From Candidatus Latescibacterota bacterium (lineage in GTDB: Bacteria; Latescibacterota; UBA2968), in contig OZ242311.1 of the NCBI GenBank assembly GCA_965207885.1, forward strand, positions 4,864,001 to 4,928,000: DNA of 64,000 nucleotides, in the 5' to 3' direction. Both the position numbers and the translations under genes were made by a program. Below are positions 1-64,000 of this stretch, one piece after another; the stretch's first letter is position 1, and each line of letters begins with the position of its first letter. The notes beneath the pieces are model-generated. The model ran no database searches. It had not been told where the DNA came from and saw only the letters and a program-made list of their open reading frames with translations.

Positions 1-2074
1 GTTGCGTCAGATTGCGGAAGATGGGGGCACGGGGCAAAAGATGATCGGTATTGGAAAGCAACTCGAAGGTCTGGCGCGCCATGCGTCGATTCACGCGGCT
101 GCGGTGGTGATTACGCCCGAGCCTGTGACCGAGTTTATGCCCGTTTACAAAGCGCCCAAAGGCGGCGAGGTGATGACGCAGTACAATATGCACCACGTGG
201 AAGACCTGGGCTTTTTGAAGATGGATTTTTTGGGGCTTCGCAATCTGACGGTGATTGACGATGCCGTGAAGATGGTGAAGGAAAATTACGGCGTGGATGT
301 GGATGTGGATAACTTGCCTCTGGACGATGAGAAGACCTATCGCCTGTTTGGCCGGGGGGATACGACCGGGGTGTTTCAGTTTGAAAGCGCGGGGATGAGG
401 GGCTATTTGCAACAACTGAAGCCGGATACGATTGGCGATATTATTGCGATGAACGCGCTTTATCGCCCGGGACCGATGCAGTACATTCCCAATTACGTTG
501 ACCGCAAGCACGGGCGGGAAGAAGTGACGTATGACGATGAGAAGATGCGCCCGGCTCTGGAAGAGACGTACGGCATTATTACCTACCAGGAACAGGTGCA
601 GCGCCTGTGCCGCGACCTGGCTGGATTTACACTTGCCAAAGCCGATGGCATCCGCAAAGCCATGGGGAAGAAGTTGGCCGATGTAATGGAAAAGTATCGG
701 CTCGAATTTTTAGAAGGTGCCATGACCAATGACGTTGAGAAAACGGTTGCACAACAAATATGGCGAGATATTGAGGTTTTCTCGGGCTATGGGTTCAATA
801 AGGCGCATAGTGCGGGCTATTCGATGGTGGCTTACCAGTGCGCGTATCTCAAGGCGCATTATCCGGCTGAATTTATGGCGGCGAACCTCAACAGTGAAAT
901 TGGCAATATCGAGCGTCTGGTCGTTTTGATTGAAGAATGCCGGCGAATGGATCTGGATGTATTGCCTCCAGATGTAAATGAAGGGCAGAGCGATTTTGTG
1001 GCGACCAAAAATGAGATTCGAATGGGTATGGCTGCCATTCGCAATGTGGGGCGCAGCGCAGTTCAAGCGATTGTTGCAATGCGTGAAGCAGACGGCCCTT
1101 TTGAGTCGCTATTTGATTTTTGCGACCGCGTGGATTCTCAGGCTGTGAACCGGCGGTGTATCGAAAGTCTGATTAAAGCCGGTGCTTATGATTGCGTGCC
1201 GGGGCATCGCGCGCAGTTGCTCGAAGCCTTAGACCGCGCACTGGAGATGGCGCAATCTGTACAGATGGATCGCGCGCGCGGGCAAATTTCCATGTTTGAA
1301 ATGGTCGAGATGCAAACGCAGGTGGTGAACGACCAATCGTTGCCCGATGTTGAGGAATGGACTGAGCGCGAACGCCTCGCACACGAAAAAGATATGCTGG
1401 GCTTTTATCTTTCGGGGCATCCGCTGGAACGCTACAGAACCGATTTGGCGGAAATGGGTATGAGATCGGTAGATGATCTGAAGGGATTGCCCGATGGTGC
1501 TGAGGTCCAGATTGGAGGCGTGTTGACCGAGGTAAAACCGCATACGACACGCGATGGCCGGCCCATGGCTTTTGGTGTGCTGGAAGATTTGAGCGGCACG
1601 GTTGATCTCGTGGTGTTTTCCGATAATTTTGAAAAATTGCGCGAGCAATTGCTGGTCGATGAAATGGTGGTTTTACAAGGTCGGTTTTCCGCACGCAATG
1701 GGCGGTCTTCGGTGCAGGTTGAAAATGTGATGCCTATCGAGCAAGCGCGCGAGCAACTGGCCGATACCGTCAATGTGATGTTGCCGGGTGATTTGATTCG
1801 AATGGAGCCACTCAAATCACTGCATACCCTGTGTCTGAGACATCCGGGCAACTGTCAGTTGCGATTACATCTGGAATTGGAGCGCGACCATTCAACCGTC
1901 GTCCTGTCTCGCCAGGTTCAGGTGTTGCCTTCCGATGCCTTATTGCGAGAAATTGTCGAACTCACGGACGGCAGGGCTAATGCCTGGGTATCAACTGAGG
2001 TGGGACGCGCCCGACGTGCGGCGAGACGCCAATTCGATGAAATGGTCTTCGAGGGGGAGCTTGTAACGGCGTGA
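1..2074 (+). CDS. dnaE: DNA polymerase III alpha subunit (5'-partial)
   Basis: Motifs HAAAVVI, LKMDFLGLRNL, GVFQFES, ALYRPGP, YQEQV, GYGFNKAHS, then an OB-fold C-terminus; runs off the left edge. Confidence 0.97.
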   Translation, partial: LRQIAEDGGTGQKMIGIGKQLEGLARHASIHAAAVVITPEPVTEFMPVYKAPKGGEVMTQYNMHHVEDLGFLKMDFLGLRNLTVIDDAVKMVKENYGVDVDVDNLPLDDEKTYRLFGRGDTTGVFQFESAGMRGYLQQLKPDTIGDIIAMNALYRPGPMQYIPNYVDRKHGREEVTYDDEKMRPALEETYGIITYQEQVQRLCRDLAGFTLAKADGIRKAMGKKLADVMEKYRLEFLEGAMTNDVEKTVAQQIWRDIEVFSGYGFNKAHSAGYSMVAYQCAYLKAHYPAEFMAANLNSEIGNIERLVVLIEECRRMDLDVLPPDVNEGQSDFVATKNEIRMGMAAIRNVGRSAVQAIVAMREADGPFESLFDFCDRVDSQAVNRRCIESLIKAGAYDCVPGHRAQLLEALDRALEMAQSVQMDRARGQISMFEMVEMQTQVVNDQSLPDVEEWTERERLAHEKDMLGFYLSGHPLERYRTDLAEMGMRSVDDLKGLPDGAEVQIGGVLTEVKPHTTRDGRPMAFGVLEDLSGTVDLVVFSDNFEKLREQLLVDEMVVLQGRFSARNGRSSVQVENVMPIEQAREQLADTVNVMLPGDLIRMEPLKSLHTLCLRHPGNCQLRLHLELERDHSTVVLSRQVQVLPSDALLREIVELTDGRANAWVSTEVGRARRAARRQFDEMVFEGELVTA

Positions 2075-2101
2075 TGAGAGACGAGAAAAATGAATAAAAA
2101 T

Positions 2102-2135
2102 AAAAGGCGAGAGGCCGGATGACCTCTCGCCTTTT
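2102..2135. terminator. Bidirectional intrinsic terminator between convergent dnaE and rodA
   Basis: AAAAGGCGAGAGG-ccggatga-CCTCTCGCCTTTT perfect inverted repeat with A/T tails on both sides. Confidence 0.85.
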
Positions 2136-2148
2136 GCGTTTTACATCT

Positions 2149-3369
2149 TTAATAATCCTCATACCTGTTGGCATAAATGTTGAGCAACAGACCAATGAGG
2201 ATCATGTTTGTGATGAGGGTGGAACCTCCGTAGGTCAGGAAAGGCAAAGGTAGGCCCGTGACGGGCATGATGCCGACGGTCATGCCGATGTTGACAAAAA
2301 TGTGGAAGAAGAGAATGGTCGCCAGACCGATAGCGGTCAAGCTGGAGAAGCGGTTTTTGGTCTGTACGGCAATGGACAAGGCGCGCCATAAGATGAACAC
2401 AAATAATACCAGAACAAAAAAGGCACCGAGAAATCCAAATTCTTCGCATATAACGGAAAAAATAAAATCGGTGTGTTGTTCGGGTAAAAAGGCGAGTTTG
2501 GTTTGTGTGCCTTCTAAAAAGCCCTTGCCCTTGAGACCGCCAGACCCAATGGCGATTTTGGACTGAATGACCTGATAACCCGCGCCGAGTTTGTCTATAT
2601 TGGGGTCGAGAAAGGTGAGGATACGGCGTTTTTGGTAGTCGTGGAGTTTGTTTTCCCATACATAAGGTGCGGCGATAGCAACCGCGAGATTGACCAATAG
2701 CAAGATGCTTACGGTGAATAAACGGGGGCGTTCATGGAAAAGGATCCCAATGAGCAGGATTACCACCGCAACCAGCATCCATGGGTGAAAAGCACATATC
2801 AGGGTGAGGGCAGGAGAAATCAAAAAAAATAGATGAAGGGGTTTGGCACCGGCCCAAAAGAACATGGGCAGGATGAGAATGCTAAAAACCAGAGCGGTGC
2901 CCAGATCGGGTTGCTTAAAAACGAATAAGATGGGTACGAGAACGAACAACAGAGGAGGGATAAAGGCACGTACGCGGGTCAGGTCGCGGTTGCGATAGGT
3001 CAAAAAGCGCGCGAGTACCAGGACGGTCGTTATCTTGGCTAATTCAGAAGGCTGTATGTGAATGGGACCAACGTTGAGCCAACGCCGGTCCCCCAATTCG
3101 AGCACGAGTATCAAAAGTGTAACTGTCAGGCCATACAAGACATACGCAAAGGCATAAAAAAGTTTAAGGGGAATGACCATGGTGATGATCAGGGCAATAA
3201 ACCCGAATAAGGCCCAGAGGATTTGCTTTTCATAAATATTGCTGGCCAGGCCCGAATCCCAATTGTAGCTGGCACTGTATATGGTGGTAATGCCCACACC
3301 AATGCCCAGGCATATTGCTGAGAGGAGGCCGATGTCGAGGTCGCGCCGAACAAATAGAGAAAGACTCAC
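2149..3369 (-). CDS. rodA: Rod shape-determining protein RodA (SEDS glycosyltransferase)
   Basis: IQPSELAK, QPDLGT, GYQVIQSKIAIGSGG, LPEQHTDFIF, GLPLPFLTYGG; follows mrdA. GTG start at 3369 chosen from the GAGGT RBS (ORF track starts at 3411). Confidence 0.95.
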   Translation of the reverse strand: MSLSLFVRRDLDIGLLSAICLGIGVGITTIYSASYNWDSGLASNIYEKQILWALFGFIALIITMVIPLKLFYAFAYVLYGLTVTLLILVLELGDRRWLNVGPIHIQPSELAKITTVLVLARFLTYRNRDLTRVRAFIPPLLFVLVPILFVFKQPDLGTALVFSILILPMFFWAGAKPLHLFFLISPALTLICAFHPWMLVAVVILLIGILFHERPRLFTVSILLLVNLAVAIAAPYVWENKLHDYQKRRILTFLDPNIDKLGAGYQVIQSKIAIGSGGLKGKGFLEGTQTKLAFLPEQHTDFIFSVICEEFGFLGAFFVLVLFVFILWRALSIAVQTKNRFSSLTAIGLATILFFHIFVNIGMTVGIMPVTGLPLPFLTYGGSTLITNMILIGLLLNIYANRYEDY

Positions 3370-3391
3370 AACTACCTCGAAAAATGAGAGG

Positions 3392-5266
3392 TTACTGGTT
3401 ATTGACCGCAATCATTTCGTCGGTGGATTTTGGCACCGCGTGTTCGAAATAGGCTTCAAGCGTTTTTTGTGCAATAGGCGCGGCAATTCTGCCCCCCGAA
3501 CCACCGTTTTCAACAATTACAGCAATGGCAATGCGCGGGTTTTCTGCCGGTGCATAAGCGACAAACCAGGCGTGGTCTTCACCATGGGGATTTTGTGCGG
3601 TGCCCGTTTTTCCCGCAACGACAATATCGGTTAAACGGGCTCGATGACCAGTGCCGCCAGGACTATTGACCACATCTATCATCATGCTTTGCACTGTTTT
3701 AATCACTTCTTTCGAGAGAGGTAAAGATGTGGTTCCCCCCTTTGTCCCTTTGATTACCTGCGGAGTGGGTAACTGACCGGTTGCCAGCGCGCTCGTATAG
3801 CGCACCACCTGAAGAGGCGTTGCCAGAAGTTCCCCTTGCCCAATGGTCAGGTTGAGCATATTGCCACCAGCCAAGAAGCCGTGCCTTTGCCTGTAATAGG
3901 CGCGGTTGGGCAGCAGACCGCGTGCTTCACCATTGCCTCCCGAAGCGATGTCGATATTTGTCAATTCACCAAATTCGAACATAGCGGCATACCGATGCCA
4001 GTTGTCTATGCCCACTTTGAGGCCGAGTTGATAAAAGAATACATCACAAGATTTGACGAGTGCTTGTCGCATGTTGATAAGCCCACAACCTTTTTTGTTG
4101 TGACATCTAAACCGGCGATCGCCGAAATTCATGCCTCCTGTGCATGGTCTCAAACGATATTCATCGGCTTTGATTATGCCCATGTCCAAAGCGGCTATCG
4201 ATGTGATCATTTTGAAGACCGAAGCGGGTGGATATTCGCCTTTAAGGCTGCGGTTGAGCAAGGGTTTTGATGGGTCTGTTTGTAAGTGCTGCCAAGCTTT
4301 GGGGTCCCGGATAGATTGTGGATGAAAACCAGGTTTGCTGACCATGGCAATGATTTCGCCAGATTGTGGGTGCATGGCAATCAGGCTGCCGCGCATGCTA
4401 TCTGCAAAGGCGTGCTCAGCGGCATGCTGTACGCGCCAGTCGAGCGTGAGCCACAGATCTTCACCGGAAATGGGAGGATCTGTTTTTTCGGGGAAACTGC
4501 CCACTTCGCGTCCCTTTGCATTCACTTCGATGTATTTGACGCCCTTATGGCCTCGCATTCGGTCTTCAAATATGCGCTCAATACCCCGTTTTCCAATCTG
4601 ATCGTCGTAGCCATATCCCCGCGTTTTCAGGTGGGTATATTGAGATGCGTTGATAAGTCCGACATAGCCCAAAATATGAGGTGCTAAGACCAGGGGGTTA
4701 CTGGTGTTGTGCTGGGCGTGCGAAAACCCGGTGGAAAGCACCGCGGGTGTGTCAAAGATGGGATAGCCCCTGCGAGGCTCAATTTGGATTTCTACACCTG
4801 GAAAGTCATAGCGGTTTTCTTCGATAATGGAAATGGCTTCAAAATCCACATCGAGTTTGAGTTTGACCGGGTCGTAAAAATGCCGATTATGCGATTGCAA
4901 TTTTTCTGTTATTGTTTTGCAGGGCAGATCTACAATTTGCCCAAGGCGTTCGAGAAGTCCATTACATTTATCTTCTTCAATATTTGCCAAAAAGCGAGGG
5001 GGAATGACTGAGATGTTATAAGCTGGTCTGTTATCGACCAAAATGATACCATTGCGGTCGCGGATCAGGCCGCGATTGGCCTGGATGATGACGGGCTGCA
5101 TGATATTCTTTTCAGATTGGATGCGATAATGTTCCCATCCGGCAATCTGCAATATATAGAGGCGAATGCCCAATATGCCAAAGAGAAACGCGATTACACC
5201 GAAAAGAATGCGTGCGCGATGTGCTCGAATGCCGTTATGTGTGAAGTCATTCTGCATGGGATTCAA
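3392..5266 (-). CDS. mrdA: Penicillin-binding protein 2
   Basis: N-terminal TM helix, RGLIRDRNG dimerisation motif, SxxK (ASVFK), KSCD, KTGTAQ; lies between mreD and rodA. Confidence 0.95.
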   Translation of the reverse strand: MNPMQNDFTHNGIRAHRARILFGVIAFLFGILGIRLYILQIAGWEHYRIQSEKNIMQPVIIQANRGLIRDRNGIILVDNRPAYNISVIPPRFLANIEEDKCNGLLERLGQIVDLPCKTITEKLQSHNRHFYDPVKLKLDVDFEAISIIEENRYDFPGVEIQIEPRRGYPIFDTPAVLSTGFSHAQHNTSNPLVLAPHILGYVGLINASQYTHLKTRGYGYDDQIGKRGIERIFEDRMRGHKGVKYIEVNAKGREVGSFPEKTDPPISGEDLWLTLDWRVQHAAEHAFADSMRGSLIAMHPQSGEIIAMVSKPGFHPQSIRDPKAWQHLQTDPSKPLLNRSLKGEYPPASVFKMITSIAALDMGIIKADEYRLRPCTGGMNFGDRRFRCHNKKGCGLINMRQALVKSCDVFFYQLGLKVGIDNWHRYAAMFEFGELTNIDIASGGNGEARGLLPNRAYYRQRHGFLAGGNMLNLTIGQGELLATPLQVVRYTSALATGQLPTPQVIKGTKGGTTSLPLSKEVIKTVQSMMIDVVNSPGGTGHRARLTDIVVAGKTGTAQNPHGEDHAWFVAYAPAENPRIAIAVIVENGGSGGRIAAPIAQKTLEAYFEHAVPKSTDEMIAVNNQ

Positions 5267-5726
5267 TATTGAGAAGTGAGAAATGAGTGAGGACAGACGA
5301 CAATGCCGTGCCCAACACGACTGTATAAAGACTTGTACCCAATCCGACGCTCAAAATTTTGATCGGTTGCAAAATAAAAACAAAAAAAATAATATCGTGT
5401 AAAAGTGTTGCTAAAAATAAAATGGCGGCCTGTGCCCGCAGGGCTTCACCGGCAACGGTCACACGGCTATAACCTGCAAAAAAACCAATCAGGCTGTTGC
5501 CGAGAGCATTGACACCCAAACGCGTGCCAGGGTCGTATATGTCGATGAGCACTCCCGATATAAAACCCAGTACCGTCACTTCAATTTGCCCTCGGGTAAA
5601 GGCAATAAAAACCAGTATGATGATGACGATGTCCGGCGCAACGCCGTAAATGGCGAGGCTTTCGATCCAGGATGCCTGGAGAATCAGTGCCAGAAGAATG
5701 AGCAAAATATTGCGGGTGATAATCAT
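5247..5726 (-). CDS. mreD: Rod shape-determining protein MreD
   Basis: 159 aa hydrophobic protein with PD...GFISGVLIDI and LGVNAL motifs, directly upstream of mrdA. Confidence 0.85.
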   Translation of the reverse strand: MIITRNILLILLALILQASWIESLAIYGVAPDIVIIILVFIAFTRGQIEVTVLGFISGVLIDIYDPGTRLGVNALGNSLIGFFAGYSRVTVAGEALRAQAAILFLATLLHDIIFFVFILQPIKILSVGLGTSLYTVVLGTALSSVLTHFSLLNIESHAE

Positions 5727-5786
5727 TGGTAAAACAGTCAGCTTTCACCCCATTGGAGCGGATTAAAAACGGATAGCTGGCAGTTT

Positions 5787-7640
5787 TTAATCCGCAATTT
5801 CTCTAACGCGAATGCGCGTGCCGGGCCGCAAGCGCGATGGACTTCGAATGTCATTCCAGGATTGCAAAGCTGCCACACTGGTATCAAAGGCGCGCGCTAT
5901 GCCCCACAAGGTATCGCCCGTGCGTACTGTATAAAAGATGGTAGATTCCGATGTTCCATCTTTGGGGACCCACAGTGTGAGGCGGTCACCCGGGTGAATG
6001 GGATGATTGGCATTCAGATTATTCCATGCGCGCAGGTGCGAGACCGTGATGCCTTTTCGTCTGGCAATGCCCCATAGAGTATCACCTGTGCGCACCGTGA
6101 CATTGATCTGGCGATAGTGTTTGGGGTCGGGCTTGTGGCTGATATTTTTTGTTTGTAGTACCGGGCGTGTCTGTGTTGTAGCAGACACGCGTTTGGCGTG
6201 GGGATACATTGGAATGCTGAGTTTCTGACCGATTTGCAGGCGGCGAGGGTTGGTGATGCCATTGGCTGCCTGCAGGTCGGCTGACGATACCCCCACACGG
6301 GATGCGATGCCCGATATGGTGTCGCCGCGTTTGACCACATAGTCAATGAGTTGGATCTTTTTGTGTTCTGGTATTTGCGCGTAATTGGCTCTAAATTTCG
6401 CGCCTGTGCCTTTTGGAACGCGCAAAGTATAGGCGTTTCGCCGCATGGCAGGCGGTGTATATGGACGACGCAGTTCGGGGTTGAGGTGCCTCAGCCAGGT
6501 ATAGGTAGTGCCCACACATTCCGCTGCCAAACGCAGGTTTACTGGTTCTGTTAAAACGACTTTGTCATAAGACATGGGAGGTTGATAGACAACATCTTTA
6601 AAGCCAAAAAAAGTGGGGTCTTTGGCGATGATGACCATAGCCATAAATTTGGGTACATGATTGCGGGTTTCTCTGGGTAATGCGTCGATTTCCCAAAAGT
6701 CGCGGGTTCTGGATCTTGCAATGGCGCGATCCATCCGGCCCTGTCCACAGTTGTAGGCCGCGACAACGAGGCGCCAATCTCCAAAGTAGTCGTATAGATG
6801 ATTGAGATGTCGCGCAGCAGCGTGTGTAGATTTTTCGGGGTTCATGCGATCGTCGATATAGGTGTTGCGCCGCAGGCCATAGAGCAAGCCAGTGCGGTAC
6901 ATAAATTGCCACATGCCCAGGGCGTATGCACGCGAGAGTGCACGGGGATTAAATCCGCTTTCGATCATGGCTTTGTACGCGAGGTCCAAAGGCAGGCCCT
7001 GTTCGCGGAAAACAGTTTGGATCATGGGCAGATAGGCGGTGGAGCGAGACAGACTGCGTTCAAAGAAGTCGCGCTTTTCCGTAAGGAAATATTGGATGTA
7101 AGCCATGACTTCGGGGGTCAGGTCAATAGGTACATCGGCTTGCCCTGCCAGCACTCTTATTTTTAGTTCTCGATAGTGCGGATGATGCAACAAGTCGGCA
7201 ACTACAGATTCGGGAAGGGTATTGAGCAGGGTTGCCAGTGGCGCATGCGGTGGTATGGGCGCACGGGACGAAATCGCGTAATAGCGTTCGAGTGTAAAAC
7301 GCATTGTCGCGGTCCATTTGGCGGCTGTATTCGGTTCAGAAACAAAACGATGGCGCAACATGTGCGCTGCCGTATCGAGCAAAGCTCTTACGCGAAGAGA
7401 GTGGGTTTCGACTGCGGCATTTTGAAGCAGTTCATAGAGACGATCGCCCTTGGGTTCAATATCTTCTATATTTTCTATAGCTATAGAAGGCTTTATTGGT
7501 ATAATTGGTTCTACAACTTCTGCTGGTTCTGTAACTTCTGGTACAGTTACGGGGGCAGGCGCAGGTGTGAGGGGAGTGCGTGCGGTGGTTGCACAACCGC
7601 CAAAAATTAGAACTGCAATAAGACACAGGTTATACCGCAT
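5787..7640 (-). CDS. mltD: Membrane-bound lytic murein transglycosylase D-like (SLT domain + 3 LysM), lipoprotein
   Basis: IESGFNPRALSRAYALGMWQFM, AAYNCG, ETRNHVPK, three LysM repeats (VKRGDT/VRTGDT), lipobox IFGGC. Start at ATG 7640 because the upstream SPOR reading frame extends to 7654. Confidence 0.9.
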   Translation of the reverse strand: MRYNLCLIAVLIFGGCATTARTPLTPAPAPVTVPEVTEPAEVVEPIIPIKPSIAIENIEDIEPKGDRLYELLQNAAVETHSLRVRALLDTAAHMLRHRFVSEPNTAAKWTATMRFTLERYYAISSRAPIPPHAPLATLLNTLPESVVADLLHHPHYRELKIRVLAGQADVPIDLTPEVMAYIQYFLTEKRDFFERSLSRSTAYLPMIQTVFREQGLPLDLAYKAMIESGFNPRALSRAYALGMWQFMYRTGLLYGLRRNTYIDDRMNPEKSTHAAARHLNHLYDYFGDWRLVVAAYNCGQGRMDRAIARSRTRDFWEIDALPRETRNHVPKFMAMVIIAKDPTFFGFKDVVYQPPMSYDKVVLTEPVNLRLAAECVGTTYTWLRHLNPELRRPYTPPAMRRNAYTLRVPKGTGAKFRANYAQIPEHKKIQLIDYVVKRGDTISGIASRVGVSSADLQAANGITNPRRLQIGQKLSIPMYPHAKRVSATTQTRPVLQTKNISHKPDPKHYRQINVTVRTGDTLWGIARRKGITVSHLRAWNNLNANHPIHPGDRLTLWVPKDGTSESTIFYTVRTGDTLWGIARAFDTSVAALQSWNDIRSPSRLRPGTRIRVREIAD

Positions 7641-7653
7641 GGCCGTCTTCGCG

Positions 7654-8385
7654 TTATTGAGAAGATTTTGCCTGTACAATAAATGCTGTTTCATAGCCTT
7701 TCTTTGTTACCTCCTCGAGTAATATTTTTGCATCGTTGCGCGTCTAAAAATTGCCGACGCGCACCTTAAAATAAGGGGGTTCAAAATCGATAAAAACATC
7801 GTCGCGCGCCAGTTGAACACGCGCTTGCATTTGTGCATTTTCCGCTGAGCCTCGCGTCGATGACGAAAAAATTTGAACTCGAAACCCCGATGTGGCACCG
7901 CTTTCAGGTAGCACATTGGCAATTTGTGTGCGAACGACATAAGCATCGGGAAAACCCAGTGCTCTGATGGCGTCGCGCAGTGTTTTGGCCGATTCGGGCG
8001 TGCGGCTGTTGCCCGCTTGAATTTTGTAGAGTTGGATGTCTTCGTCGAGATGCATATATGTCAGTACCTGAGCCTCACGCTGAATTTGTTCGCGCAAAGC
8101 TTCTGCCCGGTTGTGATCGCGAAGGGCTGCAACCTGAACGCGGAAGCCCTCAATTTGTGATACTTCCGCAGGGGATATTGCTTCGGCGCGTACAGGTGTT
8201 TGCAACACCGGGTCGTCGTCCATGAGCGTCTGCGGGTCAAATTCTTCTCGCGCCGCCAACGAATCGGCTGCCGATGAATCAGCCATCGGTGAATCAGCCG
8301 GGGGGACGATTTGGGTCTGCGGTGCGACACAGCCGATCAGGAACACGACAAATAAGACAAATAACAAGATTTTTTTTCTCATCAT
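7654..8385 (-). CDS. Tandem SPOR-domain lipoprotein interrupted by an in-frame TAG (7744-7746)
   Basis: Lipobox FLIGC and two SPOR repeats (GFRVQV..., GFRVQI...). Past the TAG the frame continues TRNDAKILLEEVTKKGYETAFIVQAKSSQ*, completing repeat 2. Could be a pseudogene, a sequencing error or readthrough. Confidence 0.8.
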
Positions 8386-8475
8386 TTTGTCTCCACGAGC
8401 AGTGGTCAGGTTCATTTTTTATCTTCACCCGTGCCATCTACCTCTGTCCATTGTCCAGATGCGATTTCACCTTAC

Positions 8476-8504
8476 ACTTTAAGAATACATGCAAAATTTG
8501 TCAA
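8476..8504 (-). promoter_or_regulatory. Sigma70-type promoter for the SPOR-mltD-mreD-mrdA-rodA run
   Basis: TTGACA-17 nt-TAAAGT on the minus strand in an AT-rich intergenic region. Confidence 0.6.
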
Positions 8505-8611
8505 CGACTTATATTGCGTAATTTATCGAAAAATGCTCTATTTTGCCCAATATCTTGTATATCTTAAAAAAATCATAAAGTCACTTAATTATGGAATAAA
8601 CGTGGAGTTTA

Positions 8612-9646
8612 CTATCCTAACCACCGCTCAAATATTTCTGAGTAATTGCCCTTTGCTACGCCTTTTTCCGTTATGATCGCCGTGACGAGGTGGTTAGGGG
8701 TCACGTCAAAGGCGGGATTGTACACCTGAATGCCACTGGGTGCGGTTTGCCGGCCCATGCCGTGCGTGATTTCTACTTCTTCGCGCTCTTCAATGGGAAT
8801 TTGTGTGCCAGTATCGCGTTTCATGTCAATGGTAGATAGGGGCGCGGCCACATAAAATGGCACCTGGTGCGCTTTGGCTAAAATTGCCAGTCCATAGGTG
8901 CCGATTTTGTTGGCTACGTCTCCGTTTTTGGCAATGCGATCTGCGCCGACAACAATGCTGTCGATGTTTTTTTCGCGCAGCACCGCAGCAGCCATGCTAT
9001 CGCATATCACGGTGACATCTACGCCGCTTTGATTCAGTTCCCAGGCAGTGAGACGCGACCCCTGTAAGAGTGGCCGGGTTTCGTCGGCATAGACCGCGAC
9101 TTGTTTGCCCGCTTCAACGGCGGCGTAAACCACTGCGAGCGCCGTGCCATAGTCAGCCGTGGCCAGGCCGCCTGCATTGCAGTGGGTCAATACAGTCGCC
9201 TGTGAAGATAGCAATTCGGCACCATTGCGACCAATCTGGCGGCATATTCTTTTGTCGTCTTCAAAAATTTCATGGGCTTCTTTGAGCAGGCGGTCGCGTT
9301 TTTTTGCGGGTGAATGGTCATCTGCTTTGGCGAGGACCTTTTCTTGGCGATCAAGTGCCCAAAAGAGGTTGACGGCTGTGGGGCGCGTTTGCGCCAGTTT
9401 TTGAATGCTTTTCGCGACATACCGATCAAAGTCGGCATTACGCGCTATGGCTTCTTGCGCTGCAATCACGACGCCATAAGCAGCCGCTACACCAATGGCT
9501 GGCGCGCCGCGCACTCTCAAGCTGACGATGGCTTCTGCCACCGTGCCGACATCGCGGCAAGTGATGAATTTGTACTCTTCTGGCAATAAGGTCTGGTCGA
9601 TGAGGCACAGGGCATCATCTTCCCATGTGATGGTTGGAACGGGCAT
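8612..9646 (-). CDS. mtnA: S-methyl-5-thioribose-1-phosphate isomerase
   Basis: IDQTLLP, VRGAPAIG, TRPTAVNL, LTHCNAGGLAT, DETRPLLQGSRLTAWEL, NKIGTY, NPAFDVTP. Confidence 0.95.
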   Translation of the reverse strand: MPVPTITWEDDALCLIDQTLLPEEYKFITCRDVGTVAEAIVSLRVRGAPAIGVAAAYGVVIAAQEAIARNADFDRYVAKSIQKLAQTRPTAVNLFWALDRQEKVLAKADDHSPAKKRDRLLKEAHEIFEDDKRICRQIGRNGAELLSSQATVLTHCNAGGLATADYGTALAVVYAAVEAGKQVAVYADETRPLLQGSRLTAWELNQSGVDVTVICDSMAAAVLREKNIDSIVVGADRIAKNGDVANKIGTYGLAILAKAHQVPFYVAAPLSTIDMKRDTGTQIPIEEREEVEITHGMGRQTAPSGIQVYNPAFDVTPNHLVTAIITEKGVAKGNYSEIFERWLG

Positions 9647-9661
9647 TGGCCATCTCTTGTG

Positions 9662-10045
9662 TCACGGGTCGCGGATTAAGTTGTCCATCAATACATCGTC
9701 TTCAATGCGCTCTATCGGCGCGTCGCGCCACAGGCGTTCCAGACCGTAAAATTGGCGCGATTCTTTTTGAAAAATGTGTACGACAATGTCGAAGAAGTCG
9801 ATCAGTACCCATTTCCGCACATCATATCCTTCGATCTGATAGGGGTGCTGCCCTTCTGCCTTGAGCCCCTCAATTACCGCATCGGCCAGGGCGCGAACAT
9901 GCACATCGGAGGTTCCCGTGCAGATGATAAAGTAATCGACGAAGTCGGCTGTTTGGCGCAGGTCAATGGCAATGAGGTCTTCGGCTTTGCGCGATAGCAA
10001 CTGTTCAATACAGATACTGCGAACGTTTTCGGTAGTATCTGACAA
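9662..10045 (-). CDS. rsfS: Ribosome silencing factor RsfS (Iojap)
   Basis: KAEDLIAIDL, DYFIICTG, WVLIDFFDIVVHIF, RQFYGLERLW. Confidence 0.93.
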   Translation of the reverse strand: MSDTTENVRSICIEQLLSRKAEDLIAIDLRQTADFVDYFIICTGTSDVHVRALADAVIEGLKAEGQHPYQIEGYDVRKWVLIDFFDIVVHIFQKESRQFYGLERLWRDAPIERIEDDVLMDNLIRDP

Positions 10046-10054
10046 ATTGAACTC

Positions 10055-10468
10055 CTATTTAAATATTTCCAATCTGCGATAATCGCGCCCAATGATGACG
10101 GTGACTTCCTCAATGCGAAAAGGATCGGGTGTTTTTTGCTGGATCACATTGGGCGTGCCGAGTACATCGGCGACTTGTTTGGCATATTCTATTTTGCCCA
10201 GGCGATCTATGACAATGGTTTCGGGAAAGTTGAAATTTTCAGCATTGCCCAGGGTCATGACATCTATGCCAAAATCGCGCAGTTTTTGCCCGACCTCGGT
10301 TGCAATGCCGCCTGTACCACAGCCATTGAGAATTTCAACGCGAATATTGTGAGAGACCTGGGGTGCTTCGGGCACGACATCAGGTGCTGTTTGCGGTTCC
10401 CAAAAAGCTTTTGTCGCAAAGACCAGGCCGGCGATAATAAGGCAGCCGAGAACCCATAACCATTTCAT
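10055..10468 (-). CDS. LytR C-terminal domain-containing protein
   Basis: TM helix then VEILNGCGTGGIA ... GNA ... VTVIIGRDY. Start moved to ATG 10468 because the longer ORF-track start lies in a terminator U-tract. Confidence 0.8.
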   Translation of the reverse strand: MKWLWVLGCLIIAGLVFATKAFWEPQTAPDVVPEAPQVSHNIRVEILNGCGTGGIATEVGQKLRDFGIDVMTLGNAENFNFPETIVIDRLGKIEYAKQVADVLGTPNVIQQKTPDPFRIEEVTVIIGRDYRRLEIFK

Positions 10469-10500
10469 ATTGGCCAATATAACAATAAAAAAAACAATAA

Positions 10501-10545
10501 AAAGAGAAAAAAAAAGAGACGCCAACCTTATGCGGTGGCGCCCTT
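10501..10545 (-). terminator. Intrinsic terminator after the 10565-11032 gene
   Basis: Minus strand GGCGCCACC-gcataa-GGTTGGCGTC followed by a long U-tract. Confidence 0.65.
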
Positions 10546-10564
10546 ATCTGTTCAGGTCAGTTCT

Positions 10565-11032
10565 TTAATAACGTCTGTACCTGTCGTTGTAATAATAGGG
10601 ATAGCCATAGCCATTGAAGGTGCTGAATTCAAATTCGATGCGAATATTGGGTTTGGGCTGATACAAAAGACTGACATTGGGAACGACGACTTGAACACCA
10701 CCCGATGAGGTCGAACCGTAACGCGTATTGCCCGACATTTGATTGACCAGACCAACTTGCGCTCTGACGATGAGCGGTTTGGATATCTGATAGGTGATGT
10801 CGTTGAGATAATACTGGTTCAGGCCTCCGCCGTATCCCGAACTGTAACTGATTCCAATGGTGTGGTTAAATTTGAGCTTTTTCAGGTCGAACAAACCGCT
10901 GGTGGTTTTTAACCCGTTCACGAGGTTTTCACCTGCGAGTGGGATTTTGTTTTGCGGCTGAATGCCAATTTCTGCCCGTGCCTGCGTCGCAATCAAGGCT
11001 ACAACTGCAAGTGTAGAAATCCATTTGCACAT
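10565..11032 (-). CDS. Secreted hypothetical protein
   Basis: Signal peptide (ATQARA), beta-strand-rich body, Tyr-rich C-terminus; AAAGGGGG RBS. Confidence 0.7.
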   Translation of the reverse strand: MCKWISTLAVVALIATQARAEIGIQPQNKIPLAGENLVNGLKTTSGLFDLKKLKFNHTIGISYSSGYGGGLNQYYLNDITYQISKPLIVRAQVGLVNQMSGNTRYGSTSSGGVQVVVPNVSLLYQPKPNIRIEFEFSTFNGYGYPYYYNDRYRRY

Positions 11033-11160
11033 ATGTAAAACCCCCTTTCCGTTATGAACAGGATACGGAAACTGAGATGAGATGTCAAGTGTTCTGTTTT
11101 CTTAGACACCTGAGTATATCTTTATGTTCCATAGTGGTTAATGTATGTCGTTCGCTGTTA

Positions 11161-12282
11161 TTACGCCTTGTCCATCAACTTAGCAAATTCGTCGAAGAGA
11201 TAATCGGCATCGTGCGGGCCAGCGGAGGCTTCGGGGTGGTATTGGACGGAGAAGGCGGGTAGTTCGCGGTGGCGCAGGCCTTCGAGGGTGTTGTCATTGA
11301 GGTTGATGTGGGTGAGTGCTACGACTTCCCGGTCGAGGGTGTTGAGATCGACGCAGAAACCGTGATTTTGTGCGGTGATTTCGACTTTCCCCGTGCTGGC
11401 GTGTTGCACGGGCTGGTTGGCACCCCGGTGGCCAAATTTGAGTTTGTACGTTTTTCCACCCAGTGCCAGGCCGAGAAGCTGATGGCCCAGGCATATTCCA
11501 AAGGTGGGGCGTTCGCGGATCAATTTGCGGATGTTTTCGACCGCATAAGTCACGGGTTCTGGATCGCCCGGGCCGTTGGATAAAAAGATGCCATCGGGAT
11601 CAATTTCGAGGAGTTGCTCTGCGGGTGTATCGGCGGGAAAAACAGTTACATCGCAGCCGCGGTCAATGAGGTAGCGCAAGATGTTGTGTTTGATGCCAAA
11701 GTCGTAAGCCGCCACGCGGTATTTGGCTTTTTGCTTAAGATGTCTGGTCTGGCCGATTTTGAGATCGCAAAGACCCTCGGCCCAGTGATAAGGTTCTGTG
11801 CAGGTGACGTTTTGCACGAGGTCACGGCCAATTAGGCCGGGAAAGTCTCGCGCTTTTTGAACGAGGCTGTCAGAATCGAGATCGATGGTTGAAAGCACGC
11901 CTTTCATTGCGCCTTGACGGCGGATATGCCGCACGAGGGCGCGGGTGTCAATGCCCTCAATGCCGGGTATATCGTGTTCTTTTAGAAAGTCGCCGAGGGC
12001 AATGGTCGATCGCCAATTGCTGGGGTATGGACAGTATTCTTTGACTATAAAGCCAGAGACCTGGGGTTTTTGAGATTCAAAGTCGGATGGGTTGATGCCG
12101 TAGTTGCCAATGAGTGGATAGGTCATGGTTACGATCTGGCTGTTATAAGACGGGTCTGTGAGGATTTCCTGATAGCCCGTCATGCTGGTGTTGAAGACAA
12201 CTTCTCCTTCGCATTCGGCTTCTGTGCCAAAGGATTTGCCTTTGAAAATGGTGCCGTCTTCCAATGCGAGAATCGCTTCCAT
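11161..12282 (-). CDS. carA: Carbamoyl-phosphate synthase small subunit
   Basis: [49 protein letters not shown]. Confidence 0.97.
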
Positions 12283-12295
12283 GAATGTCTTTCCT

Positions 12296-13567
12296 TTAGT
12301 GTTTGTACGTCACTCGACCACCCAGTATCGTCATTGTAGCCCGGCCTTTTAATGACCATCCGTGAAAGGGCGTGTTGCGCGATTTGGATTTGAACTGATT
12401 GGCATCTACAATCCATTCGAGATTGGGATTGATGACTGTAATATCGGCGGGTTTGCCGAGGGAGAGGTTGCCGCCTTCAATGCCGAGGATGCGCGCGGGT
12501 TCTATTGTGAGTTTGGCAATTGTATCTAAGAGGGGGAGCAGATTGGTGTGGACGAGTTTGGTGAATATGACGCCGACAGCGGTTTCGAGTCCGAGTATGC
12601 CATTGGGTGCATTGGTAAATGCACCCAATTTTTCTTTGGTCGTATGTGGCGCATGGTCTGTGGCGAGTGCGTCAATAGTGCCGTCCTGTAAGCCTGCGAT
12701 CACAGCTTCCCGGTCTTCGCTGGAGCGAAGTGGCGGACTCATTTTGCCAGCCGTGCCGAGTACGCGCACGTCTTCATCGGTCAAGGCAATGTGATGGGGA
12801 GAGGCTTCGCAGGTGACGGGCAAGCCCTCTGCTTTGGCTTTCCGCACGAGTTCGGCGGCGCGTTTGACACTGAGGTGCAGGATGTGGAGACGCCCCCGGG
12901 TTTGGCGCACGAGCTCGATGTCGCGCGCGTTCATGGCGGCTTCGCCTTCGGCGGGCATGCCCTTCAGGCAGAGTTCGCGGGAGGCCGTGCCTTCGTGCAT
13001 GTGTCCGCCACGCGTGAGTTCAAAGACTTCGGAGTGAGGATAAACCGCAAAATCATTGGCGGCCGCGCGCTCCAAAAGTTGGCGCATTAGAGCTTCGGAT
13101 TCAATGGGGAGGCCGTCGTCGGAAAATCCAACAGCCCCTGCTTTGAGCAGGGCATCGGTGTCGGTGAGTTTTTCGCCCTGCATTTTTTCGGTTGCACAGG
13201 CAATGGGATACACGCGGGCATCTGCCGATTTTGCCTGTTGGGCGATGTATTGGACAATTTCTGGATTGTCCATCGTCGGTTCTGTATTGGGCAAACAGGC
13301 GACAGATGTGAAGCCTCCGGCAGCAGCGGCTTCACATCCGGTTTTGATGGTTTCTTTTTCTGGAAAGCCCGGATCGCGCAGGTGGACGTGCATATCGATG
13401 AGGCCGGGTACGACGATTTGGCCTGAGACATCGATGGCTTTGACACTTGCGACGATATGCGGTTCAATACGCGCGATGTGACCGCGCTGGATGAGCAGAT
13501 CGGCGATTTCCTCGCGGTTGTTAGCCGGGTCGAGGATGCGACCGTTTTTGAGCAGGAGTTCGGACAT
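12296..13567 (-). CDS. pyrC: Dihydroorotase (type I)
   Basis: [42 protein letters not shown]. Confidence 0.95.
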
Positions 13568-13591
13568 TAGAAAGGTTGTAAATATCCTCTC

Positions 13592-14893
13592 TCAATCTGC
13601 GAAAACGGATTCGGGTACGCGGTCGCGGTAAGCTTCGATGGGCGGTAGATTGCCGTCGGCTTCGGTTTCGAGGGCACGTAGTCCGGTGAGGATTTCGAGG
13701 TCGTCGCGGATGTCGGCCTGTGCCAGATAGGCTTCAGAGGCTTCGACTTCACCCAGGTCGAGCGTGTTGGGGATCCAGAGTACGCGGGCGTCTTCTGGCG
13801 CGATGAGGCCAACGGATTCGAGGGCGATGTCGAGGACTTCGGCGTCTGTGTCGCAGTGCAGCGGGACCGCCCCTGCTGAAACGTGTTGCCCGGTGATGAC
13901 GTTGGTATAGGTGGCGTGATAGTCGATTTTATCGACGAGACGCCGGGTGGCAAATTCGGCCATGCCGATGCCGGTGGCGTTTCCGTGCGTGGCTTCGGTG
14001 AGGTCGCGCACAAAGATGCGCAAGACGCGCGGGGTTTCGTCGCCCATTGCGCGGCGGTCATTGCGTTTGCGTCCGATGACGTTGGTGTCCATGCCCGAGC
14101 CGGAGATGTTTTTGCCCATTTCGTCGATGATGAGGAGATCGACATCATCGAAGGGAAGTGAGGGGCACCACTCTTTGGATTTGGCTTGAAGTACTTTTTC
14201 GCGTTCTTCAAAGTCTGCCGCGGGAATGGCTTCGATACGTGCGGTTTCGTCATAGCCGTTTTCAAGAGTGGCTACGCCAAAGGTGATGGGCATTTCCTCG
14301 CGCACGACTTTGCCGACTAAGCGCACGATTTTGTCAAAGGAATGGTGGATGATGGCGCGGTGATATACCGAGGCGCCTTTGTGTTTGCCGAGGCCAATGA
14401 GCATCATTTTCATCAGCCCGCTTTCAATTTCGCCGGCAAATCCCGTATGCGGTTTGATGCGGTTGACCACAATGACGTGATCGGCTTCGGATGCGTGTTT
14501 GTCAAAGTAGATGGGCATGCCAAAATCCGATACGCCGATCTGGACGACGTCCATCGACGATTTGATTGGACATTCCATTGTGCCTTCGGTGATGCCATAT
14601 CCGGCCAGGACCTGGATTTGTCCCTCGGCTGTGCCCCCGCCGTGCGATCCCATTGCGGGCACGATGTAGGGAACAGCGCCAATGGCTTTCATTTCTTCGA
14701 CGATGGTTTTGATGATGGTGTCGATGTTGGCGACGCCGCGGCTGCCCGCGGTTATGGCGACGGTTTGACCGGGTTTAATCACACAACTGGGATTGATGCT
14801 GGCGATTTCATCGCGCACAGTACCGGCGATGTCATCGACGCGAGGAGCGTCGAAGTGCTGGCGAATGCGGAACATTTGAGGGTAAGTCGGCAT
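13592..14893 (-). CDS. Lactate racemase (LarA)-like/DUF362-type protein
   Basis: TAGSRGVANI, VPAMGSHGGGTAEGQ, NRIKPHT, ESGLMKM, GKNISGSGMDTNVIG. Confidence 0.7.
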   Translation of the reverse strand: MPTYPQMFRIRQHFDAPRVDDIAGTVRDEIASINPSCVIKPGQTVAITAGSRGVANIDTIIKTIVEEMKAIGAVPYIVPAMGSHGGGTAEGQIQVLAGYGITEGTMECPIKSSMDVVQIGVSDFGMPIYFDKHASEADHVIVVNRIKPHTGFAGEIESGLMKMMLIGLGKHKGASVYHRAIIHHSFDKIVRLVGKVVREEMPITFGVATLENGYDETARIEAIPAADFEEREKVLQAKSKEWCPSLPFDDVDLLIIDEMGKNISGSGMDTNVIGRKRNDRRAMGDETPRVLRIFVRDLTEATHGNATGIGMAEFATRRLVDKIDYHATYTNVITGQHVSAGAVPLHCDTDAEVLDIALESVGLIAPEDARVLWIPNTLDLGEVEASEAYLAQADIRDDLEILTGLRALETEADGNLPPIEAYRDRVPESVFAD

Positions 14894-14920
14894 GGTTTAT
14901 CCTCCTGTTGTGAGTTGCTA

Positions 14921-16081
14921 TCACATGGATTCTTCGTAAAGGGCGATTACGTCTTTTATCGTCGTTTTGCGCGGGTTGACCTGAATATTGCCGCTTTTCA
15001 TCGCGTCTTCAGCCATGACATGGATGCCTTCGGCTTTTGCACCGGCTTCGCCCAATGTGGCGGGAATACCCACGTCGTCGGATAGGTTTTGCACGGCTTC
15101 AACGGCGAGAACAGATGCGTCAACAGCGCCCAATCCATTGACATCTTCGCCCATGGCGGCGGCGATGTCGGCGAATTTTTCCGGGCAGGCATAGCGATTG
15201 TAGGTCATGATGCGAGTGAGCAAGATCGAGTTGGCAATGCCGTGTGGTACGCCGTAGTGACCGCCGACTGGATGTGACATGGCATGTACGTTTCCCAGGC
15301 GCGTTTGTGAGAATGCGAACCCGGCCATGGTGCTGCCGATGATCATGTTTTGCGTGGCCTCGTGGTTGTGGTCGCTGTACGCGGCTTGTCGCAAATTTTG
15401 CGAGATGAGGCGGATGGCGTGCAGGGCCATGCCTTCGGAGATGGGGTTGGACATTAGAGACACATAGGATTCAATGGCGTGTGTCAATGCATCCATTCCG
15501 GTCGCTGCGGCTATGGGCAGTGGCAATGCGACGGCCATATCGGCATCGAGAATGCCCACATCGGGAATGACATAGGGACCTGAGACGGTGCCTTTGAAGT
15601 GGTTGTCGTCGGTAATGACGGCAAAGGGCGTGACTTCGCTGGCTGTGCCATAGGTGGTGGGGACGCACAGGAGAAAGGGGATGGGACCGGGAACGGGTTT
15701 TTCGCCGATAAAATAATCGGTGATTTTTCCCCCGTGATTGACGAGTACGCCCGAGGTTTTTGCCACGTCCATCGAGGATCCCCCACCAATGGCGAGCAGG
15801 AAGTCGCAATTTTCCGACTGGTATTGCGCGGCACAATCCTCGACGTTGCGAATGGGGGGATTGGGTTCAACGCCGTCGTAGATGCTGTAGGCTATGTGCG
15901 ATTTGTCGAGTATTTCTGTAACGCGTGCGACAACGCCGGCCTGGACGAGGCCCCTGTCGGTTACGATTTGTGCCTTTTTCACCTGCTGTTCGTTCAAAAT
16001 TTGGGGGATGTTGCCAATAGTCCCTCGCCCCATGATGAGGCGCGTGGGACCGTAATAACTAAAGTGATCTTGAAACGCCAC
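14921..16081 (-). CDS. Iron-containing alcohol dehydrogenase
   Basis: VEPNP, GGGSSMDVAK, PTTYGTASEVT, GMDALTHAIE, HAMSH...HGIAN; GTG start after GAGGAG. Confidence 0.92.
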   Translation of the reverse strand: MAFQDHFSYYGPTRLIMGRGTIGNIPQILNEQQVKKAQIVTDRGLVQAGVVARVTEILDKSHIAYSIYDGVEPNPPIRNVEDCAAQYQSENCDFLLAIGGGSSMDVAKTSGVLVNHGGKITDYFIGEKPVPGPIPFLLCVPTTYGTASEVTPFAVITDDNHFKGTVSGPYVIPDVGILDADMAVALPLPIAAATGMDALTHAIESYVSLMSNPISEGMALHAIRLISQNLRQAAYSDHNHEATQNMIIGSTMAGFAFSQTRLGNVHAMSHPVGGHYGVPHGIANSILLTRIMTYNRYACPEKFADIAAAMGEDVNGLGAVDASVLAVEAVQNLSDDVGIPATLGEAGAKAEGIHVMAEDAMKSGNIQVNPRKTTIKDVIALYEESM

Positions 16082-16185
16082 GAGCAAACTCCTCTGCGAT
16101 TTTTATTCTTCCGATAGTAGCTAAAAAAAGAAAATGGTTTTTGATGGTGTTGTCAATGACATAAAAACACACCCGTGGCGTTGGT

Positions 16186-19140
16186 TTAGAACGATGTGCC
16201 GACGCGGACATAGTAGCCGACGCCTTCTGGATCGGTGAATCGGTATGCCACGCCGAGGCGATAGCGGATTGCTGAATAGAGGACGTAATAGTCGATGATA
16301 ATCTCGGTGCCAGCCGAGAGGAGTGGGCGCGACTGCGATGTGTCGCGCCCATAGGTGTTGGCGGCGTCGGCGAAGAATGTCCAGAAGATGCGGTTGTAGT
16401 GTATCGGCCACGCCCGCAGGCCGCGATTCTCCAATGCGAGGGGGGCGCGGTATTCCAAGGATGCGGACCAGGCGTGCTGTCCCGACCGCGTAGATGTATC
16501 GTATCCTCGTGCCGGGAAAGTGATCGACTCAGCGCCTCCGATGTCGAAGTAGCTGTTGTCGCTGCCCGGTCCCCGAGATGCACCAGCACTCGCGCGCAGT
16601 GCCAGCACGGGTGCTGCGAATTGGCGGCCCGGAAACCAGTGTGGCAGTCTCGCGTAGGTCCTGATGGTGCCTCTAATGTCATTGACTGAGTGGTCATTTG
16701 AGGCGCGGGAGAGGTCGTGGCGCCGCCTGACGCGGACGGAGAACGATGTGCCGGTCGCCGGTCCCATCTGAAAGGCGGATGAGCGCGCATTGGTGGCGGA
16801 GAAACGCACCGATAGTTCGCCCAGGGTGCTGCGCGGATCGTCGAGTTGAAAGCGATGGGTTTTTCGTAGCGCAGAGTCCAGTACTTGTCGATCCTCTCGC
16901 ACGAGTCCGCCGGAGACTGTGAGTGAGACACTGCTTCGCGCCTTTGGCTTTACCAGCGTCATTGATCCTGAGGCGCGGCGTTGCCGCTCGAGGACGAAGA
17001 AGGTTTCGGTTGGGGCATCGGTACTCTCCCGGTATAATCTGGCACCGTCTTCGTCCCAATTCTGCGATAGCGATAACCCGAGCGAGGGGTTCCCCAAGCC
17101 GTAGTAGCGGTACGACAAATTGCCCGTTGCTCTTCCGGTGGAAGAGGATTTAACTGGCAGGAAAATACGAGCACCGATTTCGTATTCGTGCCGGCGTACG
17201 AGGTCGATCCCGGAGGTGCGAGCGCCGATGGATGTGCCGAGTACTTTGGTGCGAGGTATTGCCGTTTCTCCCTTGCGGTGCGCGGGTACTGCGATAGGGA
17301 CATCCCATACGGGTATCCAGTAGTAGGGACGCAGGGTCTCAAGCGGCGAGTAGGCGCGCACCTGTCCCTCAGCGAGTCTGCGTGTTCTGTTGGCGACCTC
17401 GATGTGCGTCGAGTCCGCGCGAGTCGCGGGTGGTGCCGCAATGGGATTGAATGGAATCCGTTCGATCTCCCAGCCATTGACGTGGTAAGCTGAGAAGTAG
17501 AGCCAGCGGCCAGACGGATCGACGTTTGGGTACGCCGCCCCTGTGCGGAGATTGGTCAGCATGACGGGGGGCGAGACTTGCCCGTTATCGACTTGTGCCG
17601 CGAGTATGTTCGGGATGCCGCTACGGTCAGATGCCCAGACCAGCCACTGCCCGTTGACACTCCATGAGGGAGCGAAGTCGAGGGCGCGGTCATGGGTTAC
17701 TTCGCAGACGAGTTTGCCGTGTGCATCGAGGAGGACGATGTCGTGGTGCCCTTGAGTCCAGCGGGTCGCCGCAATCCAGCGGCCATTGGGTGAGATTGCC
17801 GGGTACGCCCAGTGGATATCCGGGTCGGGAGGGACCAGCATTTCGGTCGCGCCGTTGCTGAGATTGATCCGCGCCAGCCCGCTGGTTCCCCCACCTTCGG
17901 CGACTGCGACTGCCCAGCCTGTGGGGCTGACCGATGGAGCGGTTAAGCGTGCGCGAGTTGTTATGCGTCGCACATCACTGCCCGGCGTTACGCGGTAGAG
18001 ATCTCTAAACCTGCGATAGCGACCGGCAAATTCATATTGCGCGAAGACGATGTCTCCATTGGGGATGAAGGCAAATGTGGTGCTGCCGTTGGTCAGGGTT
18101 ACGGTCGATTCACCACTGCCATCTAATCTGGTTGATACCAGTTTGGCATCTGACCGTCCATCTGATCGGATGTAGTACAGTGTTTTGCCATCGGGCGATA
18201 CTTTTGGGTGGTACGCATAGCGGGCACCGCGGGTTATCGTCTGTGGCTCGGTGATTGCACCGAATTTGGCGAGGCGGGTGTCCAGTTCCGCCGCCGCTGT
18301 TCGCTGTGTGTCTGCCCACGCTTTCCACTCGCTCGTCAAGGTGGCGCCAAAGGCGCTGCGACCTGCGGCATCGAGGCGGTAGGGTATCCACTGTTTTTCC
18401 ACTGCTTCGACGAAGGCTATCATGCGGTCACGTCCGTATTTTTGTATCAGGTGCTCGAAGAAGAGCGATCCGTAAGCGTAAGCACGGGTGCCTCCCGGCC
18501 ACTGGGGTGAGTTGCCACCCGCCTGGTCGATGGACTCAAACCGTCCTTCGAGATCCGCTGTTCGCAGGATCATTTTGTGGAATGTGCCATGAACGCGCCC
18601 GGTGCCAGTCAGTGCAGATTCGTACCAGACGGCAATGCCTTCCCGCACCCACCGCGGGGTGGCACCTGCGGGAAATGATAAGAAAGGTACTGGCACTTTC
18701 CCAAAGGGCTTGTGCAACAAGCTATAGCGGCCCGGGCGGTCAATGTGGAAGATGTGCGTCAGTTCGTGTACGATGACGTTTTCCAGCCGATCGTTGTAAT
18801 AAGCGCGTCCGAAGGAGTCGATAGGTGGGCGGGCGTAGATGGTGATTCGGTTCGAGGGCCACACACCCGCGAAGCCATTCGAGACGTCGATGTGATCGGT
18901 TAGTACAAGGTCGATTTTCCCGCGTGGCGCGTCGATGAACTGTTCGGATAGCCGGGCATACGCCCATTCTGCGCGCTCCGCTGCCCTGCGTCCCAGACCT
19001 TCGAGATCCGCGGGAAAAGTGACGCGGAAATGTGCTGTATCGAGCGTGCGCCACGATTCGTCCGGCGCAATGCGTTGCGCCGATGCAGACGCCGTGCATA
19101 AGGTGATGATGGTGAGTAGCACTTTTATTCTTGCACCCAT
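16186..19140 (-). CDS. Outer-membrane protein: gluzincin-like metallopeptidase + PD40/TolB-like propeller + Omp85-like barrel
   Basis: Signal peptide, HELTH...EGIA zinc motif, repeated P.(V/I/W)SP.G blades, FPARGY barrel motif, terminal aromatic residue (VRVGTSF). Confidence 0.7.
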   Translation of the reverse strand: MGARIKVLLTIITLCTASASAQRIAPDESWRTLDTAHFRVTFPADLEGLGRRAAERAEWAYARLSEQFIDAPRGKIDLVLTDHIDVSNGFAGVWPSNRITIYARPPIDSFGRAYYNDRLENVIVHELTHIFHIDRPGRYSLLHKPFGKVPVPFLSFPAGATPRWVREGIAVWYESALTGTGRVHGTFHKMILRTADLEGRFESIDQAGGNSPQWPGGTRAYAYGSLFFEHLIQKYGRDRMIAFVEAVEKQWIPYRLDAAGRSAFGATLTSEWKAWADTQRTAAAELDTRLAKFGAITEPQTITRGARYAYHPKVSPDGKTLYYIRSDGRSDAKLVSTRLDGSGESTVTLTNGSTTFAFIPNGDIVFAQYEFAGRYRRFRDLYRVTPGSDVRRITTRARLTAPSVSPTGWAVAVAEGGGTSGLARINLSNGATEMLVPPDPDIHWAYPAISPNGRWIAATRWTQGHHDIVLLDAHGKLVCEVTHDRALDFAPSWSVNGQWLVWASDRSGIPNILAAQVDNGQVSPPVMLTNLRTGAAYPNVDPSGRWLYFSAYHVNGWEIERIPFNPIAAPPATRADSTHIEVANRTRRLAEGQVRAYSPLETLRPYYWIPVWDVPIAVPAHRKGETAIPRTKVLGTSIGARTSGIDLVRRHEYEIGARIFLPVKSSSTGRATGNLSYRYYGLGNPSLGLSLSQNWDEDGARLYRESTDAPTETFFVLERQRRASGSMTLVKPKARSSVSLTVSGGLVREDRQVLDSALRKTHRFQLDDPRSTLGELSVRFSATNARSSAFQMGPATGTSFSVRVRRRHDLSRASNDHSVNDIRGTIRTYARLPHWFPGRQFAAPVLALRASAGASRGPGSDNSYFDIGGAESITFPARGYDTSTRSGQHAWSASLEYRAPLALENRGLRAWPIHYNRIFWTFFADAANTYGRDTSQSRPLLSAGTEIIIDYYVLYSAIRYRLGVAYRFTDPEGVGYYVRVGTSF

Positions 19141-19153
19141 CCTCAATCTCTTA

Positions 19154-21142
19154 TTAAAAATTGTGGAAACCATGTCCTGAGCCGGGGAACCAGATGAGGT
19201 CTATGACCATTCCGACGCCAATGCCGGTGCAATAGCCTATTACTGTGCCGTAGAAGAAGGGTTTTGCGCGTTCGTAGAGGCGTGGACCGCCAAAATGGAC
19301 GATGAGGAGTTTGGCTGCCCAGACCATGAGTATGCTCAGGGCGTAATAGCGCGGTCCCGTTGTGTATTGAAATGCGAGACCAAGAGGATGCAGTGGCCAG
19401 CGGGGGAACCAGGTGCGCAGGCCCGCCAATAATGCGGCTATTCCTGCGCCCAGGAGCCAGATGCCGAGTTTTTGGAGGTCGAAAGATGTTTTTTCGGTTT
19501 CGCCCAATGCGCGTCCAATTCCACCAAAAATACCCAGGGGTCCTTCCCAGAGGGTCCAGGAACGTAGGAAGAGCGCGGAGTCGCGATAACAATAGTAGAT
19601 GATGGTGGCGGCACAGACAAAGAAGCCCATGGTGAATGCGAGAAAGACGACGCCACTCGTCCAGTGTTTGCCGCGTTCTGCAGGCACATCGTCCATGGCT
19701 TTGAAGTGGTGGGGCAATACCTGCATGGTTTGAATGCGTCCGCCGCCGTAGAATACGCCGCTGTTGACGAGGTGCATCGCGGTCATTTCGCGGGTCGATA
19801 GGGTGGCTGTGCCGAGGATTGCGTTGACAAAGCCCGATCCTTTGATCCACACGGGGAAGAGGTATCCAAATCCGCTGGCGGCAATGAATTTGGAGGTCGC
19901 AAAATACGCGATGAACATCATTAGTAGATGGACAATTGCGAGAGATAGCGACATGCCCAGAGATATGAAAAAGCTACAGAGGTACAACACGGAAATGATC
20001 AGGCCGATAACGGCGAAGCGATAGGAGATGGGGCCATCGCCGCGGTCGCCTTTTAAGGCGGTTTTTGCCACCTGTATCAGATGTCGCCGCGCGATCCATA
20101 CAGACCAGACGACGAGTACTGTCATTGCGCCGTGGCTTTCGAGGTTGACGATTTCTCCGCCTTTGGCAACTTGTCCTTCTAACCCGACTGTGAAACCGGT
20201 GCGGTTGATGACGCCCATTTTGACCACGGCGAAGAGGCCAAAGAACCAGAAGCTGAACAGAAGATCCAGGCTGCACAAATATCCGAGGCCAATGACCAGG
20301 GGCAAGACGCGCAAATAGACGGGGGGGAAGCTCTGTGCTACAGTCATGGATTTGGTGTTGATGCTGTCAAAGAGCGTGATGCGGGGTACGTTGGGAAACC
20401 AGAAGTTGATGATGTTCCAACCAATGATGCCCGCAGTCCAGGCAAAGCCAGCCCAGAAGACGGGGTCGCGGAAAATTTTGGGCAGTGCACGGCCTTCGCC
20501 AAACCCTTCCATGAGGTCCATGGGGAAGTTGACGAGTGGATAGGTCAAGCGCTCGGCATCGGCCCATTGGCGGTGAAAAATGGCGATGACAAAAAATCCG
20601 GCGGACATGAAGGCCAGTACGCCAGAGAACCACCATAAGACGGATGGTATCCAGCCTGTCCAGGGGACAAATTCGCCCGTGTGCAGGCCAAAGTAGAAGC
20701 GGTCCATGATCCAGGGCGTGGGTTCGGGAAATGCCCAGTGAGGCAGTTCATCTAAGAACAATTCTGCCCAGCGATTTTCCGGCGATGCAAAAAAATAAGG
20801 TGCGGGCAATGCGCCGATAAAATATCCCATCCAGCCGACGCCGGGCATCATGCCCACAATCCACATGGTGGCAAAGATGACCATCATTTCGTGACGCGAG
20901 AGCACAGATTGCGGCGCGATCCGGGCGATGATCATGTTGATCACGACCCAGAGGAGGAATCCCAGGATGAGGGCGACGGGAAAACTGGATTTGACCATCG
21001 ATCCCGCGTGGAGTACGATTTCGAGGACATTTTGAGAATAGGCCATCAGGCCGGCGGTGAGCAGGCCGAGGAGGATGGATCGCCCGGTAATACGCGGTGA
21101 TTCGGTCGGTTGGATTTGGGGGTCGGGTTGCGAAATAGCCAT
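19154..21142 (-). CDS. Polytopic membrane protein, DUF6785/DUF6784-like
   Basis: Many TM helices, RQWADAERLTYPL, WPLHPLG, GGPRLYERAKPFF. ATG 21142 lies downstream of a promoter-like sequence. Confidence 0.7.
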   Translation of the reverse strand: MAISQPDPQIQPTESPRITGRSILLGLLTAGLMAYSQNVLEIVLHAGSMVKSSFPVALILGFLLWVVINMIIARIAPQSVLSRHEMMVIFATMWIVGMMPGVGWMGYFIGALPAPYFFASPENRWAELFLDELPHWAFPEPTPWIMDRFYFGLHTGEFVPWTGWIPSVLWWFSGVLAFMSAGFFVIAIFHRQWADAERLTYPLVNFPMDLMEGFGEGRALPKIFRDPVFWAGFAWTAGIIGWNIINFWFPNVPRITLFDSINTKSMTVAQSFPPVYLRVLPLVIGLGYLCSLDLLFSFWFFGLFAVVKMGVINRTGFTVGLEGQVAKGGEIVNLESHGAMTVLVVWSVWIARRHLIQVAKTALKGDRGDGPISYRFAVIGLIISVLYLCSFFISLGMSLSLAIVHLLMMFIAYFATSKFIAASGFGYLFPVWIKGSGFVNAILGTATLSTREMTAMHLVNSGVFYGGGRIQTMQVLPHHFKAMDDVPAERGKHWTSGVVFLAFTMGFFVCAATIIYYCYRDSALFLRSWTLWEGPLGIFGGIGRALGETEKTSFDLQKLGIWLLGAGIAALLAGLRTWFPRWPLHPLGLAFQYTTGPRYYALSILMVWAAKLLIVHFGGPRLYERAKPFFYGTVIGYCTGIGVGMVIDLIWFPGSGHGFHNF

Positions 21143-21170
21143 TTTGTGCTCCGTATTTAGAATGCGCGTT

Positions 21171-21199
21171 AATATACGATGCCCAAATAGCAGTGTCAA
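21171..21199 (-). promoter_or_regulatory. Sigma70-type promoter for the DUF6785-like gene
   Basis: TTGACA-17 nt-TATATT on the minus strand. Confidence 0.6.
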
Positions 21200-21246
21200 A
21201 CGCATGGGGTAGTATTTGTCAATTTGTAGTATTGGGGTTATTATGA

Positions 21247-21349
21247 GGGGGCTGGGGGTTGGGTTGTTGGGCGGGCTGGGTGCTGACCGCTGACTGCTTG
21301 GGAGCTGGTTGGGTGGTCGTCTTACGTCTCACCTTTTACGTCTCACCTT
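21247..21349 (+). repeat. G-tract cluster plus short tandem repeats
   Basis: Six G3-G5 runs at 21247-21280; GCTGACC-GCTGACT heptads; exact 14-mer TTACGTCTCACCTT twice at 21322-21349. Confidence 0.7.
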
Positions 21350-21355
21350 AATCTT

Positions 21356-21610
21356 ATGGCACGCAAAGATATTCGAACCATTTCGATTTTTTGTGCGAAA
21401 TGTAGAACCCTGCTGTACAAATACCGCAAGGGTGGGCGAGGCGGATTGGTGAAGTGCATGGTGGATCGGATTGCCGAAGACCATACCCGAGGGGATATGA
21501 AGTGCCCAAAATGCAGACAGGCGTTTGCGAGGTTCAGGATGTATGGCGGGCAGGCCGCGCATAAGATTATACAGGGAAAGGTTTTTACGAGGGGTATGGC
21601 GAGGCGGTAG
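21356..21610 (+). CDS. Small basic zinc-ribbon hypothetical protein
   Basis: 84 aa with CAKC and CPKC pairs and a YKYRKGGRGGLVKC motif; upstream of the CE15 gene on the same strand. Confidence 0.7.
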   Translation: MARKDIRTISIFCAKCRTLLYKYRKGGRGGLVKCMVDRIAEDHTRGDMKCPKCRQAFARFRMYGGQAAHKIIQGKVFTRGMARR

Positions 21611-21634
21611 AGTTAAAAAAGGAGCGAAAATACG

Positions 21635-22828
21635 ATGGCTAAATTTGTCGCGAATTACGATGAAGACAAGGTGCCCGATTACACATTGCCCGATCCGTTG
21701 ATTTTTGGAGATGGAACAAAGGTCGAAGATGCTGCTTTGTGGGAAAGACGGCGGGCAGAGATTTTGTCTTTGTTTGAGACCCAGGTGTATGGCAAGATGC
21801 CGGGTGCTACGGCGGACATGCATTTTGAGACGCGGTTTGTGAATGGGGATGCGTTGGACGGGATTTGTAAGGAAGTTCGCATTTATTTTTCTAAAGATGC
21901 GGAGCCGCGAATGGATATTTTAATTTTTTTGCCAAAAGACGCTGATGGACCTGTGCCGTTGTTTGTGGGATTGAATTTTGGGGGGAATCACACCGTTCAT
22001 GCCGATCCCCAAATTACATTGTCCGAGCGGTGGATGCGTTCGAAAACGGAGGGGGTTTTGGATCATCGGGCAACGGAAGTGGCGCGCGGTAAGGCTGCAA
22101 GCAGGTGGCCTGTGGGGCGGATTTTGGCAAGGGGTTACGGTCTGGCTACGATTTATTGTGGCGATCTGGATCCGGATTATGACGATGGGTTTCAAAATGG
22201 CGTGCATCCGCTTTTTGGCAGGCGAAATACTGGGGATGACTGGGGGGCTATTGGTGCGTGGGCATGGGGATTGATGAGGGCGATGGATTATTTTGAAAGC
22301 GATGAGGCGATTGATCACGCGCGGGCTGCTGTGATGGGGCATTCGCGATTGGGCAAGACCGCGTTGTGGGCTGGCGCACAAGACGAGCGGTTTGCCCTTG
22401 TGATTTCAAATAATTCGGGATGTGGGGGTGCCGCGCTGTCCCGCCGTCGATATGGCGAAACTGTGGGGCGGATTAATACCAGTTTTCCACACTGGTTTTG
22501 CGACAATTTTAAGCGGTATAATGAGCGCGAGGACGATTTGCCCGTTGACCAGCATTTGCTCATTGCCCTGATGGCGCCTCGCCCGGTTTATGTTGCCAGT
22601 GCAGAAGAAGATCGCTGGGCGGATCCAAAGGGGGAGTTTTTGGGTGCGAAACACGCCGGTGCGGTTTATCGTTTGTTGGGAACAGATGGTCTGGATGTTG
22701 AAGATATGCCGCGTGTTCACGAGCCGATTATGAGTCGCATTGGATATCATATTCGCGCAGGCGGTCACGATGTGACGGATTACGATTGGGATCGGTATAT
22801 GGATTTTGCCGATAAACACTGGCAGTGA
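21635..22828 (+). CDS. CE15 family glucuronoyl esterase-like alpha/beta hydrolase
   Basis: [24 protein letters not shown] nucleophile motif, [20 protein letters not shown]. Confidence 0.88.
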
Positions 22829-22862
22829 AGTTCGACGAGTGGTTGAACAGAAAGGAATAGTT

Positions 22863-23915
22863 ATGGCAACTCAAACAGAGCGACCTTACGCGCTCAAAGC
22901 GGTGCCGGGATTTTATTCGTCGTATTCGGGTATTCAGATTGCAGCGCAAACGTCGGATAGTGCGAGCGATGAAGATTTGCAGTTTATGCAACAACTCGGC
23001 GTGGAATGGATGATGGTCGGCGTGGATGATCTCGAGAATCAGAATGCCGATTATTACAAGGCGTTGAAAGCTCGGTTTGCAAAATACGATTTACAGATTT
23101 ATCGCATTGCCAATCGCAGTGTGCATAATATGCCCGAAGTGACCCTGAATTTGCCGGGGCGCGATGAGAAGGTCGAGGAATTTATTACTTTTATTCGCAA
23201 TCTGGGCGAGGCGGGTATTCCGTATAATACGTATGCACACATGGGCAATGGGATTTGGAGTTCGGGGCGCACAACGCGGCGCGGGGGCATGGATGCGAGG
23301 ACGCTCGATATCGAGAATGCCACAGGGCATTGGGACGGTCAAATTTTTGAAGGAAAATTGACACATGGGCGGGTATATAGCGAAGATGAGCTTTGGGAGA
23401 ATTACGAGTATATGATCCGCAAGGTCGCGCCTGTTGCCGAGGAATCAGGTGTTTATATCGGCATTCATCCCGATGATCCTCCCGTGTATCCTCTGGGCGG
23501 GATTCCGCGCTGTATGTTTGGCAATTTTAAGGGGTACAAGCAGGCGATGGATATTGCGGATAGTCCAAATATCGGGGTTTGTTTGTGCGTGGGGTGCTGG
23601 CTCGAAGGGGGTAAAGAAGGCATGGGCGTGGATGTGATTGAGGCTATTCACTATTTTGCCAGCCGCAAGAAGTTGTTTAAGGTTCATTTTCGCAATGTTT
23701 CAAATCCAATGCCAGAGCCGTGGGCAGAGACTTTGATGGACGATGGGTACCAGGATATGCATGCGGTGATGAAAGCTCTGCAGGAGGTGGCGTTTGATGG
23801 GGCGATTATTCCGGATCATATTCCGCAGATTCTGGGAGGTCATCGCGCGGGGGTGGCGTATTCGATTGCCTATATGCGCGCGCTGGTTCAAGCCGTGAAT
23901 AACGAAGTGGGTTAG
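22863..23915 (+). CDS. Mannonate dehydratase (UxuA)-family protein
   Basis: LWENYEY, HPDDPP, VHFRNV, IIPDHIP; ATG 22863 after an AAAGGA RBS. Confidence 0.85.
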   Translation: MATQTERPYALKAVPGFYSSYSGIQIAAQTSDSASDEDLQFMQQLGVEWMMVGVDDLENQNADYYKALKARFAKYDLQIYRIANRSVHNMPEVTLNLPGRDEKVEEFITFIRNLGEAGIPYNTYAHMGNGIWSSGRTTRRGGMDARTLDIENATGHWDGQIFEGKLTHGRVYSEDELWENYEYMIRKVAPVAEESGVYIGIHPDDPPVYPLGGIPRCMFGNFKGYKQAMDIADSPNIGVCLCVGCWLEGGKEGMGVDVIEAIHYFASRKKLFKVHFRNVSNPMPEPWAETLMDDGYQDMHAVMKALQEVAFDGAIIPDHIPQILGGHRAGVAYSIAYMRALVQAVNNEVG

Positions 23916-23918
23916 GGG

Positions 23919-25379
23919 TTACGGTCCACGTTTGCCTGTCGCGATGATTGTACCGGCGGGCAATAACGCGTCAAGGCGGTTTGGTAGATCGTCGCCGATG
24001 CTGTGCAGCCAGGTCAGGAGTTGCTTGCGCAGGTCATTTTCTGTGGTTGATATGTGGGGTTGCCCACTCAGGTTTTTCATTTCGTGTGGGTCGGTTTGCA
24101 GGTCGTAAAATTCGTCGATGTCTTGCGGGTTCCACACGTATTTGTATCGTTCGTTGCGAATGGCGCGCACTTCAAAGCTGTAACCGTTGTAGCGGTAGTA
24201 GGTGCCATAGGCAATTTGTGGCCAGTCGGGTGGGCGGCTTTGCGTTCCGATGAGTGGGAGAAGGTTGCGCCCCTCGCGCGGTTGGTCAGCGGATGGTTCG
24301 GCGCAGATGAGAGAGAAGATGGTTTCGCCGATGTCGAGCAATGAGACATACGCGTCCTGGGTTGCAGGTGGTGTGTCGGGCGCGCGAATGATGAGTGGGA
24401 TGCGCCAGACTTCTTCGTAAAAATAAGCCCCTTTGTCAAATCGGTTGTGCGCGCCTTCCATGTCGCCGTGGTCAGATGTGAAGACAACGGTTGTTGTATC
24501 GGCGAGGTCGAGGCGGTCTATGGCGTCGAGAATTCGCCCGATGGCTTCATCGACCATTGTGATGTGTGCGTGGGAATAGGCGATAACGGTTTTCCATTCT
24601 TCTTCGTCGAGCGAAGAGGTGTCCATGCATCCCCACCAGGGTGTCGAATGGAACCAGGGGCGTCCCTCGCAGTTGTCGTTCAGGTTTGCGGGGAGTTCGA
24701 CACGCGTGCGGAGTTCTTCGGCGAGTTTGACGTATTCTTCGGGCAGGTGATGCGGAAAGTGTGGCGGTGCGGAAGATACAGTGAGAAAGAAGGGTTTGTT
24801 TTGGTGGCTCTTAGCCCATGTTTCGAGAAATTTTACGCCTTTGTTCACGGTGGGAAAGGGCTGGATATTTTCTTTTGGTTGGGGTGAATCCCCCCAAAAT
24901 GGCGCGTGCCCTTTGATGAGGTTTTTGGTTTGATTGGCGTAGCTGGCAACGGTCTTTTCATAGGTGTGATCATTTGTTTGTGGGTGGTATGGCTTTGAGT
25001 GTATTTCGATATTGGGATCAAATCCGTGTGCGCCGCGTTTTTCAGGGTTGATATGCCCGAGGTGCCATTTGCCGTAGTAACCGACGTGATAGCCGAGGCG
25101 CACGGCTTCGTCAATCCAGGTTTTTTGGTCGAGCGGCATGGATTCCTGGAGGGAATAGCCGACGGATTGGTTGTCGTAAACGCCATTTTGGTGTGGCCAG
25201 CGAGCCGTGAGTAGTGTGCCCCGAGCAGGTGTGCAGAGGGGACAAGATGTGAAAGCATTTGTGAATACCGTGCCTTCGGATGATAGGCGATCAATATTCG
25301 GCGTGGGTATGTCGGCACCGAGAAAGCCAAATGCCCATGCAGGCCATTGGTCGGTGAGGATAAATAAGACGTTTTGCAT
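23919..25379 (-). CDS. Sulfatase (formylglycine-dependent, Cys type)
   Basis: NVLFILTDQ, TPNIDRL, CTPARG (CxPxR), GKWHLG, FTSDHG, YDLQTDPHEMKNL. Confidence 0.93.
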   Translation of the reverse strand: MQNVLFILTDQWPAWAFGFLGADIPTPNIDRLSSEGTVFTNAFTSCPLCTPARGTLLTARWPHQNGVYDNQSVGYSLQESMPLDQKTWIDEAVRLGYHVGYYGKWHLGHINPEKRGAHGFDPNIEIHSKPYHPQTNDHTYEKTVASYANQTKNLIKGHAPFWGDSPQPKENIQPFPTVNKGVKFLETWAKSHQNKPFFLTVSSAPPHFPHHLPEEYVKLAEELRTRVELPANLNDNCEGRPWFHSTPWWGCMDTSSLDEEEWKTVIAYSHAHITMVDEAIGRILDAIDRLDLADTTTVVFTSDHGDMEGAHNRFDKGAYFYEEVWRIPLIIRAPDTPPATQDAYVSLLDIGETIFSLICAEPSADQPREGRNLLPLIGTQSRPPDWPQIAYGTYYRYNGYSFEVRAIRNERYKYVWNPQDIDEFYDLQTDPHEMKNLSGQPHISTTENDLRKQLLTWLHSIGDDLPNRLDALLPAGTIIATGKRGP

Positions 25380-25658
25380 GATCAGAAGCCTTTCTTCTGC
25401 GTTTATCTGCGAAAAACGCTCAAATGAACTGGCCTTATAGGCGGCCAGTTGTACACCGCTCATTCGCGTTTTTTTCTGCGGATTGTTCTTTTCGATAATA
25501 AACCGATCTTTGCGGTATTTCGCAATCTCAGATTTGCCCTTGATAGATGCACATAGAGTCACTATATTATATCACCTCTTACTCCTCCCCTGAGTTGTTT
25601 TTCCTTCCCCAGGTCCTTTCTGTTATCATCACCTTCCAAATAAGGGTAGGAATATATT

Positions 25659-27539
25659 ATGGCAACGGCAATAAAATCGCGCACTTCTAATACTACACAA
25701 CTCGATTTGCTCTCGTCATCCAGAAGTAATAGTAAAGCCAATGGCAAGAAAAATGGTGCCCATAATTACGACGAGAGCAAGATTAAAACCCTTTCTTCGC
25801 TCGAGCATATTCGTTTGCGCACGGGTATGTACATTGGGCGACTCGGCTCGGGTACAGATCCCGATGACGGTATATACGTTTTACTCAAAGAGGTGGTGGA
25901 TAATGCTGTCGATGAATTTATTTCGGGTTTTGGCACAAAAATCGATGTGACTATTGACGCCAATCACGTCAGTGTGCGCGACTATGGGCGCGGCGTTCCG
26001 CTGGGCAAAATTGTCGAATGCGTTTCTGTGATCAATACCGGTGCCAAATACAACGACGATGTTTTCCAATTTAGCGTGGGCCTCAATGGCGTGGGTAGCA
26101 AAGCGGTCAACGCGCTTTCTACGGATTTTCGCGTGGTGGCCTATCGCGATGGCAAGTACGCCGAAGCCCGCTTTACGCGTGGGAAACTCATTGGTGAAAA
26201 AAAGGGGCGGACTCGGGAACCAGATGGCTCCCTTTTTGAGTTCACGCCCGATTCTGAGATTTTTGACGAATACGATTATAATTTCGAATACGTCGAGCGC
26301 CGCATGTGGAACTACGCCTGTCTCAATAGCGGTCTCTCGCTCGTTTTTAACAAACAGAAATTCGTCTCAAGGCGCGGCTTGCTCGATTTTCTCAGCCGCG
26401 AAGTCGATGATTCGGCGCTTTATGAACCCGCGTATTACAAGGGGCAATATCTCGAATTTGCATTTACCCATACGTCTAATTATGGGGAAAATTATTTTTC
26501 TTTTGTCAATGGGCAATACACCATTGATGGTGGTACGCATCAAAGTGCTTTTCGAGAGGGCATCTTAAAAGGCGTCAATGAGTTTTACAAGAAGAATTAC
26601 AGCGGCGTGGATGTGCGGGAATCCATCAATGGCGCTGTTGCAGTCAAGCTCAAAGAACCCGTTTTTGAGTCGCAAACAAAAAACAAACTCGGCAATACCG
26701 AAGTGCGCTCGTGGATTGTTTCTGAAACGCGCAGTGCGGTGGTCGATTTTTTGCACAAGAATACCACGGCGGCGCAAAAGCTTCAGGAGAAGATCAACCA
26801 CAATGAGCGCCTGCGCAGAGAACTCAACGATGTCAAGAAAAAGGCAAAGGAAGTCGCCCGCAAAGTCTCCATCAAAATTCCGCATTTCAAGGATTGCAAA
26901 TATCACAAGGGCGATAAAAAACGCGGCGATGAATCTACGATTTTTATTACCGAAGGTCCATCTGCTGCCGGGTCTATGGTTGCCGCCCGCGATGTGGAGA
27001 CGCAGGCTATTTTCGGTCTGAAGGGCGTGCCTCTCAATGTGTTTGGGAAAACAAAAGCCGCGATTTACAAGAATGAAGAGCTCTACAATCTCATGACGGC
27101 TTTGGGCATTGAAGACAGCGTTGAGAATCTCCGTTTCAACAATGTGGTCATTGCCACTGATGCCGATTACGATGGTTTCCACATCCGCAATTTGCTGATG
27201 ACTTTTTTCCTCAATTATTTCGAAGAACTCGTTACTTCTGGTCATGTCTATATTCTGGAGACGCCAATTTTTCGCGTGCGGAATAGCCGCGAAACGCGCT
27301 ATTGTTATAGCGAGAAAGAACGCAATCAGGCTGTTGCCGATTTGCGAAATCCCGAGGTCACGCGCTTCAAGGGATTGGGAGAGATTTCACCCGGTGAATT
27401 TGGACAATTCATCGGAGAGGATATGCGCCTGATCAAGGTCGGCGTGCGCGCTCTTGCCGAGGTTCCAACTACCCTCGAATTTTACATGGGAAAGAATACG
27501 CCCGATCGCAGAGATTATATTGTGGAGCATTTGATTTAG
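25659..27539 (+). CDS. parE: DNA topoisomerase IV subunit B (atypical clade)
   Basis: EHIRLRTGMYIG, EVVDNAVDE, DYGRGVP, GLNGVGSK, QTKNKL, TEGPSA, IATDADYDG, RFKGLGE. Confidence 0.9.
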   Translation: MATAIKSRTSNTTQLDLLSSSRSNSKANGKKNGAHNYDESKIKTLSSLEHIRLRTGMYIGRLGSGTDPDDGIYVLLKEVVDNAVDEFISGFGTKIDVTIDANHVSVRDYGRGVPLGKIVECVSVINTGAKYNDDVFQFSVGLNGVGSKAVNALSTDFRVVAYRDGKYAEARFTRGKLIGEKKGRTREPDGSLFEFTPDSEIFDEYDYNFEYVERRMWNYACLNSGLSLVFNKQKFVSRRGLLDFLSREVDDSALYEPAYYKGQYLEFAFTHTSNYGENYFSFVNGQYTIDGGTHQSAFREGILKGVNEFYKKNYSGVDVRESINGAVAVKLKEPVFESQTKNKLGNTEVRSWIVSETRSAVVDFLHKNTTAAQKLQEKINHNERLRRELNDVKKKAKEVARKVSIKIPHFKDCKYHKGDKKRGDESTIFITEGPSAAGSMVAARDVETQAIFGLKGVPLNVFGKTKAAIYKNEELYNLMTALGIEDSVENLRFNNVVIATDADYDGFHIRNLLMTFFLNYFEELVTSGHVYILETPIFRVRNSRETRYCYSEKERNQAVADLRNPEVTRFKGLGEISPGEFGQFIGEDMRLIKVGVRALAEVPTTLEFYMGKNTPDRRDYIVEHLI

Positions 27540-27549
27540 AGGACTAACA

Positions 27550-29451
27550 ATGGCTTATATCGACAAGTTATTTGACCAGTATTTTTTAGAACACGCTTCT
27601 TATGTTGTGAAGGATAGGGCGATTCCCGACATTGATGATGGTCTCAAGCCCGTACAGCGCCGCATTTTACACGCGTTGAAAGAACAGGACGATGGAAAAT
27701 TTCACAAGGTCGCCAATGTCGTGGGACAGACGATGAAATATCACCCCCACGGCGATCAGTCGATTTACGGCTCGCTGGTTCACCTGGCGAACAAAGATAT
27801 GTTCATCGACAAACAGGGCAATTTTGGCAATATTTATACCGGCGACGAGGCCTCGGCTGCGCGCTATATCGAGTGTCGATTGACCCCGCTCGCCAAAGAT
27901 GTGCTCTTTAATCCGGAAATTACCGAATACATTGAGTCCTACGATGGTCGCAATAACGAACCAGTTGTTTTTCCGGCGAAGATTCCCGTGCTTCTCGCGC
28001 AGGGTACCGAAGGTATTGCGCCGGGTATGACTACGCGGGTGTTGTCCCACAATCTGATCGAATTGTTGCAGGCACAAATTGCCTATCTTCAGGGGGAGGA
28101 TTTTCAGGTCTTTCCCGATTTTGCCACGGGCGGTTTTGTCGATGTCACCGAATACGCCGACGGCAATGGCAAAGTGCTCGTGCGTGCCAAACTCGATACC
28201 AAAAATCCCAAACGCATTATCGTGCGCGAATTGCCTTTTGGCGCTACATCTGACTCTCTCATCGCTTCGATTGAAGGTGCAGCCCGGAAAAACAAGCTCA
28301 AAATCGCGGGTATCAGCGATTATACGGGTGAGGAAGTCGAGATTGAAATTCGCCTTGCTCGGGGCGTGCATACCAAAGATACGGTGGATGCGCTTTACGC
28401 TTTTACCGACTGCGAGCAATCTATCAGTGTCAGTGCTCTCGTTATCAAGGACAATCGTCCCCATATCGCCACGGTGAGCGATATTCTCAAACACAATGCC
28501 GACCGATTGGTCGATATTCTCACGGCAGAGCTTAAAATTGAGCAGAGCCAGGTGCGCGATAAGTTGCACGCCAGGACTCTCGAACAGGTTTTTATCGAGA
28601 ATCGCGTTTACAAAGCAATTGAGGATGTCGCCGATTCCAGTGCGATTCACGAGGCGATACGCACGGGTTTGGAGCCTTTTTTTGGTTCAATTAGACGCCA
28701 GGTTACGACGGAAGACCTTGATACGCTTTTACAAATTCCCATTCGGCGCATTTCGCTGTACGACATCACCAGAGCCAAAAGAGAGATGCGCGAGATGCGC
28801 GCGCGGCTCAGAGAGATCAAGACCAATCTCGACAATATTACGGGCTTTACCATTGATTTTCTGGAATATCTGATTGATGAATACAAGGATCAGTATCCTC
28901 GCCGTACTGAGGTCACTTCTTTTGATCAGGTGGATGCACGCGAAGTGGCACAGCGCAATCTCAAGTTGCGCTATGATAAGAAGACGGGTTATCTGGGGTA
29001 TGATGTCAACGGTAGCACGCTTATGGATGTGTCGCAATACGACCGCGTGCTCGTGATTCGAAAAAATGGGACTTATTCTCTGCACGAAGCACCCGACCGT
29101 CTCTTTGTGGATAAGGGTATGCTATTTTGCGATTTTGTCGATTCCGAACGGGTGTACACGGTTATTTACCGGGATAAGAAGACCAATTATCCCTGTATTA
29201 AACGCTGTAAGCTGGACACATTTATTCTGAATAGAGGTTATGAACTCGTGCCGCCGAGATGCCGATTGCTCAAGCTCACAACTGACCGCGATGTCGAGGT
29301 CCACGTGTCGTATAAACCCAAACCCCGTCTGCGTATCCTCAATGAAGAATTTGCGATCGAAGACTATGCGGTTCGCGGCAAAACTGCCAAAGGCATGCGC
29401 CTATCAGCGCGCGAGGTCAAAAGTGCTAAATTTGTAAAGCCTAAAGTTTGA
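27550..29451 (+). CDS. parC: DNA topoisomerase IV subunit A (short C-terminal domain)
   Basis: RAIPDIDDGLKPVQRRIL, KYHPHGD, ASAARYIE (catalytic Tyr), PDFATGG; 633 aa, no GyrA box seen. Confidence 0.9.
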   Translation: MAYIDKLFDQYFLEHASYVVKDRAIPDIDDGLKPVQRRILHALKEQDDGKFHKVANVVGQTMKYHPHGDQSIYGSLVHLANKDMFIDKQGNFGNIYTGDEASAARYIECRLTPLAKDVLFNPEITEYIESYDGRNNEPVVFPAKIPVLLAQGTEGIAPGMTTRVLSHNLIELLQAQIAYLQGEDFQVFPDFATGGFVDVTEYADGNGKVLVRAKLDTKNPKRIIVRELPFGATSDSLIASIEGAARKNKLKIAGISDYTGEEVEIEIRLARGVHTKDTVDALYAFTDCEQSISVSALVIKDNRPHIATVSDILKHNADRLVDILTAELKIEQSQVRDKLHARTLEQVFIENRVYKAIEDVADSSAIHEAIRTGLEPFFGSIRRQVTTEDLDTLLQIPIRRISLYDITRAKREMREMRARLREIKTNLDNITGFTIDFLEYLIDEYKDQYPRRTEVTSFDQVDAREVAQRNLKLRYDKKTGYLGYDVNGSTLMDVSQYDRVLVIRKNGTYSLHEAPDRLFVDKGMLFCDFVDSERVYTVIYRDKKTNYPCIKRCKLDTFILNRGYELVPPRCRLLKLTTDRDVEVHVSYKPKPRLRILNEEFAIEDYAVRGKTAKGMRLSAREVKSAKFVKPKV

Positions 29452-29513
29452 TATAAAACAACATGACAGGGTGGATACAGATGGACTTTTATTGATTAAA
29501 AGGATTTTGTGTT

Positions 29514-30161
29514 ATGCCGAAGTTTCTTGTCATAGGTCGGTATGTATTTTTCATCTACTCTGCTGATGAGGTGGAGCGAGCACATATTCATGTGCGAGTC
29601 AGAGCATCGGCATTTCCGACGGCGAAGTTCTGGCTGGTTCCTGTTGTCGAGTTAGCATATAACAATGGTTTTAAGCGTAAAGAAATTTCAGATATTGGGA
29701 AACTGGTTGTGAAACACGCGCAAGAATTGTTGACAAAATGGAACGCAGAGTTTAATCAGAGTCAAGCAATGGATAACGGCGAAATACGTGAAGCACTCCT
29801 GCGCGGTTATGATAAAGTGCGTTGGTTGGATGAGGCAAAGCGTTTGGAATGCCATCGTCCGTCTATTTTGGATATTCGATTCGATGAGTCACTCATGCAT
29901 GTTTATCTCGATGATGGTCGGGGTATCTCTGTACCGTTACGGTGGTATCCGCGTTTGTACTTCGGCTCGCCAGAAGATCGGGCGGATTGGGAACTGTGGT
30001 GTCACGAAAGCGAAGAGGTGTATGATGTGATTGCTTGGGAAACCCTGGATGAACACATACGTCTTGAAAGTTTGTTGGCAGGACGAGCGAGCCGTGAAAG
30101 TGTAACATCTATACGTCGATGGTTGAAAGGTGAAAGATTGTACGAAGTATATGATGAATAA
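29514..30161 (+). CDS. DUF4160-DUF2442 fusion (putative fused toxin-antitoxin)
   Basis: N-half FFIYSADE..HIHV..AKFWL..NNGF..KW (DUF4160-like); C-half LDDGRGISVPLRWYPRL..IAWETLDEHI..LLAG (DUF2442-like); single frame. Confidence 0.75.
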   Translation: MPKFLVIGRYVFFIYSADEVERAHIHVRVRASAFPTAKFWLVPVVELAYNNGFKRKEISDIGKLVVKHAQELLTKWNAEFNQSQAMDNGEIREALLRGYDKVRWLDEAKRLECHRPSILDIRFDESLMHVYLDDGRGISVPLRWYPRLYFGSPEDRADWELWCHESEEVYDVIAWETLDEHIRLESLLAGRASRESVTSIRRWLKGERLYEVYDE

Positions 30162-30227
30162 CGTACTTGCGGGAAGGATGATGAGCAAAATGGAATAATT
30201 TGATGGTTATTAGTCATCCCACAGACG

Positions 30228-30383
30228 ATAAGGAGCAATTGTTCATATAGGGACAACCGACTGATATTTTCTTCTAATTCAGAAAGAAGAGATGGTGTAG
30301 GCATGGTTTTTCTCGTTAAATCATCCCGTTCAAAATGGGCGCGGATGATTTTTCTTTTGGAACTTCAAATTGTCTATTAACTT
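30228..30383. repeat. Direct repeat copy 1 (~155 bp), containing a truncated 5' end of an antitoxin-like gene
   Basis: Near-identical to 34917-35071 (ATAAGGAGCAATTGTTCAT...TCAAATTGTCTATTAACTT). Confidence 0.9.
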
Positions 30384-30528
30384 GCACGCGCCTACCTGTG
30401 TTGGACACCTGTCTGTGTGGTCATATACAAGTAGAGATCAACAGGCGTAATGGCTTATATTGTTCCCACTTCTGTAAGATTTAGTAAGCGGTATAAGAGG
30501 CGAATCAGTAGTATAGGGAGTTAGAATC

Positions 30529-33500
30529 GTGTCAGTAATCAGTCAGATGATAGAAGCACTATCACTCGAAGTACAAGCTATCAAGAAGCGAGGCGGTTCA
30601 AGCGCAATCGAAGTAAGAGGCGGAGAATTACGAGGGCATACAGAGGGACAAGTGCTCTACGTTTTTCCAGTAGATGAAGACGTTTATTTTCGCGAAGAGT
30701 CACCGATTAGAGTTGTTATCGGACAGCAAGAAACAGACGGAATTGTGGTTTCACTTAATGAAGGTGTGCTTTTGATTGCTGTTGAACGCGATTTGGGACC
30801 GAAAATTCCGTTTGCTCGAATTATATCCGATGATTCTTTTTTGGTAGAAAGATTGAAGATCAAATTGGAGGAAATTGTCGAGGGCGAAGCTGTATTCAAT
30901 CAAGACAAAGCAGACCAGATTCTCGGAACTAAAAAGGCGGAGTGTGGTGATACCTGGGCTGATTCTAGCCTGTTTTTAGGTGGTGAAAAATTGAACAAGC
31001 AGCAAGAGTTAGCTGTAGCCCGTGCACTTGGGAGCGAGGTTTTCTATCTTTGGGGACCACCGGGAACAGGCAAAACTACTGTTCTTGCATGTATTATAGA
31101 AGGGTTTTATAGGTCGGGCCTATCTGTACTTGTGGTTTCAAATACCAATTTAGCAGTAGATACTGCACTTGAGAAGTTGGGAGATCGTCTTAGTAAGAAA
31201 GGAGATATGGGGTTTCAAGAAGGTAAAGTTTTGAGATTCGGCCCAGCAATTAAACCAGAACTGGTTGAGAAATACTCAAAACAGGTTGTTGTGGATGAAG
31301 TGATCGCTAAACTTGGACGACCATTGGAAGATGAAAAACGAAATCTGGAAGCACAACAGGGACTAATTGAGGCACAGGTAAAGCCCCTTCGTCAGGCAAT
31401 GACCGATCTTGAAGAATTTGAGGAAGTAAAGGAACAGCTAGCCCATATTGAAGGCTCTCTACGAGATGCTGCAAGCAAACGGGAAAACACTGAAAGAAAA
31501 ATTGGAGATGTTGAAGCGAAGATAGATGAGAGAAAAGTGCGTCTGGAAAAAGCGAACAATATGGGTTCATTGCGCCGTCTGTTGTCGGGATTGAATTCTG
31601 AAAATCTGACAAGGGATATTGGATATCTGGAAGCTGAAAGGACATCTCTGGTAGATGTGCTTACTGAGTTAGCATTCGAAATCAATATGCAAAGCATAGC
31701 CCTTAAGGATGCAAAAAGACTGGTTGCATATTGGGAAAACAAGGTCGGAAACTATCCTTCCTATAATGAATGCAAACAGAGATTTCAGGCTTTTAACAAG
31801 CAGATTTCAAAATTGTCAGAAAGAATTCAAGAAATTCAGAAGCAATTGGATTCTTTACGCGATGAAATTCTCGCAAAATGCCAGGTGTTAGCCACTACTG
31901 TATATCGAACCTATCTTAAAGGCCAAGTAGAAAGGCAGTTTGATGTGGTAGTGGTTGATGAAGCATCTATGTTGGCTTTGCCAATGGTGTATTATGCAGC
32001 GGGACTGGCTTCAGAACACGTAGTTGTTGCAGGCGATTTTCGTCAACTTCCTCCGATCATTATGTCTGACGGCCCTTTGGCAGAAGAATGGCTCAAAAAA
32101 GATGTATTCTACAAAGCAGGTATTCCGAAAGCAGTTGATGAGGATAAACCGCCTGAATCATTAATTGATCTTAATCAGCAGTACCGGATGAAGAAGAAAA
32201 TCTGTGCAATAATTAATGGTTTATTTTACAATGGTCGTCTAAAAACCCATTGGTCTGTTGAAAACAGAGAAGGAGATCAGTTTCCCTTTGGCGATTCAGA
32301 ACTCCTGTATGTAGATACTGAAGCATATCATCCTTGGACTGCCTTGCGTTTGGGAACATTTTCTCGTTACAATCTATTCCACGCACTTTTAATTCGGAAT
32401 ATAGCCTGCTATTTGGACAATGAAGGCTATCTAGAGGGTAATCAAGAAGCCCTTGGTATTGTGTCACCTTACGCTGCACAAACGCGACTCATTCAGAGTC
32501 TGATCGATGAAAGGTTGACGGATCAGAGACAGTATGCAGCTACTGTCCATCGGTTTCAGGGAAATGAAAAAGATGCGATGTTGATTGACCTGACAGATTC
32601 TTTAGGCACGCGGCCCGGACGTTTTGTAACTGCTCACAACATTGAGGACGATGGTGCCAGACTGCTCAATGTCGCATTCAGCAGAGCACGGCATCATATT
32701 GTCCTTATAGCTAATTTTGGTTTTTTGCGGGAGAAGATCGGTGATAGTTCAATCGTAGGACAAATTTTGAACCGATTTATTGAAAAAGGCACAGGGCTTG
32801 ATATTGAGGAAATTTTACCTTTGAGTAGTGAAGATTGGATTGATGGATTGGGTGCTGTTGATGTGCCGACCATTGCCTTCAATCCCAGCTCTAATGGTAT
32901 CTTTACGGAAGGCACATTTTATCCTGCATTTCAAGCGGATCTGAAAAACGCATCTAGATCAATAGTGCTATTTTCACCTTTTATGACATCTTATGGAACG
33001 GGACGATGGATGGATGTCTTGCGTGTGAAGGTGGACGCTGGCTTACCAGTTCGGCTGGTTACAAGACCGCCAGGGAATCACGGAGGAATTCTCGAAAAGG
33101 GTTTGCAAGAACTGATAGAAAGCGTTCAAACACTTGGGGTAACGGTTGATCTCCGACAGGATATGCACGAAAAGTTCGCCATCATTGACGATAAGATTTT
33201 GTGGCACGGTTCATTGAATATCTTTTCACATAGAGATACCAGCGAGAGTATGTTGAGGATACCCAGTCCAGAAGTTTGTGGACAAATGTCACGATTTGTA
33301 ACCTCACCGATTAGGAAAAATTCAAGCAAAGAAGAAAGAGTTAATCTTGCTAAAAAAGAAAATCCTGAATGCCCTGAGTGTGGAGAGTTGATGATATGGA
33401 AAAATGGTCGTTACGGGATATACTTTGAGTGTTTGTTAAGTTGCGGAGGCAAAATTGACCTTGCAAGAACTGGACGACAATTAAGAAGCAGAAGACGAGG

Positions 33501-33651
33501 AGGGCATAAAAAAAGAGTCGGAGTTTCGGCTGAACAGGCTTCCCCTACTTGCGAGTGTGGGCGTCCTATGGTATTGCGAAATAGCCGATATGGCCCCTTT
33601 TGGGGATGCTCTGGGTATCCGAATTGCCGAAATACCCAGTCTATTTCATAG
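30529..33651 (+). CDS. SF1 (UPF1/DNA2-like) helicase + PLD nuclease + two C4 zinc ribbons; Mokosh type II-like defence candidate
   Basis: GPPGTGKT, SNTNLAVD, coiled-coil insert, VDEASM, GDFRQLPP, QYRM, TVHRFQGNE, NVAFSRAR; HEKFAIID..GSLN (HKD); CPEC..C..C and CECG..WGCSGYPNC. Confidence 0.8.
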   Translation: MSVISQMIEALSLEVQAIKKRGGSSAIEVRGGELRGHTEGQVLYVFPVDEDVYFREESPIRVVIGQQETDGIVVSLNEGVLLIAVERDLGPKIPFARIISDDSFLVERLKIKLEEIVEGEAVFNQDKADQILGTKKAECGDTWADSSLFLGGEKLNKQQELAVARALGSEVFYLWGPPGTGKTTVLACIIEGFYRSGLSVLVVSNTNLAVDTALEKLGDRLSKKGDMGFQEGKVLRFGPAIKPELVEKYSKQVVVDEVIAKLGRPLEDEKRNLEAQQGLIEAQVKPLRQAMTDLEEFEEVKEQLAHIEGSLRDAASKRENTERKIGDVEAKIDERKVRLEKANNMGSLRRLLSGLNSENLTRDIGYLEAERTSLVDVLTELAFEINMQSIALKDAKRLVAYWENKVGNYPSYNECKQRFQAFNKQISKLSERIQEIQKQLDSLRDEILAKCQVLATTVYRTYLKGQVERQFDVVVVDEASMLALPMVYYAAGLASEHVVVAGDFRQLPPIIMSDGPLAEEWLKKDVFYKAGIPKAVDEDKPPESLIDLNQQYRMKKKICAIINGLFYNGRLKTHWSVENREGDQFPFGDSELLYVDTEAYHPWTALRLGTFSRYNLFHALLIRNIACYLDNEGYLEGNQEALGIVSPYAAQTRLIQSLIDERLTDQRQYAATVHRFQGNEKDAMLIDLTDSLGTRPGRFVTAHNIEDDGARLLNVAFSRARHHIVLIANFGFLREKIGDSSIVGQILNRFIEKGTGLDIEEILPLSSEDWIDGLGAVDVPTIAFNPSSNGIFTEGTFYPAFQADLKNASRSIVLFSPFMTSYGTGRWMDVLRVKVDAGLPVRLVTRPPGNHGGILEKGLQELIESVQTLGVTVDLRQDMHEKFAIIDDKILWHGSLNIFSHRDTSESMLRIPSPEVCGQMSRFVTSPIRKNSSKEERVNLAKKENPECPECGELMIWKNGRYGIYFECLLSCGGKIDLARTGRQLRSRRRGGHKKRVGVSAEQASPTCECGRPMVLRNSRYGPFWGCSGYPNCRNTQSIS

Positions 33652-33693
33652 AGTGTATTAGTGATAGGAAAACCTCTCAAAACCTTGTGAGAG

Positions 33694-34725
33694 ATGATTG
33701 AATTGAGTAGTTTCTCTCGGAAAATCGATATGCAAAGAGATTTGTTTGATATACAAAGGGATATATTTGATGTTGTTGAGCCTCTAAATGAAAAGGGACG
33801 CTGGCAGGCTCGTCCTGTAAAATACTATGCAGGGAGATGGAACGTCTTAGGGGATTTGGTCCCTCAATTTGCTCTGGAGGATTTCCGAGTAGCACAAGAT
33901 ACGCCAGCAAATCCTTATATGAAAATGGTGATACGTTTGCCCAGAACGCAGATTGAACAGAAGATACCGGTCGGGGTCGTTTCAAATACCTATAATCTTG
34001 TACAACACACCAAACTGGCTGACCTATGTTTTGAGGGAATTAAACATGCTGGTGTAGATCATTTCTCACTACGTTGTGAACTCGGTCTAACTGCGTTAGG
34101 TGAGTGGATGAATCTTCGAATTCTATTCCCTAAACAGTTTGATTATATACCTGATGATGGGGAACCAGTTGGCCTTAAACTGAAGTGTTTTAATTCGGTC
34201 AATGGTTCAAGCCGTTTGATCATTTTAATGGGATGGGTACGATTTATCTGCTCAAATGGTATGATAATCGGAAAGACTTTGATCGAACTTCGAGATATGC
34301 ATACTCGGCATCTTGACTTGGGGAGAATACCTCGTATAATTGCTGAAAATCTGTCCAAAACAAAAACCGATCGGAAACGATTGCAGAATTGGGAAAAGGT
34401 GGAAGTTGGCCCGTTAGCTATTCATCCTTGGATCAATAGAGATGTGACCAGGTACTGGGGAAAAAAGGCAGCTTGTCGCGTTTTTCACATTTGTACCACC
34501 GGCTACGATGTTGAGATTACTGATCCATTCGCATCTGGAGAGGCAACTGAAAAACCCGTTAAGAAATTGGACCGCGTTGCGGGGGCTCCCAATAGAGTAA
34601 AGAATCTTTATGATGTGAGTCAGGCATTAGCTTATATTGCTTCTCGTCGTGTAGATTCTATACAGCGGGTGGATTGGCAGATGAGTATTCCTCAATTGAT
34701 CAGAAGGCTTTCAATTACGATATAA
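33694..34725 (+). CDS. DUF932/DUF945-like mobile-element protein
   Basis: GVVSNTYNLVQH and FNSVNGS...G..RFICSNG motifs; start could instead be 33730. Confidence 0.7.
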   Translation: MIELSSFSRKIDMQRDLFDIQRDIFDVVEPLNEKGRWQARPVKYYAGRWNVLGDLVPQFALEDFRVAQDTPANPYMKMVIRLPRTQIEQKIPVGVVSNTYNLVQHTKLADLCFEGIKHAGVDHFSLRCELGLTALGEWMNLRILFPKQFDYIPDDGEPVGLKLKCFNSVNGSSRLIILMGWVRFICSNGMIIGKTLIELRDMHTRHLDLGRIPRIIAENLSKTKTDRKRLQNWEKVEVGPLAIHPWINRDVTRYWGKKAACRVFHICTTGYDVEITDPFASGEATEKPVKKLDRVAGAPNRVKNLYDVSQALAYIASRRVDSIQRVDWQMSIPQLIRRLSITI

Positions 34726-34739
34726 GAAATCAGCTTCTG

Positions 34740-34778
34740 CTATAAGCCAAGGCAATATCGCACGGTGTCTTCTATCCT
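34740..34778 (-). pseudogene. Possible C-terminal remnant of a PemK/MazF-type toxin
   Basis: Frame reads RIEDTVRYCLGL* right behind the antitoxin-like ORF; resembles PemK/MazF C-termini as I recall them. Confidence 0.4.
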
Positions 34779-34993
34779 CGTTCTGTGGTTGAGGACTCAT
34801 TGTTAATTTTTTGAAGTTCCCTTTGGATTTCTGGATCAGCGGCCATTTCGCTTAATTGTGCATCGCCATCTGTTTTGTCAGAGATATTTTCTCGTATTCG
34901 GTGGCTTACGCGTTCAATAAGGAGCAATTGTTCATCCAGGGACAACCGGCTGATATTGTCTTCTAATTCAGAAAGAGGAGATGGTGCAGGCAT
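34772..34993 (-). CDS. Small antitoxin-like protein (possibly C-terminally eroded)
   Basis: AAGGAG RBS; LSLDEQLLLIER...LSEMAADPEIQRELQKI pattern typical of small TA antitoxins. Confidence 0.6.
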   Translation of the reverse strand: MPAPSPLSELEDNISRLSLDEQLLLIERVSHRIRENISDKTDGDAQLSEMAADPEIQRELQKINNESSTTERG

Positions 34994-35071
34994 GGTTTTT
35001 CTCCTTAAATCATCCGCTCAAAATGGGCGCGGATGATTTTTCTTTTACAACATCAAATTGTCTATTAACTT
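34917..35071. repeat. Direct repeat copy 2 (~155 bp)
   Basis: Matches 30228-30383; contains inverted repeat AAATCATCCG (35007-35016) / CGGATGATTT (35030-35039). Confidence 0.9.
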
Positions 35072-35153
35072 CCTGACCTACACGGCGACATAAAGTATAG
35101 AAAGAATTTTGAAAAAAACAAGACCAGATGTCCTTTCAAACTGGAGAACCTCG

Positions 35154-36485
35154 ATGAGCGGTGTTGCATCTGTGGATTTGCGCGAAGTTCGCAAGCAGGA
35201 TTTGGATCACGTATGGCATCCTTTGATGCAATATGAGGGTAAGAGCGAAGACGATTTGCTCGTTATTGTGTCGGCGGATGGGTGTGAGATCACGGATTCG
35301 GATGGGAAAACGTATCTCGATGCGTATGGCGGGATATGGAATGTCAATGTGGGGTATGGTCGGGATGAGATTGTCGAAGCTGTGTATGAACAGATGAAAA
35401 CACTCCCGTTCTATCCCATGACGCAGATCAATGTGCCTGCGGCGCAACTCGCTGGTCGGTTGGCGGAATTGTCACCGGGCGATCTCAACCATTTCTTTTT
35501 TGTGAATAGCGGTTCAGAGGCTAATGAAACCGCTATTAAAGTTGCGCGACAATACGGCCGGGCGACGCATCCGGGCGAAAGTCGCTTTAAAATTATCTGC
35601 CGGTATAAGGGCTATCACGGCTTTACGATGGGAGCTATGTCTGCGACCGGGCAGGTGAGACGACGCGCGCCGTTTGAACCCCTGGCGCCGGGATTTATTC
35701 ACGTTGAATTGCCCACTGACGATGACCACGGGGCAGATGAGATCGCGCGGGTTATCGAACGCGAAGGTCCCGATACGGTCGCTGCGGTCCTCGCGGAACC
35801 CGTTGTCGGCGGTGGTGGCGTGCATGTCCCGCCAGACGATTATTTCCCCGCTCTGCGCGATGTATGCGACCACTATGGTTGTTTGCTGATGTTTGACGAG
35901 GTGATCACTGGATTTGGGCGTACTGGAAAATTGTTTGCTGCCGAGCACTGGGGGGTTGTGCCTGATGTGATGACAATTGCCAAGGGCGTGTCGAGTGGGT
36001 ACCTGCCGCTGGGGGCCTGTGCTGTTACCGAAAAGGTCTGGTCGGCATTTTTGGGAGGGGCGGATGAGGGAAAAGAATTTGCTCAGGTTTCCACGTATGG
36101 CGGGCATCCGGCATGTTGTGCTGCGGCGCTGGCCAATATCGAAATTCTGACCCGGGAACGGCTGTGGGAAAATTCGGAAACTGTGGGTGCGTACTTGTTG
36201 GCACGGCTCAAAGATATGTCATCGCCTTTGATCAAAGAAGTTAGAGGTCTGGGGCTTATGCTCGCGGTTGAGCTTCAAAGCGAGGATGGATCGGAACTGG
36301 ACAGAGAGAGGACAAACAAGTTTGGCAGTGCGCTTCGAGATGCGGGTGTGATTACCGGGAAGATGAGTCATGTTATGGTCGGGTCAGAGCCTGTTTTTAC
36401 ACTGGCACCCCCTCTGATTCTTACGGAGGAGCAAGCCGACCGAATAGCAGGTGCGTTTGTGACTGCGTTGCGGGCTATAAGCTAA
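35154..36485 (+). CDS. Class III PLP-dependent aminotransferase
   Basis: YLDAYGG, NSGSEANE, YHG, FDEVITGFGRTG, PDVMTIAKGVSSGYLP, TYGGHP; ATG 35154 after GGAGA. Confidence 0.93.
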   Translation: MSGVASVDLREVRKQDLDHVWHPLMQYEGKSEDDLLVIVSADGCEITDSDGKTYLDAYGGIWNVNVGYGRDEIVEAVYEQMKTLPFYPMTQINVPAAQLAGRLAELSPGDLNHFFFVNSGSEANETAIKVARQYGRATHPGESRFKIICRYKGYHGFTMGAMSATGQVRRRAPFEPLAPGFIHVELPTDDDHGADEIARVIEREGPDTVAAVLAEPVVGGGGVHVPPDDYFPALRDVCDHYGCLLMFDEVITGFGRTGKLFAAEHWGVVPDVMTIAKGVSSGYLPLGACAVTEKVWSAFLGGADEGKEFAQVSTYGGHPACCAAALANIEILTRERLWENSETVGAYLLARLKDMSSPLIKEVRGLGLMLAVELQSEDGSELDRERTNKFGSALRDAGVITGKMSHVMVGSEPVFTLAPPLILTEEQADRIAGAFVTALRAIS

Positions 36486-36544
36486 GTTGATAAATTCGCG
36501 GGTTGTTTAGATTTTTCGCCCCTGCGATCACCACCGGAGTACGC

Positions 36545-38086
36545 ATGCACCTGAGTTGGATTGACTATGCCATCGTTCTCGTCTATGTCGGCGGTACCAT
36601 CGTCGCTGGCACGTTGGCGCAAGGTGCCATCAAGGGCATCTCCGACTTCCTCGTCGCTGGCCGCGGTCTCAAAATCCACATGGCCGTCGCCACTATGGTC
36701 TCAACCGGTCTCGGGCTGGTCACGGTCATGTACATGGCCGAGGAGGGCTTTAAATACGGCTTTGTGCCCTTCGTCTTTGGCCTCATGGCCCTGATCACCA
36801 CCCTGATCATCGGCCGCACGGGCTTCATCGTCAGCCGCCTGCGCCATTTGCAGGTGATGACCGTGCCCGAATTCTACGAACTCAAGTACACGCGCGGTGT
36901 ACGCCTGCTCGGCGGCATCATCCTCACCCTCGCTGGCACCCTCAACATGGGACTTTTTCCCATCCTCGGCAGCAAGTTTATCGTCGGCTTCACCGGCCTC
37001 GACAAGGAATACGTCAACTACGTCATGATCGGCATGTTGCTCATCGTCGTCTTCTACACGCTGATGGGCGGCATGGTCTCGGTGGTGCTGACGGATTTCG
37101 CTCAGTTCGTGCTGCTGGCGCTGGGGTTTTTCTTCGGCACGTATGTCATTCTCAATCATCCGCAACTCGGCTGGGACAACCTCGTCCAGGCCGTGCAAAT
37201 CTACAAAGGTGATATCGGCTTTGACCCCATAGCCAATCCCGGCTACGGCATCTCAATGATCTTATTTCTATTCTGCGTCGGCCTGGTCGGCGTGGTCTGG
37301 CAACCCGAAATGATGCGGCCACTGAGTGCCGAAAGCCCCAAGGTGGCCCGCCGCGTGTTCTGGATTTCTTCTGCCACAGTCATGGGGCGGGCGATGGTGC
37401 CGATGTTTTGGGGCATCGCGGCACTGTCCTATTTTGGCAACCCCGAACTCGACCCCCACTACGCCATGCCCGAAATGCTCGGCAAAATCCTGCCTATAGG
37501 CATCGCCGGCCTGCTCATGGCCGGGATGTTCGCGGCCTTCATGTCCACCCACGACAGCTATCTGCTGGCCTGGAGTGGCGTCATCGTCCGCGATGTGGTC
37601 TCGCCGATCAAGGCCATGCTCGCAAAATCGAGCGGCGAGCGCGAAGCAGACGGAACCTGGGGCGGGCTATCGAGCGAGCGCGAGATCTACTGGACCCGGT
37701 CTATCGTCGTCATCCTTGCCGCCTTCTTGGCCATTTTCGGCGCGCTCTACCAGCTTCCCGAGACGGCCTTCCGCTTTATGTACGTCACCGGCAGTATCTA
37801 CTTCTCCGGCTGCGTCGGCACCGTGGCCCTGGGACTGTACTGGAAAAAGGCCAATACTCCAGGTGCGTACTGTGCCCTGATCCTGGGTGCGCTGGTGCCG
37901 CTCAACTTCCTGATTATGACCGAAAACCAGCACCTGATGCCCGAGTTTTTGTTGCCACTGGTCGAAAGCTCCAACCTCGTCGGGATTACCAGCCTGGCTC
38001 TGGGCGGCCTCGCCATGCTGGTCGTTGCCTCGCTCACGCAGCGCTCGCACCCGCCGCGTCCTTTAGACTTTAGCAACATGGAGTAG
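36545..38086 (+). CDS. Sodium:solute symporter (SSS family)
   Basis: DFLVAGR, TVPEFYELKY, YTLMGGMVSVVLTD, AAFMSTHDS, GLYWKKAN; many TM helices. Confidence 0.9.
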   Translation: MHLSWIDYAIVLVYVGGTIVAGTLAQGAIKGISDFLVAGRGLKIHMAVATMVSTGLGLVTVMYMAEEGFKYGFVPFVFGLMALITTLIIGRTGFIVSRLRHLQVMTVPEFYELKYTRGVRLLGGIILTLAGTLNMGLFPILGSKFIVGFTGLDKEYVNYVMIGMLLIVVFYTLMGGMVSVVLTDFAQFVLLALGFFFGTYVILNHPQLGWDNLVQAVQIYKGDIGFDPIANPGYGISMILFLFCVGLVGVVWQPEMMRPLSAESPKVARRVFWISSATVMGRAMVPMFWGIAALSYFGNPELDPHYAMPEMLGKILPIGIAGLLMAGMFAAFMSTHDSYLLAWSGVIVRDVVSPIKAMLAKSSGEREADGTWGGLSSEREIYWTRSIVVILAAFLAIFGALYQLPETAFRFMYVTGSIYFSGCVGTVALGLYWKKANTPGAYCALILGALVPLNFLIMTENQHLMPEFLLPLVESSNLVGITSLALGGLAMLVVASLTQRSHPPRPLDFSNME

Positions 38087-38090
38087 TGCA

Positions 38091-38270
38091 ATGGATGTCG
38101 AAACCTGGAAAGTCTTCTGGCAATTCGTCTTTATCGCCGCTAGCGTCCTCTTTTACGGCATTGTCATCGCCGTCGCCTGCAAAGGCTTTGGCGATGTGAT
38201 CAAGATGATCCGCAACATGGCTGCCGGTCGCGGGGCCAGCGAATCCGCCGCAGACTCCCAGAACGAGTGA
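38091..38270 (+). CDS. 59-aa single-pass membrane protein (not in the ORF track)
   Basis: MDVETWKVFWQFVFIAASVLFYGIVIAVACKGFGDVIKMIRNMAAGRGASESAADSQNE*; GGAG RBS; starts 4 nt after the SSS stop; same C-ending codon style. Confidence 0.7.
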   Translation: MDVETWKVFWQFVFIAASVLFYGIVIAVACKGFGDVIKMIRNMAAGRGASESAADSQNE

Positions 38271-38317
38271 CGCAGCGCATATACTGGCGTTGCGCTAATT
38301 CAATCAAGGAAACCGCG

Positions 38318-38797
38318 ATGATCAATGCGACCTTATGCTATGTCAAAAATGGCAATAAAACGCTGATGCTGCACCGAGTGAAAAAGGAAAATGACATACA
38401 CGAGGGCAAATGGAATGGTCTGGGTGGCAAGATGGAAGCGGGGGAGACGCCTGAGGAATGCGTTATTCGAGAAGTGCGCGAGGAGAGCGGTCTGCAGATT
38501 CAAAATCCCGCTTTAAGAGGTGTGCTCACGTTTCCAAAATTTGATGGGATTAATGACTGGTTGGCGTTTGTGTTTACTGCGGAGAGATTCACGGGTGAGT
38601 TGATCGATTCGAGTGAAGGTATCCTGAAATGGATTGACGACTCAGAACTGCTCGATCTCAATCTTTGGGAAGGCGACAAAATTTTTCTGAAGTGGTTACA
38701 CCAGGATGCGTTTTTTTCTGGGAAATTTACGTATGAAAACAAGCGGTTGATCGATCACGATGTCGTGTTTCACACATTGTCTGGATCTGTGCCATGA
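38318..38797 (+). CDS. NUDIX hydrolase, 8-oxo-dGTP diphosphatase (MTH1/MutX-like)
   Basis: ATLCYV, KWNGLGGKMEAGETPEECVIREVREESGL Nudix box, LWEGD. Confidence 0.9.
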   Translation: MINATLCYVKNGNKTLMLHRVKKENDIHEGKWNGLGGKMEAGETPEECVIREVREESGLQIQNPALRGVLTFPKFDGINDWLAFVFTAERFTGELIDSSEGILKWIDDSELLDLNLWEGDKIFLKWLHQDAFFSGKFTYENKRLIDHDVVFHTLSGSVP

Positions 38798-38967
38798 ACG
38801 AAAAAGCCGAAGCGATAAAAAAGAGATACCTGTATCGCCGCCTGATTCTCACGGGCAAAATCGGTCTGTCCAGACACGCGGCAGTCAAATTCATCGGCGC
38901 CGATACGGCGTATCACCTGTATGCTCGTGCAACGCCTCGGTCTCGTGCGGCAAAGAAAAGCGCGTAA
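38794..38967 (+). CDS. 57-aa basic hypothetical protein (not in the ORF track)
   Basis: ATGA overlap with the NUDIX stop; MNEKAEAIKKRYLYRRLILTGKIGLSRHAAVKFIGADTAYHLYARATPRSRAAKKSA*. Confidence 0.5.
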   Translation: MNEKAEAIKKRYLYRRLILTGKIGLSRHAAVKFIGADTAYHLYARATPRSRAAKKSA

Positions 38968-39009
38968 TGCGATGGTCTTATCAGAGCTTCAGCTTTGGGA
39001 GTATGTCAA

Positions 39010-39825
39010 TTAACCGGCAGATCCATACCGAATCTCGTGATAATCGCGATCACTCGTAATCGGAACGGGTTTCCCTTCCAGAAATGCCCATTTTCCCACA
39101 TCACACGACGAAGCGCGAACAAATCCATTGATATACGAACGCCGCGGCTTATCCGTCGTATTTGGTACCGAGCCGTGAACCGTATAAGACGTGAACATCA
39201 CCACATCACCCGGCATTGCCTCGCAAGGTACAGCCGATGACACATCCACCTGATCTTCAATTTCTCCCTTTGCATAGCGCGTCACCTTCAAATTTCCCAA
39301 CTTGTGGCTGCCGGGCACAACGTGTAAACAGCCATTGGCAATCGTTGCCTCATCCACCACAATAATGGTCTGCACATAATTGTTCACCTGATCGCGAAAC
39401 GCAGGCGTAGGGCGGATATCCTGATGCCATGGAAAGTGAATATCTCCCCCAGGCATCTTGAAATTGATCTGATTGATATACTGCTTAAACGATGTACCGA
39501 TCAACGGTTCTAACAGAACGGGAAATTTCGCACTATTCCGAATCTCCTCAAACGCGGGATGAATGAGAGAAGGCCACTGGACTTTTCGCAGATACGGAAC
39601 AGCCTTTGTGCCAACCATCGGTCTGGGCGTCTGCAAGTGAATATGCACCTCGCGGTCTTTGCCCTGAAGAATTGCATCGGGAAGATCTGTCCGCGCTGCC
39701 AGTTCGAGAATATAGTCATATCCTTCTCGCAAACGCGCAATCTCATCCCCATCAAACACGTCTCGCGCAACGTGATATCCCCGCTCCCTGAAAGCCTCGA
39801 CATCTTCTTTGCTCAACGTCTTCAT
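39010..39825 (-). CDS. Phytanoyl-CoA dioxygenase (PhyH)-family Fe(II)/2-oxoglutarate oxygenase
   Basis: FRERGY, PWHQD, NGCLHVVPGSH, PGDVVMF..HGS.PN....RR. Confidence 0.9.
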   Translation of the reverse strand: MKTLSKEDVEAFRERGYHVARDVFDGDEIARLREGYDYILELAARTDLPDAILQGKDREVHIHLQTPRPMVGTKAVPYLRKVQWPSLIHPAFEEIRNSAKFPVLLEPLIGTSFKQYINQINFKMPGGDIHFPWHQDIRPTPAFRDQVNNYVQTIIVVDEATIANGCLHVVPGSHKLGNLKVTRYAKGEIEDQVDVSSAVPCEAMPGDVVMFTSYTVHGSVPNTTDKPRRSYINGFVRASSCDVGKWAFLEGKPVPITSDRDYHEIRYGSAG

Positions 39826-39939
39826 TTCATTTCCCTTTGTCATTTTAACTACCGAATAGACCACTTAAGCAGTATAATGGGTCAGTGGTCAGAAATCAAA
39901 CTGGTTCTGAGATCGAATAGTGGATCGCGCATTCCATTT

Positions 39940-40080
39940 GAGATTGTAAAAGAATTAGAACAAGCACTCGCAGAATGGGAATCGCAACTCGTCGCGTCTC
40001 TCTGGCCCTCAAGGCGAATCCTCAAAATCTCCCTCAAGCCCTATGGCCTGGGCGATGAAACGTACGATTTTCCCATCTAA
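39940..40080 (+). pseudogene. Possible orphan C-terminal fragment of a sulfatase-like gene
   Basis: EIVKELEQALAEWESQLVASLWPS...YDFPI* resembles sulfatase C-terminal helices; ends just before the next gene's RBS. Confidence 0.35.
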
Positions 40081-40097
40081 AATAAGGAATCATTCAA

Positions 40098-40955
40098 ATG
40101 GACCTCATTATCAACTCCAAATTTTTCGATCAGTATTCCGTGCCTGAACTGGGCGAAAAAGCGATTGAATTGGGCTACGACGGCATTGACCTGTGCGTGC
40201 GTCCGGGCCATCCCATTCACGCAGACAATGTAATTGAGGCATTGCCCAAAGCAGCCGAAATCTGGCGCAGTCAGGACCTGGTCTGCCCTATGATAACCGC
40301 GCCCGTGACACTCGTAGATCCAGAATCACCTGAAATAGAAAAATACTATATCGCCTGTGCCGAAGCCGAAATCCCCCGTCTCAAAATCGGATTCTGGAAA
40401 TATCAGCCCGGCGATGATTACTGGCAGGTTGTGGATACAGCGCGGAGAGATCTGGCAAAAATTGTGGTTCTGAGCGAAAAATACGGCGTGCAGACCTGCT
40501 ATCAGATTCACAGCGGGCCTTGCCTGGGAAGCAACTGCGCGGGATTGATGCACCTCATCAACGGCTTTGACCCACAATACGTGGGCGCGTACCCCGATTT
40601 CGGACACCTCGCACTGGATGGAGAAGACTGGGCAATGGGATTGGCGATGATTCGGGATTATGTCTCAGTCGTGGGCATTAAAGATGCGTATTATCTACCG
40701 CAACCGGAAGGTCAAACACCGCGCTATCGTCCCTGCTTCACAAAAGCTGGAGAAGGATGCGTAGATTGGCATCGTTGCCTGGGGCTATTGCACGAGATGG
40801 GATTTGATGGACCCTTATCCGTCCACACCGAATACAAATTTGACGAAACTATCATCCGTCAAGTCGGTTACGCGCAAACATCGCCTCCAAATTTGGAAGC
40901 ATGGGCAAAAGAAGACGCGACTTATCTGCGAAAAATTATCGCAGACATTGTATAA
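40098..40955 (+). CDS. Sugar phosphate isomerase/epimerase (xylose isomerase-like TIM barrel)
   Basis: GYDGIDLCVRPGH, DFGH, IKD, GEGCVDW, GFDGPLSVHTEY. Confidence 0.85.
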   Translation: MDLIINSKFFDQYSVPELGEKAIELGYDGIDLCVRPGHPIHADNVIEALPKAAEIWRSQDLVCPMITAPVTLVDPESPEIEKYYIACAEAEIPRLKIGFWKYQPGDDYWQVVDTARRDLAKIVVLSEKYGVQTCYQIHSGPCLGSNCAGLMHLINGFDPQYVGAYPDFGHLALDGEDWAMGLAMIRDYVSVVGIKDAYYLPQPEGQTPRYRPCFTKAGEGCVDWHRCLGLLHEMGFDGPLSVHTEYKFDETIIRQVGYAQTSPPNLEAWAKEDATYLRKIIADIV

Positions 40956-40968
40956 AGAGAGGTTCACA

Positions 40969-42285
40969 ATGCGTACAGCAAAAGCCGGTTGGGCGCAGTT
41001 TGATTCAACGCCGCCACTGGGGCTGCCTATGGGTGGTCGCGGTCCGCGGTTTTCACCCGGGTCTGAGGTGCTCGATCCTCTGGCCGCGCAGGCGGTTGTT
41101 ATTGAGGATCAAAAGGGCTATCGCACGGTCTGGATTTCGATTGATATGATTGGGATGACATGGCATGTGACGAGTCGTTTGCGCTGTGAGTTAGCTTCAA
41201 TAACCGGCATACCTTTTGAAGCGATTATTGTCAATTTTTCGCATACGCACAGCGGTCCCATGTCCGGGTTTGAGGGATATGCGACGACTGTGGCTAAACC
41301 TGCAGAACTCGAGGCTTATGAAACTGATTTGCTGTCTCGTACGGTGAAAATGGTGGTCGAAGCCATCGTGAATATGCGAGAAGTCTCTGTTTGTGTGCAT
41401 CGCGGTACGTCGGAGATTGGGATTAACAGGCGCAGGCGGGGTGCCGATGGCAGTATGGGGATGAGGCCGAATCCAGATGGATATATGAATCGGGATCTCT
41501 GGGTGCTCGATCTCGTCGCGGATGATGGACGTTGTGTGCTGTTTAATTATGGATGCCATCCGGTGATGGTTTACGGTTTTGCATGGGATGGCATTTCTGC
41601 TGATTTTCCCGGGGTGTGTCGCAATCGGTTGGTCGAATCTCTCGGCCCGAATACCCACGCGCAGTTTATTCAGGGGCTTGCCGGCAATATTCGACCGCGC
41701 CGTCTCGCGGGGGCAGACACATTTCGCAAATCTACGCCGGAGGATGTTATTGCGACGGGTGCTCAACTCGCGGATGATGTGCTCGCGGCTATGGATGCGG
41801 GCGGTGAATTGCTGGAATTGGATCTCAGTTGCGTTTCGGGATTTGCGCTGGCGCCGCGCGATTGTGATGCGATTCCATCCCTTGCCCATTGGGAAGCACT
41901 TGCCAATGGTGAGGCAGAACTCGAGCAAAATCTCGGTGCTTACTGGGTCGAGCGTTTGGGATCTGGCATACCGCCAGCGCGTTTTTTCCCCTGGGCGGTT
42001 GGTCTTATTCGCCTGACGGGAGAACACACCATCGCGTGGCTTGGCAACGAGGTTGTTGCGGAGTGGCTCCCCTTGCTGAGAACTTATCTCAATGATCCGA
42101 ATCTCATTGCCTGGGGTTATTGTCAGGATGGGCGCAATTACATGCCGACAGACGCGCTTATTCCCGAAGGTGGGTATGAGGTTGATAGCGCGAATGCGTA
42201 CACCAAAGCTGGTCCCGGTCCGTTTCAGGTTGGTATTAACGAGGTGACAAAGAAAGCATTTCTCGAACTGGTCGAAAGGCTGTGA
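40969..42285 (+). CDS. Neutral/alkaline ceramidase-like hydrolase
   Basis: DPLAAQA, SHTHSGP, INRR, NYGCHP, ISADFPG, EGGYE; ATG 40969 after GAGAGG. Confidence 0.75.
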   Translation: MRTAKAGWAQFDSTPPLGLPMGGRGPRFSPGSEVLDPLAAQAVVIEDQKGYRTVWISIDMIGMTWHVTSRLRCELASITGIPFEAIIVNFSHTHSGPMSGFEGYATTVAKPAELEAYETDLLSRTVKMVVEAIVNMREVSVCVHRGTSEIGINRRRRGADGSMGMRPNPDGYMNRDLWVLDLVADDGRCVLFNYGCHPVMVYGFAWDGISADFPGVCRNRLVESLGPNTHAQFIQGLAGNIRPRRLAGADTFRKSTPEDVIATGAQLADDVLAAMDAGGELLELDLSCVSGFALAPRDCDAIPSLAHWEALANGEAELEQNLGAYWVERLGSGIPPARFFPWAVGLIRLTGEHTIAWLGNEVVAEWLPLLRTYLNDPNLIAWGYCQDGRNYMPTDALIPEGGYEVDSANAYTKAGPGPFQVGINEVTKKAFLELVERL

Positions 42286-42288
42286 CGG

Positions 42289-43380
42289 TTAGTTTTGATT
42301 AGATCGTCTACCTCGTCCGCGACGGCGCTGTTCACGCCACCGTTCGTATGCCTCTTCGTCAAACTCGATAACGGGGACCTCACCTTCCCATACATCGGCA
42401 ATGATGGGCATAATGCGCTGTGTCGCCAATTGGAAATCCCGTCCAAAAGGTCTCGGGTTTGGAAACCATTTCCACAGGAGAGCACCTGTGATACGCGGTT
42501 CGTTTTCAATGGCTTCGAGCGCGACGCGCCAGCACATTTCCTGTAAGGGACGCGCGCCGTCGTCATCCACGCGATAGGTCCACGGTTCTGATGCGGCTTT
42601 ATAAGATTGGTTGTATCCCAGTTCGGTAAATACGATGTTGCGATCCATTTTTTTAGCATAAGTTCGCAGTTCTTTTACCAGACGATCCCATCCTATGCGG
42701 AGGTCGGCCTCTGTGGGGTTCTGGTTTTTTGCAATAGGGAAATAGCCCTGAATACCGATCACATCCAGGGCGTCCCAGAATGGCACGCGCGTGTAATCCG
42801 TCCAATTCGCCGCATAGGTGATCTTCCCTTTATACACCTTTCGCACGTCTGCAATCAGGGCGCGCCATTCGCCTTCGTGATTCAGGGTTTTGTCCAGTTC
42901 TGTTCCTATGACAAATGCATCGGCGTCTTTGCAGGCTTCTGCCACTGCTAAAATCCAGGCGCGATAATCTGCCCAGAAGCGCGTCCATTCTTCCTCAGAG
43001 CGAAACGCAATTTCGCCCCGCCACTCAAATCCCGACCGCCAGTATGCCAGATGGGGCTTGATGCAAATTTTCAATCCCCGTTTGTGGGCTTCTACTATTG
43101 GTCTCGTCCAGTGTGCGGGAGCCAAATCACCGGCGCCTTCAAACCGCCTCACCCTGACCGATCCGTCCTGCGAAATGCCCGCATAGGGATGGGTCGCCAC
43201 CCAGTTTGCTCCCAATATTTCAATATCTCGCAACGTTGAAACTATTTCGTCACTCGCCCAATCTCGCCCACCCCCGTGCGTTGAAATCGTAATCCCCCGC
43301 ATTGATGTATCATCGTCGAATGCATGGGGTTCAAACGCGGTAAATAAGCTGAATAATAGAATGATGCAATAACGGGGCAT
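42289..43380 (-). CDS. Secreted glycoside hydrolase family 113-like TIM barrel
   Basis: Signal peptide, IKPHL, WRGEI, IGTEL, TYAANW, FWDALDVIGIQGYFP, FTELGY. Confidence 0.8.
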   Translation of the reverse strand: MPRYCIILLFSLFTAFEPHAFDDDTSMRGITISTHGGGRDWASDEIVSTLRDIEILGANWVATHPYAGISQDGSVRVRRFEGAGDLAPAHWTRPIVEAHKRGLKICIKPHLAYWRSGFEWRGEIAFRSEEEWTRFWADYRAWILAVAEACKDADAFVIGTELDKTLNHEGEWRALIADVRKVYKGKITYAANWTDYTRVPFWDALDVIGIQGYFPIAKNQNPTEADLRIGWDRLVKELRTYAKKMDRNIVFTELGYNQSYKAASEPWTYRVDDDGARPLQEMCWRVALEAIENEPRITGALLWKWFPNPRPFGRDFQLATQRIMPIIADVWEGEVPVIEFDEEAYERWREQRRRGRGRRSNQN

Positions 43381-43399
43381 GATGGTCTTTCATTTATGC

Positions 43400-43425
43400 A
43401 AAAAAGGCGCAGTGCGAACTGCGCC
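43400..43425 (-). terminator. Intrinsic terminator of gltBD
   Basis: Minus strand GGCGCAGT-tcgc-ACTGCGCC followed by TTTTTT. Confidence 0.8.
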
Positions 43426-43488
43426 CTCCTGTGGTCTGATTCGTTTTTATCCTGCTCATCCTTAAATCCTGCCCATCCTGATCCGGTT

Positions 43489-44982
43489 TTACGGCAGGTC
43501 GGTAGATCCCATGAGGTAGCGGTCTGCTTCGCGGGCAGCGCCGCGACCTTCTGCGAAGGCAAAGACAACGAGGCTCATGCCGCGGCGCACATCACCTGCG
43601 ACAAAGAGGCCAGGGATTCTGGTGGTGAACTCGCCTTCGATGGCTTTGACGTTGGAGCGTTCGTCGCGTTCGAGTTCGAGTTCGTCGAGAATGGTATCTT
43701 CGGGACCGAGCCAGCCCATGGAAAGGAAAACGAGATCTGCAGGCCATTCTTTTTCCGTGCCGGGGACTTCGCGGAATGGCGCGCCGTTTTCTGCGGGTAC
43801 CCATTCCACTTGCATGGTTTTTAATGCTTTGAGCGTGCCGTTTTTATCGCCTATAAATTCCGTGGTGCTGATGAGATATTCACGCGGATCTCTACCAAAA
43901 ATGGCGGCGGCTTCCTCCTGTCCATAGTCGGTTTTGAAAATGAGCGGCATTTGAGGCCAGGGGTTGCTGTCGGTGCGCGTTTTGGGCGGCTCGGGAATAA
44001 TGTCGAACTGGTGCAGGCTTTTGCAGCCGTGGCGCATTGCCGTGCCCACGCAGTCGGTTCCCGTATCCCCTCCGCCGAGCACGATAACGTGTTTGTCTTT
44101 GGCGTTTATATAATTGCCGTCTTCAAGATTGGAGTCGAGCAGGCTTTTGGTGTTTTTGTGCAAATACTCAATGGCCTGATGTACGCCGTTGAGTTCGCGG
44201 CCTTTGATGGGAAGGTCGCGGGGTTTGAGTGCGCCAATGCAGAGCACGACCGCGTCGTATTCATTGAGGAGATCTTTTGCCAGCAGGTCTGTGCCAATTT
44301 CGGTATTGGTTATAAACTCGATGCCCGATTCGATCATGAGGTCAATGCGGCGTTGCACGACTTCTTTTTTGTCGAGTTTCATGTTGGGAATGCCGTACAT
44401 GAGCAATCCGCCGATGCGGTCAGAGCGTTCGTACACGGTAACTTTGTGCCCGGCTTTGTTGAGTTGTGCGGCGCAAGAGAGACCTGCGGGACCTGAACCC
44501 ACGACGGCCACGCGTTTGCCCGTGCGTTTGTCGGGTATATCGGGCGTGACCCAGCCTTCTTCCCAGCCTTTGTCAATGATGGAGACTTCAATATTTTTGA
44601 TGGTGACGGCGGGTTCTGTCATGCCCAGCACGCATGAACCCTCGCAAGGGGCTGGACAAACGCGACCGGTAAATTCGGGAAAGTTGTTGGTCTTGTGCAA
44701 TCGCTCGAGAGCTTCTTTCCATAGGCCGCGATATACGAGATCATTCCATTCGGGAATGAGGTTGTTGATGGGACATCCAGAGGGAAAAGGCGTAGATTCG
44801 GGCAGGCGCACACCGGTATGACAAAAGGGTATGCCACAGTCCATACACCGCGCACCCTGTTCCCGAAGTTTTTCATCGGGGTGATGATGGTGAAATTCTT
44901 TCCAGTCTGCGATGCGCTGTGCGGGGTCTCTATCGGCCGGAAGTTCTCGCTGAAATTCCATGAATCCGGTCGGTTTTCCCAT
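43489..44982 (-). CDS. gltD: Glutamate synthase small subunit
   Basis: [56 protein letters not shown]. Confidence 0.97.
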
Positions 44983-44996
44983 AAGTGCTCCTTTTC

Positions 44997-47900
44997 TCAA
45001 GCCTCAACTTCTACGCCGCGACGGAATGCTTCAAGCCATGCATCTTCGCCTTTCAAACCCTCTTGTTGCGCGGTTTCATAAGCTGCGAGAATGCGCTTGT
45101 AGGGTTTTGGGAAGACTTTGACAAATTTGGGCAACATGTCATCCCAATGGACGAGGATGTGTTGCGCCACGCTGCTCTCGGTGTAGTCGGCGTGCTTGGT
45201 GATCATGCTTTTGAGTTCTTCAATGTCTTCGTCGTTTTGGACGGGTTCGAGATCGACGAGTTCGGGGTTGCAGCGTATGTGGAAGTCACCGTCTTCGTCG
45301 AGCACATAAGCAATGCCACCGGACATGCCAGCGGCAAAGTTGCGCCCGGTTTTGCCCAAAATGACGGCCATCCCACCCGTCATATACTCGCAACCGTGAT
45401 CGCCAATGCCTTCGACGACTGCGCTAACGCCCGAGTTTCGCACGCAGAAGCGTTCGCCTGCCTGACCGCGGATGAAGGCCTGCCCATTGGTTGCACCGTA
45501 GAAGGATACGTTGCCGATGATGATGTTATCTTCGGCTTTGAAGGTGGATCCTTTGCGCGGATAGACAATCAGTTTGCTGCCGCACAGGCCCTTGCCAAAG
45601 TAGTCATTGGCGTCGCCTTCGAGGCGAAAGGTGATGCCCGGTGGCGTAAAGGCTGCAAAAGATTGTCCGGCCGATCCCTCAAAGGTGATGTCAATGGTGT
45701 CTTCTGGCAAGCCATCGGGTCCGAACCTGCGGGTGATTTCACTACCGAGAATGGTGCCGACCACGCGGTTGGTATTTTTGATGTCGAATTTTGCGCGCAC
45801 TTTGCTACCATCTTTGAGGGCGGGTTCGCAAAGTTCGAGCAGGATCTGGTTGTCTATCGCGTTTTCGAGGCCGTGATCCTGCTCAATCTGGCAATAACGG
45901 CCAATTTCAGGATCGGCGTCTGGTTTTTCGAGAATGGGAGACAGGTCCAGATATTTTGCTTTCCAGTGATCGGTTTTTGCCTGGTGGAGCAGGTCGGTGC
46001 GACCGATGAGTTCATCGATGGTGCGCACGCCGAGTTGCGCCATTATTTCGCGCATATTCTGTGCGATAAAACGCAAGAAATTGACGACCTGGTCGGGGTC
46101 ACCCATGAACTTTTTGCGCAGTTCGGGATGCTGTGTGGCCACACCCACAGGGCAGGTGTCGAGGTGGCAAACGCGCATCATGATGCAGCCCATGGCGACG
46201 AGTGCTGTGGTTGCAAATCCAAATTCTTCGGCACCGAGCAGAGCTGCAATGATCACATCGCGCCCGGTTTTGAGTTGTCCGTCGGTCTCGACAATGATGC
46301 GCGATCTCAGATTGTTGAGTACCAGGGTCTGGTGGGTTTCGGCAACGCCGAATTCCCAGGGTAGGCCGGCGTGTTTGATGCTGGTTTGCGGCGATGCGCC
46401 AGTACCGCCGTCGAGGCCTGAGATGAGTACCACATCGCCGTGGCCTTTAGACACGCCCGCTGCGACGATGCCGACATTGATTTCTGCGACGAGTTTGACG
46501 TTAATCCTGGCATGGTGGTTGGCGTTTTTGAGATCGTGAATGAGTTGCGCCAGATCTTCGATGGAGTAAATATCGTGATGCGGTGGCGGTGAAATGAGTT
46601 CTACACCCGGTGTGGAGTGACGAACTGTGGCAATCCACGGATACACTTTATTGCCGGGCAATTCGCCGCCTTCGCCAGGCTTGGCGCCCTGCGCCATTTT
46701 GATCTGCAATTCTTTGGCATTGACCAGATAATTGCTGGTGACGCCAAAGCGTCCAGAAGCCACTTGTTTGATGGCACTATTTTTGGAATCGCCATTGGGT
46801 TCGAGAGTATAACGCGCAGGATCTTCGCCGCCTTCGCCTGTGTTGCTTTTGCCACCGAGACGATTCATCGCGATGGCGAGTGCTTCATGCGCCTCTTTAG
46901 ATATCGATCCATAGGACATGGCGCCGGACTTAAAGCGCCTGGTGATTGCTTCGACGGGTTCGACTTCGTCGAGGGGAATGGGTTCGTTGGCATAGTTGAA
47001 GTCCAGGAGACCGCGCAGGGTTGCCAGATTTTTGGCCTGTTGATCGATGAGGACAGAGTATTCTTTGTACACTGCGTAATCATTGGTGCGCGTAGCGTGC
47101 TGGAGCTTGTGAATCGTAAGGGGATTAAAGAGGTGATATTCCCCACCTTGCCGCCACTGAAAATGCCCGCCCACGTCGAGGGTGCTGCCGTTGACTGAAA
47201 TTTGGGGATACGCATCGCGATGCCGCATCAGAGCTTCTCGGGCAATGACATCGAGGCCAATGCCGTCTATGCGGGAATCCGTCCAGGTAAAGTATTGGTC
47301 AATGACGTTTTTTGAAATGCCAACTGCTTCAAAAATTTGAGCACCCCGATAGGACTTGATGGTGGAGATGCCCATTTTTGCCATGACTTTGACTACGCCT
47401 TTGGTCGCGGATTTGACATATCCTTTGACCGCATCGCGGTAGGCGATATCGGTCAATTGCTTTTCGGCGATCATGTCGGCGAGGCTTTCATAAGCCATAT
47501 AGGGATTGATCGCCTGAGCTCCGTAGCCGATGAGCAAGCAGAAGTGATGCACTTCTCTGGGTTCACCTGTTTCGAGGGCAATCCCGACTTTTGTGCGTGT
47601 ACCTTCGCGGATGAGGTGGTGGTGGAGACCGCTCATGGCCAGGAGTGCGGGAATGGGTGCGTGGTCTTTATCAACACCGCGGTCTGAAAGAATGAGTATG
47701 GTATAACCGTTTTCAATGGCTTTGTCGGCTTCTGCACACAATCTGTGCATGGCCTTTTCGAGACCGGCTTCGCCGTCGGCGACGTCAAAGAGCATGGATA
47801 TGGTGGTGGCTTTGAGGCCCGGTTGGTCAACGCCGCGCAATTGCTCGAGTTCTTCATTGGTCAAAATGGGCGTAGCGAGATGGATTTGCCTGCAACTTTC

Positions 47901-49571
47901 GGGTTCGGGAATCAACAGATTGCGCTCGGGACCAATGGTGGCATCAGCCGAGGTGATGACCTCTTCTTTGAGGGGATCGAGAGGCGGATTGGTCACCTGG
48001 GCAAAGAGCTGTTTGAAGTAGTTGTAGAGCAGGTGTGGTTTGTTGGACAATACCGCCAATGGTGCGTCGTTGCCCATTGATCCGACGGGATCGCGCCCGA
48101 TTTTGGACATGGGACCAACAAAAATTTTGAGGTCTTCAAACGTGTAGCCAAAAGCCTGCTGCCGCATGAGTATTTCAGCGTGATTTGTGGGGGGTGCAAT
48201 GGGCGCGACTGCGGGCAGGTTTTTGAGTGAAATGAGATGGTCGTCGAGCCATTGCTGGTAGGGGTGTTCGGAGACCATTGACTGTTTGACTTCGTCGTCG
48301 GAAATGATGCGGCCCTTTTGGGTATCGACGAGAAGGATGCGACCGGGTTGCAATCGACCTTTGTAAGCGATGCGTTCGGGTTCCAATTCGCAGACGCCCG
48401 CTTCAGAACTGAGGATGAGCAGGTCGTCTTTGGTGACGTAATAACGCGAGGGGCGCAAGCCATTGCGGTCGAGGCAGGCACCTACGATTTCGCCATCGGT
48501 AAAGCCAATAGAAGCCGGACCATCCCAGGGCTCCATAAGACAGGAATGGTATTCGTAGAAGGCGCGCCTTTCGGGGGGCATGCTCTCGTGGTTTTCCCAG
48601 GGTTCGGGAATCATCATGACGGCTGCGTGCGCCATTGAGCGGCCAGATAGAGACAGAAATTCAAAGCAGTTGTCGAAAATTGCGGAATCTGACCCGTCTT
48701 CGTAGAGGATGGGGAATATTTTTTTTATGTCGTCACCCCAAAACTCTGAAGCCAGCATGGCCTGTCGGGTTTTCATCCAGTTTTGATTTCCGCGCAGGGT
48801 GTTGATTTCGCCGTTGTGTATGAGGTAGCGATAGGGGTGCGACCGTTCCCAGGAGGGAAAGGTGTTGGTGGAAAACCGGGAATGCACGAGGACAATCGCG
48901 GCTTCCATGCGGTGATCTTGCAGGTCGGGATAAAATTCGGGTACCTGCATGGGCGTGAGCATGCCTTTGTACACAATGGTGCGCGACGACAAGCTGGGGA
49001 TGTAAAAATTTTCGTCGTGCCCGGTATAGCGGATCGTATTGGTGGCGCGCTTGCGAATGACGTAGAGTTTGCGTTCGAATGCCATGACGTCGGACAAATC
49101 GGCACTGCGACCAATGAAAATTTGCCACACAACGGGTTCACAGGATCTGGAGGTGAGGCCCAGATAGAAGTTGTCGGTGGGCACTTTGCGCCAGCCGAGG
49201 ACTTCCTGCCCTTCTTCTTTGACAATATCCTCGATGATTTGACGCGTTTTTTGGCGGATAGATTGATCCTCGTGATCGGTCATAAAGATCATGCCGACAC
49301 CGTAGTGACCGGGGTCTGGCAGGTCAATGCTGATTCCCTCGCAGGCGTGTTTGAAGAATTGATGTGGAATTTGCATCAAAACACCAGCGCCGTCGCCCGT
49401 GTTGTCTTCGGCACCGCGCGCGCCCCGGTGGTCGAGACAGACCAGGGATTCGAGAGCCATTTTGACGATCTGGTTGGATTTTTCACCTTTGATATTCACG
49501 ACAAATCCAATACCACAGGCGTCGCGTTCGTATTTGGGGTTGTAGAGTCCGTGCTTGCGAGGATATGCCAT
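44997..49571 (-). CDS. gltB: Glutamate synthase large subunit
   Basis: DACGIGF (Ntn Cys), [59 protein letters not shown]-terminal domain. Confidence 0.98.
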
Positions 49572-49657
49572 AAAAAATGTTCCTTAATCACATGGCGCGA
49601 AAATGCCAGAACCGCGATCCGGCCCTGGCATTTGAAAACCGGTTGTTTTGTTAGAAG

Positions 49658-49921
49658 CTATTCAAAGGCGACTGCATTGATTTCGATGTACTCCAACCAT
49701 TCGTCCGGCGTGTCTTCTTCGGCGAAGATCGCTTCAACTGGACATTCGGGTTCACAAGCTCCGCAGTCGATGCATTCTTCGGGGTGAATATAGAGCATAT
49801 TGAGACGTTCATCCTCCGGCAAATCGGTTGCGTCGGGTTCGTAGATGCAGTCCACCGGACAGACTTCCACACAGGCCTTGTCCATAACATCAATGCATGG
49901 CTCTGCGATAATATAGGCCAT
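49658..49921 (-). CDS. Dicluster (7Fe-type) ferredoxin
   Basis: [18 protein letters not shown] and [12 protein letters not shown] motifs. Confidence 0.92.
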
Positions 49922-50059
49922 TTTTATTTTTCCTTTCCTTTGCTATTGTTCCGACTCATCCGGCGTTGACTTTGCCAAATATACTTATTTGGTTGGCTTT
50001 GTCAAGTATTGTAAGTTAAAATTATGATTGCAGGTACACAAAAGAAGATATTTTACTTT

Positions 50060-50623
50060 TCAGGCCAGATTCTCGAGGAGTGTTGCAACGGACCAATCGC
50101 CCTCTGCGCGAATGTCCAGGGTGAATCGTTGCCTGGTATCTTTTCTGCGTTTGGCAATCACTGCTGAACCGTTGTAAAGCTGGTGTAAAAACGCCTGGAG
50201 ATCGCCATTTATGGCGTTGTGTGTATTTTCGGTGTTGGGGGCATTGAGGCGGTCGTTGAGGATGAGTCTGAGTTCATTTCCTCGAAAAGCGACCGCTTCT
50301 TCTGCTTCAAGACGCTGGCAGATTGCACAGGTTGCACGAACCGCTGAGGACAATTGCTGCGCAAAATTACCTCCGTTGGGTTGCTTGCGGTTGTAGAGCA
50401 GGCCGCGTTTTGCGTCCGTGTCGTCAATGCTGATGTCGTATTCGTGACCGATTAGCAGGGTCACGGGGCCATTGGGTACGTGACTGTAATCGGCTGCATC
50501 GAGCAGCACATCGGATCCATTGTGTGCTGAAATCCAGTTGTTGAAGGTTTTGAACCAGGTCTCAGGCGCGATATTGTGCCCCTGATCGAGATAAAATTTG
50601 ACGCTGATTTTATGGGTTGGCAT
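50060..50623 (-). CDS. Hypothetical protein cotranscribed with the sulfite/nitrite reductase
   Basis: 187 aa, DAADYSHVPNGP..LLIGHE and NDRLNAPN motifs; 9 nt gap after the reductase. Confidence 0.7.
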   Translation of the reverse strand: MPTHKISVKFYLDQGHNIAPETWFKTFNNWISAHNGSDVLLDAADYSHVPNGPVTLLIGHEYDISIDDTDAKRGLLYNRKQPNGGNFAQQLSSAVRATCAICQRLEAEEAVAFRGNELRLILNDRLNAPNTENTHNAINGDLQAFLHQLYNGSAVIAKRRKDTRQRFTLDIRAEGDWSVATLLENLA

Positions 50624-50632
50624 AATTACCTT

Positions 50633-52861
50633 TCAAACCACATTCATTTGACCATAACAGGCATAGGCTTCTTCGATAAAGAGTTGGGCTTCTTCGACGA
50701 CCTGATGGGCAATGTCGCGGGTGTATTCGGCGACTTCCTCTTCGTGAACGCGGAAGAGATAATTGGCAAATTTTGCGCCGGCAAACTGGTTGTAGAACAA
50801 CTCGGTATCGCAAAAGCGCGTGCGAAATTCTTCGACGATGACATCGGCATCTTCTGGTACGTCGAGAAACTGCGTTTTGACCAGTGCTTTGGCGGCGTGC
50901 AACATCGCGCCGAAAGCCGTTTTGTACGCAGCTTCGTAGTCGCCTTCCTCCAGGTAAATCTGCGATTCAAAGGATTCGGTTTCGCAGCCGGATAGTTCAA
51001 ATTGCACCAGTGAAACCACTTCGCCAGCGCATTCGCCTTTGCCCATATCGCCGATGGTAAATTCGCGTGTATCGCCCCAGTCCGTATAGTAGGAGGGGTC
51101 TATTTCGTGCATGGGAACCTGCGTGAGGCCCTGAAGCAGGTCTTTGACGTCTTTTTTTCCGATACGCTGAATATAGGCCTGGAAGCTTTCGTCTTTTTCG
51201 CGGTTTTCAACATAATTGTCGGTGATGCGTTCGATGACGGCCGGAATATTTTTGGAGGGAATAGCGCCCATGGCCAGGCCGTAAGAGGCCGCATTTTCGG
51301 TCCATTGTCCGCCGAGTACGACCTGGAAGTGCGGTACGGTATAGCCATTGATTTTTCGGCTGTTGCCGTAAAACCCGAGATCGGCTACGTGGTGTTGCCC
51401 GCAGGAATTAAAACACCCGCTGATTTTGATGCGGAAGTTTTTGATGGCGTCGTCGAGTTGGAGATTCTGTTGCGCCAATTGCGTTCGCAACTTCGCAGCG
51501 AGACCGCGCGATGAGGAAATGCCCAATTTGCAGGTGTCGGTGCCCGGGCAGGCGGTGACATCGACGATGGTACCAGCTCCTGGTTCAGCTAATTCCAGTT
51601 CACAAAGGTCATTGTAGAGCGAAACGACATCGGATTCGCTGACCCATCGAAGGATGATGTTTTGCTCGACGGTGGCGCGAATGGTGTCTTTGACGTATTT
51701 GCGCGCGATATCGGCGAGGTTTCGCATCTGATCGGATGTGATATCTCCCAGAGGCAGACATATTGTTGCGACCACATAGCCTTCTTGCCGCTGTTTGTAG
51801 ATATTGGTTTCTGCCCAGGCATCAAATGCTTCGGAACGCGCAACCCCATTGAGAGGAGCAGCGATTTTGAGGGGTTCTTCACCGTAGCTGTCCAGGTCGT
51901 CGAGATAGGCTGTCCACGCAGGGTCTTCGGGCAGGATTTTGCGTTCTTCTTCGACAAGGCGAATAAATTCTTCGATGCCGAGCTTGGCGACGAGAAATTT
52001 GATGCGCGCACGGGCGCGATTTGTTTTTTCACCCAGGCGGGCAAACACGCGGCATATTGCCTGCGCTGTGGGCAAAAGCTCTTCGGGAGGCAGAAATTCC
52101 GAGTAGAGTTTGGCCTGGTGGGGCACGGCTCCCAAGCCGCCGCCGACGTAGGTTTCGAACCCGCGTTTGCCGTCTTTGATGCGTGCGATCATGCCCATGT
52201 CGTGCATGCTGGTCAAGCCGCATGCTTCCTGGGCACATCCGGAAAAGGCGATTTTGAATTTGCGACCAAAGTCCTGGCAGTCGGGGTGTCCGAGGAGGAA
52301 TTGGGCGAGGGCATGAGAATACGGCGTGACATCAAATGTTTCGGTGTGACACACGCCCGAAAGCGGACAGGCCGTGACATTGCGGATGGAGTTTCCGCAG
52401 GCTTCTCGGGTGGTAATATCCACGGCGGCGAGGCGGCGCATGAGGTCGGGTGTGTCTTCGATGTGTACGTAGTGAATTTGAATATCCTGGCGCGTGGTGA
52501 TGTGCAAAATGCCGTCAGAATATTCTTCGGCTATGTCGGCCAATACATCCATTTGATCGGTGGTAAGACCGCCATAAGGGATTTTGATGCGCTGCATACC
52601 CGGCGCATCCCAGACCGTGTCCGGCCCTTTGAGAAGATCGCCGCTGGGATAGTGAAGTGGTTTGGTTACCTGGCCGTCAAAGCGTTGCCCATTGTCGTAG
52701 CGCTGGCCGTAAACACCGCGGCGAAGACGGGTTTCTGCAAAGACGCGGTCGTCAATTTGTCCCTGTTTTTTTTGTTCGATCTGCGCTTCAAATGTATCGA
52801 TTTCAGCACTTAGATCTTCCGGGATCAAATCGCGCAATTCTTCTTTCCAATTTGTGGCCAT
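50633..52861 (-). CDS. Ferredoxin-dependent siroheme sulfite/nitrite reductase with C-terminal extension
   Basis: RLRRGVYGQR, HITTRQDIQ, RKFKIAFSGC, ACPGTDTCKLG...SGCFNSCGQH siroheme/[4Fe-4S] motif. Confidence 0.9.
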   Translation of the reverse strand: MATNWKEELRDLIPEDLSAEIDTFEAQIEQKKQGQIDDRVFAETRLRRGVYGQRYDNGQRFDGQVTKPLHYPSGDLLKGPDTVWDAPGMQRIKIPYGGLTTDQMDVLADIAEEYSDGILHITTRQDIQIHYVHIEDTPDLMRRLAAVDITTREACGNSIRNVTACPLSGVCHTETFDVTPYSHALAQFLLGHPDCQDFGRKFKIAFSGCAQEACGLTSMHDMGMIARIKDGKRGFETYVGGGLGAVPHQAKLYSEFLPPEELLPTAQAICRVFARLGEKTNRARARIKFLVAKLGIEEFIRLVEEERKILPEDPAWTAYLDDLDSYGEEPLKIAAPLNGVARSEAFDAWAETNIYKQRQEGYVVATICLPLGDITSDQMRNLADIARKYVKDTIRATVEQNIILRWVSESDVVSLYNDLCELELAEPGAGTIVDVTACPGTDTCKLGISSSRGLAAKLRTQLAQQNLQLDDAIKNFRIKISGCFNSCGQHHVADLGFYGNSRKINGYTVPHFQVVLGGQWTENAASYGLAMGAIPSKNIPAVIERITDNYVENREKDESFQAYIQRIGKKDVKDLLQGLTQVPMHEIDPSYYTDWGDTREFTIGDMGKGECAGEVVSLVQFELSGCETESFESQIYLEEGDYEAAYKTAFGAMLHAAKALVKTQFLDVPEDADVIVEEFRTRFCDTELFYNQFAGAKFANYLFRVHEEEVAEYTRDIAHQVVEEAQLFIEEAYACYGQMNVV

Positions 52862-52972
52862 GATATATCACCTGTAGTTAGGAGATTTTTGGTTGAGCAC
52901 GATCAAAAATGAATTTGAAACTTAGTGTATTATGGGGATTTGTCAAGGGTAAAAGGTAAGACGTGAGAGGTA

Positions 52973-53983
52973 TTATCCCCCGATTTGATACATTTCGATT
53001 TTGCGAGTTGCAGGGGTGTGTTCAGAGCGGATTTCGGAGTAGCGGTCCGCGCGGTGGCGCCATATCTGGATGATCTGGTCGCGGAGGTCGGCGTTGGATG
53101 CGCCTTGTCGCAGGGCATCGCGCAGGTCTGTTCCCTCTGAAGCGAAGAGACAGGTGTAGAGTTTGCCGTCAGTGGATAAGCGGGCGCGCGTACAGTCGCC
53201 ACAAAAGGGCTGCGTGACAGAGGCGATGACGCCGATTTCACCGCCGCCATCGATATAGCGATAGCGTTTTGCGACTTCGCCTATGTAGTTGGAGTCAAGG
53301 GGCTCGAGGGGTAAGACGGTGTGAATGCGATCGATAATTTCTGCTGCAGGTACGACCTGATCCATGTTCCAGTTGTTGCGATTGCCCACGTCCATAAACT
53401 CGATGAATCGCAGGATGTGGCCCGTGTTGTGGAAGTGTTGGGCAAGGTCGATAACGAGGTGGTCGTTGATGCCTTTTTGAACGACTGCGTTGATTTTTAT
53501 GACCTGGAAGCCCGCCTTTTCAGCAGCGCGGATGCCTTCGAGTACTCGCTCGGTGCCATGGGTGCGACCACTCATGAGATTAAAGGTCTGGTCGTCAATC
53601 GCATCGAGGCTCACGGTGAGGCGGTGCAGGCCGGCGTTTTTGAGGCTCTGTGCTTTGGTGCCGAGGAGGTAGCCATTGGTTGTGAGGGTGAGATCTTGAA
53701 CGCCACTGATCTGCGACAGCTTGGCGATGAGGGTTTCGAGGTCTCGACGCAGAAGGGGCTCACCGCCGGTGACCCGGATCTTGGTGACGCCGAGATCGAC
53801 AAAAATTCTGGCGAGGCGGGTGATTTCTTCAAAGGTGAGGATTTCTGCTTTGGGAAGAAATTCGTATTTTTCGCCAAAAATCTCGGCGGGCATGCAATAG
53901 GGGCAGCGGAAATTGCATTTGTCGGTGACCGAAATACGCAGGTCGCGGATGGGGCGTTGCAATGTGTCGAGGAGGTCGGGCAT
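52973..53983 (-). CDS. moaA: GTP 3',8-cyclase (molybdenum cofactor biosynthesis)
   Basis: LRISVTDKCNFRCPYCMP, TGGEPLLR, FCGDCTRARL...LYTCLF, C-terminal IGG. Confidence 0.97.
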   Translation of the reverse strand: MPDLLDTLQRPIRDLRISVTDKCNFRCPYCMPAEIFGEKYEFLPKAEILTFEEITRLARIFVDLGVTKIRVTGGEPLLRRDLETLIAKLSQISGVQDLTLTTNGYLLGTKAQSLKNAGLHRLTVSLDAIDDQTFNLMSGRTHGTERVLEGIRAAEKAGFQVIKINAVVQKGINDHLVIDLAQHFHNTGHILRFIEFMDVGNRNNWNMDQVVPAAEIIDRIHTVLPLEPLDSNYIGEVAKRYRYIDGGGEIGVIASVTQPFCGDCTRARLSTDGKLYTCLFASEGTDLRDALRQGASNADLRDQIIQIWRHRADRYSEIRSEHTPATRKIEMYQIGG

Positions 53984-53993
53984 TTTGAGATTA

Positions 53994-55010
53994 TTAGAAT
54001 TTTAAGATTGTCCACACGGGCACGTGATCCGAAGCCAGGTCACCGCGTATGGTATAGACGATTTCGCCGTCAGAGAAACGGATGCGTGAGCGGGTTCCCT
54101 TCACGGCTTCGGCGTGGGTGAAAATGCCCGATGATTGGACGTGATTCTTCAGGTTTTGGGACACGAGGATTTGGTCAAAAAGGATTGCTTTGACTTTGAC
54201 GTCCCGGGCAAAATTGTGTGGTTTGTCCCGCCATTTGTTGTTTTCTGCGCGCGCACCTGGGACTATGGGTTCGAAGATATCGCTTTCGTTTTTTTCGTAT
54301 ATATCATGGTATCCATAAGAACAATAGTCCCGATCTAACAAGGCTTCGGATGTGTTGTAGAGAAAAGCATCGGGTACCTGGTCAATTCCGGCAAGTGCGT
54401 CGGGATTGCCGGATTCGAGAATGTTGAGCGAACGGTCGTCAGGATTGTCGTTGAAGTCGCCGAGCAATATAATGTGGTCGTATTTCACGCGGCTGGTGAG
54501 ATAATGCATGGTCATGGTCGCGCTGGCTTCTCGGCGCGCGTTGGTTTTGGCGCGACCACCCGATCGCGATTTGGCGTGGTGAACCAGAACAATCAAGCGG
54601 TGGCCATATCCCTCGACATAAGCCTGGAGGAGATCGCGTTTTCGGGGAAATGCCTGGTCGTGTACTTTTTCTGGAAAGACCATTTTGAGGTCGGTAATTT
54701 CAAATGGCTCGCGTACTGCTATGGCGAGTTCCTGGAGTTCTTCGGGATCATCGAGCATGCCGATGGTATAGTTGTCGGGCAAAATGCGCTTGAGCGCGGA
54801 TTTTGATTGGATTTCCTGAAAGCCGATGATGTCCGCATTGAGTTCGTGCACAACTGTTTGCAGGCGTTCCTGACGCGCATTGGAAATGCCATCGTCGAGC
54901 CAATAGATATTGTAAGTCGCGATCTTGATTTCGGCGGGCTGTGGGCCACACGCAAAAAATAAGAGCAGAATCAGGGAGGCGAGATATGTCCTCTTTACTC
55001 GTTTTTGCAT
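53994..55010 (-). CDS. Endonuclease/exonuclease/phosphatase-family lipoprotein
   Basis: Lipobox LFFAC, ATYNI, FQEI, LGDFND, FDQIL, SDHVPV; ATG 55010 after GGAGA. Confidence 0.85.
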   Translation of the reverse strand: MQKRVKRTYLASLILLLFFACGPQPAEIKIATYNIYWLDDGISNARQERLQTVVHELNADIIGFQEIQSKSALKRILPDNYTIGMLDDPEELQELAIAVREPFEITDLKMVFPEKVHDQAFPRKRDLLQAYVEGYGHRLIVLVHHAKSRSGGRAKTNARREASATMTMHYLTSRVKYDHIILLGDFNDNPDDRSLNILESGNPDALAGIDQVPDAFLYNTSEALLDRDYCSYGYHDIYEKNESDIFEPIVPGARAENNKWRDKPHNFARDVKVKAILFDQILVSQNLKNHVQSSGIFTHAEAVKGTRSRIRFSDGEIVYTIRGDLASDHVPVWTILKF

Positions 55011-55068
55011 GCAAATCTCCAAATAGAGTAGGGATAAGGCTATCTGCCCAATAATATACACGATTGCG

Positions 55069-55107
55069 AAAAAAATAAAAGGGCGACGGTATAAACCGCC
55101 GCCCTTT
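55069..55107 (-). terminator. Intrinsic terminator of smc
   Basis: Minus strand AAAGGGCGGCGGT-ttat-ACCGTCGCCCTTTT followed by a T-rich tail. Confidence 0.75.
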
Positions 55108-55128
55108 GTGTTGTCCGAGGTTGGGCAA

Positions 55129-58100
55129 TCAATCATCATCTGCGGGTTGTGCCACGGCTTCGGTGAACGAGTCAACACTATCGACCTGGTTTTCGCTGTC
55201 GCTGGATATTTTGACGGAAACGAGCCTGGAGACGCCGGGTTCTTCCATGGTCACGCCGTGCAGGGTTTCGCCAGATTCCATCGTCCCTTTGTTGTGGGTG
55301 ACAACGATGAACTGCGATTGTTTGGCGAATTTTTGGATGACTTTTACAAAGCGCGCGATATTGGCATCATCAAGAGGCGCATCGACTTCGTCGAGGACGC
55401 AAAAGGGACTGGGTTTGACCAGGTAAATTGCAAAGAGAAGGGCAATAGCCGTCAGGGCGCGTTCGCCGCCCGAAAGCAGATTAATGCTCTGCAGGCGTTT
55501 GCCCCATGGGCGCGCTGTGATGATGATGGGTGCCTCGAGGGGATCTTCGTCGGGGGGCATGGTCAGGTCGGCTTCGCCGCCTTCAAAAAATTCCTGGAAT
55601 GTGGTCTGGAAATTTTCTCGAATGCGGCCAAAGGTATCGAGAAAGCGCTGGCGCGCCGTGCGGTCGATGCGCGTGATGGTGCGCTTGACGATTTCCTCGG
55701 CCTCCAGAAGGTCGTCGCGCTGGTGCGTGAGAAATTCAAGACGTTCTTTTTGAACTTCGTACTCTTCGAGCGCCGCCAGGTTGACAGATCCCATGCGCCG
55801 CATACGCTCTTGCAGTTCGTGGGTCTTTTTTTCTGCCATATCCGCGTTAAATTCGGGATCCTTAAAACGCCCCTGTTCGACAATATCGACTTCGTAATCG
55901 CGCTTGAGGCGTTGGATAATTCCCTCGCCGCGCTCTTTGATATGCGCCATGGCGACTTGAATTTCGCTTAAACGCTCGCGGTGTTGTGTTGTGCGGCGAT
56001 TTTTTTCCCGCAGCTTTTCTTCAATGGCGCGCGCTGCCATCACGATTTCGTGTTGTCTGTGCGCTTGTGCATCGCGTTTGTGCTCAATGCGGGATTGTTG
56101 CTTGTGCAGGACTTCCAGTTCGCCCGACGCTGTTCCGATGTTTTCTTCGCGTCCTTGTTTGCGTTTTTGGCTTTCATCGGCCTCGCCGGACAATCGCTCG
56201 ATTTCGCGGGCAATGGCTTCGCGCTCTCGACCCTGGCGCACAGCTTCGTGTGCGAGGCTTTCGATGCGTTCTTTCAAAGAGGCAATTTCCACGCGCACAG
56301 CAGCGACGCCATCTTGAAGTACGCGCCGCTGGTGTTCTTTTTCGCGCAAGTCTTCATCTGCACGGCGAACCACGTCTTCGAGGGTCTCGCGTTTGACATC
56401 GAGCTTTGTTTGCGCCTCTTCTGCTTGGGAAATCAAATGCATCAATTCGCTTTCTCGCTGTGCGAGTTGTGCGGTTTCCCGGTCGAGTTCTATCACTGAC
56501 TGAGCCTGGCGTTTGGCTTCTGTTTCGGCGTTTTGTCGGTCTCTTTGAAGGCCCGCACGGCGGTTGTGCAAATCGGCCAATGCGTTATCGCAGGCTTCGA
56601 TTTGCGCGAGGTGTTTGTCGAGTGTTTCGAGCGAGCGAGCCAGTTGTGTTTCGCACTTTGAGAGTGCAGTTTGGGCGGATTCTATGGCCGACTGGAGGTC
56701 GTCAATTTGTTGCTGGCGACCAATGAGGCCCGATTCTGAGGTTGCATCTGCACCGCCATATACCGTGCCATCTGCGGAAAAAACTTCGCCGCTGAGTGTC
56801 ACAATTTCAATGCCTCTGTCATGCATGGCACCGCTGTGAACAATCGCGGTTTGTGCATCGCTTACAATCAGGGTATGGCGCAGCAGCGCAGATACGGCAC
56901 CGTGTATATCGCGCTGTGGATTTAACAGATCGCTTGCCAGCCCGACAATCCCCTCTCCTTTGGGTACTTCGCTGTGTACGCCATTGGTAGAGATGATGCG
57001 TTCAAGGGGCAAGAATGCAGCAGCGCCGTGTTCTCCTTGTCTGAGAAAGTCAATGGCCCAACGCGCGTCGTCGGTATTGCTGACGATCAAACATTCCAGT
57101 GCACGTCCCAGCGCGGCTTCAATGGCGGTGACGTATTCGGGTTTGACATCGACCATGTCGGCGACAACGCCCTGAATGCGATTGGAAAAAGGCGAATCCA
57201 CGGCCAGAGCACGCACGCCTTTGGAATAGCCTTCAAAGCCTTCTCTCAGTTTTTGGAGGAGGGCGACCCGCGCCTGATCGGCTTCGATATTTGCGCGCAA
57301 GCGGTTGCGCGATTCGATTTGTTCATCTCGCTGGGCAATACAGCGATCACGACCCGCGATCTGTTGTTGTCGTTCTTCTGTGCGTTGGGCAATTTGACTT
57401 TCAACTGAGGCGATTTGTTCTGCGGACTGATTGGCAGTTTCGTCAGCCTCCTGGCGGCGTGCAGCCACGCGCTCAATATCCTGAGTCAATCGCGCCTTGC
57501 GCTGTACAATGCCTTCGCGCTCGGCCTGCATGCGCTCGAGGCTCTTGCCCTGATCGCTATTTTGGCGCAATAGATCCATCAACTGAGATTTTTGGGCATC
57601 GACTTGTGTGCGCTGTGTGTCCAGATCCCGGATTTCTGCTTCGAGTTTGGCGGTTTTCTCTTCGAGTTTGACTTCTGCGGATTTGAGTCTTTTACCGGCT
57701 TCACGCCCGTCTTGCTCGGCGGCTTTTTGGCCTTTTTGGGCGTTGTCAAGACGCACCTTGAGCGATTTTTGCTGATACTCGGCGCGTTCTAAAAATGCGT
57801 GAATGTTGCGTAACTCTTCGCGTGCAACGAGTATCTCGCTGTCTTTGCCGTGTACGCGCTCGACGTGTTGCGATAGCTCGATATTGGCCTCGGCCAGTGC
57901 GCGATCCTGGTCGGTTAGTTCGACGCGCATTTCTTCGAGTTGGGCCTCGAGAGTGGTCATGTCGGTTTCTGAAATTTCGATATCTTCTTTGAGAAAGACC
58001 ATTTCCTCGCGCAGCGGCCCAGATTGGTCGGCCAGATCGAAGTATTGGAATCTCGCCAGTTTGATTTCGAGGTCGCGCAATTCATCTGACAGTGTTTTAT

Positions 58101-58743
58101 AGAGCCTTGCCTTGCGCTCTTGCCGCTGTAGCGATGCGACCTGACGCTGGATCTCTCCGAGCCAATCTTCCATTCTCTGCAGGTCTTGTTGAACGGCGAT
58201 GAGCCTATTCCACGCGGATCGTCGGCGAATTTTGTACCGCGTCACACCGGCGGCTTCTTCAAAGCACCGGCGGCGTTCTTCGGCATTGTCGCTGATGATT
58301 TCATCCACCATACCCTGTTCGATAACATAAGAAGACTGCGTGCCCAGCCCGGTGTCCATCAGCAAGTTTTGAATGTCTTTCAGGCGGCACGGAATTTTAT
58401 TGAGCAGGTAGTCGCTTTCGCCGGATCGGAACAGACGGCGGGTAATGGTGACTTCGGAAAATTCGGTGGGTAAAACTTTTTGTGAATTATCGAGTGTGAG
58501 CGATACTTCGGCCATACCGAGGGGTTTGCGCGAGCGCGTACCGGAAAAAATTACGTCTCCCATACTGCCGCTACGCAAAGATCGGGGGCGCTGTTCGCCC
58601 AGTGCCCAGCGCAGCGCATCAACCACGTTGGACTTGCCACAACCATTTGGTCCCACGACACATGTAATGCCTTTTTGAAAGGGCATGTCGAGCTTTTGTG
58701 CAAAGGACTTAAAACCCAGTGTTTGCAAACGAGTCAGGTGCAA
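55129..58743 (-). CDS. smc: Chromosome segregation protein SMC
   Basis: GFKSFA, GPNGCGKSN, coiled coils, hinge, LSGGE signature, VLDEVDAPLD, VTH. Confidence 0.97.
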   Translation of the reverse strand: MHLTRLQTLGFKSFAQKLDMPFQKGITCVVGPNGCGKSNVVDALRWALGEQRPRSLRSGSMGDVIFSGTRSRKPLGMAEVSLTLDNSQKVLPTEFSEVTITRRLFRSGESDYLLNKIPCRLKDIQNLLMDTGLGTQSSYVIEQGMVDEIISDNAEERRRCFEEAAGVTRYKIRRRSAWNRLIAVQQDLQRMEDWLGEIQRQVASLQRQERKARLYKTLSDELRDLEIKLARFQYFDLADQSGPLREEMVFLKEDIEISETDMTTLEAQLEEMRVELTDQDRALAEANIELSQHVERVHGKDSEILVAREELRNIHAFLERAEYQQKSLKVRLDNAQKGQKAAEQDGREAGKRLKSAEVKLEEKTAKLEAEIRDLDTQRTQVDAQKSQLMDLLRQNSDQGKSLERMQAEREGIVQRKARLTQDIERVAARRQEADETANQSAEQIASVESQIAQRTEERQQQIAGRDRCIAQRDEQIESRNRLRANIEADQARVALLQKLREGFEGYSKGVRALAVDSPFSNRIQGVVADMVDVKPEYVTAIEAALGRALECLIVSNTDDARWAIDFLRQGEHGAAAFLPLERIISTNGVHSEVPKGEGIVGLASDLLNPQRDIHGAVSALLRHTLIVSDAQTAIVHSGAMHDRGIEIVTLSGEVFSADGTVYGGADATSESGLIGRQQQIDDLQSAIESAQTALSKCETQLARSLETLDKHLAQIEACDNALADLHNRRAGLQRDRQNAETEAKRQAQSVIELDRETAQLAQRESELMHLISQAEEAQTKLDVKRETLEDVVRRADEDLREKEHQRRVLQDGVAAVRVEIASLKERIESLAHEAVRQGREREAIAREIERLSGEADESQKRKQGREENIGTASGELEVLHKQQSRIEHKRDAQAHRQHEIVMAARAIEEKLREKNRRTTQHRERLSEIQVAMAHIKERGEGIIQRLKRDYEVDIVEQGRFKDPEFNADMAEKKTHELQERMRRMGSVNLAALEEYEVQKERLEFLTHQRDDLLEAEEIVKRTITRIDRTARQRFLDTFGRIRENFQTTFQEFFEGGEADLTMPPDEDPLEAPIIITARPWGKRLQSINLLSGGERALTAIALLFAIYLVKPSPFCVLDEVDAPLDDANIARFVKVIQKFAKQSQFIVVTHNKGTMESGETLHGVTMEEPGVSRLVSVKISSDSENQVDSVDSFTEAVAQPADDD

Positions 58744-58944
58744 TGAAAACCTCCTACTCGAATTTTTCTAAGAGCATAAGACGCGAAAAAACAAGGAGAT
58801 GTAGTAATAAAAGTCAGGACATCTGCGTGTCAAAACTCAATGGGGAAAATAGAGGACGCTCTTTGGACTGCATTTACAAACAACAGCCCGGGGGGAGATT
58901 CGGGGAACTACATTTTGTGGAGGGGAAGGTTGTTACACGCCGCT

Positions 58945-58973
58945 ATAATACTATATCTTGTGGCAGTCGTCAA
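58945..58973 (-). promoter_or_regulatory. Candidate sigma70 promoter for smc
   Basis: TTGACG-17 nt-TATTAT on the minus strand. Confidence 0.45.
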
Positions 58974-59035
58974 GGGTAAAAAACGGGGCAGTCCCCCCTG
59001 TGTTCGTCCATTGAAGTGGTGGGGTTCTTTGGCGA

Positions 59036-59064
59036 TTGACATTATCTCATGGGCAATCTAATTT
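59036..59064 (+). promoter_or_regulatory. Candidate sigma70 promoter for the catabolic operon
   Basis: TTGACA-17 nt-TAATTT, about 50 nt before the AGGAG-preceded ATG. Confidence 0.5.
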
Positions 59065-59114
59065 AGGCATGGTGTTTCGCACTGAGCAGCACTTTCACAG
59101 AATAGGAGTTTTTT

Positions 59115-60242
59115 ATGCTGAATTTACACGGTGAAAAAATTATTCGGATTGAAAAAGTGGTTATGAAATTTAAGCGGCCCCGCCTGATCGGTCGCAATGC
59201 GCGAATTGGCGTTCACGGGGATATGGTGACGGATCCCGTGGTTCGCATTCATACAAGTAGCGGTGTTATTGGCGTTGGGTGGTCGCGGTTGGGTCGGGAA
59301 GAAGCCGAGTCATTGGTGGGCAAAGCCGTTGGGGATGTGTTCCAATTGCCGGGGGGATCAAACGAAGCTGGAACGGTGATTGATTTGCCTCTGTGGGATC
59401 TGGTAGCCAAATTGTCGGATCAGCCGTTGTACAAACTCCTGGGTGCTCGGGGATCTCGGGCAGTCGAGTTGTACGATGGTTCGGTTTATATCGACGATCT
59501 GGATGCCTCGGACGCGGAGGCTGTGGAGATATTCCGGGACGAAGTCAAGACAGGGCACGATTACGGGTATAAAAATTTCAAAATTAAAATTGGTCGCGGC
59601 GCGCGCTGGATGCCTGTTACAGAAGGTACGGATCGGGATGTGCTGGTTATTCACATTGTTCGTGAAGCCGCTGGCGCAGATGCAAAGATACTCGTTGATG
59701 CAAATAATGGCACGACGCTCAATATTGCAAAAGATATTCTCGAGCGTTGTGAAGATGTGGGGATTTACTGGTTTGAAGAACCGTTTCCCGAAGATGGGGC
59801 TTTTAACGAGGATTTTAAGCAGTTCATCGTCGAGAAAGGATACGATACGCTCGTCGCCGATGGGGAATCGGGTCCTCCGCCACCCAGTTATTTTGATATG
59901 GTCAAAAGGGGATGGATCGATGTGGTGCAACACGATTTTCGCGCCAAGGGGCTTACGTGGTGGCGCGAGACTGCCGCGATGATCGAACCCTGGGGAGGCC
60001 AATGTGCGCCTCATTGCTGGGGCAGCTTGATCGAGCGCTATGCCCACGCGCATTTTGCAGCTTCCGTCCCCCATTTTGCGCTTCAAGAAGCCGCTCCTGC
60101 AGATATGCCGGGTGTTGTGCTGGATGGCTGGACAATGCAGGATGGATGTTTGATGGTGCCAGATACGCCGGGTACGGGATTTGACCTCGAGGCAGATGTG
60201 ATTGAAGAGGGGGTGAAGCGGGAAGATGGGTTCAGGGTGTAA
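59115..60242 (+). CDS. Mandelate racemase/muconate lactonizing enzyme (enolase superfamily)
   Basis: DLPLWDL, FKIKIG (KxK), VDAN, WFEEP, ADGE, PHCW, PDTPGTG. Confidence 0.88.
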   Translation: MLNLHGEKIIRIEKVVMKFKRPRLIGRNARIGVHGDMVTDPVVRIHTSSGVIGVGWSRLGREEAESLVGKAVGDVFQLPGGSNEAGTVIDLPLWDLVAKLSDQPLYKLLGARGSRAVELYDGSVYIDDLDASDAEAVEIFRDEVKTGHDYGYKNFKIKIGRGARWMPVTEGTDRDVLVIHIVREAAGADAKILVDANNGTTLNIAKDILERCEDVGIYWFEEPFPEDGAFNEDFKQFIVEKGYDTLVADGESGPPPPSYFDMVKRGWIDVVQHDFRAKGLTWWRETAAMIEPWGGQCAPHCWGSLIERYAHAHFAASVPHFALQEAAPADMPGVVLDGWTMQDGCLMVPDTPGTGFDLEADVIEEGVKREDGFRV

Positions 60243-60254
60243 TGGAGACAATAT

Positions 60255-61292
60255 ATGGATATGACATTTCCAGGAGCAGAATGGGAGACGAGACCGCCTG
60301 GCGACCTCGGGTTTGACGCGGAGAAACTCGCGCGGGTGCAGAGGTGGTTGCGCGAGGTGGCAGGTGACAGGTCCTTTCAGGTGGGGATTGCGCGTTATGG
60401 GTATCTCGCTGCGGAGTGGCGGCAAGGTGTTGCGGCTGATTCTTCGCACTCACAGGCGTCCGCGGCTAAGTCGTATTATTCGACGCTTTTGGGTATTATA
60501 GTGGCCGAGGGCAAGTTGTCTTCGCCAGATGAAAGAGTTGTCGATTACTACCCAGAGATGATGGATGTGGGAGAGCAGGAGGGACCAAAGCCCGGACGGT
60601 ATGCGTTCGAGAAAGATCGCGATATTACTTTTCGGCATTTGATATGCAATGTGTCGGGCTATATGAAGCCGGGGGAGAAGCCGGGGAAAGTTTTTCACTA
60701 TCAGACTTATGGGATGAATATTCTTACCCACGCTATGGCTAAAATTTATGGGTGTTACGATGCAGATGATCCCGAAGGTTTGCCGGGATGCGGGAAGGTG
60801 ATCGAAGAAAAGTTGCGCGATCCCATTGGTGGCATATGGACGCATTCGCATTCTAATTTTGATCTGTGGCCCAGTGCGAGATTAAATATTTTTGGGTATT
60901 ACACGCAGGTGCATACCACACTGCGAGATCAATTGCGGGTGGGACACTTGTGGGCCAATTACGGCAATTGGAATGGGGTTCAGGTTGCGCCCGAGAGTTA
61001 CCTGCGCGAGGCAACGGTGACGAATGATTTTATTCTGGAAAACGAACCCAAAGAGAACTGGAAATACGGGCACGGATTTTGGTGCAATGATCGCGGGATG
61101 CAGTGGAAAGATGCACCGAGAGACTCTTTTGCCGCATCGGGCGCTGGTGCAAAGCATATCTGGATGTGCCCGCGGTTGGGGCTGGTTATCGCGCAAAATC
61201 CAGGTCTGTGGGATCAGTTCAGGGAAGAGCAAGATAAGATCGGAAGTCAGAATGAGGTGATTGCGCGAGTTGTGAATGCGGTAAAGGAATAG
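60255..61292 (+). CDS. Serine hydrolase (beta-lactamase class C-like)
   Basis: FPGAEW, SAAKS (SxxK), ITFRHL, PGKVFHY, YGHGFW, ASGAG. Confidence 0.85.
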   Translation: MDMTFPGAEWETRPPGDLGFDAEKLARVQRWLREVAGDRSFQVGIARYGYLAAEWRQGVAADSSHSQASAAKSYYSTLLGIIVAEGKLSSPDERVVDYYPEMMDVGEQEGPKPGRYAFEKDRDITFRHLICNVSGYMKPGEKPGKVFHYQTYGMNILTHAMAKIYGCYDADDPEGLPGCGKVIEEKLRDPIGGIWTHSHSNFDLWPSARLNIFGYYTQVHTTLRDQLRVGHLWANYGNWNGVQVAPESYLREATVTNDFILENEPKENWKYGHGFWCNDRGMQWKDAPRDSFAASGAGAKHIWMCPRLGLVIAQNPGLWDQFREEQDKIGSQNEVIARVVNAVKE

Positions 61293-61305
61293 GGAGGATA
61301 TATAG

Positions 61306-62628
61306 ATGGATGCAAAAACCAAAAAGTTGCAGGTGGATCAGGCTGTGAAATCGCAATCGCGGCGGGCGTTTAATCTGTCGCGGAGTATTCACGGCTGGGC
61401 AGAGCGGCCGTTTCAAGAATACGAGTCGTCGAAGGCATTGGCGGCGTATTTGGAGGAGAACGGATTTCAAATTGAATTTCCGTGGAAAAATATCCCAACG
61501 GCTTTTCGCGCCACATGGGGCACGGGCAAACCCACTATTGGCATGTTGGGGGAGTACGATGCATTGCCCAATTGCGGTGCTGAAGAGGGCACCTGGGGCC
61601 ACGGCTGAGGCCATAATCTTTTGGGCGTTGCCCCGGCCGCAGGTGCGGTTGCTGCAAAAACAGTATTGGAAAATTTGAAATCGTCTGGTCAGATCATTTA
61701 TTACGGCTGTCCGGCCGAAGAGACGCTGGCGGGCAAGGTGTATATGGCCCGCGATGGTGCATTTCGAGATCTGGATGCGGTGCTGGCATGGCATCCAGGA
61801 TCGGGTACGGGTGTTAGCAATTATGGCGGTTCGTCACTGGATTCGCTGGTGTATGAGTTTTTTGGCAAGACGTCTCACGGCGCGAGTGCTCACAATGGGC
61901 GGAGTGCATTAGACGGGGTGATGTTGATGGATGTTGCGGCGAATTATTTGCGCGAGCACGTTCCCGAAAATGTGCGTATTCACTGTGTGATTCGAGATGG
62001 TGGGGATGCGCCCAATGTGGTTCCGGCTTATGCGAAGGTGTGGTACTATGTGCGGGGGAAGGATCGTGAACAGGTGAATAAAGTACGCAAGCGATTGACC
62101 AAATGCGCCAGGGGTGCGGCGATGGCCACGGAAACGACTATGAAATGGCATCGTATCACGGCTGTGTACCCGCGTTTGCCAAATGATGTGATGTGCGAAA
62201 CTGTGCGTCAAAATCTCGAATTATTCGGTCCACCTCGTGCGTCAAAAAAAGATAAGGAACGCGTAAAGGAATTGGGATACAAAGGTGAATTTGACGGGAA
62301 GATCAAAAAGGGGAAGGGTTCACAGGGCCGCGGGTCTTCGGATGAAGATAATGTGTCGTGGCTGGCACCGATGGGTCGGTTTCAGATGGTGTGTTATACC
62401 AAGGGCACGCCGGGTCATCACCGCGATATGACCGCACAGGCAATAATGCCTTATGCCGAGCGCGCGGTTTTGCAAACGGCCAAGGTTTTTGCGGGATCGG
62501 CTATTGATCTGATTTTGGACAAAAAGGTGTTGCAAGCAGCCCGTGCGGAATTTGTGAAGGGAACAAAGGAGTTTGAGTACGATCCGCTGATCCCAAAACG
62601 CCAGAAGGTTCCCGTGGACCCTCCGTAG
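61306..62628 (+). CDS. M20 amidohydrolase (AbgB-like), candidate selenoprotein with Sec at TGA 61606-61608
   Basis: The two ORF-track pieces are in the same frame and join as GEYDALP..WGHG-U-GHNLLG (family motif GHGCGHN). CPAEE, WHP, GRSALD, APNVVP, GSSD and PGHH are all intact. 440 aa in total. Confidence 0.85.
61628..61657 (+). promoter_or_regulatory. Candidate bacterial SECIS element
   Basis: TTGC-cc-CGGCCGC-AGGT-GCGGTTG-ct-GCAA hairpin; G-containing apical loop starts 32 nt after the TGA. Confidence 0.65.
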
Positions 62629-62641
62629 AAGGAGAAAAGAT

Positions 62642-63634
62642 TTGAAAGCACAACGATTAATATGCACAGATGTCCGGCGGATTGAATTAGAGGATTTTGA
62701 TTTGCCGCGTGTGCCAGATAATGGCATTTTGGTGCAAAACGATTATACCGCCATGAGTGTTGGTACGGAAATTTACAATTATGCGCACGGGGGTGAACCG
62801 TCGCGTGCAAGGACATTTCCGCGGCCAACAGGGTATTGCAATACGGGTGTGGTGCTCGAGGTGGGCAATGATGTAAAGGGGTTGGAGCCCGGCGACCGCA
62901 TTGCCGCGCAGGGCAATCACGCCAGTCATGCGGTTATGAGCGGGAATTTTTTTAGAGCGCCCGAAGGTGTTTCGCCCAGGTCCGCGGCTTTTATGGTTAT
63001 GTGTGCTATTGCCATGCACGGGCATCGGGTTGGGCGTCCGGAATTGGGTGAGGTTGTTGCGATTACCGGTATGGGGATTGTGGGCCAGTTGGCTGCGACC
63101 TTTGCGCGGTTGGCCGGTGCGCTCTCGGTTATTGCGATTGATCTGGATGATTTTCGGTTGGGTAAAGCGAGAGATAGGGGGGCAGATATTTGTATTAACC
63201 CCAATACTGCAGGGGATGTCGCCGAAGTGGTGCGCGAGCATTGCGTGGGCGATGGGGTCGATCTGGTGATTGAAGCGACGGGTATTCCGGCGGTTTATCC
63301 CATGGCATTGACCTTGCCTCGGCTGGGTGGCCGTCTGGTCGCGCTGGGGTCTCCGCGCGGTAGTGTGGAAGTGAGTTTTTTGCCCGAGGTTCACTTGCGC
63401 GAGATCACGGTTTTGGGCGCGCATCAGCCCAAGACACCGGATGATGACCATATTTATTATCCTTGGAGCAAGCGCAGAGATCGCGAACTAATTTTGCGTT
63501 TGATGGCTGCGGGCAAGTTGCCCATCGAGGATCTGATTACCCATGTCGCCAATCCCGCCGATTGCCAGGCTACCTACGACATGCTCGCCGATAATCCGAG
63601 AGAAGTGTTGGGCGTGGTATTTGAGTGGGGGTGA
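62642..63634 (+). CDS. MDR-family (zinc-binding-like) dehydrogenase
   Basis: TTG start after AAGGAG; SVGTE, GYCNTG, PGDRI, GMGIVG Rossmann motif, IEATG, LITH. Confidence 0.85.
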   Translation: MKAQRLICTDVRRIELEDFDLPRVPDNGILVQNDYTAMSVGTEIYNYAHGGEPSRARTFPRPTGYCNTGVVLEVGNDVKGLEPGDRIAAQGNHASHAVMSGNFFRAPEGVSPRSAAFMVMCAIAMHGHRVGRPELGEVVAITGMGIVGQLAATFARLAGALSVIAIDLDDFRLGKARDRGADICINPNTAGDVAEVVREHCVGDGVDLVIEATGIPAVYPMALTLPRLGGRLVALGSPRGSVEVSFLPEVHLREITVLGAHQPKTPDDDHIYYPWSKRRDRELILRLMAAGKLPIEDLITHVANPADCQATYDMLADNPREVLGVVFEWG

Positions 63635-63684
63635 TCTCGCCTGCTAAAATAAAATTCCTGTCAGAACCATAGAGGAGATCGAAT

Positions 63685-64000
63685 ATGAGATGTCACTCTT
63701 TTAAAAATTACAAGTACGGCCCCCATGAGCGGAACGTATTTGATTTTTATCCGGCACAATCAGACGAACCCACCCCTGTTGCAGTGTATATTCACGGCGG
63801 CGGTTTTAGAAATGGCAGCAAGGATGGGATTGGTAATGAGACATTGAAAGCTTTATTAGATGCGGGCATTTCTGTCGCGGCTTTTAACTATCGTTATGTC
63901 CAGCAGGCTCCTTTGCCTGCTGCGCACTACGATTGCCGACGAGCGCTTCAGCTTCTGCGTTCCAAAGCCACCGAATGGAACATCGATAAAAATCGGATCG
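63685..64000 (+). CDS. Alpha/beta hydrolase (HSL/BD-FAE-like), 3'-partial
   Basis: GAGGAG RBS; MRCHSFKNYKYGPHERNVFDFY...YIHGGGF...NYR; runs off the right edge. Confidence 0.85.
   Translation, partial: MRCHSFKNYKYGPHERNVFDFYPAQSDEPTPVAVYIHGGGFRNGSKDGIGNETLKALLDAGISVAAFNYRYVQQAPLPAAHYDCRRALQLLRSKATEWNIDKNRI

Follow-up and report, generated by a model that had tools for sequence, protein, structure and literature searches.

A predicted selenocysteine at the metal-bridging position of an M20D-type amidohydrolase in Latescibacterota

Introduction

The closest described relatives of the enzyme reported here are metallo-hydrolases of the M20D group. In N-AGA, the sulfur of Cys-105 binds both zinc ions, together with His-107, Glu-141, His-168 and His-370 (PMC7209930, in the excerpts used here). 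CsAga, also of M20D, is bridged by a cysteine, and the M20A enzymes are bridged by an aspartate (PMC11511702, likewise as excerpted). For the RNA element that directs selenocysteine (Sec) insertion, the bSECIS criteria given in the available text of PMC13188914 are a loop of 3-9 nt, a stem of 4-16 bp, a G among the first two loop nucleotides, a spacing of 16-37 nt and an MFE of <= -7.5.

A 64-kb stretch of DNA from an uncultured Latescibacterota bacterium (the window) contains a gene of this type whose reading frame is interrupted by a single UGA. The first-pass annotation had proposed it as a candidate selenoprotein, and those of its suggested checks that were run all favoured the proposal. 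The follow-up analysis indicates that the gene almost certainly encodes one. The full reading that we favour, with a probability of about 0.86, is a cytosolic M20D-type metallo-amidohydrolase of 440 residues, in which residue 101 is predicted to be Sec, inserted through SelB and a SECIS element and bridging both metals.

Results

Reading frame and gene calls

The window sequence from the ATG at 61306 to the TAG at 62626-62628 is a single frame, and its sole in-frame TGA is codon 101 (Table 1). This confirms the earlier description of one frame broken by that TGA alone. Under translation table 11 the gene is cut into a 100-aa frame (61306-61608) and a 335-aa frame with a TTG start (61621-62628). 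In public gene calls the locus appears either as the same two pieces, of 100 and 335 aa, or as a 'peptidase dimerization domain-containing protein' of 320 aa. When TGA is translated as U, the sequence around codon 101 reads ...EEGTWGHG-U-GHNLLGVAPAAG, and the residue-101 peptide is TWGHG-U-GHNLLGVAPAAGAVAAK. The remaining catalytic motifs, which the first-pass annotation had listed as intact, were all found in the translation: GEYDALP (residues 82-88), CPAEE (135-139), WHP (162-164), GSSD (343-346) and PGHH (369-372). The ribosome-binding site that it had placed ahead of the gene was also located, as a GGAGGA.

Five other long TGA-split, same-frame pairs in the window (~13592, ~21329, ~9662, ~50633 on the minus strand and ~42283 on the plus strand) were considered and dropped as selenoprotein candidates. 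They represent adjoining genes, since the Pfam domains never extend across the TGA or no match was obtained.

Table 1. Coordinates of the gene, the flanking genes and the RNA features within the window.
Feature	Position	Strand	Remarks
Enolase-superfamily (MR/MLE) protein	59115-60242	+	Pfam MR_MLE_C 2.2e-38; upstream
Beta-lactamase-fold serine hydrolase	60255-61292	+	Pfam Beta-lactamase 6.9e-13; immediately upstream
Shine-Dalgarno-like GGAGGA	61293-61298	+	7 nt 5' of ATG 61306; read in the sequence
M20D/TIGR01891-type amidohydrolase gene	61306-62628	+	One CDS, 440 codons plus TAG stop, one UGA inside
Alternative conserved helix	61602-61639	+	RNAalifold consensus; contains the UGA; excludes the minihelix
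UGA codon 101, proposed selenocysteine	61606-61608	+	Site of the family's invariant Cys, GH[GA]-C-GH
Small hairpin GGGC-GUU-GCCC	61623-61633	+	Directly 5' of the minihelix, inside the synonymous-constraint zone
Frozen synonymous-site zone, codons 107-114	61624-61647	+	Sec forms only; 18-41 nt after the UGA
Proposed SelB-binding SECIS minihelix CGGCCGC-AGGU-GCGGUUG	61634-61651	+	7 bp, 4-nt loop at 61641-61644
Zinc-type medium-chain dehydrogenase	62642-63634	+	Pfam ADH_zinc_N 2.7e-23; downstream

Enzyme family, gene context and metal site

The translated product scored 196.9 bits against TIGR01891, over the cut-off of 153.75 (190 bits in the genome-wide search). Pfam M20_dimer was matched at residues 183-269 (2.4e-07). 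Peptidase_M20 (PF01546) was not reported here at E<=0.001; many close relatives carry PF01546 in precomputed annotation. An AF2 model (pLDDT 79.3, pTM 0.82) showed a two-domain M20 fold with a dimerisation domain. Foldseek matched it to HmrA, PM20D2 and N-AGA, the top E of 4e-30 being to PM20D2 and HmrA. The gene product is probably a dipeptidase or an aminoacylase.

The gene had been described as 'AbgB/Acy1-like', with a cysteine that bridges the metals. The bridging cysteine stands, being documented for M20D in N-AGA and CsAga; neither label does. 'Acy1-like' is imprecise because Acy1 belongs to M20A and has an aspartate bridge. AbgB identity was rejected, as there was no NCBIfam equivalog match and no adjacent AbgA-like partner or AbgT transporter; the label 'AbgB-like' is backed only by the JGI name of several homologues, 'aminobenzoyl-glutamate utilization protein B'.

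The neighbours of the gene are an enolase-superfamily protein, a beta-lactamase-fold protein, an MDR dehydrogenase and an esterase. Of 35 Sec loci, 15 have an enolase-like gene on the upstream side; the matches of the window's enolase-superfamily protein to acid-sugar dehydratases fall below cut-off. The beta-lactamase-fold gene, whose stop lies 13 nt 5' of ATG 61306, was found in just three of the 35. Downstream, 30 of the 35 Sec loci have a homologue of the dehydrogenase, whereas none of 45 Cys loci has one there in the same orientation. The gene context is a weak guide to the substrate.

The earlier alignment of the UGA with a conserved cysteine was borne out. Cysteine occupies the residue-101 column in all 102 full-length sequences among the best 120 database relatives, the other 18 being N-terminally truncated gene calls, and a HMMER alignment pairs residue 101 with the cysteine of the HmrA (3RAM) motif GHACGHN. 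U101, H103, E139, H163 and H371/372, as well as the EE pair, do not vary in alignment A1 and are spaced as in N-AGA. By homology to N-AGA and HmrA, Sec101 would ligate both metals, a comparison drawn at an identity of <=26% to solved structures and with a metal-free AF2 model. The selenolate is proposed to replace the invariant cysteine thiolate between the two catalytic metal ions, with H103, E139, H163 and H371/H372 as the other ligands and E138 as the general base. The benefit may be chemical; for example, the bridging ligand could be fully deprotonated, softer and more tolerant of oxidation.

Sec might instead be inserted without serving as a passive metal bridge, either beside a mononuclear site or as a redox, regulatory or nucleophilic selenol. 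Most catalogued selenoprotein families are linked to redox chemistry (PMC13188914, in the text available), and the GOS authors suspected a redox Sec in a trypsin-like protease (PMC2398784, in the passages drawn on). The 18-26% identity of the solved M20D structures and the dehydrogenase among the neighbouring genes would also be compatible with such a role. We regard it as unlikely, given the EE pair and five ligand positions that are invariant and spaced as in N-AGA, the TIGR01891 score over cut-off, and the translation around residue 101, which has no CxxU or UxxC redox motif.

Selenocysteine machinery and RNA structure

The host genome is a single contig and is 97% complete. The search for selA, selB, selC and selD recovered the full set in that contig: a tRNA-Sec (70.1 bits; ARAGORN call SeC(tca)), SelA (575 bits), SelB (386 bits) and SelD (369 bits, with a TGA of its own), all four exceeding curated cut-offs. 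The Sec machinery in this genome is complete. SelA was also over the cut-off in all five of the other Sec-form genomes sampled, and was not found over it in the one close genome with a TGC codon, which is 86% complete.

The synonymous sites that follow the UGA are frozen in the Sec forms. Third-position entropy at fourfold sites was 0-0.41 bits over codons 107-114, against a gene mean of 1.35 (169 sites). In the Cys forms the value at G107 was 1.71, in a profile of 46 Cys rows that includes one locus with a mis-picked frame (L129). Where a Cys gene encodes an almost identical peptide, it does so with different synonymous codons. The conserved helices pair in 98.7-99.8% of cells across 42 Sec sequences versus ~61% across 45 Cys sequences, a control from which L129 was left out. 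One Cys gene (L149) retains 91% of the pairs, and the minihelix alone is possible in three of the 45. The constraint on the RNA after the UGA is specific to the Sec forms.

The proposed SECIS minihelix has a UGA-to-loop distance of 32 nt, pairs in 99.7% of cells over the 42 distinct Sec sequences, and has an energy of -9.4 kcal/mol here and of -7.3 to -11.4 over the 42. It lies within the bSECIS limits for loop, stem, G position, spacing and energy. After its own UGA, the genome's selD carries a similar GGU-loop hairpin, AUCCAGC-GGU-GCUGGAU, although the spacer between UGA and hairpin is 13 nt in selD and 25 nt in the amidohydrolase. The small hairpin has all four pairs invariant in 42/42 sequences, and hence zero covariation. 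The alternative helix pairs in 98.7% of cells, with no pair changed on both sides and a mean of -16.5 kcal/mol. It and the minihelix fit the sequences equally well. RNAalifold favours the alternative helix, which is a misfit to the bSECIS model (10-nt spacing and a loop without G). Two-sided covariation was almost nil (one pair, in three cells, in the minihelix; none in the alternative helix) and is uninformative because the region hardly varies. Folding of 61600-61680 showed no extra stability relative to shuffles (z = 0.29), a weak test for a GC-rich coding region. An Rfam scan at E<=10 returned no SECIS family, only chance matches (mir-941, SNORD60, MEG3 and similar). The minihelix is most likely the coding-region SECIS, as a prediction.

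Low-level read-through of UGA is frequent in bacteria. The codon could thus be decoded by a standard tRNA, either a near-cognate Trp or Cys tRNA or a suppressor, placing an ordinary residue at position 101; the selenium in the polypeptide is so far a prediction from sequence. We consider this very unlikely, in view of the complete machinery, the selD-like GGU-loop hairpin and an RNA constraint that is limited to the Sec forms. The close relative in which SelA was not detected has TGC at this position. Of the window's 47 long open frames, 14 end in TGA, which is therefore not globally reassigned. In addition, no second TGA occurs across the 440 codons in any of 38 TGA-bearing loci. Sec insertion at residue 101, which we infer from these sequence features, remains the favoured reading.

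Conservation of the UGA and selection

A search of 61 genomes, the window's own included, gave 52 matching genomes at a threshold of E<=1e-40. The match contained exactly one TGA in 49 of the 52 (own included), at an identity of 70-100%. By GTDB family, the TGA-bearing matches were 30/30 in f1 and 18/22 in f2; these genomes are kin, so that the counts do not represent independent events. Thirty-eight TGA-bearing loci were examined, including that of the window, and in every one the TGA is the GHG-x-GHN codon and is followed by 339 open codons. The interrupting codon is always TGA, never TAA or TAG, in the loci compared. The UGA is kept across a deep clade.

At the residue-101 codon, 80 named loci had TGC or TGT in 45 cases and TGA in 35, the latter all at an identity of at least 71%. 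A tree from which L129 was left out placed the Sec forms in one clade (support 0.956), with six Cys forms nested within it and ~5 switches by parsimony. One nested Cys form, P0124, shares a 90% cluster with a split Sec form, i.e., the two are >90% identical.

The dN/dS ratio was 0.062-0.146 downstream of the TGA and 0.077-0.183 upstream of it (Nei-Gojobori, pairs with unsaturated dS). Between the GTDB families dS is saturated and the frame is still intact. Purifying selection thus acts on this single frame both before and after the UGA. The TGA is retained in ~97% identical contigs from two independent metagenome studies, where the T, G and A>C changes are all located at sites other than the TGA codon. 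In a run from an RNA library (X15), an 818-nt contig over 61498-62313 spans the TGA. This contig is no evidence for transcription or for the codon, since its one A>C and three of its T>C changes are among 18 unlisted differences and DNA was possibly present in the library.

Termination at the UGA would agree with the public annotation, which calls separate pieces. It would leave a fragment of 100 aa and perhaps a second protein, of 335 aa, begun at TTG 61621. The first-pass annotation had seen no ribosome-binding site ahead of 61621. That claim did not hold, as a weak GAGG at 61607-61610 stands 10 nt upstream of the TTG. The GAGG overlaps the TGA, and is itself a by-product of the TGA-GGN codons. 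The split would remove exactly the residue that is an invariant metal-binding cysteine in the full-length relatives. Purifying selection is equally strong on the two parts, which share one frame without an indel in all 38 loci, and the break is consistently TGA. We therefore hold a split gene to be highly improbable.

That the TGA arose through an error of sequencing or assembly, or that a recent inactivating mutation has made the gene a pseudogene, has nothing more than a bare stop codon in its favour and is the least credible reading of all: a mutation or error, which had been left open earlier, is ruled out by the 48 other genomes with a single TGA, the same codon in 37/37 other loci checked, the contigs of two independent studies, a downstream dN/dS of 0.06-0.15 and a frame that is intact despite saturated dS.

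Discussion

In the favoured selenoprotein reading, the UGA would be recoded by SelB carrying Sec-tRNA(Sec), and SelB would be recruited by the coding-region SECIS, most likely the CGGCCGC-AGGU-GCGGUUG minihelix. Selenocysteine is expensive to encode, and redox catalysis is the near-universal explanation for its use. A hydrolase with Sec at its metal-bridging position would provide a test of the choice of Sec over Cys without electron transfer, one that bears on the softness of the ligand, its pKa, metal selectivity and resistance to irreversible oxidation of a bridging thiolate. The matched controls exist in nature, as Cys orthologues nested in the Sec clade, and enzymes of this class are soluble and well behaved and have been crystallised before.

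If the reading is correct, the Sec form has long been retained across sponge- and marine-associated Latescibacterota, and Sec swaps naturally with Cys, even between orthologues that are >90% identical. In that case selenium would serve to adjust the metal affinity or selectivity of a Lewis-acid catalyst, or its tolerance to oxidation, and not to carry out redox chemistry.

A Sec form of any M20 enzyme was not found in the literature searched. M20 and amidohydrolase families are absent from Table 1 of PMC13188914, which covers 119 prokaryotic selenoprotein families (2026), its supplements aside. No M20, amidohydrolase or peptidase selenoprotein was found in the available text, supplements aside, of PMC13188914, PMC13326102, PMC9312934, PMC1976440 and PMC12013277. 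The corresponding text of PMC2398784, again supplements aside, has no M20 or amidohydrolase family, and its sole proteases are the trypsin-like and MucD serine proteases. PMC5658510, PMC4012986 and PMC7804941 brought nothing further. The predicted M20D selenoprotein is thus apparently an unreported family. It belongs in selenoprotein catalogues and annotation models, because public gene calls break up or shorten the coding sequence. The chances are about even that it is the first hydrolytic, non-redox metalloenzyme family with an encoded selenolate bridging a dinuclear centre, long kept and interchangeable with Cys, that tunes a Lewis-acid metal site.

Comparison with known systems

The M20D enzymes compared were N-AGA/CsAga (6SLF), HmrA (3RAM), the beta-alanyl-lysine dipeptidase PM20D2 (7YH4/8ZEI), YxeP, Sapep and ILL2. 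The amidohydrolase resembles them in fold (Foldseek E 4e-30 to 4e-19, TM 0.59-0.76), in sequence (HmrA match 1.1e-41), in the G-H-[GA]-x-G-H, EE, H, H pattern and in TIGR01891 membership. It differs in that residue 101 is specified by UGA, not by a Cys codon, and in its identity of <=26% to the solved members. E. coli AbgB (p-aminobenzoyl-glutamate hydrolase subunit B) falls in the same broad M20 amidohydrolase group; the AbgB-related 3IO1 appears in the fold list at E 1.5e-16, weaker than HmrA or PM20D2.

Predicted Sec/Cys pairs in families without known redox chemistry include the trypsin-like protease and MucD of the GOS study, UshA-like proteins and a CTP-synthase-related glutamine amidotransferase. 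As far as the available text of the sources goes, these are computational predictions, as is the amidohydrolase here, and were likewise identified through a TGA aligned to Cys together with a bSECIS. None of them, in the same text, is an M20 enzyme or has Sec at a documented metal-bridging position.

Sec ligates the catalytic metal in formate dehydrogenase FdhA (Mo/W) and in the [NiFeSe] hydrogenases (Ni), where it has been proposed, as a metal ligand, to guard the site against over-oxidation (PMC13188914, in the text available), and a metal-ligating Sec is predicted likewise here. FdhA and the [NiFeSe] hydrogenases are redox enzymes with one redox-active metal centre, whereas the amidohydrolase is predicted to have a dinuclear hydrolytic centre, of Zn, Mn or Co type, that is bridged by Sec and operates without electron transfer.

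Reading Frame and the In-Frame TGA

The translation of the amidohydrolase gene agrees with the first-pass annotation, which had described one frame interrupted solely by a TGA and proposed a new selenoprotein with this codon at the metal-bridging cysteine of an AbgB/Acy1-like M20 enzyme. With the TGA (codon 101) read as selenocysteine (Sec, U), the local peptide is ...GAEEGTWGHG-U-GHNLLGVAPAAG..., and all of the motifs listed in that annotation are present. The claim of a ribosome-binding site ahead of the ATG held, but the claim that none precedes the internal TTG at 61621 was wrong, as a weak GAGG is present there, made by the TGA-GGN codons themselves. TGA is an ordinary stop in the window DNA, terminating 14 of 47 open frames of at least 250 codons (TAA 21, TAG 12).

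Other long frames in the window are also joined in frame by one TGA (minus strand, approximately 13592, 21329, 9662 and 50633; plus strand, approximately 42283). These were rejected as selenoproteins. Where Pfam domains were found, each was confined to one side of the TGA (e.g., RsfS / IF-2B-like and Lar_N / Amidohydro_1), and the frames thus look like neighbouring genes.

Features of the amidohydrolase locus and of the Sec machinery (window positions unless stated)
Feature	Position	Strand	Remarks
Enolase-superfamily protein	59115-60242	+	First of row
Beta-lactamase-fold hydrolase	60255-61292	+	Directly upstream of amidohydrolase
GGAGGA	61293-61298	+	Precedes ATG 61306
Amidohydrolase CDS	61306-62628	+	ATG 61306 to TAG 62626-62628; 440 codons, single frame
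Structure (b), interrupted longer helix enclosing UGA	61602-61639	+	RNAalifold consensus, 98.7% of cells paired
In-frame TGA, proposed Sec codon	61606-61608	+	Sole in-frame TGA of 440 codons
Weak GAGG	61607-61610	+	10 nt 5' of TTG 61621
Structure (a) part 1, small invariant hairpin	61623-61633	+	Alignment A2
Structure (a) part 2, 7-bp minihelix	61634-61651	+	Alignment A2
Zinc-type dehydrogenase	62642-63634	+	Directly downstream of amidohydrolase
Alpha/beta esterase	63685 onward	+	After dehydrogenase
tRNA-Sec	Same contig		70.1 bits; ARAGORN: tRNA-SeC, anticodon tca
selA, selB	Same contig		575 and 386 bits; adjoining genes
selD (loci L001/L022)	G000:C1:5699077-5700198, outside window		369 bits; own TGA; adjoins tRNA-Sec gene

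Conservation of the TGA and Selection

Sixty-one genomes, comprising that of the window and 60 relatives, were searched in six frames, and 52 gave matches at E ≤ 1e-40. Exactly one TGA was present within the match in 49 of these, at 70–100% identity; by GTDB family, this applied to 30/30 relatives in f1 and 18/22 in f2. The remaining three matches, one 69% and two 38% identical, had no TGA. Inspection of 40 loci placed the TGA at the GHG-x-GHN codon in all 38 that carried it, followed in each by 339 open codons; the first-pass annotation had proposed a check of homologues for a TGA at this codon. The other two were the 69% relative (L063), with TGC at the codon, and a 38% paralogue (L064), which did not match the motif pattern. 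A second set of 80 named loci from a species-level genome collection, many overlapping the first search, comprised 35 with TGA, all at least 71% identical and mostly titled Latescibacterota, and 45 with a Cys codon (TGC 38, TGT 7) from Planctomycetota, Verrucomicrobiota, Kiritimatiellae, Lentisphaerae, Armatimonadota, Chloroflexota and others. The two sets together yielded 49 distinct Sec-form coding sequences.

Contigs from the probable source run were identical to the window. The TGA was retained in contigs from two other studies (sponge metagenome, ~97% identical), as all T, G and A>C differences were located elsewhere and there was no A>T. Sequencing error or mutation, the alternative raised at first pass, is contradicted by this retention and by the sharing of the TGA among 49/52 genomes. 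A pseudogene or terminated gene is likewise contradicted by the pattern of selection. In pairs with unsaturated dS, dN/dS (Nei–Gojobori) was 0.077–0.183 over the 100 codons 5' of the TGA and 0.062–0.146 over the 339 codons 3' of it, indicating purifying selection in the downstream part that the first-pass annotation had singled out for this test; dS between GTDB families was saturated, yet the frame was intact.

Runs with at least half of the gene's sampled words were found in five studies besides the probable source. They were labelled mostly as sponge metagenome and some as marine metagenome, and the Sec-form lineage therefore seems common in sponge-associated communities.

Sec and Cys Forms

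Among the best 120 database relatives, all 102 full-length proteins had Cys at the Sec column. The other 18 were calls of 294–336 aa starting just past the TGA, and are thus mis-annotated Sec forms. In public data, Sec forms are systematically mis-annotated, either as such N-terminally truncated proteins or as two genes. One example is P0105 (NKB70503.1), a public 320-aa 'peptidase dimerization domain-containing protein'; another is filed as 100-aa and 335-aa pieces (P0100 and P0125) on one 3,768-bp contig. The latter shares a 90%-identity cluster with a 451-aa Cys form (P0124), so Sec/Cys exchange occurs between very close orthologues.

A FastTree phylogeny with midpoint rooting covered 177 sequences, comprising 49 Sec forms along with Cys forms from 45 loci and 83 database proteins; L129, any protein shorter than 430 aa and any in which GHD or GHH replaced GHN were omitted. 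All Sec forms fell in one clade (support 0.956), together with six Cys forms, and parsimony gave five Sec/Cys changes. The likely history is that Sec was gained once and then replaced by Cys on several occasions. Five Sec-form loci carry other phylum titles: Gemmatimonadota/-etes (L081, L087, L093, L097) and Planctomycetota (L083). These are 72–75% identical to the window protein and group with Latescibacterota sequences; four are tips within the Sec clade, L081 having been removed as a duplicate sequence. Their titles may reflect inconsistent MAG labelling or gene transfer.

Sec Machinery and Proposed Recoding Signal

The window's genome is a single 6.23-Mb contig, 97% complete, and the four components of the Sec machinery for which the first-pass annotation proposed a search were all present on it. 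Its selD itself encodes a selenoprotein, with the TGA after ~20 codons (...LVSCGG-U-ASKLD). SelA was above the cut-off in 5/5 other Sec-form genomes sampled. None was found at the cut-off in one close TGC relative (G059, 86% complete), and SelA was present in four other genomes of the class with no orthologue or only a distant paralogue.

The mean entropy at four-fold third positions in the 49 Sec-form genes was 1.35 bits over 169 sites, vs 0–0.41 bits at codons 107–114 (61624–61647); at G107, it was 1.71 in Cys-form genes. Two mutually exclusive structures were identified in this region from an alignment of 42 distinct 75-nt Sec-form sequences (A2). Structure (a) pairs in 99.8% of cells, with energies of −7.3 to −11.4 kcal/mol and a minihelix loop of AGGU (27 sequences), GGGU (14) or GGGC (1). 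No real case of two-sided covariation was seen in either structure across the 42 sequences, because the region barely varies. When imposed on the 45 Cys-form genes, each structure paired in ~61% of cells; none of these genes formed full (a) or (b), and 3/45 formed the minihelix alone. Cys genes with nearly the same peptide, GVAPAVGAV, use other synonymous codons (pair scores 0.64–0.91), L149 being the Cys gene that retains most pairs.

A published model of the bacterial SECIS specifies a loop of 3–9 nt, a stem of 4–16 bp, G in the first two loop positions, a distance of 16–37 nt from the UGA and an MFE ≤ −7.5 (PMC13188914). Structure (a) fits this model, at 32 nt from the UGA; structure (b) does not, with a spacing of 10 nt and a loop without G. 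The genome's own selD has a similar hairpin, AUCCAGC-GGU-GCUGGAU, beginning 13 nt past its UGA. The two hairpins share a 7-bp stem and a GGU cap, as would fit a single SelB acting on both genes, and the minihelix is the proposed SelB site. Speculatively, helix (b) may compete with the minihelix or have a regulatory role. It sequesters the UGA itself, and alternation between the two structures could, for example, tune read-through.

Protein Family, Predicted Active Site and Gene Neighbourhood

The protein scored 196.9 bits against TIGR01891 'amidohydrolase' (NCBIfam; cut-off 153.75). The M20 dimerisation domain was its only Pfam match, and many close relatives also have PF01546. The genome encodes two further TIGR01891 paralogues, both without a TGA. 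The nearest solved sequences by HMMER were HmrA (3RAM, 1.1e-41) and the Xaa-Arg dipeptidase PM20D2 (7YH4/8ZEI, ~3e-37), followed by YxeP, 4EWT and ILL2. An AlphaFold2 model built on a 13-sequence alignment (pLDDT 79.3, pTM 0.82) retrieved PM20D2 and HmrA with Foldseek at E ~4e-30 (TM 0.64–0.76), and the N-acylglutamine aminoacylase N-AGA (6SLF) at E 3.9e-19. From these characterised kin, the substrate is most likely a dipeptide or an N-acyl-amino acid.

In the HMMER alignment, residue 101 aligns to the Cys of GHACGHN in HmrA. A Cys forms the metal bridge in the M20D enzyme CsAga, a role taken by Asp in M20A (PMC11511702). The crystal structure of N-AGA shows both zinc atoms ligated by the Cys-105 sulfur, with His-107, Glu-141, His-168 and His-370 as further ligands (PMC7209930). 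The spacing of U101, H103, E138-E139, H163 and H371-H372 matches these ligands, and all are invariant in alignment A1. By homology, residue 101 is thus predicted to bridge the metal ions.

The gene lies in a tight same-strand row (59115–64000, +). A dehydrogenase homologue is downstream in 30/35 Sec loci, with an enolase-like gene upstream in 15/35 and a beta-lactamase-fold gene in 3/35; the same arrangement was found at 0/45 Cys loci. The recurrence of the dehydrogenase and enolase-like genes in other genera suggests an uncharacterised catabolic cluster.

Comparison with Known Selenoproteins

These results support the first-pass interpretation, and we consider it highly probable (roughly 0.86) that the protein is a true selenoprotein whose Sec occupies the metal-bridging position. 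The novelty check proposed with it returned no M20, amidohydrolase or peptidase entry among the 119 prokaryotic selenoprotein families and subfamilies in Table 1 of PMC13188914 (May 2026), and nothing relevant in full-text searches of the main articles. No selenoprotein-specific NCBIfam model was returned for the protein. BSepDB confined its search to previously reported families. As far as could be checked in this catalogue and literature, the family is new. New selenoprotein families are reported regularly, so this by itself is incremental; what makes the case interesting is the predicted metal-bridging role, outside redox chemistry, together with the naturally occurring Sec/Cys pairs with which it could be tested.

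Selenoproteins have been predicted in other non-redox families, including a trypsin-like protease and MucD (PMC2398784), as well as UshA-like proteins and an amidotransferase related to CTP synthase (PMC12013277, PMC13188914). None of these is an M20 enzyme or has Sec at a documented metal-bridging position. Sec is an established metal ligand in FdhA (Mo/W) and the [NiFeSe] hydrogenases (PMC13188914). These are redox enzymes, whereas in the amidohydrolase Sec would be a ligand of a dinuclear centre that carries out hydrolysis, a predicted new variant of Sec use.
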